A stretch of 64,000 bases of DNA from NCBI RefSeq assembly GCF_035084215.1, contig NC_090358.1, positions 3,596,001 to 3,660,000 of the forward strand, read 5' to 3'. This document shows positions 1 to 64,000 of this stretch, piece by piece (within the stretch, counting starts at the first letter, position 1; the number at the start of each line of letters is the position of its first letter). The notes below the pieces were generated by a model, which did no database searches, had not been told where the DNA came from, and saw only the letters and a program-made list of their open reading frames with translations. The translations under genes and the position numbers were made by a program. The stretch comes from Heptranchias perlo (Eukaryota).

Positions 1-1314
1 GTGTGAAGAAGTGCTTCCTGACATCACCCCTGAACGGCCTGGCTCTAATTTTAAGGTTATGCCCCCTGGTTCTGCACTCTCTCCCACCAGATGAAATAGT
101 TTCTCTCTATCTACCCTATCAACTATATAGTGTCTTTTACTTAAAGCATCTCAGGGCACTTTACAAGGAGGTCGAAGGACACCAAGCAGGAAGTGGGAGA
201 AAAGTTAGGGGAGGTGGCCAAAGGTGAGGTTGAAGAGATAGGTTTTGAGGAGGTTTATGGAGGTGGAGAGAGAGGTAACAAGGCAGGGAGATTTAGAAAG
301 AGAAGACAGAGTGGCTAAAGGATGTGTCGTTGACCGTAAAGTAGAAGGCATCAGGGGTGTACCAGGGAGGGAGCTTGAAGTGTTGAGACTCCTGTATGCT
401 GTGGGAGGGAGTGGTCAGCTGCAGGTTTGCATCCATAATTCCACCACACAGCTGAACCATTGTGAGGTATCTGGCAAGCAGCATACCTCAACAATTTGTA
501 ACTCTCTATCCATGTCTTAAATGCTTCTTCTGTGCATTTTTTTTCTAGCATCTGTTTTACAGTCCTGGACAGGGAAACAAGGTAAAACTTGTCATCTGAT
601 AGGTAATCCTGTTACCTCTTGCCTGCAACCTCTCCCTTTATAGTGTTGATCCCCACCACAATTAATTCTCATCATATATATATATATTAGTCAGTGCTCC
701 TCTGAATACTTTTCTTTTGTCCTGCCTAAGCTCCAAATATATCTACCTCCATACTATTCCTCTTCTCTGCATCCTCGCTGTGTTGAAATTAAGACTCATT
801 GCACCATCTTCTACTCTCACTTGAGGTCGTCATAACTATAGAACTCCTTACCTCCCTAAGTCTTCCCTCTCTCCTACAATTTAGAGGTTATTAAATCCCA
901 ATCTTCTACTCACACGATCACTCATTCCTCATTTACTTCAGTCTCTGTTTTACTCTTTCCAACTTGGTGGTGTTTTGCGCTGTGAACCTTAGCCCTTCAC
1001 CTGGGTTTTTCCAATTTAAAAAAAAGATTGTAGCGCCTCTGCTGGTGGGAGGGTATCATTACAGCATGATACGTTTACATAGGCAGTTTCCATTGTAAAA
1101 CATAGGAATTTATCATGGCAAAATTGACAGGAGGTTTGTGCAGACATTAGAATATTTTAATATAATACATATGCTAGTAGCAGTTCCAAAAATAGTGATT
1201 TGGTTACTGAAGCCCAAAGAGGTTCTCGGTAATTATACCCCCAATTTCTGTTTTTCCATGTAGCCAGCTGAGTGACTTTTGTTGATATAGTTGTTTACGG
1301 ACCCATACAAGACC

Positions 1315-1710
1315 TAGACAAGATGGGATCGTTCTCTTTAGAGCAAAGAAGGTTAATGGGAGATTTAATAGAGGTGTTCAAAATATTATTTGATAGAGAA
1401 GATAGGGAGAAACTGTTCCACTGGCAGGAGGGTCAGTAACCAGAGGACACAGATTTAAGGTAATTGGCAAAAAATCTTTTACGGAGTGAGTTGTTATGAT
1501 CTGGAATGCGCTGCCTGAAAGGATGGTGGACGCAGATTCAATAGTAACTTTTAAAAGGGAATTGGATAAATACTTAAAAAGGAAAAATTTGCAGGGCTGT
1601 GGGCAAAGAGCAGGGGAGTGGGACTAATTGTATAGCTCTTTCAAAGAGCCGACACAGGCACAATGGGCTGAATGGCCTCCTTCTGTGCTGTATCATTCTA
1701 TGATTCTAAG
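1315..1710 (+). mobile_element. CR1 3' fragment; related tail copies at 2560-2710 (-), 19815-20025 (-) and 27190-27590 (-)
   Basis: RT C-terminal-like sequence ending GGGCTGAATGGCCTCCTTCTGTGCTG(TATCATTC/TATGATTC). Confidence 0.85.
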
Positions 1711-4700
1711 ATTTGTCATTGTAATAGTAACTAAATATGGAATGTATAATCAGTCTGCTATGGTCAGCCTTTTAGGCTAACAGAGTTTCTGGAAACTGTG
1801 TAGGATATAATTACTATGGTACTGAAGTGGCAGATTTGTGCAGAATGTACAAGGCCGGGAAACTTTTCTAAGTTGCTCCCGTTCCATTTTCATTATATCA
1901 CTGGAAAGATGACAGAAATTCTCTTTAGATGCCTTTAAACGGGGTTTCTGCTGCGCTTCCAGTGAAGCAAGGCCGGCGGAGTGGGAGCAGCTCCGAGGAA
2001 TTTCCCAGCATATGTGTTTTATTTTCTGGGCAGGGCCATGTTGGCTGTGAAGTCCTAAAGCTCGGATTTTGTTCCTCCCTTAAAGACCATCTGATCTAAC
2101 TGGGAGAACAAGTGTGTTAAAATAGCACTCGGCTTAATTTTAACAGAAACAAGCTACCAGAGGGAACTAAACCCTAATTCCCTTCAATCTGATCTTCCAT
2201 GTCACTGCAGACTTTCCCAGGATTACAATTCTCGTTACTATAGATGTCTGTGTTTCCAGAAGACAGATGGACAAAGAAGTAACAATGAGTCATTCATTCA
2301 ATCCATTGCGTGCGCTATATGTGACTGTCTCACTCGGGATAGTTTACTGCTCGTTCGTGCATCTGTAGTTAAAAGACAGACAAAATATCATCCAGTAAAT
2401 GTGCCCACATCACATGCTATGATGGCTGTTCTATATTTAAATTGTTCTCATGTATTAAGGCAACTCCATATTGTAATATTAAAAATATGTTTTTAGTTGA
2501 ATCAGACTTTTTATATATATATTTATATTTTTCAGAACTGAGTATCATATTAAGTAACATAGAAGCATAGAATCTTACAACACAGAAGGAGGCCATTCAG
2601 CCCATTGTGCCTGTGCTGGCTCTTTGGAAGAGCTGACCAATTAGTCTCATTCCCCTGCTCTTTTCCCCATATCCAGGCAATTTTCTCCCCTTCAAGTACT
2701 TATCCAGTAGTATCCTTTACACTGGCTTGTTGTGTTTCAGTAGCTCTGCTGGTGATTGACTGCCCAACCAGTTGGTTAGTACAATAACACCGGGAGGTCC
2801 AACGTGTTGGCTCAGGACCTCAGACTGGGACAGCGTTCTGTCCGATTGGCTCGAATTTAGCACCGACCACAAGGAAGTTGTTAGCATCACTCAGAAGGGC
2901 AACTGGACTTTCCTTCCATTACTGCCCAAATTTTCCAGTGATATTGGAGTAGCCAGATTTGGAAATGGGGTGAAATCCACCTCCCCCCTCCTCCCAGAAA
3001 TGTGTCTGTTTAGCAACAGGCGGCCATTTCATCTTAATATTGGTTTGGGAATATTAGGCCTACATGTGAGTTTCTGTAGCAACTGAGTAAGTGATCCCCA
3101 TTGTAAATAGGTACCCAGGGTTGCTAGGCGATGGTAAACAATCAGAAGGTCATGGAAAGGACACAGCAATATAAAGGTAGTTCTTAACCATTTTTTTACA
3201 ACTTTTTTCTTTTCCCAAATATGTTTCCCTACATTACAACAGTGACATTTCAAAAGTACTTCATTGGCTGTAAAGCGCTTTGGGACGTCCTTAGGTCATG
3301 AAAGGCGCTATATAAATGCAAGTCTTTCTTTTTTTTTCTATTGGCACTTAGGTTCCCACGATACCTTATTATTTTTTTTCTACCCAGCACCACTCTGGCA
3401 CCAATGGGCTTCCCAATGGGAATCCCTCCAACTCACATGTCTAGAATAAAAGGAGGATCTACAGAGGAGCGCCAGGCATCTCGGGCTGCACAAGAGATGC
3501 TAGGTGCCGATCCATCGGTACCTGAACACCCGTATTCACAGACAGAGAGGAAATGGCCTCACTTTGGCAGATAGTAGTGCTGGTGAAGGCTCTTACAACA
3601 ACAACTTGCATTTATATAACACCGTTAACAAAGTAAAATGTCCCAAAATATTACGATATGCTAGCAGACTCCCAATATTGTTACTAAGATATGTGACTAA
3701 CCGTAATGTTGGATGCTTCCTCAGAGACACCCAAATCGTAGGATGTAATGCTTTCAGCGTCACTGCATGAAAGATGGTACATTATGGTGATCAACATCTC
3801 CTGTCCGGTCTGGCCTATTCGTGACTCCAGTCCCACACCAGCGTGATTGACTCTTAAATGCCCTCTGAAGTGGCCGAGCAAGCCCCCCAGTTGTATCAAA
3901 TCACCTTCTCAGGGCAACTATTGATGGGCAATAAATGCCGGCCTTGCCAGCGACACCCACATCCCGAGAATGATTTTTAAAAAAAACTCTGCACTCTGAC
4001 CTGATTTGATACTTGCTAAAATGTTCCAAATTTCCCCTCCCCTCCCCACGATTAACACCCTCAGCTTTCAGGACCAGAAGAATACGCTGTAAAAAAAAAA
4101 GATCCGCTCTATATTAACAGCTGTGTGGAGTGAGTTATGTTGTGACACAGTCAAATGGTTCAGATGGTGTACGCAAAGGACCTGAGCTTTGCTGTCGAAT
4201 GTTTATGAGGTAATTTGAAGCCACCTGATTATGTTAGAAACTTGTAATTTTCCAACACAGCTGTTATTTTATATACTACACTGTGGCTGCACTAACTTAT
4301 TTTAATCTTTTAGTATGTGCGTGTTTCCTCTCTCTCTCTCTCTCTCTCGCGGCACACACACACTCGAAGATGGTGCATGTGCAAAGAGCTAAAGAAAGGT
4401 CAAAAGGCCATTCAGTACGTCATATTATTCATATGTGAAGTTAGACAGTGTGCTGGTAGTGCATTTGATTAAGCCCAATCCTATTCTTGCCTAGAGTCCA
4501 CACTCAAACACCTTCCAGCAGAAAGATAATGGTCAGGAGCGGGAGTGCTTGTCCATTTTTGCCCCTCTCTATCCCAGGACTTCTGAGGCAGCTCATCAGA
4601 GAACAACAAGAACAACTTGCATTTACATAGCGCCTTTAACGTAGTGAAGACGTCCCACAGCGCTTCACAGGAGCGATTATCAGACAAAATTTGATACTGA

Positions 4701-7317
4701 GCCACATAAGGAGACATTAGGACAGGTGACCAAAAGCTTGGTCAAAGAGGTAGGTTTTAAGGAGCGACTTAAAGAAGGAGAGAGAGGTAGAGAGGGAATT
4801 CCAGAGCTTAGGGCCTAGACAGCTGAAGGCACGGCCACCAATGATGGAGTGAAGGAAATAGGGGATGCACAAGAGGCCAGAATTGGAGGAGTGCAGAGAT
4901 CTCGGAGGGTTGTAGGGCTGGAATGATAAATCATATATGTTAGAAAGCTTCGACAAAATTACAGGTAGAAAAAAGTATTATTATTCGCCAATTATACTGC
5001 ACAAAATGCACCTACCCAATTTCAATTTTCTACCTACTGACATTCAATCAAAAATTATTCTCATAGATACAGCCGGCATTACAGTTCCTCACCTACCCTA
5101 CTATATAACTTAAAAATAAAATTTATCAGATAATTCTCGAAAACGTTGCGCATGTATCTGTAAATTGGCTCTAAAGAGCACATCCTGTGAGGACTCTGCA
5201 TATACTGGGCTCCGAGTAATCTCTCTCCATGTCTCTCAATCATCAGCAGGCCAATCCCTAACACCTCACGCTCAGACGCCTGATGTAACAGTGCCTCCAT
5301 GAATATAGACAAAGTACTCACACGTGGGAATCCATCTCCAATGGAAAGAATTATACTTACGGTGGTCAGGCTAATGATGTATGCAGAAAGGGACATATAA
5401 CTTTCTCCATATAACCTGATACGTGTTGGCATCCATCTCAAATAAATGAACCCCTCACTTTATTTATTTATTTCAGCAGCATTGTCGCCTGGGAACTGGA
5501 AGGGAAGAGAAACAAACAGAGGCAAGTTGTGCAAAAATAGAGGGAGAAGGAGAGGGAGACCCTTTAGGGAGTCAGTTTAGGGGGTCAGGGAAAGAGAGAG
5601 AGAAGAAAGAGACCCCGCTGAGACCCTGTGGGGGGAAATATGGGAGTTAAGTGAGGGATAGAAGTGATAGTCTACTGTAGGTGGTGCGTCTCATGGTCTC
5701 AGGACGTCCCAAAGCACTTTGCAGCCAAAGATGTAATTTTGAAGTGTAGTCGCTGTTGTTGTAGAGAGCCCGTTGAGCCAGAGGGGGAATGGTAGGGACC
5801 ATGTCAAGAGGGAGGTGTAGGGAAAAGAAAGGGAGAGTGACTGTTTTTGGGGGGGACGGATGACTGGCTCCACAGGGAACAGCATCTATTAGTATCAGAA
5901 AATTGAAATATATGCAAATTAATGACAACATTGATTTAAGCTTTATATGTGGCACGCGAGATTCCGTGGTATCTACGTGGCCGACAAAGACACAAAGCTG
6001 TAACATCCCTGCAGTAAGGTGTCCTTTCCTCGGGCTGGGATAAGGTATTTTTCATGGCACAATAGAGTGAGCTTTACTCTGAATCTAACCTGGCTAAAAT
6101 ACTCTGTTTCCCCTCAGTACTGCACACATCCCTTACTAAAAATTCACCTTTTTTTTTTCATCCAATTTTCCCTGTTCCTCTACCCTCTCATACTGGGTCA
6201 CAGTTTAACAAATGTTCACACATGAAGTGCTAGGCTTGAACAAGGTAACAAGAGGCACCCCTGGAATCACAGCCCTGCAGGAAGCCAACGCCTTAAGAAG
6301 TAGAAGTGATAAATTTTGGAGAGTGGTTATTATAGAAAATAACAGATGTTCAACAGGCAGTAATTGAATCTCAGGAGTCTAATATCTTTTGTAAATAATG
6401 GAATTATTGCCATCGGTTATGATGTTATCAGACCCTCTTGGCCTTCTGACCTCCTCCCATTCTTCTATATATATAATGTCCAACACAGATCCATAATCAT
6501 ACATCTCATTTACCAGTTCACACTGGAATAACACAATCTCACAACTGTAGCAGAGGCTACTAACCCTAATCTTCATTCAGGCTTCTTAACCGTAAACCTG
6601 GGCACAGATCTAGCGGACTACAGATTAACTAGAGTTTAGAAGAAACATTTCGCCCACAGAAAGTGAATATGTGGAACGGACTTGCATCAAATACAGTTCA
6701 GGCTGAGTTGGTCAATTCCTTAAAAATAATGCTGGATAAGTATCTGGTTGGAAATGGGATGGATATAGTATTACATGGGATTGGTATGGTATTAACTGTG
6801 ACCAGATTACTACCTTGTAATTTATTACTAAATGTAAACCATCCGAACCCTGTGATTAAATTATGAGGTGGAATCACTCCCAAACGTTCAATCCAACTCT
6901 TGAGTGTGTGTTCAGGGTGACGTAGACCTCGGTCAGGAAATATGCAGTTCTACAGATGGCTTATATCAGGCAGAGCTCTACACTTTTATAGCAGTCAGCT
7001 GTCAAGGTGGGAATGGGGTCAGAGCCAACAGCATTTTACTTAACAGGCCTCTTAGTTTTGATGGAAGGTAGCGCTCCTGTAGAATGCACACAGAGGGCAA
7101 TTCCTTTCCCCGCTCCCTAAAAAGGTTCAGGTGCCTCCTTTAACACGAAAGATATTTGTGATTTGCCCTGGTGGAATTGGGTCAGGCAATTGGTCTGTGC
7201 CAAAGTAGATGCCACTTGAAACGATTGATAATTCCCAGATATCCATTATTCTATAGGGTAAATTCACCGATCCTGCAAACACAGTGGGGAAGTTACATTC
7301 AAATGGATAGTGTATCA

Positions 7318-7683
7318 TAGGAACATAGGTACAGGAGGAGGCCATTCAGCCCCTCGAGCCTGTTCTGTCATTCAGTTAGATCATGACTGATCTGTATCTC
7401 AACTCCATTTACCTGCCTTGGTTCCGTGTTCCTTAATAGCCTTGCCTAACAAAAATATAGCAATCTCAGTTTTGATATTTTCAACAGCTTTTAGGAGGAG
7501 AGAGTTCCATATTTCCACTACCCTTTGTGTGAAGAAGTGCTTCCTGACATCACCCCTGAACGGCCTACCTCTTATTTTAAGGTTATGCCCCCTTGTTCTG
7601 GACTCCCCCCACCAGAGGAAATAATTTCTCTCTATCTAACCAATCAAATCCTTTAATCATCCTAAACACCTCAATTAGATCAG
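7318..7683 (-). mobile_element. CR1 3' fragment; related copies at 1-120, 45418-45720 and 49835-50410 (all -) and 35352-35875 (+)
   Basis: Shared GTGAAGAAGTGCTTCCTGACATCACCCCTGAACGGCC...TTAAGGTTATGCCCC segment. ORFs 35353..35703 and 50050..50298 translate to the CR1 RT C-terminus (RGDLIEVF). Confidence 0.88.
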
Positions 7684-8214
7684 AGACCTTGGTACAGCAT
7701 TGCAGAGATGATTCTCTGACTCACGCTCCCTTCCAGCATTGTTTCCGGCTGGGAGAGTGAGATCAGTGAATTTATCCTTGCATATTAATTAGATTACTGC
7801 TTGTAATCACCCCCAAATTATTGCCATACTTCATGTTGTTTTTGTATCTTTGCTCTCCTCCCTTGGAGAACAGTGCGAAGGATTCACAGGCTGATTCACT
7901 ATCAGGCCACAATGTGACTTCCATCTTTATGCCAGCCCATAGGGTGCTTAGTCCTATACGGTGAGAATGTTATATGGGCTCCCACAACCCATACCATGTT
8001 GGGGGGCGGGGGGCACCCACTCCCACCAGCAACGAGTATCCTGCTGGATGTCAACCCAGAATTCGCCGGGACTGCCTGGAGCGAGGGTTCGAATGCTGCA
8101 CCTCCTGACTCAGAGTTGGGAATGTTACCACAAAGCCAAAGGCTCACTCGCTGCCATACTTCATGATGTTATTGGATCCTCTTGACTTTCTAACTCTCTC
8201 CCATTCTTCTAGAC

Positions 8215-8805
8215 CATAGGAAGACCATAGGAACATAGGAACAGGAGTAGACCATTCAGCTTCTCGTGCCTGCTCCGCCATTTGATAAGACCATGGCTGA
8301 CCTGTGATCTAACTCCATATCCCTTTGGCCCATATCCCTTAATACCTTTGGTTGCCCAAAAGCTATCTATCTCACATTTAAATTTAGCAATTGAGCTAGT
8401 ATCAATTGCCGTTTGCGGAAGAGAGTTCCAAACTTTTACCACCCTTTGTGTGTAGAAATGTTTTCTCATCTCACTCCTGAAAGGTCTGGCTCTAATTTTT
8501 AGACTGTACCCCCTACTCCTAGAATCCCCAACCAGCGGAAATAGTTTCTCTCTATCCACCCTATCCGTTCCCCTTAATATCTTATAAACTTCGATCAGAT
8601 CACCCCTTAACCTTCTAAACTCTGGAGAATACAACCCCAATTTGTGTAATCTCGCCTCGTAACTTAACCCTTGAAGCCCGGGTATCATTCTAGTAAACCT
8701 ACGCTGCACTCCCTCCAAGGCCAATATGTCCTTCCGAAGGTGCGGTGCCCAGAACTGCTCACAGTACTCCAGGTGCGGTCTAACCAGGGTTTTGTATAAC
8801 TTTAA
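8215..8805 (-). mobile_element. CR1 LINE 3' fragment (RT C-terminus + 3' UTR)
   Basis: ORF 8209..8853: LYKTLVRPHLEYCEQFWAP...RRLRGDLIEVYKI...VWNSLP; (CATAGGAA)n tail. Confidence 0.92.
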
Positions 8806-9147
8806 TGTATGGCCAACATATACTGACAGAGACGCATAATAATTTAAATACACTTACCAATTCTCACAAACCCATTCCTGTGGCAGAGGCTATTATATTT
8901 AATCGTCCTTCAGGCTTCTTACAATAACATATCTGTTATTCTGTATATCAATCATTTCAAACTCTCAGTTACTTTATATTGGTTTATAAGCAGTAAGAAC
9001 ATAAGTAAGTATGATTTCTATAAAAATTATGAAAACTCTGAGAGTGATTCTAGGCAGTATTAGAATCACAGTGTTCCACTGGTTTAAATATCAGGACATT
9101 AATGCAGTTCCACTGCAACTGAATTGCCTGAGGCCCTGTCTTTTTTT

Positions 9148-9540
9148 TAACAACAACTTGCATTTATAGAGCACCTTTAAAGTAGTAAAACGTCCCAAGG
9201 CGCCTCGCAGGAGTGATTATCAGACAAAATTTGACACTGAGCCACATAATGAGATATTAGGACAGGTGACCAAAAACTTGATCAAAGAGATAGGTTTTAA
9301 GGAGCGTCTTAAAAGGGGAGAGAGAGATAGAGAGGCGGAGAGGTTTAGGGAGGGAATTCCAGAGCTTAGGGTCCAGGCAGCTAAAGGCATGGCCGCCAAT
9401 GTTGGGGGCAAAGGAAATTGGGGATGCATAAGAGGCCAGAATTGGAGGAGCGCAAAGATCTCAGAGGGATGTAGGACTGGAGGAGGTCACAGAGATAGGG
9501 AGGGGCGAGGCAATGTAGAGATTTGAACATGAGGATGAGA
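9148..9540 (-). mobile_element. L2-clade LINE 3' fragment; related copies at ~140-490, 4610-4920, 24875-25105, 34965-35340, 55050-55690 and 61880-61990 (-), and ~11395-11900 (+)
   Basis: Shared (AAC)n-TTGCATTTATATAGCGCCTTT end. ORF 4717..4956 reads PPRSLHSS...GGRAFSCLGPKLWNSL...FKSLLKTYLF, typical of the L2 RT C-terminus. Confidence 0.8.
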
Positions 9541-9898
9541 GGGGGGGGGGGAAAAGAGAGAGGAGTTTCTTATGCTCTTGAAAGAGAGAAAAGGTGATCA
9601 CCAGGCAGGTTAATGAAGGAGAGACTCTCTTGCTGCCTATGGCTTATCCCATAAGTAACACAAATGATTTTTGAAACACTTTTTTCTATTTTTATTCCTT
9701 CTCATTTTCTAAAGTCTGCCCCTGCCATCCCCATCCTAGACGAAAAGTAGAGATAAATTCCCAGGTAGGTGTTTTCATTCTCACCTGTCAGTTTATTGTA
9801 TTACAGGTTCATCTCTTCTCATTCTTATACTGGCTATGGAATTCTTTATGTTTTTCCACTTTTAGTTATTCCTTCATCTCCTTTCAGGTCTCCCATGT

Positions 9899-10355
9899 AA
9901 AAGAAAGAAAGACTTGCATTTCTATAGTGCCTTGATGTCTCAAAGCGCTTTACAGCCAATGAAGTACTTTTGAAGTGTGGCCACTGTTGTAATGTGGAAA
10001 CGCAGCAGCCAATTTGTGCACAGCAAGGTCCCACAAACAGCAATGTGATAATGACCAGATAATCTGTTTTAGTGAGATTAGTTGAGGGATAAATATTAGC
10101 CAAGACACCGGGGAGAACTCCCCTGCTCTTCTTCAAAATGGTGCCATGTGATCTTTTATGTCCATCTGAGAGGGTAGACAAGGCCTCGGTTTAACAACTC
10201 ATCTGAAAGATGGCACTTCCAACATTGCAGCACTCCCTCAGTTTTGGTACTGGGAGTGTCAGCCTTGGTTTTGTGCTGAAGTCTCTGGAGTGAGACTGTG
10301 AACCCATGACCTTCTGACTCAGAGGCGAGTATGCTACCCACTGAGCCACGGCTGA
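9899..10355 (-). mobile_element. Full-length tRNA-head Deu-domain SINE (SacSINE1/AmnSINE1-like)
   Basis: On the minus strand: tRNA-like head (GTGGCTCAGTGG...GGGTTCA), central TGAGGGAGTGCTGCA...TTAAACCGAGGCC...AAAAGATC Deu-like domain, and a 3' tail shared with the L2 fragments. Family name is from recall. Confidence 0.8.
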
Positions 10356-13300
10356 AGACTCAATTCAATGTACAATTCAAAGGTAGAGAAGATAGACGGT
10401 CCTTTTGCAAATGCTGCACTCGAGTTGGCCCCATGTGCAAGATTGCTGCTTTGACTCCACTGAGATTGTGGTACAGGTGACTGAGGAGCTCTGTATTGGA
10501 ATAGAGATGGGAGGAGATGGTTAAAGGAAAAGTCCTTACTTGTCTGTTTCCAAAATGGCTCCCATTAAAGATGTATTGTTAAATTTGTTTTTGTGAAGTG
10601 GTACAATTAATTAAGTGAAACAATGGACTTACCCAGTAAACTTCTTAAATCAAGGAGCTAAGAAGAGAGGTTAAGGACATTGACTCTGTTCTCACTAGAA
10701 GTAGAAGAATAAAGAGTGGGGATATGCACCAAATATTTTTACAATATGAAGCAAATTAGTGGGTTGAATTGGAAAAAATCTTTGTGCTGGACCAGAAGAG
10801 AAATAGGGGATTTAGTTACTCACTAAGAAGATCATAAGTTTAAAGGCAATATATTGAATCATAGAATCATAGAGTATTACAGAACAGGAACAGACCATTG
10901 GGGTCATTAAGTTTTACTCCAGTTGACCTACCTAGTCTTTTATTATTATCATTCTTCGGGATGCGGGCGTGACTGGCGAGGCCAGCATTTATTGCCCTTG
11001 AGATCTTAAACCACTGCAGTCCGTGTGGTGAAGGTACTCCCACAATGATGTTAGGTAGGGAGTTCCGGGAGTTTGACCCAACGACAATGAGGAAACGGCC
11101 GTATATGTCCAAATAAGGATATGTGTATAATTCCACCCTCCTACTCAATCACATATGTTTTAATAGTCCTTTTTTCTTCAAGTAAATATCTAACTCCCTT
11201 TCAAAGTACTTATGGACCCTGTTTCAACAAATAGTTTGTGGCAGTAACTTCCACCTTCTAACAATCCTTTGTGTAAATACATTTTTGTAACCTACCCTTT
11301 AATTTTTTTTGTGGTACTTATCTTAAAATTGATGTAAAGAACGTAGGCTCTTTCTCGACCCTAGGCTGAGCTTTCTCCTTACATCTGATCTGTTATCAAG
11401 GCCACTTTCTTTCATGTCCGTAATATTACCCATCTCTACCCTACCTCTCCACATCTGTTGTGAAAACTGTACCCATTACTCTATCATCTTGAGGTAGGAC
11501 TTCTCCAACTCTCTGCTTATTGGCATCCCTGCTTGCATCCATCTACAAATCACCTGGAATACATGGACCCCATTCTCACTGGCTCTAGGGCCTACATCCC
11601 AATCACCCCATCTTTGCCAAGCTCCAGTGTCTCCCTATGTCCCAGAGAAATAACTTTAAGATTCTCATTCTTACCTTCAAATTCCTCTATGCTTCATCTC
11701 TCCCTATCTCTTTGATGTACTCCAGCTGCCTGTCCCTAAAACACTCTCTCTGCTCCTCCAACAATGGCCTACTTCTCCCTCTCCAGTCCCACTGCCCCAC
11801 CATTGGCGAGGACACTCCGGAATGCCCTCCTTTAGCTTTTCCATTATGTCACCACCACAGTTCTCTTCAAAATCCTGCTAAAGACTATTCTTGTCAACTC
11901 TACTTTCTTCTCCGGCTCTCCAGTCGCACAGCCTTCCCCATCTCCATCTCCTTGTTTCATGTTTACTTTATTTTCCTGTAATACGTTCTGAGACATAGGA
12001 ATATAGGGCCACAGGAACATAGGAATTGCTGGACGAAAAAAGACCAAGGTCCATCTAGTTCGCCTTCTACCATCCTGGTAGGCACATGATACAATGATAC
12101 TGGAGTTTTTGACTAATCATAGTAATCAATCTCGATCGATGAGTCTACAACAGACCCAGACATGAGGCAAGGAAAACCCCCAGTGGTGGAGAGCTTTGGG
12201 AACCAGAGATCCAAAGTCACCTATTCTTTCCACGTCTGCTAAACTTATCATATCTCATGTCTTAAATCTCTTTATTTGTGAGGCGCTGTGGGCATGTCAG
12301 TTTTTAAAAAAAGTTTTGGGACTTACTTTTTTTACAATGTCAGAAGTAGTTGAAACTTTCTCAAGCCCCTACAGTGAACATCTCACAATCCCTTTCTCCA
12401 AACCATACATTAGTCCACAAGAGGTACTTCAAAGTTGAAATTGAATTGTGATTAAACTGAAAATGATTCCCGTAGGTAGGAACACACTATCAATGTCGAT
12501 ATTTCAGCCCTCCTCTGTTCGAGGAGGATGTTCAGATAAACTCTTGGTTCATCAGCTGTTGTTGTTTTCCCGAACATTCCTTTTTGCTTCCTATTTCATT
12601 TATTCCTGCAGGGTGGCGTTAGCTGCGGCTCAACTCATTTTCAATCCCTTAGGATAGGAAAAATACTTGATTAATGGTAAACCTATATCCTAAAGGAGAA
12701 TTGGAACCTTATTATTGGAATTTTATATAATAATAGTCCACTGATGGAATAATCTACTCTTCTACAAAGAGAAACCTCATCTCCTAACCCGAGAGTCTTA
12801 AAGGAAATGCAAAATAATTTTAAACACATCTTCATGATGTTTACTTATTACAACTCAACGTTAACCAGTTTTAATCATCACTTTTATTACCCTAATATTA
12901 TTTTTTCTCGCGGTGTCTCTGTGCTCCACGATATTTATATATTTTTTCAGTTTGAAAGATCTCCTGTTACTCGTGCTTCAATGTTCCTTTAATTTTGCTG
13001 GAATGCCCGATGCAAACAAACACTGAGCTCCGGGATGCCTTAGGCTGTACACTGCAGCCTTTTCATGTCTCACCTTACCTCGTCCCACCGCAGCGAACAC
13101 TCAGAGGTTAAAATGCACAATTAGAAAAAAAGAAATCACCTCCACCCCATCAGTGTTCATTCATAAAAGGAATTCACATACAGAAGTAAAACCACTCTGA
13201 CTTTTTTTTCAAACAGGTGAAATGTATTTTATTTAGCTAAAAAGGGAATTTCCTCTATAAAACTTGCATTCTAGACAGGTTAGGTAATTTATGGCAACTG

Positions 13301-13729
13301 GGTATGATAATGGCTGTGATGTGGCGGGTGTGGGGATGGAGAGGGAGGTCCTGCTGGGATTCAGGACAATGCCCGAGGCGAGGATCTGTGCGGACATGTG
13401 TCACACGTGTGGCACTGTTAGACACTGCAGTGGGACTAATATCAGGCGGTTCCATCCTTAAACACATCAATCCCGTTTCATGCACTCACCTCCGGTACCA
13501 GCCGTGATGTACTTCAATATTTATTAACCAGCCTGCAATACTAGAGACTGTTAATACGAGCCAATCTACTGTACAATTCTATGTGAAAATAAATGCATTG
13601 GATGCATAAAAATCGTGTGTGTGTGTGTGTGTTGGGAGGGAGGTTGTGGTATTTGAGCGAGGTGGAGGGGAAATGAGTAAGATGCTTTATTCTTGCCTCC
13701 CTGACCAAAGGCACCTTCTGTTTCAGCAC

Positions 13730-13980
13730 CTTGGACAGCGGGCTGTGCGCACGCGCGAAAGAGCAAAGTGGCGACCCCGCCCCTCCAGGGCCAAGTCCTT
13801 TGATTGACGTGTCCAGGGACCATTCGATGCACGGAGGCGGCCGAGGGAACGGCCAATGGGAGACTGGAAGGGGCGGGTCGCCCGGGGTTTCGTTGATTCG
13901 ATGGCCCTCGTTGTCTTCAGAGCCGAAAACTGGGAGCCGGCGTGAGGTGGGTCTCGGACCCTGGGCACGTCCTGGAGTGC
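13730..13980 (+). promoter_or_regulatory. CpG-rich promoter region of the RXFP3-like gene
   Basis: High local CpG density, with GC boxes (CCCCGCCC ~13775, GGGCGG ~13871), TGACGT (~13806) and CCAAT (~13853) directly upstream of the ORF. Confidence 0.6.
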
Positions 13981-14104
13981 AGAAAGAGCAAATCACCTTC
14001 AATCTTGCAAAATCTGTTTTATGTCTACTGAGTTAAGAAAATATATATATATATTTATATTTACAGGTGGAGTGGGTGAGCTGGTGAACTTTCCCACCGG
14101 TGGG

Positions 14105-23991: not shown

Positions 23992-25196
23992 TTCATCCCA
24001 TTGCTGTTTGTGGGATCTTGCTGTGCGCAAATTGGCAGCTGCGTTTCCTACATTACAACAGTGACTACACTTCAAAAGTACTTCGTTGGCTGTAAAGCCG
24101 TTTGGGACATCCTGAGGTCGTGAAAAGCGCTGTATAAATAAATGCAAGTCTTTTTTTTTCTTTCTATGCAATTCTCTTCTAAAATAATCCTGGCATTTTG
24201 AGGTCCAATGTTAACTATTTTAGGTTAGACTTATGCTGCAGTGTTGCCTTCTGCAGTCTGACGTTGGTTGGTAGTACTTCAGTGTATGGTGTATCATCTC
24301 CTGGGGGGTTGTGCCTCTCCAGCCATCTTCCATCCTCTTCTCCTCCCCTCCCTGCCCCAGCCCATGTCACAGCATTAGTGGGGGCAAGTGTAAATGATGA
24401 GCACTCAGTCAGCACATACAGGTTTTGAATTGTTGAAATATACAGCTGTTCTCCCCACCCACTGTTGCCAGTACTTGCAATGCGAATGGGTTGTGATTGA
24501 TTACCAACGACCAAGACACAAAGAACTGCTATTTGGAGTGTTTCTGTAAAATGTACTCGATGCCTGTTAATTCAAAGTTGTATTTGCTGAAAAAATATTT
24601 AGACAATATTAATAAAACAGCACCGGAGGAGTTATTTGCATGATTTCAATTCAAATTAAACAACTTTGAAATAAGAGTGTACTGTATAAGCACAGTATAA
24701 GTGAAATGAACCACTGAATATTTTGAGATTCAAGTTGCAAGGGGTGGGGCAGGAAATCTAATTTAAAATAAATATATATTCTAGTTTCTGGCTGAGATAA
24801 ATAAACTGGAGTATAAAAATGATTCTCCAAAAATGGGGTAGAAACATCAACTGAGACTTCGATTCAGGTCTAAAACAACTATAATTTATATAGCGCCTTT
24901 AACGTAGTTAAAAACGTGCCAACGTGCTTTACAGGAGCGATTATCAACCAAAATTTGACACTGAGCCATGTAAGGAGCTATCAGGACTGGTGACCAAAAG
25001 TTTGGTCAAAGAGGTAGGTTTTAAGGAGCGTCTTAAAAGATGGGAGAGAGGTGGAGAGGTTTAGGGAGGGAATTCCAGAGCTTAGGGTCGAGGCAGCTGA
25101 AGGCCGATCATTTTGAAGGTTTCAATGTAATTGCACCAGAGACTCATCGTTAACCTTACTAGAAAAATCACTGTTCCTTCTTTGATGTTTTTTCAG

Positions 25197-25243
25197 GTGA
25201 ACGTGTCTTGTGTTTCCATGGGCCATTGCTTTATGAGGCAAAG
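25197..25243 (+). CDS. MORF4L1: MORF4L1 exon 2: (G)ERVLCFHGPLLYEAK, chromo-barrel domain
   Basis: TTTCAG acceptor, GTATGT donor, 47 nt, phase-compatible with exon 1. Confidence 0.97.
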
Positions 25244-25992
25244 GTATGTGCTGCAGAGCTCTCTTTCAAGTGTTTTTCTATTTGGTGAATGGCATCTTCA
25301 TTTTTACAGTTATATGTTCTCTCGGTCAGAAAAATATCCATCTCTTTCTGTTCATCATTGTGTCTCCAACAAGATCTCTCTGGCTTTGAAAGTCAGATCT
25401 GAAATCCATTATACCATCTCCTGCTAAATATTCAATTTATAGAGGAAATGAAAACAGAAAATTGTTGGAAATATGCAGCAGGGTCATCAGCGTGTGTAGA
25501 GAGAGGAGACAGGTTAATGTTTCAATATGGAGTCATCAGATCTAAAACTGATTTGTTTTTATTTTAGCATGTGCAGCCTTTTCTATCTTTTTACTGCTCA
25601 TACAGTTTTGTTTTTGATAAAGCAAGTAAAGGTTCCAGCCCATACTGAGAATGCTCCCAATACTAAAAACAGTAAAAGAGAAGGCAAAGGTAAAATGGGC
25701 AGTAGTGGTTGGGTGATTCCAAGCTTGGGTTGTTGGAGGATGGAAAGACTGAGGCTCGTAAGGAGTTCACATTTTCGGATCCTGGAAAACAATGGTTTAG
25801 AGTAGGAGATGGTGCAATGAGCCTTGATTTCAAATGAATAACGAAGAGGAGCAGTGTGTAGGATTGTGTATTTGCAGTTTAGGAGAAACCAGGGAAGTTC
25901 AGAGGAGCTGTGACAATATTATCAATTCAAAAGAGAGAAAGTTGAGATAGGTTGCCTTTGAGGGAGGGAGAGAGCTTAGAGGTGAGAGGGAT

Positions 25993-26275
25993 TGCTCTTT
26001 CGAAACTGAGATGAGGAGAAACTTCTTCACTCAGGGTGGTAGGTCTGTGGAATTTGCTGCCCCAGGAAGCTGTGGAAGCTACATCATTAAATAAATTTAA
26101 AACAGAAATCGACAGTTTCCTAGAAGTAAAGGGAATTAGGGGTTACGGGGAGCGGGCAGGAAATTGGACATGAATTTAGATTTGAGGTTAGGATCAGATC
26201 AGCCATGATCTTATTGAATGGCGGAGCAGGCTCGAGGGGCCGATTGGCCTACTCCTGCTCCTATTTCTTACGTTC
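25993..26275 (+). mobile_element. CR1 3' end, same young subfamily as 57170-60299
   Basis: Near-identical to the reverse complement of ~57175-57457, including the distinctive GGACATGAATTTAGATTTGAGGTTAGGATCAG segment. Confidence 0.9.
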
Positions 26276-29200
26276 GCTTATCAGATGAGTTTTTCTCTTG
26301 TATCCTGTCCAGAAGTGTGTCGGGTGCTAGAAGAGCATCCCTGGATATAGAAGCAGTGCTGGATAGATTTGGGTTTTATAAGAGTTAAAAATTGACAGTG
26401 AAAGATGTATTTGGCACCAAAGATGAAACTACGCTTCTTGAAGTTATATTCAGCTCTTCAAGGAGTTCCATTCAATGTCGGGATATAATGAGGCCAAGAA
26501 TCTGAATAGATGAAGGAAATTAAGGATGTGGCCATCAAGGATGAGAAGTAGCAGCTACTGAAGATGTGCACTTGGAAAGAAGTCTATTAATGCACAATGG
26601 CATCATTAGTGAAAAAATGGTTAGGGTTGGATGATGATTTGAGAAGGGAATTGAGACAAAGGGACAGGAGATACAAAGAGAGAGAGAATAAACCCTAATT
26701 AGCCTCGATTAATAAATGAACCTCCAGCTACTGCAAAGATGGTGATTTGAAAGGAAACTGATAATCATGAGCATATAATGATTTTCAAAAGATACAAATT
26801 TGAAATGTAAACCTGAAAGTGCTGGAAATATACAGCAGGCCCATCAGCATCTGAAAAGAAATAGAGGTGTTAAAAACCATGGAGGGGTTTGATAGAGTAA
26901 ATATGGAGAAACTATTTCCAGTGGCAGAAGGAGTTAAGAATTAGATCAGCCATGATCTAATTGAACGGTGGGACAGGCTCGAGGGGCTGAGTGGCCTATT
27001 CCTGTTCCTACGTTACATTGAAAGTTAACTGCATAGAGTGGGGACTGGATTCACGTGTAGACCTGACCATGGTAAGGGTGGCAGGTTCTTTCCCTGAAGG
27101 ATGTTGGTGTAGTGGTTGAATTTCTATGACAGTCTGGGAGCATTCATAGTCATTTTGCTTCTACTTTCTCTTTGCCTTTCTGAAAGGTTTCATAGAATGA
27201 TACAGCACAGAAGGAGGCCATTCAGCCCATCGTGCCTGTGCCGGCTCTGAAAGAGCTATCCGATTAGTCCAACTCCCCTGCTCTTTCCCCATAGCCCTGC
27301 AAATTTTTCCCCTTCAAGTATTTATCCAGTTTCCTTTTGAAAGTTACCATTGAATCTGCTTCTACCGCCCTTTCAGGCATTGCATTCCGTGTCATAACAA
27401 CTTGCTGCATAAAAAAATGTCTCCGCTTCTCCCCTCTGGTTCTTTTGCCAATTATCTAAATCTGTGTCCTCTGGTTACTGAACTTCCTACCAGTGGAAAC
27501 AGTTTCTCCTTATTTACTCTTATCAAAACTCTTCAGAATTTTGAACGCCTCTATTAAATCTCCCCTTATCCACCTCTGCTCTAAGGAGAACAACAGAAGA
27601 CTTGCATTTCTATAGCGCGTTTCACAATCTCAGGACGTCCTAAAGTGCTTTATAGCCAATTAAGTACTTTTGAAGTGTAGTCACTGTTGTAATGTAGGAA
27701 ATGCGGCAACCAAAATTGCGTCGAGCCAGGTCCCATAAACAGCAATGTGACCAGATAACCTGTTTTTAGTGATGTTGGTTGAGGGATAAATATTGCCACG
27801 GGCAAAGTGTGTTCTTTGTTCTTCTGCAGGCCATTCTGGCCTGTGTGCAGTTCACGCTTGCATGATTGAGCTCTATTTTCCACCTGACAAGTTTCATCCT
27901 GGTGTAGATGCTGAGAGGCTGTTTCACCTGGCGGGAGAGTCTAGAACTAGGGGTCATAGTCTCAGGATAAGTGGTCGGCCATTTAGGACTGAGATGAAAA
28001 ATTTCTTCACTCAGGGTTGTGAATCTTTGGAATTCTGTACTCCAGAGAGCTGTGGATGCTCAGTCGTTGAGTATATTCAAAACTGAGATCCATAGATTTT
28101 TTTTTTGGACACTACGGGAATTAAGGGATATGGGGATAGGGTGGGAAAGTGGAGTTGAGGTAGATGATCAGCCATGATCTTATTGAATGGTGGAGCAGAC
28201 TTGAGAGGCCGTATGGGCTACTCCTGTTCCGATTTCTTATGTTCTTATGTTATATAATGCAGTGTGTGAGATCATGTATTGCTCCTGTAGTTAGGAAACT
28301 GTATCCTGCAACTCGCAGTGAACGGTAGCATGGAGGATAAGTTGGTCTGTGTTGAATCGTTCTTGGTACTGCTTGAAGCACTGAATTGTAGATTGTATTG
28401 TTTTTTGTGTGCACGTTAAGCCACTTGCAGTCTTGAGGAAAATGAGTGGTTCAGAAATCATGCAACAGCAGTCCTCTGTCGTGTAGGGCAGAGGTTATTC
28501 AAGTCTTTCATGTATGACAGCTGCCAACAATTTAACCAGCAAATAGGAAATATAGGACTTGGCTGCCTGGGCTTTGAGGGGTTGATTGGCAGGGCCTGGG
28601 GGGAGGGGGTGCCTCATGGACCTTTGGCAGTTTGGTCATCAACTTTTGTAGGGCATCCAAAATGTCCATGTTAATTTTCTTTTTTGAATTTTATGGCCAC
28701 TTTCCGCTCTTCTATTGAAAATGCAGACTCTGGCTGGTGTTTGTTTCCACAAGCACGGGCAGCACTCCTTGTAAATAATGATCAGGAGCCCTCCCTCCAC
28801 CCCCCCCCCCCCCCCCCCCCAGCCTTCCTAACACAGGGTCACCGAGGCCAATCGTAATACCTTTACCACCACACCAATTGAGATCAGATAATTTCACACA
28901 GATTCACTTTGGAATCTTCTAAAAGCGTGATGATTTGTTCAATCCACTCGCTGATGATGTAACTGTTCACTGCATCATCTGGGCACTTCACGCTGGTCCG
29001 ACTGGATTAAGTGCTGTATTTTCTCCAACTGCTCTTGTTCCATTGCAGGTGCTAAGCATTTAATTAGCTCCTTCCTCAAGTTTCAATCGCACAGAAATCA
29101 CAGTGTGCGTCCGTCAGATAAAGGGAAATATTTTGATAACTACTGAGAATTTGTGCTCTGGATTAAATTCACCATTTCATTTTCAAATCAAGGTTTAATT

Positions 29201-30535
29201 TCCAAAAGAATTGCTGGTTATGCAGCAAGGTAAATACAGTGTCCACTTTAAGCACTGAGTGGCCTCCCTTTTGGAAAGGAGTGTAATGGAAGTGAGAACT
29301 CTAATCACCATTAAACTCTTTCGTGCTCCATTTAAAAAAAAATATGATTTCTCCCATTAGTGTCCGATCCTGTTCACTTTCCAACAGGGGCCATCGTGTA
29401 GCAATTAGCAGCGGGTTCTCCCAAACATCTTTTTTCCATTCCCTGTAAGAGTAGGAAAGGTATCAAAAGCTAACTGCAGCTCTTAGAGCTCGTTCAGCAT
29501 GCATGGGCAGTGAAATTTGGGAGTTATCCTGGTTTATATAACTTTTCTGGGGGGAAATTTTCCCTCAAAATAGGTAACTTCCTCACTGATTTATCTGTTC
29601 ACCCATCCCATGAGTACTTTAATTCCCTCTTTTCATCATAAGGGGGCATGATATTAGGACCGCTGATTTTCAGTGACTGAGCAAGTCAAATTCTGTTTTT
29701 ATTACATAGGAATGCAGAGATAATTTGGGAGATCAGAATCACGGAATGTATCAGTTTACACTTGGGATGATTGGTTTTCAGTGACATTCTGTCAAATTCC
29801 ATGGCGTTCTGGGATCTCTACCAGTGATTTGGGGATGGATATATTTGATTCAGTCTGTTTATCAATGAAACTATATCAGTGGCCTTAGCTGTGATCCATC
29901 TGCTCCTGATCTGACTTGTCCTGTTTAATGTAATATACCAATATGGGCTGGAGGTTTAGGGCTACAGCGATGGAAGGGTCACTTCCTTAATCAGAGTTTA
30001 CCTTTTATCCCCAAAACTCTAGACCACATTTGATTTTATTCATCCTTGAGCTGACATTTAATTTGCAAGGTTTGGTAGCTTTGGCCAGGTGATCCTGAGA
30101 TTGAATCCCGTTGGGAATTATTCAGTCATTTCTAGATGGATGAAAGGAATACCATGTCTTAGGATGTGGTGAGGGAATGCTTGTCCTACTGTTACAGTAT
30201 CTCTTGGCTATACGCCTTGGAAACAAAGACCAAGGCCATAGCCAATCGGTCACACGATGGAAACCATTCTCTTATGTGTACTCTTGTGCTCTGACTTTTT
30301 TTGGAATGGTCACCAATTTTTTTTCTCAAGTGAACTATGCTGCCGTACGATATTAGCTGCTGATATGTCTATGTACATTTGACTTCAATATCAATCACAA
30401 AATAATATCAAATATTGCTTGTATTATTTGTGATGGGCATGTAATTCCTTATGTCCCCTCAAGCTTAGCTGTTTTTTATTAGTGCTGAATTTAATCTAGT
30501 TAATTCATTTTCTTTTTCTATTTTTCATCTTTTAG

Positions 30536-30603
30536 TGCGTAAAGGTTGCTATAAAGGACAAACAAGTGAAGTACTTCATACATTATAGTGGCTGGAATAA
30601 GAA
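30536..30603 (+). CDS. MORF4L1: MORF4L1 exon 3: CVKVAIKDKQVKYFIHYSGWNK(N)
   Basis: Polypyrimidine tract + TAG acceptor, GTAAGT donor, 68 nt; chromodomain HYxGWN motif. Confidence 0.97.
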
Positions 30604-31768
30604 GTAAGTATAAAATACCAAAGATCAGTAATAAGCTTGTGTGGGAAGGATATTGTCTAATGTGGGTATATTAGAACATTTTGGAAGGCGACTGGAATTG
30701 TGAAATTATGAGGGAGATAAATGGGAATGAACGAAAAGTGCATTTGGAACAAAAATCAGGATGATAACTGTTTGGTGTAATCTTACCAAGCAAGATCCTG
30801 GAAACAAAAAACATTGTGGTGACCGTATTTAAATTGCAGTTAGATGCCATGAGAGGTTTGAGCTTCAGTGGGCAAATGGCCATTTCTCATCCTTGACTTG
30901 ACGGAAGTTTGGCATTCGGTTTAGTTCACCTTGTTAACGTTACATCATGCAAACATTGAACTTCCTCATAACTTTGAACTAAATACCGCTGCCAATTACA
31001 CAAGGCTGTTAATGATGCTTGGCGCTCTCTAGCCATCTGGATGCAGTAGCATAGTGGTTACGTTACTGGACTAATAATCCGAAGACATGAGTTCAAATCC
31101 CACAACTGCAGCGGGGGAATTTAAATTCAGTTAATTAAATTAAAAAATCCGTACTAACAAAAAGCTAGTATCAGTAATGGTGACCGTGAAACTACCGGAT
31201 TCTCTGGTTCACTGATGTCGTTTAGGGAAGGAACCCTGCAATCCTTATATGTGACTCCAGACCCATTGATTCTTAACTGCACTCTGAAATGGCCTAGCCA
31301 GCCACTGGCCTAGTACAGTCCTGTTCCTTCACCGCACGGACTGCAGCGTTCAAGAAGGCGGCCCACCACCACCTTCTCAAGGGCAATAAATGCTCGCCCA
31401 CATCCAATGAATTAAATAAAAAAAGCTTCTGGTTTGAAAATGATCTGTAAATTGGAGGAGGATGAAGATGCTGAACCATAGAAAGTTTACCAGAAAATCC
31501 CACTGAGGGGGTGGAGGAGAAGAGGAGGATTGAGAATTCAGATGTAGAATGCCAATTCATAGTGTTGCTACCCTTTCTTTGACTCCTAATGGCACATTTT
31601 ATATTGTGGTTTTGCAATCTGGTGAGGCTTTTGCCACATTTGCACACTGGGGTGGATTCAGAACATTGCTGGTAACGCTTAAACAAGTGGGCATGCGTAA
31701 TTTCACTTGCTAGTCACATTTAAGATGAAGTTTCTCGCTGCATAACCTGTTGGAAGGAGTTCTATATA

Positions 31769-32459
31769 CAGTCCCCACCATTTAAAGCATCCGTTTAAAA
31801 TGGGCAGCCGCTTATATGGGCCAAAAAGCGATAACCATTAACCATTTGCTTTAACTCCAATTTCAGAGTTGCTGGTTACAGTGTCTTATGTATTCTGTTT
31901 AATTCGGGCAGAAACAGCTGTGCCTGCTCACTAGTCTGCAACTCGTTAAGGTGCCCTGGATGCAAGAATCAAGATCTTGTTCAATTAAGACAAACCATTT
32001 TCAAATGAAGAGTCTATTGCACAAATAATACTGCATAACTGCCACCAGCAAAAAGCTTTACACCAATGGCAGTTTCTAAGCTTCATAGATTTCTACAATT
32101 CCTGATCGATAACTTAAATGTCGGTACAGATTTCACTGGAGAATTCCAATTGTACCTTACTATTGAGGCACTGGACAGGTTAAAACATAACCTCAGAAAA
32201 GATGAGAATCTTAGTTCCAAGGGCTGAAATATCCATCAACGGAAGAGAAATGGAACAAGTGGATAAACTCAAATCTAGGCTGAACAATTTCAGAAGACGA
32301 TTCTCCTTAGCTGCTGCCGGCTGTAATAGGAGAAACTCTTCGAATCAAACTCAGATTTTAAAAAAGTATTGTCATAGCACTACCACGTTATACTGACCAT
32401 CACGTATAGCGGGCAAATCGCATTCACACGATCGCGCCCATTATAAACAGTAGAGACTG
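31769..32459. mobile_element. Possible old non-autonomous Tc1/mariner (pogo/Tigger-like) DNA transposon
   Basis: TA|CAGTCCCCACCATTTAAA ... TATAAACAGTAGAGACTG|TA: degenerate terminal inverted repeats starting CAGT, flanked by TA on both sides. Confidence 0.45.
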
Positions 32460-35400
32460 TATTGTAAAAGGGAGCCTCTATGGGCGGACTGAGAGCAAAT
32501 GGCAGCCAGCAGTATCCTTACAGTACCTTTGTTATTGTAGCATTTGTACCTACACTACTGAATTTCTAGAAGGTATATTCTCAGCTCAGCAGACAACCGA
32601 TACATGCACTTTGCATCGTCTGTGTTTAGAGAATTTTAGATTATGTTGTTCAGAAATTCAGAATCTGCCATCAGAACTGAAGAAAATGGAATATATTTTA
32701 CAAATTCTAATCAACTCTGCAAATTACTGCTGGTTGTGTCAAATCTTTTACAATAATTGTTTCTCCTTCCATTGTGCGGGTCGTTCTTTATCTTGGTCAA
32801 GCCTATGGGGAGGCCTCAAATGGTGGCCGGGTGCTCCTCTGCAAAGAATGAAGAGTGAGTGGACCCTGCCAGCTCTTGTGCAGCCAAGTGGCTGGTTTTG
32901 GAGCAGCCCTGGCAGAGCCCTTGTCTCAGGGGGTCTTTGTCCTCTTGATGAAAGAATCGCACAAGGAGACCTAAAGAGGCTGAAGGTTTTTTTTCTGATT
33001 TGAATAAGGTGAGGGGGGAGAGGAGAGGAGAATGACAACATGTGGAACCTCTGGACTGGGGTTCTTTATTGTGACCTGTATTGGAAGTGCAGGTGTAGAG
33101 GTTGGTTGAGGGCAGGGTTGACCTCTGCACTGATGCCTCCGTGGAATCTGTTGATGCACGGACTGTTTGCGCTCACACGTGTACAAAGGTCACTTAGGCA
33201 CTGTAAGGTCCTTGAGGTGTGCAGGCGACTGGTGAACTGCACCCAGCAAAGTCTGACTCCTCCAGAAAAGGAGTTGAGTTGAGTTTGTGGAGGCGGGAAA
33301 AAAAAGGGGGGGCAGAAAGAAACAGATTTAATTTTACCCGATCTTTGTATTGAGATGATTATACGTTCCAAAAAAGAGACTAAATATTGAATTGCTTGTA
33401 TTCCAGCTTTACATATTCTGTATATTTTGGATGGAAAATTATAGCTTGCTTTAAAGCATTCAGGCGATTTGACAGTTCAATCAGCAAAAATAATAGCATT
33501 TAAGTTTGTATTAAAAAAAAATCGTGACTTGCTTCATACAGAAATTCATGACTTTGTTTTTCTCACTTGAGAGTATTGTATAAAGAAATTGGGATGCTTA
33601 ACTGAATGCTTTTTTTCAATATAACTATTATAAAAGGATTTAATGGACAACCTGCACCAATTATTACTGTTGATTACATTTAGTCAATTAGGCACCATTG
33701 CAAAGAGAGCCCTCCAATTTACACTCCCCTCTCTGAAAAATATTGCCCTCGTTTTATCCCAGAATTGATGCCTTGTCACAGTGCCTACCATATTGTTCCC
33801 TTCAAAACAAATGTAAATGCCATTATGTTAGCTAGAGTTGGCTCCTGAAGTGCATTGTGTACAGCTATAGGTTAGGTTAATGAGAGAAAATGCCAAATAT
33901 GTAATTCTTTATTGTTTCACCTATTCAAACAGCTTAGGTGTGTGGTATCTTCAAGATTGCAGGTATTGTAAAGACTAGTTAGAATTCTTTTACTTAAGAC
34001 TAAAACAAAATGTTATTGTTTTCCATGCTGCTTCACAAAGAATTAATTCATCTTTATTTGGTTTCTGGAATTCCATAAACCTGAAAAAGATTGTTTCCCA
34101 AGAAAATGCACATTATAGGAATACAGGCATGAACTTGGTGAAAATTCCATAATGCACCTAACTTTAAAAATCTATAAATATTGGGAATATGTATTAAATT
34201 GCAACCAAGTATAAATATTGCAGATACTTGGGGGGGGGGGGGGGGGAAAAAATGCTCAATGTTCCCATTTCAGCCACTGGATCCTGTGCTAAGATAGCTG
34301 GTCTCAGCTGCGGTGGCTGTCGGGGCACAACACTTGGCCTAGTCCCTGAATTAGGGAGGGAGAAACATTCAGTCAAGCCTCCTGCTCCTGATGCCTCTCC
34401 GGTAACTCCCAGCTGGCTAGTGCACGTGTGTGACCATCAGCTGAAGGCTGAATCAGGTCAGCTGTGATATCCTCCATGGTCATGTAGCCTGCCGATGTAC
34501 TCTGTATCTAACGTGAGGAATGGCCGCTCTGATGAGAGGGTTGTTGGTGCTTGTGGCACTAAATGTTGGTGCCTTTGGAGAGGACGGAGAAAGATTTGCT
34601 AGGCTCCGAGCTGAATTAACATGAGAAATGAACTTGTGAAAACTCTTTGGGTTAATGACGGAATCTACTGATGTTAATTCAGGTCTCGCACTGTTCGACG
34701 AAGTCATTTTCTAAGGATATATCTTTAAGTTAATGTTAATCTGTATATTTAAAGCTATTTTTTGTGTATATTTAAGGGGGAATGGATGGTGATGTGGGAC
34801 CGACTTCCCTCTAATGCAGTGTCAGATTACCACTGATGTTGTTAACTAATTCAGCCTGTGTTGCTTCTCATTACCACGGACTTCTTTATCTGATTTTGCT
34901 GCTGCAGTTTTATTCTGCTTTATGTAAACTGCTTTTAACTACTCCCTAAAGTCAGTGCTGCAACTACAATAACTTGCATTGGTAAGCGGACAGTGGACTG
35001 GATGTGGGATGCAAAGCCCTCCTTGGGATCAGCCTGGGCAAGCAGCCAGAGGGTTGGTGGATTTGACACCAGAGGCACTGGGATTGCTGGTGAGGGCCGA
35101 ATAGAATGGCTTCACTTTTTCTGACATTAAGCTGCAGGAAATTTCTACTCATCCAGGATTAGATGTTAGACACACATGTCAAATGCTGTGGCAGCTGCCC
35201 AGGAGTCAGCAGTGTTGGAGAGGTAGAGTTGGGTATCATCGGCGTATGTACCTGCAGATGATGCCAAAGGATAGCACGATGATTAGATGGGGATAAAGGA
35301 TGGGCCGCTGAGGCACACCTGAATTGGGCGAGGGAGGATACACTGTGGGACTGTGTACAGTTCTGGGCACCGCACCTTAAAAAAGGATACATTGGCCTTG

Positions 35401-36844
35401 GAAAGAGTGCAGCGCAGATTCACCAGAATGTTACCCGGGCCATACGGGTTAAATTATGAGGAGAGATTACATAATCTAGTCTTGTATTCCCTGGAATGTA
35501 GAGGGTTAAGGGGTGATTTGATTGAGGTTTTTAGGATTTTGAAAGGAATTGATAAGGTAGGTAGAGAGAAACTTCTTCCGCTGGTGGGGGAGTCTAGGGC
35601 AAGGAGACACGACCTGAAAATCAGAGCCAGGCCATTCAGGAAAGAAATTAGGAAATGCTTCACACAAGTGTGGACCTCCCCCACAAAAAGCAGTAGATGC
35701 TAGCTCAATTAATAATTTTAAATATGAGATCGATAGATTTTTGGTAGCCAAGGGTATTCATTGATATGGAACCAAGGCAGGTAAGTGGAGTTAGGATACA
35801 GATCAGCCATGATCTCATTGAATGGCAGAACTGGCTTGAGGGGCTGAATGGCCTACTCCTGTTCCTGTGGTCCTATGACACAGTGGTGGGATGAATGTTG
35901 GGAGAAGAAGGTGGGGCAGCTCAGATGGATGCTTGGAGGAAGATATTGATGATTTGCAGAAGGCTTGATGGAGAATACGCAGGTTAGAGGTGCGACTCTG
36001 GACAATGGCAGGGATAGTTAGAGCCAGGAAATAACAATGGATGGGATAGAAGATCGACTGCACCTAGTGCAATGAGTCGGGGGGTGTGGAATATGATATC
36101 GGGGTGTGACAGAGGATGAGACAGCAGAGCAAGGAGAGAGAGGCAGAGCAGCTCTGGTCTGGAGCAGTAGTCACTACACCCTTGTGAGTATCCAGTAATT
36201 GCATGTGAACAGTTCATTTTCCTCAGAGTTGGAATATTCCTAATTGCTGATCAGAGCTTGGAATCTGCCTCATTCAGGTTCAGAAAGTTAGGAAATACGA
36301 TACTCTGGTCCACACTGGCTCTGTGTTTGGGCAGCACTGGGCTCGTGCATGGGCTCCTCAGTGCAGTGAGGTGCATGGACGGTTGGAACGAACAGTACGT
36401 AGTCTGGAATATCCTCCCAGTAGCTCGATTTACTTTTGAGCGGTCTGAGTATAATCTACCCTGTATGTGGGTGCCTGTGTGAACCAGGGCTGCCTCGTTA
36501 CTGAACTTTGCTGCTTTAAAATAAAAAAAAAATTGAAACTGTTCTTGTTATGGGTGTATTTTTGAACCTTTGTATGCCAGTCATTGTTTCATGATGTCTG
36601 AATTTGTTACCATACACTTAGAATTGGGCATTTGGCTCTTTTGGTGAAACAGTGCTGTGGAAGCCACAGGGAGAAGCGTTGAGCTGTGTATCCTTCCTAG
36701 GTGGGACCCTGATTGCCAGCCTCAAAATGTCCAGCTGCGCAGGCACAATTTAACTCTTATTGGCACAATTTAACTTTTATTGGCTGGCTGGCTGACTGAC
36801 TTCTGCCATAAATGGAACTGTTGTTTTTCCGTGGCATGTATCCC

Positions 36845-37315
36845 TTCCTGGGATGAGAGGGTTGTCCTATGAGGAAAGATTGAGTAGAATGGGCCTATAC
36901 TCTCTGGAGTTTAGAAGAATGAGAGGTGATCTCATTGAAACATATAAGATTTTGAGAGGGCTTGACAGAGTAGATGCTGAGAGGATGTTTCTCCTGGCTG
37001 GAGAGGCTAGAACTAGGGGGCATAGTCTCAGGATAAGGGGTCGGCCATTTAGGGCTGAGATGAGGAGGAATTTCTTCACCTCACAGGGTTGTGAATCTTT
37101 GGAATTCTCTGCCCCTGAGAGCTGTGGATGCTCAGTCGTTGAGTATATTCAAGGCTGAGATAGATAGATATTTGGACTCTAGGGGAATCAGGGGATATGG
37201 GGATCAGGCAGGAAAGTGGAGTTGAGGTCGAAGATCAGCCATGATTTTATTGAATGGTGGAACAGGCTCGAGGGGCCGTATGGCCAACTCCTGCTCCTAT
37301 TTCTTATGTTCTAAT
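36845..37315 (+). mobile_element. CR1 3' fragment; related copies at 27900-28250 (+) and 52878-53190 (-)
   Basis: ORF 36853..37158: LSYEERLSRMGLYSLEFRRMRGDLIETYKI; CR1 3' tail CTCCTGCTCCTATTTCTTATGTTC. Confidence 0.9.
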
Positions 37316-37876
37316 GTATTGGCAGAAACGGGGCACTGCGGTCTTGTGCTTTTACACTGGAGGTGTCCCCCATGTGTCTGCTCATGATGGCTTAGAGGAT
37401 GCTTTTGTTTTACGAGTACAAACGCGTTATATCATGTAATGCACAATGTATTATTCTGCTAAAGCATGGCAGCGTATAAATTGGCGCGTCCCTTTAAGGT
37501 CACATGGTATAATTACTGTGCTTTGCTCAGGTCAATTAGAGGTCAGACTAGCTTGTTTTAATCATTATTTTTAAGTGTGACCCACAATAAATGTATTCGC
37601 CTGTGCCATATAGTTGAAGAACCTTTGTAAAATCTGTTTTAACCCTCCCTTCACAGCTGATAAGTCACTCTGTTTTAAGCGAGCTGTCGGTAGATTCTAC
37701 CTCTTATCTTTGTCTTTTAATTGCTTGAACTATTTTTTTTCAGTTAGTATCTTATTTTCCCCCCACCCTTCAAAAAATACCAGTCCAAGCTTTTGGACCT
37801 GTGTAATTTTCATCTCAGATTTTTCAATGCATTGGTGATTTCTTCTTGTCTTATTTCTTTCTCTCTCGGTTTTCAG

Positions 37877-37963
37877 TTGGGATGAATGGGTTCCGGAGAG
37901 TCGAGTGCTGAAGTATGTGGACACAAACCTGCAAAAGCAGAAGGAACTACAAAAGGCTAATCA
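37877..37963 (+). CDS. MORF4L1: MORF4L1 exon 4: WDEWVPESRVLKYVDTNLQKQKELQKAN(Q)
   Basis: TTTCAG acceptor, GTGAGT donor, 87 nt; WDEWV aromatic-cage motif. Confidence 0.97.
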
Positions 37964-39772
37964 GTGAGTATAAGTGAGCAGGACTGGTGAATGGGGAAGT
38001 GTAACCGTTGGCCATGTGACTTGAGACTGGCCTCCGTTGGAATAAAACTCGCTCCTTCAGTCACCTGGTGGGTAAAGGCACCAGCTGGTACAGCACAAAG
38101 CCATTACGGTCAATGTTCACATTTTGATTACTACTTTGCACTGGGTTAACTGATCTATCCAGTCGAGTATTACAGTTGGCCTCAGTATCAAGAAAGAAGG
38201 GGGTGGTGTTGAGGGTGAGACACACTGTTTTCGCTCCTGATCACTGTGCAGTAACTCCTGAATGTGTGCTCATGAGGACTGAATTGGGCTCTGCTGTGAT
38301 GCCATTTATGGTTGAATAATGACTATCAGGAAAGACTGAAAAGGCTGGGGCCCTTTTCTCTGAGAAGGCTGAGGGGTGACCTAATAGAGATCATTAAAAC
38401 TACGAAGGGGTTCAGTGGGGTAGATGCAGAGAAGGTGTTTCCGCTTGGGGTAATCCAACACCGGAGTCATAAATATAAGATAGTCACTAATAAATCCAAT
38501 AAGGAATTCAGGAGAAACTTCTTTACCCAGAGGGTGGTGAGAATGTGGAACTCGCTCCCACGAAGAGTGGTTGAGGCGAATAGCATAGGTGCATTTAAGG
38601 GGAAGATGGCTAAGTACGTGAGGGAGAAAGGAATAGAAGGTTATGCTGATAGGGTGAGATGGAGGAGGCCCGTATGGGTCATAAACACTGGCTTAGACCA
38701 GTTGGTCAGAATGGCCTTATTTCTGAGCTGTAATTTCTATGTCATCGCAATAGCTTGTTGATACTTCCTGGGCTCCCATATAAATATGACCCCTGGATAA
38801 GGTATCACAGACTGTCAGCGTACAAGCTGAAGTCAGTGTCTTCAGGAGAGGGGAAGAGAAAATTTGGGAGAGGGAACTGGAGCTATATTTGTGTAAGCCT
38901 GTGTCACTTGTGATGAGCATAGTATTGGCTTCATTTCCATCAAGTTTTCTGTTTGTTACAAATGTTTTTATGCTGCTGTCTTTGTGTTTGTATCATAGTA
39001 AGATTATAGTTCAGGTGGTGATCTTCTGCACTGCAGTAGGATAGCATCAAATCTCTTGCACTCAATCTGCCCACACCAGTTACAGAAAGCAACAAACCTG
39101 TTTTGCAACGTAACCTATGGTTTAATTTCAAAAATAAGTTTTTAGCAGCAGAAGTGCGTACCAGGGAATGGATACAGTACTACCATGCTGCGCAATTGGG
39201 CATTTCTGCTCCATCACATGGGATTGATTCTCACTGGCTTCAAGGCTCATGCCCATCACATTAATCCACGACCACAGCTATTTTAGCAGAAGCTCATCTT
39301 GATGTGGCGATCTGTTTTACTGTCACTGAGCACTCTTTGAAAGGAGTGTTATTCATCATGTGATGAGAGCAGCTCAGTAATCTTTCCACAGAGCACTTAT
39401 TGCAGTTTTCCAAACAGCATTAAAGGCTGCAAGAGGTTTTCTGTTTAGGTGGGCTGCTCCCCCTCGCAGAGAGGTTAGATGAAGAGGAGTGGGAGGAGGG
39501 TTGTACGAAGCATAATCACCAGCATAGACCAGTTATGCAGAATGGCCTGTGGACTCTGTAATTCTGTGTAATAGGTTCTTCCTCTTCTTACCAAGTGCTG
39601 AGTTCCTGTGTCAGGTAATGTACCTGGAGTAAAGATGGTTCCTTGAGAGCAATTAGATGGTGAGCCATCTGAGTCCATTTTTGAGCACCTTACTTGTGGT
39701 TTGCACTCGTCAGAAGCAGGTTGCCTGTTTCCCCAACCATCTACAAATAGTGCATGGTGCAGGGAAATACAA

Positions 39773-40184
39773 AGAAAAGAAAGAACTTGCATTTATATAG
39801 CACCTTTCGCAACCTCTGGACGTCCCAAACCGCTTACAACCCATTTGAAATGGTGCCCCTGTTGTAGGGAAACTTGGCAGCTGATTTGCGCAGAGCAAGA
39901 ACCCATGAGATAAATGACCATTTAATCTGTTTTAGCGATATTGGTTGAGGGTTAAACGTTGGCCAAGATACAGGGAGCCATGGGATCTTTTACATCTACC
40001 TGAGAGGGCAGACTGGGCCTCGGTTTAACGTCTCATTTGAAAGACGGCACCTCCGACTGTGCAGCACTCCCTCAGTACTGCACTGGAGTGTCGGCCTAGA
40101 TTGTGCTCAAGTCTTTGGAGGGGGGCTTATACCCACGACCTTCTGACTCAGATGAGAGTGCTACCACTGAGCTAAAGCTAACAC
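39773..40184 (-). mobile_element. Deu-domain SINE copy
   Basis: Collinear with 9899-10355, with small deletions. Confidence 0.85.
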
Positions 40185-41247
40185 CAGAGCACTGTAGGAG
40201 AAAATTCCAAATATCTCCCTTCTTGGAAAATTGACCCAATTATTTCAACTGATTCTTTTTCGTCTTATGAGGATGGATATCCTCTTTTTCCATGGAATTA
40301 TTATTTTCCATCCTTAATAATCAAAACAGCACTGGTCCTATCAAGATACCTTGTAACATTATTGGACATAATGTAAATATAGCCTGGTATAGTAATACTG
40401 GCTAGGTTTCTAGTCTTGCAGCATATTGAAAAATTTCGCTGTCTCCCCAAAGTGGCTTTGGGAATGCTAGAGCTTTTGGATTTGGCATCTGTCTTGAATG
40501 TTTTATTTGCCAGGCTAGGAATTCAAACCCTGTGGCTGGACTCTACTTTGGCTATTATGAAATTCTGTATTCTTTTTCCAGTCAGTTCTCCAGTCCTCTG
40601 AACTGTGATCAGATGGAGTATCTTGTTTGTTCTGCCGGGACCTCCAAAGTTGTGATCTGAAATTTCTCTTCTAACTAAAAAAATAGAATGCCTGGTTTCC
40701 TGTAATTAATGACAGGCCAACAAAATTGCATTCTCAGGAGCCATGTGTTTCAAAGCTGCGCACTCCCATACTGTCATTAGCAGGTTGTTAATTATGGGGA
40801 GGGGAAGGCATTCTCCCATTTTTATTTTATTAAAAGAAGAATTTTAGGCACTTGTTAAATAAGAAGTGAACAAACCCCTGCCGTACTCTGAAGTTACTCT
40901 GATACTCCTTCCTCTTCCCCCAAGTTTGGACAGTGGAAAGTCAATACAAAGTAAATTTCCCTTAGTGCATTAGTGCTGCTCTAGGTCTAGGGATCCATCT
41001 AGTAGTGGAAGTGTGCAGCTGCAGGTGTGACTGTGTCACGGAATGGTGATGCGCAAACAAGGAGTGCGTGACGCACACGGAAAATTTAATATATTACTAG
41101 TTGATGTCTCATAGTGTTGCACATGGGGAGGGAAGCGCAAGTGAAGTCTTCAGGTGAAGCAGGGTTAAAGGGTGTTGGATAATTGGACCAGGGTGCATAG
41201 ATCATTCAGTCCCCATTTTGAAGTCACACATTCTGTCCTTTTTTATA

Positions 41248-41403
41248 TTTCCATTATAAATTCCTATGTCTACATTAATAATGGAAACTTCCTATGTAAA
41301 TTTGTCAAGCTGCAGTGTCTCCACCAAGGGGAGGATGTAATTCAAGTGTGACGAGTTCACAAAGATAGTTTCTATTGTGAATGTAGGGATTTATAATGGA
41401 AAA
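41248..41403. repeat. Imperfect hairpin (MITE-like) repeat; half copies at ~1045-1170 and ~22670-22770
   Basis: TTTCCATTATAAATTCCTA...GGAAACT pairs with AGTTTCTATTG...TAGGGATTTATAATGGAAA. Confidence 0.55.
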
Positions 41404-41554
41404 AGTTTGACAGGAATTGCATGCAGATGTAAGATTTTTAATGTAATATAGATTATTGAATCCTCTAACTGTTAACACTGCAGTTTGAGAAATGTTTCTT
41501 GCCTTGTTTTATTGGCAATAGTTTTATTTTTTGTTAAATTTTCTGTTCTCTTAG

Positions 41555-41635
41555 AGAGCAATGGGCAGAGGGCAAGATGAGAGGCGCTGCACCAGCCAAG
41601 AAGGCTTCCACCATGCAACAGAAGAATGTTGAAAT
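41555..41635 (+). CDS. MORF4L1: MORF4L1 exon 5: EQWAEGKMRGAAPAKKASTMQQKNVE(I)
   Basis: TTAG acceptor, GTAAGT donor, 81 nt; similar to human EQYAEGKMRGAAPGKKTSGLQQKNVEV. Confidence 0.95.
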
Positions 41636-44600
41636 GTAAGTAACTTGGGATGTTCAGCCCCTTCAACAGCTTTTCCATGTGACAGCCTGATCATTAAAAT
41701 ACTGTTTTAGGACAGTGCGATAAGCCTTGCTAATAAATCGGATTTCTTGCCCTTTCCATACCTCCAGCCCACAACATGCAAACAGACCAGCAAATAAATA
41801 AAGAGAAGTTGATGTTTTGGGTGAAGTCTTTCGTTAAAACTGCAGTTTGGGCACCCCTGATTTAAAGAAATTGATCGGCTCCCCACTGGTATAGTCGGTA
41901 AATTCTGGACCCAGTGTGTTATTAAGCCATACAGATCAGAAGATGCCAGCTGAATCCCCAGTCTGTACTGACTGATCTCATAGCAGCCGTTGGGTACAAT
42001 TAGCCTCAGCATTCCTGGGATAGGGAGGGGACAAATTCTTCCAGCCCTCTGCTAATTGCTTCAGTGACCTCTGTTGGTAAAATGCATGTGTGAATAGCGG
42101 TGATAGGATCAGACTCTCCTGACACTTGGTGGCTAGGCTTACACCAGAAGGGTTCCCACATTGGTAAGGTACTAAAGGGCTTCCCCCCCATCAGTGATCT
42201 ATACCATGGGAAGAGTGTGCATCTTCAGGAGAGGTGAAAATTGGTGGAAGGTGAACATTAAATCCAAAAAGAACAAAAACAACAGATTAATTGGAGACCT
42301 AGTATCTGTAGTTTAAATCTATGCTGAAGAACCTTTTTAATTTCATATTTGATGTATGAAAATTAATTGACTTACAGAGCCATTTATTGCATAGTTGACA
42401 CAAATATCAAGGCCACCAGAATATTCTCTCTCTTTCTCCCCCACCACCCACCCGTCAACCCCCTTTGGCCAGGGTACCTTGTATAATGACTGAGAATTTG
42501 ATTGTTGCAGTCTGATTCTTGGCAATGATTAAGTTGGTTTAATTTATTTAGGTTTCTCTGCTAACATTCAGATTATAATCGCCAAACCAAATTGTCTAGA
42601 GACTGAAGATGAGCGTGTGTAACTTGTATTCTGATTCTGTGATCCTCCCAGAACTGGGGATAAATCGCAGACCAGATGTTTTCCATTGAATTCAAGGCTG
42701 TGCTTTTGTCGAAACCTCATTCATATATAAAAGCTGAGGATTGTGCTGTACGGTTTCCAGCCCAAAAAAAAAGGGGGTTGGAGAGTTGCTTTGCTGTCTT
42801 CCCCTCAAAAGAAGTAACCAAACTGAGGAATCTGGAGAGGCAGCTTGTTGGAATTTCCTTGATACACACATGCTTGAGGGTTTAGTTGCAGTAATTCCTT
42901 TTTTCCTACTATCTGCTCTCCTCTTCTAAAGGTTCTGAATCGTGCTGTGTACTCTGGTTCCTTGGCTGCCAGGTACCCTCCAATACCTTCATTTGGAATT
43001 CTAGACAGTGAATATTAGTTTATTTTACCAGGAGATGTATCACAGTCAAACCCAATTTCATCCTCTGCTGACCTCCACACACCCACACCTTCTGGCAGGA
43101 AGTACCGATTAATGATCAGGAACGGGAACCCTGACTTTTTTTTAAAAAGGGCAACTGTTGCCCTCCCTCTGCCAAGTTCAGCTCACTCAGACCAGGGGTT
43201 GAACCTGCGAGCCGTGCTGGTCTGTGACCCAGTAGAATACAAGGCAAGCTCATCAACTGAGCGATCGGGGGGGGTAACTAATTTGCAATACCTCAGCTGC
43301 ACTAGCTCCGGGTGGTGGTAATAGTGCGCATACAGAAATTTAAAGCGCCTGTATGCTGAGTGTGATGGTGCTGTCTTGCTATTTCACATTTTTTGTCATT
43401 TGGACAATCGCATAATTTCCTGGCATGACTTTACAGAAGGGAGCTGCACAGGTTGCTAAATGAACTGCCAAACCAGAACATTTTGAAACTGTTTCCAGGA
43501 GACTTTTTAAGTGTGTGTGTGGCGGATGGACCGTTAGGGACAACAGCTGGCTGCTTAAACGCACAATTAAAAGGAATTTGTCTGGATCACTTTTGAAAGT
43601 GATAAGAACATGGCACATTGGGAAGTCTTGACCCAATTTTTCATGCTGAGTGAAACTGAAACGATTGTTTTTATTAAACTGCTTACTAAGGGTGAGGGCC
43701 CTTGTTTTGTTTAATTATTTTGTCAAGATTTCTAAGTACCCAAATGCAAACTTGGTAACAAATGCACGCTACTGTTTAGAACTTAAGACAAGAGTACGGC
43801 AATGAAACACTCTGGGTGTTTCAGCATGAGCTTTGCAACGCTAGAATAGCTTGAGAGGCACCCAGACATTGTTCTCCATTGTACTGATACTCCCTTTATA
43901 GAGGTTCTTCTAGAGGAAGGGACCACTCCCCTCACACGACTTAGTTTCCCACCAGTGATGTTTAAGGTAAATGGCTGTCTGGTCTGCCGCTTTATTAAGA
44001 CTACAGGTTGGCTGAGCTCTCTGTACACAACCATAGTGTGTTTTTAACTATTCATTTATCTGAGAAGATCTGTAGGAAGAATGGAAAGCTGACGAAAGTA
44101 GTAATTATGCATATACAAGATTATGTGTGTTTAGTTGCTTTAAATGTGATTTTTTTTTTTGGCAGCTGCTAATCTTGCACATGCTCAATCCTGCAGTATA
44201 GGAACAGTCTTGTTGTCAGACTGCTTCCATTGGAATCTGTTCAGCAATGTGAATTAGATATCGGGAATAAACATCAGTGTCCCCCTCTACCTCCTTTCTC
44301 TGCTCCCCCCACCCCCCAACAAGGCAACAGCTGCAGATAGCCTGCCTGCATACTCCAACTGAAAATACCGGGGAGCCCTGAAACACTTAGCATAGATTGA
44401 AAATGTCGCTGAGCTTGTGTATTATAGTGGACTTCCTCAGTGGTGGAAAAATACATTTCCGGGGGAGATGGAAGACATTTTTTACACATGGGTGATTATT
44501 AGAACATGGAATGTTTTGCCACAAGTGACTTGAGCCAAAGACTATAACATCGTTTAAAATTGAATTGCATATGTATTTAAAAAGAACATAAAAGGATGCA

Positions 44601-45159
44601 GGGAAAGGGCTAGAAAATGGAATGAAGTAGATGGCTTCAATTGAAGAATTAGCACAGGCATGGCGGGCTGAATGGCTTCTTAATGCTGCAGTTTCTATGA
44701 TTCTTTATATGCTAGTTAATGGGAACCATGTTGATGGGAATGCTTTCAAAGGGAATATTTGCTCTGACTGTCAGTCCCAATAACGTGGTTGCTTGATGAC
44801 AGTGGCAGTGTAAAGGAGATGCTGTTTGGGGCTGGGGAGGGGGGCTGTAGTGAAATAAATCCTCTATATCCCCTCCCCCTCCAAACACAGTAAGATAACA
44901 GATGGTGTCATCTCTGCAGCATGATTGTATAATTTTTTTTGAAAAGGCTCTGTTGCACGTAGAAACTTAAATTTCAGACCTTGTACTACTCCCCTGAATA
45001 TGTTGCCGGGCGCGTCCAGCCCAGCCAGTGCAGGCTCTGAAGTTGCTGCAGTAAAATCTATCTGCTGTTTTACCACTGGGACGTGCTCCTTGTTGCTGAG
45101 ACTAAAGAGTCACATGTATGTATGGCAGAAACGTTATAAAATGTCCTTGTCTTTTTCAG

Positions 45160-45185
45160 AAAAACAAAGAAGAATAAACAGAAAG
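45160..45185 (+). CDS. MORF4L1: MORF4L1 exon 6 (26-nt micro-exon): KTKKNKQK
   Basis: TTTTTCAG acceptor, GTAAGC donor; phases fit exons 5 and 7. Confidence 0.93.
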
Positions 45186-46860
45186 GTAAGCTCATTTAAA
45201 ACTTAGCTTTGATTCAAAACTTTTTAATTATAGAATAAAAGCTTCAAACGTTTGAAAGAGGCCATTGTTCATGTACAAGAAAGTCTTGCGTCAGTGTTTA
45301 TCCCCTTAGTTGTCAGGAGGGTCATATTACCATTCTGCAATCAATCTGCCTGGACAGGTCCTTTAAGGTATATGCAAGAATGGCCTTGGCCTGACCCCTT
45401 CATCCTGTTTTTCCTAACTTAGGAACATAGAACAGGAGTAGGCCATTCAGCCCCTGCTGCTTAAGAAGAATCTTATCAATCCCAGTTTTGAAATTTTCAA
45501 TTGACCCCCAGCCTCGACAGCTTTTTGGAGGAAGAGAGTTCCAGATTTCCACTACCCTTCGTGTGAAGAAGTGTTTCCTGACATTACTCCTGAATGACCT
45601 AGTTCTAATTTTAAGGTTATGTCCCCTTGTTCTGGACTCCCCCCACCAGAGGAAATAGTTTCTCTCTGTCATCCCTATTAAATCCTATAATCATCTTAAA
45701 CACCTCAGATAGACCACTTAAGACTGACAAATTAACGGAATCCTGTGTGGAGAGCAGAAGTTGAGATTGGAGCCCTTGCCACTAGAATGGCAGCCATACG
45801 GGACCCATTCATTAATAAGTGATGCTTGGTATTTGCAACACTACAGACCAATGTGCCTTCGTTTTTACATTTGTAGCTACAGATGTGTTTTTGGTGTATT
45901 GTCAGCACATAGTGGCTTGACTTACAGCAAATTGCGATGTTCCATTTCGCTTTGTTGCAACACCGTTATTGTTTGGAGTTTATTGAAGTATAATGATAGG
46001 TGTGCAAAATTTTCATAGTGCGCACTTGAAGTGTGCAAAACATCCAGTAGTGCAATTAAATTTTTTCTCCCTCTTTAGTTATAGAGCATTTTGCCCTTCT
46101 AACCACTTTAAGCTCTAACAGTAGAATGTAGTACAGTTGGATACAGGTCTGTCACTGATTTGTGATAATGGTAAGAGCAGTTTGACGTGATCGTCCCAAG
46201 AATTACATTGACTTAAGGGTGACTTTTGGTGTTTTTTTTGTACATTATGGGTACAGTAGGCCTAGTGAAAAACTGAACTGTTGAGAAGTTTTTCTTAAAA
46301 GCTTTCAAAAGGGCCAACGGTTTTTTTGTGTTATTTCAAGTCAATATTTTGGCCTCATGGGTGGAGGATTTAGCAATAAGCATTGTGAGCTTATAAATAT
46401 TGGATCACTGTGTTTGAAATAGTGTCTTCTAACTGTCCGAATGATGGTTCAGATCGATCAAGGACCATTGGGACTGACTGAAGATTCCTTTTTGAGATGT
46501 GCATTGTTCCTGTGAATGAATTTAACCATTTTTTGAGCAGAGTTAGTGCAGCATTTCATCGAACATTTTTAAGCTAACTTGTTGAACCAACCAGGAAAAA
46601 TCCTAAATATGATATTTGGCTCCAAATCACTGGCAGTCCTGCCAACATACCATGTAAATGTAATGGTAATTTTAATGGGGATAGTGATGTACCACACTTG
46701 TATTTTGACACACTTTTTAACATACAATATTATATTAAATACTGTCCAGTGGGCAATAATTCAATGACTTTTTTTTAAAGCAGTGCTGCAGCTGATGGTT
46801 GAGTGTTTATAACATCAGTAAATTGCGGTGCTTGTGAATAATTTGTTTGACCTTTTTCAG

Positions 46861-46949
46861 CCCCCACAGCTGGTGATGGAAGTAGCACTAGTGAAACGCC
46901 ACAACCACCCAGGAAGAAACGGGCAAGAGTGGACCCCACAATGGAAAGT
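46861..46949 (+). CDS. MORF4L1: MORF4L1 exon 7: (A)PTAGDGSSTSETPQPPRKKRARVDPTMES
   Basis: TTTTTCAG acceptor, GTATGT donor, 89 nt; contains the PRKKRAR NLS-like motif. Confidence 0.95.
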
Positions 46950-47289
46950 GTATGTAGTTTGCTAGAATGTGACACAGTGACTGAATGTGTGTTTAACATC
47001 CAGTAGCAGAACCAGGATTTAAGCTGGTACAAACTGAAATCCTAAGTGGTATTTGACCCCAAATTTCTGGAGTTACTACTGCCATGTTGTACAGATGTAA
47101 TAGTGTGTTTCAGTTCTGCCCAATGGAAATAGTATGTATTGTGCTGTGTTTTGATACAGTAAATAACAAAAGCCTATACATTTGAAGCCTGGATACTTAC
47201 ACACATACTTTCAAAGTGTTGCATTTTAATTGTGGTTGTTCCATTAGTAAATTGGTCCCAGTTCCCTCCTGTGTTGAGCCATGTTGAGC

Positions 47290-47705
47290 TCCCCAGTGAA
47301 TCAAGATACTAAGTCACAGAGCAGAAGGTTTTGGGTTCAATTCCGGGTCTCTTGTGAGTTAACTTATCTCAACCAGAGCAGTAATTGGGGCACTGGAATT
47401 GGCAGCAGTCGATGCCACAATTGGTCTCAGAGCCCCTGGGCTAGGGAGATGAAAAGTCGGCCAGGGTTCCTACTCCTGATCACTGTCCAAAGATCGCTGC
47501 CAGCATGTGCGCTTGTTTGGACACTAGATAGTGGCAGGACAAAGCCAGGCTACAATTTCACCTCCCCCACTGTTGGGCAGCCTGCCAATGCTCACCGTCC
47601 TAGGGTGGCACATGGTCACTTGGAGGAGGGCTGCTGGCATCCATGGTACAGCACCCAAAGAAAAGTCACAACTTTCAGGAGCGGAGGGGAAAACATTGGG
47701 ACAAA
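47290..47705 (+). mobile_element. Third, older SINE-like dispersed repeat; degenerate copies at ~34290-34560, 38090-38300, 41910-42250 and 49625-49800
   Basis: B-box-like GGGTTCAATTCC; recurring ATTGGYCTCAG...CCTGGGCTAGGGAG...CTCCTGATCACTGTCCA core and TTCAGGAGMGGAGGGG end. Confidence 0.55.
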
Positions 47706-50684
47706 AAAAGATGCACGACTTTTCATCATGAATGGAATAAAAATAGCACTTGACAATTCCAGGTGCATTTTTTCTTTAGACGTCACGCCAAAGGAACACC
47801 AACAGATCCTGTCGAGTTGTGATTAATTGACTACAAAGGCTAATAGCAGGTCTTTGCTAATGGCTTTTGCTTTACATGCTGGTTTAGTGTTTCATTACTT
47901 AATCATGACATAATTATCCAGTTCTGCTACAGTTTACCCAAGATCTGCAGTGTGACTGGATCCATATTGTCCTGCTACTCTAACGGTGCACTGGGATTAA
48001 AAGCAGCTCAATTAACTAAGCATCATATCTTATTTACAATGTAAATTGATGTACAAGCTGTATTATAGGGAAGTGACTTGTACACGGGATTTGTGGTAAA
48101 GATCACGTGTCCTGAGCTCCAGTGGGCTTCAGTTCATAGTATATCATAGTAGGTACAGCACAGGAGGAGGCCATTTGGCTCATCGTGTCTGTGCTGGCTC
48201 TTTGAAAGAGATATCCAATTAGATGTTTAAATGTAAAATACCCAACATTAAATTTACTTCTGTTTATTCCAGGGACTGTAGGGTTCTTTTTAAGAATTTT
48301 TGAAATCTAGCCTGAATAGACTTTTCCCTTGAACTTGTTTTTGATCTTGTTACATATTTCCGGTCTGCTGTGGATATTCTCTTGGGTTCAGTGGCACTGG
48401 TTACTCCTGTAAGTGGATGTCAAATTTTTGGCATTAACTCTCACTACCCAGTAGCTACGCACTGTAACTCCCCGGGGCATCCCTCTTGACATAGGAAATG
48501 GATGTTTCACGTGCGTGGTCACGTGCATATCTCTGATCTTCCAGGCTAGTGTAAAATCAAGAAGCTGGTTTATTTTTGTAGAACATAAAAGAATGAACAG
48601 AATAGTATTTCCAGACCTGTTTTTTTTAAACTCGTTCCCGTGACACTCAAAACAACACCCCCCCACCCCACCCGGTTACCCTGAAATGTGGGCAGAATTG
48701 TCATTTTAAAATTTTCTCTTTTTTTGGCCTCTTGCTATAAAATTCAACCCATAATCTTACTTTCCAGCCCAGTGCAAGGCCTGCCTCTTGCAGCCTTTGT
48801 TGATCCCGACTGACCTTGAACATAGGTTTTTGTCCCCTTTTTTGTTACTCTTGACCGTGGGAAGTGATGGGGGATTTTGTGGGGAGGGGGTTGTGAAGCT
48901 GAGCCCCAGTCTTCTCCGTTCAGTGATTTCGCCAGTAGACTTGTCAAAAATAGATACCTCTTCCTCCTCCTTCCATCCTCCTCACCAAAAAGTGGATTGT
49001 CGGCAGATAGCCCATGCTGGTTTCTAATAAGTAGGGCCATCCCTATGATTGGTGTGGGTGTTTGTAGGAAGTCTGAAACAAGATAATGAATCCCCAGATC
49101 TTCCAGATCATAACTTGCTGAGTGAGAAAATTCTCATCACCCACCTGGCTTTTTTGCCAATTATCTTAAATCTGTGTCCTCTGGATACTGACCCTCCTGC
49201 CAGTGGAAATAGTTTATCCCTATCTACTCTTATCAAAACCCCTCATAATTTTGAAACTCTCTTAACAAGTATGCCCCACTCCCACTCGGGATAGATGAAC
49301 TGAAGGCGTTTCTTCAGTTCTAACAATACAGTTCAGTTCTTAATCCGACTGACCCGAAGTAGATTCAGGTGGGCTGTACTTCTGCCTATTTTCTTCCTGT
49401 GACCCAACTCCCCGAATCCAAGGGAGCCCTGCTGTATTCTTGCCTCTTTGACCAGGGTCTGAATGCAGCCTGGTATGATGGGATGGAAGTCTTTCCTCTC
49501 TGGTTTTGAGGTCCCCTATGTAAAACAAGTTTGGGCAGCCTCAAGTTAGTTCCTGCTGGACGCCCACCCGGGAACCCACTGTGAAGTTTAGGGCAGTAAT
49601 GTGGTTCATGGCCCGTTAACAGCCTGTAACTGAACGGTATAGACCCTGCAGGGCACAGCTTTGATTTCTGTCTGTGTTAACGGCATTAGGGGTGTTGGCC
49701 TCCAGGTTAAACGGATGGAAAATCAGATTAGGTCCCTGCTCCTGGTTATTATCCAGTGCCCCTGCTGGAGATGCTTTTGTGTGGATGTCGAACGTGACAC
49801 TCCGCCTCCTCTCTCCTGTGATCGAGACCCACACAGGAACAGGGATAGGTCATTCAGCCCCTCAAGCCTGTTCTGCCATTCAGTTACACCATGGATGATC
49901 TGTATCTTAACTCCATCTGCCCGCCTTGGTCCTGTAACCCTTAATACCCTTACCTAACACAAATCTTATCAATGACTGTTTTGAAATTTTCAGTGACCCC
50001 CAGCCTTAATAACTTTTTGGGGGAGAGAATTCCAGATTTCCACTATCGTTTATGTGAAGAAATGCTTTCTGAAATTACCCCTGAACAGACTGGCTCTAAT
50101 TTTAAGGTTACGTCCCCTTGTTCTGGACTCCCCCACCAGAGGAAATAGTTTCTCTCTCTCAAATCCTTTGATCATCTTAAACACGTCAATTAGATCACCC
50201 CTTAATCTTCTATATTCAAGGGAGTACACACCTAGTCTATGCAACCTGTCCTTATAATTTAACCCTTTTTTAGCCCTGGTATTCTGGTGAATCTGCACTG
50301 CACCCCCTCCAAGGCCAATATCTCCTTCCTGAGGTGCGGTGCCCAGAACTTGATGCAGTACTCCAGATGGGGTCTAACCAGAGCTCTGCACAGCTGTAAC
50401 ATAACTTCCGCCCCTGAAAGATGGGTTGGTGCCTGGTATCTGTGGAACTGTCCCTAGTTGAGGCTTTGAGGTGGGTGGGTGGGGGGGGGTGTTGGGAGAC
50501 CTGTTTTTATGTCTTCCCTCCTGTAATTGTAGTAATATTGAGTATTCATAATACTTTGCAGGAATCCAACTTCAGGTGTTGTATGACTGCAGGTGTGTAT
50601 TTTGAAACTGCAGCGTGCAGCAAGTTCAACGGGAATGCACATCTGAGGAGAAGGCGTAACTTGGTAATTTCTTGGCTTCTGCAG

Positions 50685-50786
50685 GAGGAGACATTTATGA
50701 ACAGAGTAGAAGTAAAGGTTAAAATTCCAGAGGAGTTGAAACCGTGGCTTGTGGACGATTGGGACCTGATCACACGTCAAAAACAG
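50685..50786 (+). CDS. MORF4L1: MORF4L1 exon 8: [34 protein letters not shown], start of MRG domain
   Basis: CTGCAG acceptor, GTGAGG donor, 102 nt; lies within ORF 50421..50852. Confidence 0.98.
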
Positions 50787-53700
50787 GTGAGGACTCCATC
50801 CGATCGCTTCAAACCTCCAGGACACCGGGCTCCGATCGCAGTACAGATCTAGGCTTTTACTTTCTCGTCACTGGTTTAGCTCCGATTGTAGGACAGCAGT
50901 TATTGTTATGAAAGTTTTTCATGATCTATCCCATGTAAAAACCCAAATTCTTCATTATTGACCTTTCGTAAAGATGATGCAAAATATAATTTCTTGCCGG
51001 CTGCTTGCGTTTACGTTGCTAAAACTGGCTTCCTTGTGCTGTTGACAATATCATAGGCCTGCCTTTTCATGGGTCCCCAATTCTGCCATCGGGGAACCGG
51101 GACCAGTGTGCAGACACTGCCTCCCATGATCCGAACTGAATGAGCACCAATGTGAAAACGCTTTTGGTCACTATAGAGCTCCGTCTGGTGAAACCAGGTC
51201 CTCTTATCGGCTGTGGAGCTCATTAGGGCTCGAGACCTTTCTTTAATGGAGTTTTGAGCAATTTAACTATGCAACCCTCTGAAGAATCAAAAGATTTGTA
51301 GAGGACTGTAATATGTTGCTAGTTAGGCTGGGTGATTGCCACCTAAGCCCTAGGTAATTTTTTTTAAAACCTCAGCATCTTGCTTTATACAGACACAATT
51401 GAACATAGGACTCCATGGAGGAGCATTCATCTCTCTCAATGCAGCGGGCATTCAAAATATCTGGCAAGTAGGATGACCTTGTGTGCCTGCAGTGCGTTAT
51501 TGAATGGTTATGGGTTATGTTTGTTGAAGGTCATCTGAACGATTGCTGTGTTGCCCCTATTACTTGGTTTATTTTTTTCTAACCTGTCACATTTTGTACG
51601 CTGTACCAACACATATTTTACTTGTCTCTTTTGACCTGTGGAAATTGCTAGTCAAGAAGCCTATGCTGCAGATACATGGAACCTAACGCCAGCTAGGATA
51701 AAAACGAAAGACTTGCACGGTGCCGTACGATGAATCTCAAATGTCTTAAAAGCACTTCACATTTCACCTGCAATGAATTGTTTTGAAGTGCTGTGAATAT
51801 TATGTAGACAAACCCAGCAGCCCACTTAAGAATTGCAAGATCCCATAACCAGCAGTGAGATGAGCACAGACACATGGACACCGCGCAGTCTTTAACTATT
51901 TTAAGATAACTCGGACATTGTAAAACAGAAGAAAATGTTTTGCGATGCCCAAGGCCAGCAAACAAGATTTTTTGCTTTATTCATTAATGGGATGTAGGCG
52001 TCGCTGGCAAGGCTGGCATTTATTGCCCATCTCCTAGCTGCCCTTGAGAAGGTGGTAGTGAGCCTTCTACTTGAATTGCTGCAGTCTGTGTGGTGAGGGT
52101 GTCCCCACAGTATTGTTAGGGAGGGAGTTCCAGGATTTTGACCCAGCGACAATGAAGGAACGGCGATATATGTCCAAGTTGCGATAGTGTGTGACTTGGG
52201 GGGAACCGAGGGGTAAAGGTGTTCCCATGCACCTGCTGCCCTTGCCCTTCTGGGTGGTGGCGGTCGATTGCCCAGATATCCTTGTTGTGTATCTTGTGGT
52301 TGCAAATGAGGAGCTCAGCCTAATACTGCAACCCTCAGTTTTATCTGTCCATTCACTGAAGAAACCTCTACCCATGATGATGAGATTCTCAGAAGTAGTA
52401 GTTTTGAGAAAGTATGTGGCCTCGGCTGCTGCAGTTCAGAGACTTTGAGAGTACTATGACGATAAATAAACCTCTGCTGGTGGCGGTAGCGTGTTCTTGT
52501 ATGCTTAGTATAAAACGTTTTTTTGCGGTGCTTTGATAAATCCTTGTCACGAAACTGAGGGGGGAGGGGAAGCCTACAACCGGTGTGAACAGCGATCAAG
52601 CTAAAGGAATTGAGCAAGACTGGAGCAAATTTCCCTGGGGAAGAGTAATTTTGCAGAGAGAAAATTTGAAGGGAAATGAGTCTCCATCTTTTTAAGGTTA
52701 ATATTTAAATATTTGGACCCAATTGAATCTAGAAAGTGATTTTATAAAATGGCCAACAACATCACTGAATAGTTCATGAGTTCAAAATTCATGAGATCAC
52801 TAATGTGTTGGTTCCGTCTTATTTTCCACGACATTCAATAAGTTTTTAAAAAACTGAACTAGTTCCTTAAAGTCTTTAAGAACATAAGAAATAGGAGCAG
52901 GAGTAGGCCATAAGGCCCCTCGAGCCTGCTCTGCCATTCAATAAGATCATGGCTGATCTTCTCCCTCAACTCCACTTTCCCGCCCTATCCCCATATCCCT
53001 TGATTCCCTTAGTGTCCAAATAGCCATCAATCTCAGTCTTGAATATACTCGACGACTGAGCATCCACAGCCCTCTGGGGTAGAGAATTCCAAAGATTCAC
53101 AACCTTCTGAGTAAAGAAATTTTTCCTCATCTCGGTCCTAAATGGCCGCCCCCTTAGCTTGAGACTGACCCCTTGTTCTGGGCTCTCCAGCCAATTGGCT
53201 TATAACTCTATACAAGGATAGTTTTAAATTTATTTTGAGCCCTGTAAACTGTAAGTAGAGACAATTGGATAACAAATTTCACTTTCGGGATGGAATGAAC
53301 TGTGAGTTGCAAAAATGTGGTAGTTTTAAAAAAAAATCACGACATCACTGTTGTGCCGGACCAGTGGCAGCCGAGGAATGAGTATTGTGAAATTTGTGGA
53401 CAGTTAGTCACTTCACAACAATTTCATCCAAATAGTATATAGCTTCAGCTCACTGTCAAATGATTTTCTTGTAAAGAAATTGATCGATCCGAAAACAGTT
53501 AAGCAAAACTTCCGTACTGATTAAAGTGCTTTACAATAAACTATTTGTTTTTAGCCAAGGACACCACCTGCTTCTACCTGGGCCACAGTCAATGGCCCTC
53601 GTCAGTGGACTGTTTGACTCATGAGGTAGTAGAAACGTATGGCGTTAGTTGCTAGTCCTTGATATTTCCTTCAGTGTCGTACTAAATCATTGCTAATGTA

Positions 53701-54064
53701 ATTGAAGCATTGGCTATGAGGCCCTTATTGAAACCTCTAGTATTCAAAAATGATAAAACTGCACGTTAGATTTTATTGGTAATTGTGTAGCTGCATTCTT
53801 TTTTGCGGACTGTATTCCAGTAACTCTTGTCATGGATTGGATGAATAATATAGAATCATCTGAGCCACAAAATAAGTTTTGATTGTACAGTTATGATTTT
53901 AAACCTTTCAGACATTATAATTGGAAATCCTTGGTAGGACTGATAGTTGGCTATATTTTGTAATTGAGTGGGTGTTACATTGTAAATTTGTATTGATCGA
54001 GATTCACATACAGTGTTAACAAATGGCTATATAATCTAAAAAGTAATCTTTCCTCTCCCTAAAG

Positions 54065-54153
54065 CTGTTTCACTTGCCTGCTAAAAAGAATGTAGACACA
54101 GTCCTGGAAGAGTATGCCAACTACAAAAAGTCACGTGGGAACACAGACAATAA
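54065..54153 (+). CDS. MORF4L1: MORF4L1 exon 9: LFHLPAKKNVDTVLEEYANYKKSRGNTDN(K)
   Basis: Pyrimidine tract + AAAG acceptor, GTGAGT donor, 89 nt. Confidence 0.96.
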
Positions 54154-54389
54154 GTGAGTGCATTTATTTTAGTGTGATATACTTACTTTCAGAATAATGC
54201 AGTAAACCTATGCCTGGAATTTCCATGGGGATCTCCTGCTGTGAGTTGGACGGGACCCCTGGAGAAACTATTAAAAACAGCTGCTTATTCCCTTTCTCTT
54301 GGGATTCTGCCAAAGTTACAGTGGGAGGTCAAGCGATCCCCTGCAGAAATTCTTCCCGATAATGTTTTATTTTCTCAATTCTTAAGCGT

Positions 54390-54461
54390 TCTCTGGTGGT
54401 CTAATGGTCAAGATTCAGCACTTTCACTGCCGCGGCCTGGGTTCAATTCCCGGTTAGGGAA
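54390..54461 (+). pseudogene. Degenerate tRNA-Glu(TTC)-derived sequence in MORF4L1 intron 9
   Basis: 72 nt collinear with vertebrate tRNA-Glu-TTC (TCCCTGGTGGTCTAGTGG...CTTTCACCGCCGCGGCCCGGGTTCGATTCCCGGTCAGGGAA). About ten substitutions, mostly transitions, give a mismatch in the anticodon stem. A CR1-type tail follows. Confidence 0.85.
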
Positions 54462-54599
54462 TATGAATTTCTTTGCGGAACAGAGGGGCTGAATGGCCTA
54501 CTCCTGTTCCTATGTTCCTTAAATGTTTTTCAGATTAACAACTTGCATTTATATAGTGCCTCTACTGTAAAGAATGTCCCAAGGTGCTTCAGATGGATG

Positions 54600-55040
54600 T
54601 AAGACTTATAGGGAGAGGTTGGATAGACTGAGACTTTTTTCCCTGGAGAGTAGGAGGTTTAGGGGTGATCTTATAGAAGTCTATAAAATAATGAGGGGCA
54701 TAGATAAGGTAGATAGTCAAATCTTTTCCCAAAGGTAGGGGAGTCTATAACGAAGGGGCATAGATTTATGCTGAGAGGGGAGAGATACAAAAGGGTCCAG
54801 AGGGGCAATTTTTTCACTCAAAGGGTGGTGAGTGTCTGGAACGAGCTGCCAGAGGCAGTAGTAGAGGCGGGTACAATTTTGTCTTTTAAAAAGCATTTGG
54901 ACAGTTACATGGGTAAGATGGGTATAGAGGGATATGGGCCAAGTGCAGGCAATTGGGACTAGCTTAGTGGCATAAACTGGGCGACATGGACATGTTGGGC
55001 CGAAGGGCCTGATTCCATGTTGTGAACTTCTATGATTCTA
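54600..55040 (+). mobile_element. CR1 3' fragment (different subfamily)
   Basis: ORF 54768..54962: NFFTQRVVSVWNELP; tail GGGCCGAAGGGCCTG...TTCTATGATTCTAT. Confidence 0.85.
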
Positions 55041-55927
55041 TAAGAAAAGCTAATGTTGAGTCAAGAGGAGAGGGCTTAGGACGGGTGACTGAAAAGCTGG
55101 GTTTTGGGAAGGTTTTTAAAGGAAGAGAGGATCGCAAAGCGGCAAGGGAACAGTTTAGGGAGGGATTTCCAGAGAGTAGGACCCAGGTGACTGAAGACTC
55201 TGCTGCCAATGGAGGGATGAAGGGAGAGGAGAGATGCATAAAAGGCCAGAGTCAGAGGATGGGAGGGGAATTGTTGGTCTGGAGGAAGTTGCAGAGGTAT
55301 GTCGAAAGGATTTAAAGAATGAAGATTTTAATTTTAATGCATTGGGGGTGGGAAGCCAGCGAGGGCAGAGGTGATGGGTGAGCGGCAGAATTTTGGACAG
55401 TTTGGAGTCTTTCGACGGTGGAGGAAGAGAGGCCAGTCAAGTCTGGAGGTGGCACAGGCATGGATGAGGACTTGAGCAATGATGGGGTAGAGGCAGGTAA
55501 TGTTGTGGAGGTGGATCTTCGTGATGGAAAGGATAATACAGGGTCTGAAACCAAGCTCGGAGTCAAACAGGATGCGAGTGGCAAAGGAAAGGAGAGATGC
55601 AGGGACTGAAGACGGTGACTTTGAGGAAGATATGTGGCTCATCCTAAACTGGATGTCAGCCAAGCAGTCTGACAGCGCAGATAATGTCAGAGACTAAGCT
55701 TGAACGTGGTGGGAAGGACGATGAAGTTAGAGTACTAAGTGGTGCCATGGGTTTAATTTACTGTCCCGTCTCCTTTGGGAGCTGGACTCAACTCCAGCCC
55801 GGACTAATGGGTGAAAGTTAGTTTTCTCGGCCATCTGTAAGGGTCCCTATCCTGGGAAAATCTGACTTTTGGCAAAGTTTGAATATGTTTTCTGGTGGCT
55901 GTGGGTGTACAGCACACCGGGTACGGT

Positions 55928-56262
55928 ACTGCAGTGGTTATGTTGCTGGATTTGTTCTCCAGATTATTAGTCCAGGCCTCTGGATTACATGAGTTCAAAT
56001 CCCACCACAGCAGTCTGAGAATTTGAATTCAGCTTTAAAAAAAATGTTTTTTAAATCTGGAAATAAAAAAATCATGGTATCAGTAAATGTGACCATGAAG
56101 TTCTCAAATTGTCGTAAAAACTCCCTAATATCCTTTAGGGAAGGAAACCTGCCCTCCGCGCCAATGTGGGTGACTCTTAACTGCCCCCTCAAGTGGCCTA
56201 GAGTTGGGCAATAAATGCCGGCCTTGCCAGCGACACCCACATGCCAAGAATGAATTTTTTTT
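55928..56262 (+). mobile_element. Second tRNA-head SINE family; copies at ~31043-31420 and ~3770-3985
   Basis: A/B-box-like head (GCAGTGGTTATG...GAGTTCAAATCCCAC). The tail GGGCAATAAATGCCGGCCTTGCCAGCGACACCCACAT is shared with LINE 3' fragments at 51970-52250 and 10940-11130 (-; RRSFIVAGSKSWNSLP). Confidence 0.7.
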
Positions 56263-56697
56263 TAAAACTGCGCTGATTCAGCCGTACACAGGTAGTTTCA
56301 CTCAGGATAAAAGGGTGGCTTTATTGAAGATCGAATATGACTCATGGCAGCTGGGGCTGCTCTGAAATAAATGTACAGTATCTGACCTGGTGACCTTTAC
56401 GATGGGTATCCATTCTGTGAAATTGTTGCAGACTCCCATCAACTCGATGAATCCTTTTTCAATTAAAAAAAAATCAGATAACTATCTTGTAAAAGAGAAA
56501 AAACATGTGGGAGTGATTACAGAGTACGCTGTGCACTTCATAATCAGATTATCATCGTGGATACTGGCCAGGATTCTCCATCCTGCTGATGGTGTGATCA
56601 GCTCCTCACTTGGAGCAGTTGACTGATATGATTACTGTATCTATGGGAATATAGTCTTGCATTGATTGGATTACTTTGACAATTGGTGAAACATTAC

Positions 56698-57169
56698 ATA
56701 GAATGTACGGCACAGAAACAGACCATTTAGCCCAACAAGTCCATGCTGGTGTTTATGCTCCAGACGAGCCGCCTCCCTCCCTACTTCATCTAACCCGAAC
56801 AGCATATCCTTCTATTCCTTTCTCCCTCTTGTGTTTATCTAGCTTCCCCTTAAATGCTTCTATGCTAGTCACCTCAACTACTCCGTGTGTAGCAAGTTCC
56901 ACATTCTCGCCACTCTTTGGGTAAAGAGGTTTCTCCTGAGTTCCCTATTGGATTTATTAGTGACTATCTTATATTTATGGCCCCTAGTTCTGGTCTCCCC
57001 CACAAGTGGAAACATCCTCTTTACGTCTACCCTATCAAACCCTTTCATAATCTTAAAGACCTATTAAGTCACCCATCAGTATTTTTTCCATAAAAAAGGA
57101 GCCCCAGCCTGTTCAGTCTTCCTGTTAGGTATAACCTCTAAGTTCTGGTATCATCCTAGTAAATCTTTT
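56698..57169 (-). mobile_element. Older CR1 3' fragment, host of the nested insertion; continues at 60300-60392
   Basis: Reverse complement of the CR1 copy at ~16920-17470; collinearity resumes at 60300 (TTTTTGCACCTTTTCCAGTG...TGTGGTCTAACCAAGG). Confidence 0.85.
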
Positions 57170-60100
57170 AAGAACATAAGAAATAGGAGCAGGAGTAGGC
57201 CAATCGGCCCCTCGAGCCTGCTCTGCCATTCAATAAGATCATGGCTGATCTGATCCTAACCTCAAATCTAAATTCATGTCCAATTTCCTGCCCGCTCCCC
57301 GTAACCCCTAATTCCCTTTACTTCTAGGAAACTGTCGATTTTTGTTTTAAATTTATTAAATGATGTAGCTTCCACAGCTTCCTGGGGCAGCAAATTCTAC
57401 AGACCTACTACCCTCTGAGTGAAGAAGTTTCTCCTCATCTCAGTTTTGAAAGAGCAGCCCCTTATTCTAAGATTATGCCCCCGAGTTCTAGTTTCACCCA
57501 TCCTTGGGAACATCCTTACCGCATCCACCCGATCAAGCCCCTTCACAATCTTACATGTTTCAATAAGATCGCCTCTCATTCTTCTGAACTCCAATGAGTA
57601 GAGTCCCAATCTACTCAACCTCTCCTCATATGTCCACCCCCTCATCCCTGGGATTAACCGAGTGAACCTTCTTTGTACTGCCTCGAGAGCAAGTATGTCT
57701 TTTCTTAAGTACGGAGACCAAAACTGTATGCAGTATTCCAGGTGCGGTCTCACCAATACCTTATATAACTGCAGCAATACCTCCCTGTTTTTATATTCTA
57801 TCCCCCGAGCAAGAAAAGCCAACATTCCGTGGCCTTCTTGATCACCTGCTGCACCTGCAGACTAACTTTTTGATTTTCTTGCACTAGGACCCCCAGATCC
57901 CTTTGTACTGCAGTACTTTCCAGTTTCTCGCCTTTAAGATAATAACTTGCTCTCTGATTTTTCCTGCCAAAGTGCATAACCTCACATTTTCCAATATTGT
58001 ATTGCATCTGCCAAATCTCCGCCCACTCACCCAGCCTGTCTATATCCCCTTGTAGGTTTTTTATGTCCTCCTCACTCTCTACTTTCCCTCCCATCTTTGT
58101 ATCATCTGCAAACTTTGATATGTTACATTCGGTCCCCTCCTCCAAATCGTTAATATAGATTGTAAAGAGTTGGGGACCCAGCACCGACCCCTGCGGAACA
58201 CCACTGGCCACTGGTTGCCAGTCTGAGAATGAACCATTTATCCCAACTCTCTGCTTCCTGTTAGATAACCAATCCTCCACCCATGCCAGAATATTACCCC
58301 CAATCCAGTGATTCTTTATCTTGAGCAATAATCTTTTATGTGGCACCTTGTCGAATGCCTTCTGGAAGTCTAAATACACTACGTCCACTGGTTCCCCTTT
58401 ATCCACCCTGTACGTTATGTCCTCAAAGAACTCGAGCAAATTTGTCAGACATGACTTCCCCTTCATAAAGCCATGCTGACTTTGTCCTATTAAATTATGT
58501 TTATCCAAATGTTCCGCTACTGTCTCCTTAATAATAGACTGCAAACTTTTACCCACCACAGATGTTAGGCTAACTGGTCTATAATTTCCAGCCTTCTGCC
58601 TACTACCCTTTTTAAATAAGGGTGTTACATTAGCAGTTTTCCAATCTGCCGGGACCTTTGCCGAGTCCAGAGAATTTTGGAAAATTATTACCAAAGCATC
58701 CACAATCCCTACTGCCACTTCCCTCAAGACCCTAGGATGTAAGCCATCGGGTCCAGGGGATTTATCCGCCTTGAGTCCCATTAATTTACTGAGCACCAAT
58801 TCCTTAGTGATTTTAATCGTATTTAGCTCCTCCCTCCCCCCCCCCCCCCCTAGAGCCCCCTGTTTGTCCAGTGTTGAGATATTCTTAGTGTCCTCTACCG
58901 TAAAGACTGAAACAAAATATTTGTTCAGCATTTTTGCCATCTCCATGTTTCCAACCATTAATTTCCCGGTCTCATCCTCTAAGGGACCTACGTTTGCCTT
59001 AGCCACCCTTTTTCTTTTTATATAACTATAGAAACTCTTGCTACCTGTTTATATTTTTTGCTAATTTATTTTCATAATCTATCTTCCCTTTCTTAATTAA
59101 TCCTTTAGTTACTTTTTGCTGTCTTTTGAAGACTTCCCAATCTTCTATCCTCCCACTAAGTTTGGCTACCTTATATGTCCTTGTTTTTAGTTGGATACTA
59201 TGCTTAATTTCTTTACTTAGCCACGGATGGCTGTCATTTCTTTTACACCCTTTTTTCCTCAGTGGAATATATATTTTTTGAAAGTTGTAAAATAACTGCT
59301 CCTGTACCGTCTTACCATTTAATCTATTTTCCCAGTCCACTATAATCAATTCCGCTCTCATACCATCATAGTCTCCTTTATTCAAGCTCAGTACGCTTGT
59401 TTGAGAGCCAACCTTCTCACCCTCTAATTGGATATGGAATGTAACCATGTTATGGTCACTCATTCCAAGGGGATCCTTAACTAGGACATTATTAATTAAT
59501 CCTGGCTCATTACACAGGACCAGGTCCAAGGTTGCCTGCCCCCTTGTAGGATCAGTTACATACTGCTCAAGAAATCCATCCCTAATACACTCAATAAACT
59601 CTTCCTCAAGGCTGCCCTGCCCAATTTGATTTGTCCAGTTAATATGATAGTTAAAATCCCCCATAATTATAGCTGTTCCCTTATTACATGCCCCGACTAT
59701 TTCCTGATTAATACTACTTCCAGCAGAGTTGCAACTATTAGGAGGCCTATATACTACGCCCACTAGTGTTTTTTTCCCCTTATTATTCCTTATCTCTACC
59801 CAAACTGTTTCATTGTCCTGATCTTTTGTCCCAATATCATTTCTCTGTATTATAGTGATTCCTTCCTTTATTAACATAGCCACTCCACCTCCCCTTCCTT
59901 CCTGCCTGTTCTTCCTGATTGTTAAATACCCTGGCATATTTAATTCCCAGTCATTGTCACCCTGCAGCCATGTTTCTGTAATGGCCACAAGATCATACCC
60001 ATACGTAGTTATTTGTGCCGTTAACTCGTCCATTTTGTTACGGATGCTACGTGCATTCAGATAAAGAACTTTCAAATATGTTTTGTGACAGTTCCTGCTT

Positions 60101-60299
60101 TTTCCTTTTTTAACACTTTACCTTTTACTCCATACCTTCTGTCCCTTCCTGACACGCTTTCCTCTGTCTCCCTGCTCAGGTTCCCAACCCCCTGCCACAG
60201 CTTTGATGCTGGGTTAATCGCCTTGCGCCTTCTAGTTTTTATTTTATCTGTCGTGCCTAAAGTACACTTTCTTTCTGCTGCTCTACGCTTTTCCCTTTC
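57170..60299 (-). mobile_element. Young CR1-clade LINE, 5'-truncated, with near-complete but frameshifted ORF2 (APE endonuclease + reverse transcriptase) and 3' UTR
   Basis: ORF 59041..60075 is the endonuclease (LYLNARS, ITETWL, GVVYRPP, MGDFN, LDLVL, SDHN). ORF 57798..59006 is the RT (KSPGPDG, NYRPVSLTS, YLDFQKAFDKVPH, GVPQGSVLGP, KFADD). ORF 57397..57825 is the C-terminus (LVRPHLEYC). The element ends in a TTCTTATGTTCTT-type tail at ~57170. Confidence 0.96.
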
Positions 60300-60555
60300 C
60301 TTTTTTGCACCTTTTCCAGTGCCCCTATATCCTTTTTATAATAAGGAGACCAGAACTGTTCACAGCACTCAGAGTGTGGTCTAACCAAGGTTTTAAAACA
60401 TGCCACCAAAGAACATTAAAGACTGGCACTCCATTTCTGAATTGTTTGCTGTCTGCCTGTATGTGCTCATTCTCGTGTCTGGATTTTTCCAATATAAGCT
60501 GATTTTGGTGTCATTGGTTCTCTGCTGGTTGCTCAATGCCCTTTCTTATCCTTAG

Positions 60556-60728
60556 GGAATATGCTGTTAATGAAGTAGTTGCAGGAATAAAGGAATATTT
60601 CAATGTGATGTTGGGGACGCAACTGCTGTACAAATTTGAGAGGCCACAGTACGCAGAGATCTTGGCAGACCATCCAGATGCACCCATGTCGCAGATTTAT
60701 GGAGCGCCACATCTCCTTCGACTGTTTG
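60556..60728 (+). CDS. MORF4L1: MORF4L1 exon 10: [57 protein letters not shown]
   Basis: CTTAG acceptor, GTAAGT donor, 173 nt; MRG-domain motifs LLYKFER and [10 protein letters not shown]. Confidence 0.98.
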
Positions 60729-60955
60729 GTAAGTTCAGTTGATTTTCTGAATTGGTTGTCGTGCTTTGTACAAAGTTATTTCCAGATTTCTACCCTCCCT
60801 TCCCCTTCTGAAGGTGGTGCTTGTGTGTTGGGTATGGGTGCAACCTTCAGCTACCTCAGCCTACTCTGTCAGTTCTCACGAGAACAGGCGGTGAGTATTA
60901 GGCTACTAAGCACAGCTTAGTCTAATCTCGTCCTCATCCAAAGAAGGAATTTGCA

Positions 60956-61375
60956 AGAAAGAACTTGCATTTATATGGCGCTTTTCACATTCTCAGGACT
61001 TCCCAAAGCGCTTTATAGCCAATGACGTACTTTTGAAGTAGTCACTGTTGTAATGTAGGAAATGCGGCAGCCAATTTACGCACAGCAAGGTCCCACAAAC
61101 AGTAATGAGATAATAACCAGATCATCTGTTTTAGTGAAGTTGGTTGAGGGATAAATATTTGCCAGGACACTCCCATGCACTTCTTTGAATAGTACCACTT
61201 TTACATCCACCTGAGAGCAGGCGGGGCCTCGGTTTAATGGCTCATCTGAAAGACTACCTCCAACAGTGCAGCACTCCCTCAGAACTGCACTAGGAGCTTA
61301 GTTTTTGTGCTCAAGCCTCTGGAGTGGGGCTTGAACCCACGACCTTCTGACTCGGAGACGAGAGTGCGAAGACTG
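60956..61375 (-). mobile_element. Deu-domain SINE copy; partial copies also at 3215-3335 (+), 20460-20660 (+), 23705-24165 (+, interrupted) and 27595-27800 (-)
   Basis: Collinear with 9899-10355. Confidence 0.85.
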
Positions 61376-62958
61376 ACCTCCAACATTCACATGAGCATTT
61401 CCAGGAAACTTGCTGGATAATGATTAGGAGTCTGGGGGTCAACCCAGGGCCTCCTCAGTCTAGCTGGCTTGCTACTACAGTACACACTGAATTCACTGAG
61501 AACTGGCTGAAGTATACTGTTTATATTTTCAACCCAAATTGAGGAATAAGAACTGGTCTGAGCAACGTCATAGTGGAAAAAGTCATGTAGCCGTGACTGC
61601 TTGAAGTGACAGTGCACCAAGAAAGTGGAGGGCAGAGTTTTTTCCTTTCTTTATAAAGCTTTGATTAGTCTGTAATCCTCCGGCTGATTCAGGCTGTCAG
61701 GAGCTTTTTGCAAAATACTTAGAAAACAGCACCATTGTGAGTCTGATCTGATTGATGCAATGCAGGCCTTTTCTAAAATCATCCAGCAAAAAATGTTTGT
61801 TCTCGGTGTAAAATTATCCTTAAAATACAATAAAAATCACAGTGAACTGTCGGATTTCAACTAATCCGGATTCCTTCCCTAACAACAACTTTTATTTATA
61901 TAGCTCCTTTAACGTAGTGAAACGTCCCAAAGCTTGGTCATAGAGGTAGGTTTTAAGGAGCGCCTTAAAGGAGGAGAGAGGGGTTTAGGGTGGTTTAACC
62001 CCCCCCCCCCCCCAAGTTGCTGTAGTAACCATTTAGGGTGTCACACATGCGCTATCTTTTCCCATCTGCCCTCTCCATGCAGGATAACTTATAGTTGGTT
62101 AACGCAGGTCCAGTTTCCATTATCTTGTACCCAGTTATCAGTGGGCCTTTTCTTCACCTCGTCCTTCCCAGGAGTTGGCTGTTTGTTGCCACTTGCTGCA
62201 GTAATGACATTGAACGTAGTGTACTCAACTGATATCTTCAGTAATTACTAGCTTAATCCATATGCAGCCTTTTAATTATGTAAACCTGTTTGGATCATTC
62301 GTGAAATGGTAGTTTCGGATAACTAGATTTTCTGTACTTGTTAAATTTTGTGAATGGAATTATGTTCTTGACTGTGCTGCTTAATTAAGAATTGTGATAA
62401 GCGATTTGAAGGAACATGAAGTAAGGTTGAACAGTGAATGACTAGCAGCTTTGGGAGAAGGGCATTTACCTGTATGCTCATTTTTAAAACCTTTACAACA
62501 AGAGGAGGCTCGATTATAGTGACCTCCACACCCCTCCTCTGGTAAATAACCTAACAGCACTGTGCCTAGGCTGGTGCAGGAAAAATGGCTGCTTGGGCAG
62601 ACATTGGAGGTCTCTAGAACCATACTCCTGTAACGACTAGAGCCTTCATGGGGAGAGGGGAGGAAAAATGTTCATGTTTATTCCCTTTTGAGCACAAAAA
62701 TTAACAGAATCTGGGGCTGACACCTGTCGCTTGATAATGTTACACTTGTGACCTCCTCCCTCCCCAGCTAAAGTAGCCGTTTGTCTCCAAACCTGAAATT
62801 CACCCGAGGACAGCTCTGCTGACGCATCATGAAAATCTTAAGATTTAAAAAAAGATGAATTGAGTTGCCTGATTGGCGCATGCGGAGCACAGAAACAAGC
62901 GATCTGTTTCGGTAAACCTTCTCCCAGTTGATGCTGTGCCATGTGCTTTCTAGAGAAC

Positions 62959-63141
62959 ATGTGGAGATGCCGGTGATGGACTGGGGTGGACAAATGTAAG
63001 GAATCTTACAACACCAGGTTATAGTCCAACAATTTTATTTTAAAATCACTACTCACCTGACGAAGGAGATAATCTCCGAAAGCTTGTGATTTTAAAATAA
63101 AATTGTTGGACTATAACCTGGTGTTGTAAGATTCCTTAAAT
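62959..63141 (+). mobile_element. Short palindromic Penelope-like element with 13-bp target-site duplication
   Basis: Perfect 53-bp inverted arms at 62997-63049 and 63086-63138, flanked by the direct repeat CTTTCTAGAGAAC (62946-62958 and 63142-63154). The loop carries a hammerhead-like core. Confidence 0.85.
63053..63089 (+). ncRNA. Minimal type I hammerhead ribozyme motif
   Basis: UCAC-CUGACGA-A-GGAGA-UAA-UCUCC-GAAA-GC-UU-GUGA: stem I UCAC/GUGA, core CUGANGA and GAAA, stem II GGAGA/UCUCC, and palindromic AAGCUU in place of stem III. Confidence 0.75.
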
Positions 63142-63316
63142 CTTTCTAGAGAACGTTCTCTCCTCTAATATTCTCTCAAACGAAATAGGCGATGGCAGGG
63201 TGAGTGTCCTTGTAATTTCCCACTGAAATGTCTCCGCTGTGCAGCTACCAGTAGAAGCTACTGGCACCTGTGCCAACACCACTGCATTGATCTAATGTTG
63301 AGCTTCTCTCCGGCAG

Positions 63317-63401
63317 TGCGAATAGGAGCAATGTTGGCGTACACACCTCTGGATGAGAAGAGTCTGGCGTTGCTGCTGAATTACTTGCACGATTTCTTAA
63401 A
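63317..63401 (+). CDS. MORF4L1: MORF4L1 exon 11: (V)RIGAMLAYTPLDEKSLALLLNYLHDFL(K); final exon lies beyond the window
   Basis: GGCAG acceptor, GTAAGT donor, 85 nt. Exons 1-11 sum to 887 nt in one open frame with no stop codon yet. Confidence 0.97.
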
Positions 63402-64000
63402 GTAAGTAGAATTCTTAAATCCTCAAAGACGTTAAGAATATGATACACGATGGGCCGAATGGCCGCCTTCTGTGCTGTAAGGTCCTATGATTACAATAAA
63501 TCGATACAGGGTTAGGAAGTCGGAGTGGAATTTCATCGTGGCAAACGTTTTATATAAAAAAACATAAGATTTCTTTGTTTACTAGTGAAAATCATGTAAA
63601 CCTCAAGAAAGAGTAACAGAAAATGCTGGAAAACACTCAGCAGGTCAGGTAGTATCTGTGGAGTGAAAGAAACAGAGTTAACTTTTACTTAGTGATTTTA
63701 CAGTTTTTAAGCAATAACCGAGCCATGGAAATGGTGGGGGTGGGGGGAGAACAATGGGGAAGGTCAGGGGTGATTAAATGACAGGAGGGATGATGGTGCA
63801 AGGCATAGGGGGGTGGTAATGGACCAAGGGAAGAAACTAAAGATCCAGAGGAGGTGTAAACGGTACAGCAGAATAGCCTAGGGGGATGGAAGCGTGGGAA
63901 ATCTGGCAAAGAGGAGCAGGCTGCTGTGGCCTGGGAATGTGGTGGAGAAAGGTGGATGTAGACCCTTCAAGTTCACAAACTTCTGAGCCCTCGTAAACAA

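What the first reader, a model, noticed from the sequence alone, without database searches (positions are those of the whole stretch)
62946..63154. Very young palindromic Penelope-like insertion puts an intact hammerhead motif, sense-oriented, in the loop of a perfect 53-bp hairpin in MORF4L1 intron 10
Seen directly: a 13-bp TSD (CTTTCTAGAGAAC), perfect 53-bp inverted arms, and a loop containing UCAC-CUGACGA-A-GGAGA/UAA/UCUCC-GAAA-GC-UU-GUGA. Established: Penelope-like elements carry minimal type I hammerheads whose stem III is replaced by a palindrome, and these can cleave as dimers. Inference: this 183-bp non-autonomous element is recent and possibly polymorphic. It is transcribed in the cleavable orientation ~175 nt upstream of exon 11 of a conserved housekeeping gene. 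The GUGA strand can pair with either UCAC 63053-63056 (ribozyme stem I) or UCAC 63046-63049 (hairpin arm), a possible conformational switch. This could matter for element mobilisation and for host pre-mRNA integrity.
Basis: partly seen in the sequence, partly recalled or inferred. Interest (0 to 1): 0.7.

Follow-up and report, generated by a model that had tools for sequence, protein, structure and literature searches.

The report
Ordinary Penelope hairpin stub in intron
This small DNA hairpin with a ribozyme motif in a MORF4L1 intron is real, but it is a short head-to-head stub of a very abundant Penelope-like jumping gene (an estimated two thousand or so such stubs in this genome), likely built at landing from two short copies of the element's RNA leader; its ribozyme is predicted to be locked shut in the hairpin, and the host intron is spliced out at normal GT-AG sites, so it is ordinary in itself.

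Summary
Observation confirmed: 13-bp TSD, perfect 53-bp arms, minimal hammerhead in the loop, on the sense strand of an MRG-domain gene (MORF4L1) intron, 176 nt before the next exon. It is not a separate non-autonomous element. It is a 5'-truncated, head-to-head insertion of a Neptune/Nematis-type Penelope element that has 7,953 exact 36-nt arm copies here. Of the first 100 arms, 40 lie in 26 short hairpins; all 26 centres differ and each has a tail on one end only. The insert is the element's 5' leader (TATA-like box, hammerhead, tail, ATG) copied twice and joined at a TCAC microhomology. The left arm ends at the predicted cut site, but genome-wide that site is not preferred (16, 10 and 4 stops at -1, 0, +1; 0 of 95 sampled arms). 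Instead, 30-33 of 87 arms end just upstream of the core, about 30 nt after the TATA-like box, which is likely run-off from uncut RNA. The proposed switch is predicted to be about 99:0.5 for the hairpin. Spliced contigs join the flanking exons in 4 of 4 probable RNA runs (one sample). Polymorphism was not shown. This scan already noted the same pattern many times, in this genome and others.

The parts
62946..62958 (+). Left target-site duplication, 13 bp
   Evidence: sister stubs have 9-16 bp TSDs, 15 of 30 loci at 12 bp
62959..62996 (-). One-sided 'tail' (35-38 nt) of the Penelope pseudo-LTR. In full-length copies it ends at the ORF's ATG. Likely the outer reverse-transcription start.
   Evidence: L141, L174; tail as the span between two RT starts: PMC11167929
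62997..63049 (-). Left arm: inner part of the tail-bearing truncated copy; ends at the base after the predicted hammerhead cut
63046..63049 (.). TCAC microhomology at which the two truncated copies are joined; the natural leader of one subfamily reads TCATTCACTACTCACC
   Evidence: L056, L057 and L059 match 89 of 89 nt of 63050-63138
63050..63085 (+). 36-nt loop: 5' end of the tailless truncated copy, beginning 7-11 nt upstream of the ribozyme core, inside the family's peak of arm ends
63053..63089 (+). Minimal type I hammerhead motif (4-bp stem I, CUGACGA, bulged A, 5-bp stem II, GAAA, palindromic AGCU in place of stem III; predicted cut after 63085)
   Evidence: sequence; conserved across subfamilies; architecture as in PMC4209133
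63086..63138 (+). Right arm: outer part of the tailless copy, ending at the likely inner reverse-transcription start
63139..63141 (+). Three junction bases AAT (the element reads CAT here)
63142..63154 (+). Right target-site duplication, 13 bp
60729..63316 (+). Host intron (GT..AG) of the MRG-domain gene, which holds the insert
63317..63401 (+). Downstream host exon (RIGAMLAYTPLDEKSLALLLNYLHDFLK)

Best explanation
The insert is a dead-end, 5'-truncated, head-to-head insertion of an abundant young Neptune/Nematis-type Penelope-like retrotransposon, likely made in one event when the element's enzyme cut both DNA strands 13 bp apart and copied the short leader of its uncut RNA once from each cut end. 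Shown: the element layout is TATA-like box, about 40 nt, hammerhead core, 121 nt to the end of the tail, then ATG of an RT-containing ORF; the insert consists only of this leader, twice, in opposite orientation, with a tail on one copy only and a TCAC overlap at the join. Inferred: one copy started at the outer RT site (tail end, at the ATG) and the other at the inner site about 35 nt upstream. The tailless copy likely ran off the RNA's 5' end 7-11 nt upstream of the ribozyme core. The two cDNA ends likely annealed through TCAC/GTGA, the same four bases that form ribozyme stem I, which deleted the second ribozyme copy and left one in the loop. In host pre-mRNA the hairpin is predicted to sequester the GUGA strand; the lone minimal hammerhead would also need a partner RNA or the element's protein, so it is likely inert.
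For: Family size: 795 exact 58-nt ribozyme strings and 7,953 exact 36-nt arms. Autonomous partner: ORFs with RVT_1, a C-X4-C-XX-C linker and a VVY...YIG/CCHH-type C-terminus, read by eye (criteria from PMC8557442 passages). ATG directly after the tail in L141 and L174. The same head-to-head layout occurs with arms of 0.7-2.5 kb (L061-L064). In the first 100 anchor hits, 40 arms lie in 26 short hairpins; 26 of 26 have one tail and 26 of 26 have distinct centres. Arm ends: 33 of 87 arms that reach the core end within the next 16 nt (3 of these look like alignment over-run, so 30-33), against about 4 expected; Poisson P about 1e-16 for 30. Hazard is 0.024 per nt against 0.0013-0.0036 elsewhere. 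The peak lies about 25-40 nt after the TATAAG start, and about 7 of these ends join non-element DNA (by eye). The TCAC join recurs in different subfamilies and in both tail orientations (L077, L078, L080, L082, L089, L094, L095). Two-strand nicking, two internal RT starts that define the tail, and use of uncut RNA were shown in vitro for the Anolis element (PMC11167929). Fold probabilities. Splicing.
Against: No transcription start was measured: only assembled contigs were available, and they cannot show RNA ends. The GTGA/TCAC repeats just upstream of the core could raise the local rate of joins without a true RNA end. The D. virilis Penelope promoter is reported as internal and TATA-less (PMC2377424 passages), so the TATA reading is an inference; a TATA plus TCACT Inr-like motif is described for an Adineta pLTR. 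Arkhipova et al. 2013 favour self-priming on an antisense template for such palindromes. One unrelated locus (L002/L080) has exactly the same centre and orientation, as a master-copy model would predict. Pfam gave no GIY-YIG hit even at E<=1. The 100-arm sample comes from the first 34 Mb of one contig.
Confidence: 0.8

Rival explanations
1. The left arm was copied from a ribozyme-cleaved RNA, so this insert records hammerhead self-cleavage in vivo.
For: The left arm ends exactly at the base after the predicted cut (GUGA, 63086 equivalent). Ten such stops were found among 34 listed hits (9 of 30 loci by script, plus this copy).
Against: No excess at the cut site. Stops at -1: 16 of 46; at 0: 10 of 34; at +1: 4 of 25 (sorted by eye). 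About 6 per position are expected from background. Eight of the 10 are TCAC microhomology joins, whose true end may lie anywhere in those four bases. 0 of 95 sampled arms that reach the site end there. Uncut RNA was the main template in vitro for the Anolis element.
Confidence: 0.1
2. The 183-bp unit is a non-autonomous element (MITE/SINE- or retrozyme-like) that is copied whole from a master.
For: L002 is 99% identical over 183 bp with the same centre, at an unrelated site with its own TSD. A minus-strand transcript would contain both RT start sites.
Against: Only one other copy with the same centre and orientation was found among the best-scoring hits (40 of 1,055 candidates scored) and the listing. 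A mirror-image version (L019/L095) and versions from other subfamilies (L003, L077) show that the join forms repeatedly. 26 of 26 sampled centres differ. There is no tandem array of the unit, which retrozymes require (bioRxiv 2026.07.22.740005, part 1).
Confidence: 0.07
3. The palindrome arises by fold-back (self-priming) of a single cDNA or on an antisense RNA, not from two primed strands.
For: Proposed in print for PLE palindromes (PMC3846280 passage). Some centres are near-perfect fold-backs (L093, L096, L160).
Against: Here the loop's 36 nt occur on one side only and in the sense of the tailless arm, and across copies the longer arm can be the tailed or the tailless one (L080 against L095). 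The strict one-tail rule (26 of 26) matches two distinct start sites.
Confidence: 0.15
4. The insert acts as a hairpin/ribozyme switch that cleaves MORF4L1 pre-mRNA and affects the gene.
For: Sense orientation and an intact core. During transcription, between 63089 and about 63093, ribozyme stem I is predicted to be favoured (P about 0.7) before the arm takes over. The full-length penalty is only 3.1 kcal/mol.
Against: From 63100 on, stem I has P 0.002-0.005. Single minimal PLE hammerheads showed no detectable cleavage (PMC4209133), and the Anolis one needed its protein. The normal splice joint has contig depth 210-414 in 4 of 4 probable RNA runs. The insert stops 176 nt before the exon, upstream of where branch point and pyrimidine tract usually lie (recalled). 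No conservation in other species was shown.
Confidence: 0.03

Closest known systems
Insertions of endonuclease-bearing Penelope-like elements with inverted pLTR, one-sided 30-40-bp tail and TSD (PMC8557442 Fig. 2 legend and text; PMC3846280; passages seen)
   Same: Head-to-head 5'-truncated copies, tail on one end, TSD, hammerhead in the pLTR, partial-tandem full copies
   Different: Extreme truncation: leader only, no ORF. The join deletes one ribozyme, so a single one sits in the loop.
Neptune/Nematis clades of PLEs (PMC8557442, passages)
   Same: The partner ORF has RT, then a CX2-5CxxC linker, then a GIY-YIG-like domain with CCHH-type residues
   Different: No phylogeny was run, so Neptune against Nematis is not resolved; no microsatellite target at this site
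Minimal hammerheads of metazoan PLEs (Cervera and De la Pena 2014, PMC4209133, main text parts 1-2 of 4)
   Same: Short helix I, bulged base before helix II, G10.1-C11.1 pair, palindrome in place of helix III; often single or in opposed pairs 100-700 bp apart
   Different: Helix II is 5 bp (7-8 bp in the Schistosoma set); helix I 3' strand is captured by the flanking hairpin
PAc/Poseidon of Anolis carolinensis (Frangieh et al. 2024, PMC11167929, main text and part of methods)
   Same: Two internal RT starts bounding the tail, both strands extended, uncut RNA as the main template, no ends at the cut site
   Different: In PAc the starts lie 111-118 nt inside the ORF and the ribozyme overlaps the ORF start; here the outer start is at the ATG and the ribozyme lies wholly in the leader
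Non-LTR retrozymes (bioRxiv 10.64898/2026.07.22.740005, part 1 of 5)
   Same: Non-coding, PLE-derived, type I hammerhead
   Different: Retrozymes are direct tandem repeats with at least two ribozymes; this is a single inverted unit

Membership tests
EN+ Penelope-like element insertion | Terminus belongs to an element encoding a reverse transcriptase | tested here: met
   The same terminus flanks ORFs with RVT_1, E 3e-10 to 6e-7
EN+ Penelope-like element insertion | C-terminal GIY-YIG endonuclease with CCHH motif | tested here: inconclusive
   VVYLIRC-x3-C...YIGET...H...H...E seen by eye; no Pfam hit at E<=1; no informative PDB hit
EN+ Penelope-like element insertion | pLTR in partial tandem or inverted arrangement | tested here: met
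   Inverted: L061-L064; tandem: L141, L174
EN+ Penelope-like element insertion | 30-40-bp tail on one end | tested here: met
   35-38 nt here; one tail in 26 of 26 short hairpins
EN+ Penelope-like element insertion | Target-site duplication | tested here: met
   13 bp here; 9-16 bp in 30 of 30 loci, at most 1 mismatch, two loci being the same site
Neptune/Nematis clade | CX2-5CxxC linker between RT and EN | tested here: met
   C-HGNL-C-KT-C in the L061, L171 and L172 ORFs, against PMC8557442
Neptune/Nematis clade | RT phylogenetic placement | not tested
   No reference PLE RT set was at hand
Minimal type I hammerhead of PLEs | CUGANGA and GAAA core, helices I and II, palindrome at helix III | tested here: met
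   Sequence; core kept across subfamilies whose stem I and II letters vary; Rfam has no matching model hit
Minimal type I hammerhead of PLEs | Self-cleavage as dimer or with protein | not testable with these tools
   Needs an in vitro assay; genomic ends show no excess at the cut
Non-LTR retrozyme | At least two ribozyme units in direct tandem | tested here: not met
   One ribozyme, inverted layout
Non-autonomous element copied whole (MITE/SINE-like) | Many copies with the same internal sequence | tested here: not met
   26 distinct centres in 26 loci; one other same-centre, same-orientation copy found

The most novel reading that the evidence does not exclude
The thousands of stubs are a genomic record of how Penelope elements insert. 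Both nicked strands prime on an uncut leader RNA, one at the start codon and one about 35 nt upstream. Reverse transcriptase runs off at the pLTR transcription start just ahead of the hammerhead. The ribozyme's own complementary stems supply the microhomologies that seal the two cDNAs into a hairpin. This would explain PLE inverted ends, map the promoter from DNA alone, and show that ribozyme cleavage is not what sets template ends in vivo.
Probability: 0.6. Interest if true: 0.4.

Novelty: new member of a known kind. Interest (0 to 1): 0.15.

Why it matters
This copy matters little: it is one stub among an estimated 2,000 or more (26 hairpins per 100 anchor hits, scaled to 7,953 hits), and no host effect was found. 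The family as a whole bears on an open question, how Penelope elements form inverted ends and what their hammerhead does. Arm ends pile up at a likely transcription start and avoid the ribozyme cut, which agrees with the one in vitro study and gives a precise prediction for 5'-end mapping. I did not find this run-off account in 4 literature searches, but the library lacks most subscription papers and I read no supplements.

Tried and rejected
Rfam scan: no hammerhead family hit, only sub-threshold miRNA-hairpin models caused by the palindrome; rejected as miRNA. Cut-site hypothesis: tested with three neighbouring-position counts and a 100-arm sample; no enrichment. The three listings keep only hits with a non-T at the last pattern position (about three quarters) and an exact 23-25-nt anchor. 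Conformational switch: rejected on predicted ensemble, except for a short co-transcriptional window. Master-copy model: rejected. Polymorphism: only one sample of this organism was listed; other organisms gave no contigs across the site, and the left flank had almost no cover, so no empty allele could be sought properly. No RNA holder was listed as RNA on record; four guessed-RNA runs are contigs and cannot show ends at 63085 or a transcription start. [quoted passage not shown] Pfam and PDB did not confirm GIY-YIG. My simple hammerhead pattern found no second copy of this family's ribozyme in the window.

Full report
Observation. The TSD is 13 bp and identical. The arms are perfect over exactly 53 bp with a 36-nt loop, and the fold is far beyond shuffles (z -16.3). 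The loop holds a minimal type I hammerhead in the + sense; Rfam did not detect it, so the call rests on the motif and on PMC4209133. The host is an MRG-domain gene on the + strand. Contigs of four guessed-RNA runs from one sample splice 60728 to 63317 at GT..AG. The name MORF4L1 and the exon numbers are recalled.

Family. The 183 bp gave 82 matches from 40 scored of 1,055 candidates. Exact counts are 795 for a 58-nt ribozyme string and 7,953 for a 36-nt arm string, with 0 for the reversed controls. The 30 best loci (29 sites) share the layout tail, arm, variable centre, arm, with TSDs of 9-16 bp. Long copies have the same head-to-head layout with 0.7-2.5 kb arms. Their ORF has an RT, a CX4CxxC linker and a GIY-YIG-like end seen by eye but not hit by Pfam. 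That fits the Neptune/Nematis description in PMC8557442 (passages). In two tandem copies the tail is followed at once by the ORF's ATG, 121 nt after the ribozyme core, and a TATAAG box lies 38-42 nt before the core. The insert is therefore the element's leader copied twice.

The join. The natural sequence upstream of the ribozyme in one subfamily is TCATTCACTACTCACC, and three long copies match 63050-63138 at 89 of 89 positions. The left arm ends in TCAC. The two halves thus overlap by TCAC, which is also the ribozyme's stem I sequence.

Was the template cut by the ribozyme? The left arm stops exactly at the predicted cut, so I tested this. Genome-wide listings gave true stops at -1 in 16 of 46 hits (by eye), at the cut in 10 of 34 (9 of 30 loci by script, plus this copy), and at +1 in 4 of 25 (by eye); the remaining hits were point variants that carry on. 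Background predicts about 6 per position. Eight of the 10 are TCAC joins. In the first 100 anchor hits (34 Mb of contig C1, all fetched) 0 of 95 arms that reached the site ended there. Cleavage is therefore not a preferred template end, as in vitro for the Anolis element.

Where arms do end. Of 87 arms that reach the core, 33 end within the next 16 nt (30 after removing three apparent over-extensions), against about 4 expected; the rate falls about fifteen-fold beyond that. This is roughly 25-40 nt after the start of the TATA-like box. Our right half begins 7-11 nt before the core, inside the peak. About seven of these ends abut unrelated DNA, so arm-to-arm microhomology is not the whole cause. 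I infer run-off at the transcription start. It is not measured, and the D. virilis promoter is TATA-less.

Separate element? Forty of the 100 arms lie in 26 short hairpins (up to about 320 bp); each has one tail and all 26 centres differ. Scaled to 7,953 hits this gives about 2,000 such stubs, a rough figure from one region that counts only stubs with an exact anchor. One other locus (L002) shares our centre, but mirror and other-subfamily versions exist (L019, L003, L077), so recurrence at a microhomology explains it.

Host effect. In the full RNA, ribozyme stem I has probability 0.002-0.005 against 0.99 or more for the hairpin (3.1 kcal/mol penalty). It is favoured only while the transcript ends between about 63089 and 63093. 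Lone minimal hammerheads were inactive or protein-dependent. The normally spliced form is present in 4 of 4 runs; contigs cannot exclude minor cleavage. Polymorphism is untested beyond one sample. There, a 358-nt contig crosses the right junction unbroken in two runs, and the two versions differ at 63185-63186, a weak hint that both haplotypes carry the insert.

Comparison and verdict. The layout is described for EN+ PLEs, and the two-start, two-strand chemistry for PAc. This copy is a new member of a known kind, and I score it 0.15. Papers seen: PMC4209133 and PMC11167929, parts 1-2 of 4; bioRxiv 2026.07.22.740005, part 1 of 5; PMC3846280, PMC8557442 and PMC2377424, passages only; the rest as search listings. 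I read no supplements; Fig. S2 of PMC11167929 could bear on arm-end positions. My reading was noted before I looked at earlier scan notes. Those notes (65 findings in at least 13 genomes; 241 fitting in this genome) reach the same view and are not independent evidence.

Noticed in passing
window 63148-63161: The target site carries a 14-bp palindrome (AGAGAAC/GTTCTCT) centred exactly on the outer edge of the right TSD.
   Followed up: no
window, minus strand, starting at 23908 and 22512: Two hammerhead-like motifs of a different repeat family (CUGACGA, longer stem II, GAAA, palindromic ACGU).
   Followed up: no
window 63139-63141; L011, L017, L018: The tailless end reads CCTTAAA where the element has CCTTACA, with A's not matching the target; may mark the priming step. 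The loci came from a query holding this end, so frequency is biased.
   Followed up: no
L045 (G000:C1:23349228-23349463): Hairpin whose centre holds three short tandem copies of the ribozyme's 5' part, suggesting repeated template jumps.
   Followed up: no
L170, L042: Hairpins whose two arms are joined by about 70-140 nt of non-matching filler DNA.
   Followed up: no
L141 (G000:C1:19671650-19675300), L174 (G000:C32:18667000-18671500): Near full-length partial-tandem copies of the autonomous element, about 3.0 kb between repeats; both ORFs are interrupted.
   Followed up: partly
L096-L170 sample: Several subfamilies differ in ribozyme stem I and II letters (UCAC/UCAU; GGAGA/GGGGA, which keep pairing through G-U) while the core and the TATAAG box stay fixed.
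   Followed up: partly
window 63185-63186: Two adjacent differences between contigs of two DNA runs of the same sample; a possible heterozygous site next to the insert.
   Followed up: no
window about 60955-61367, 63445-63492, 63614-63686: Other high-copy repeats in the same and the next intron (very high contig depth).
   Followed up: no
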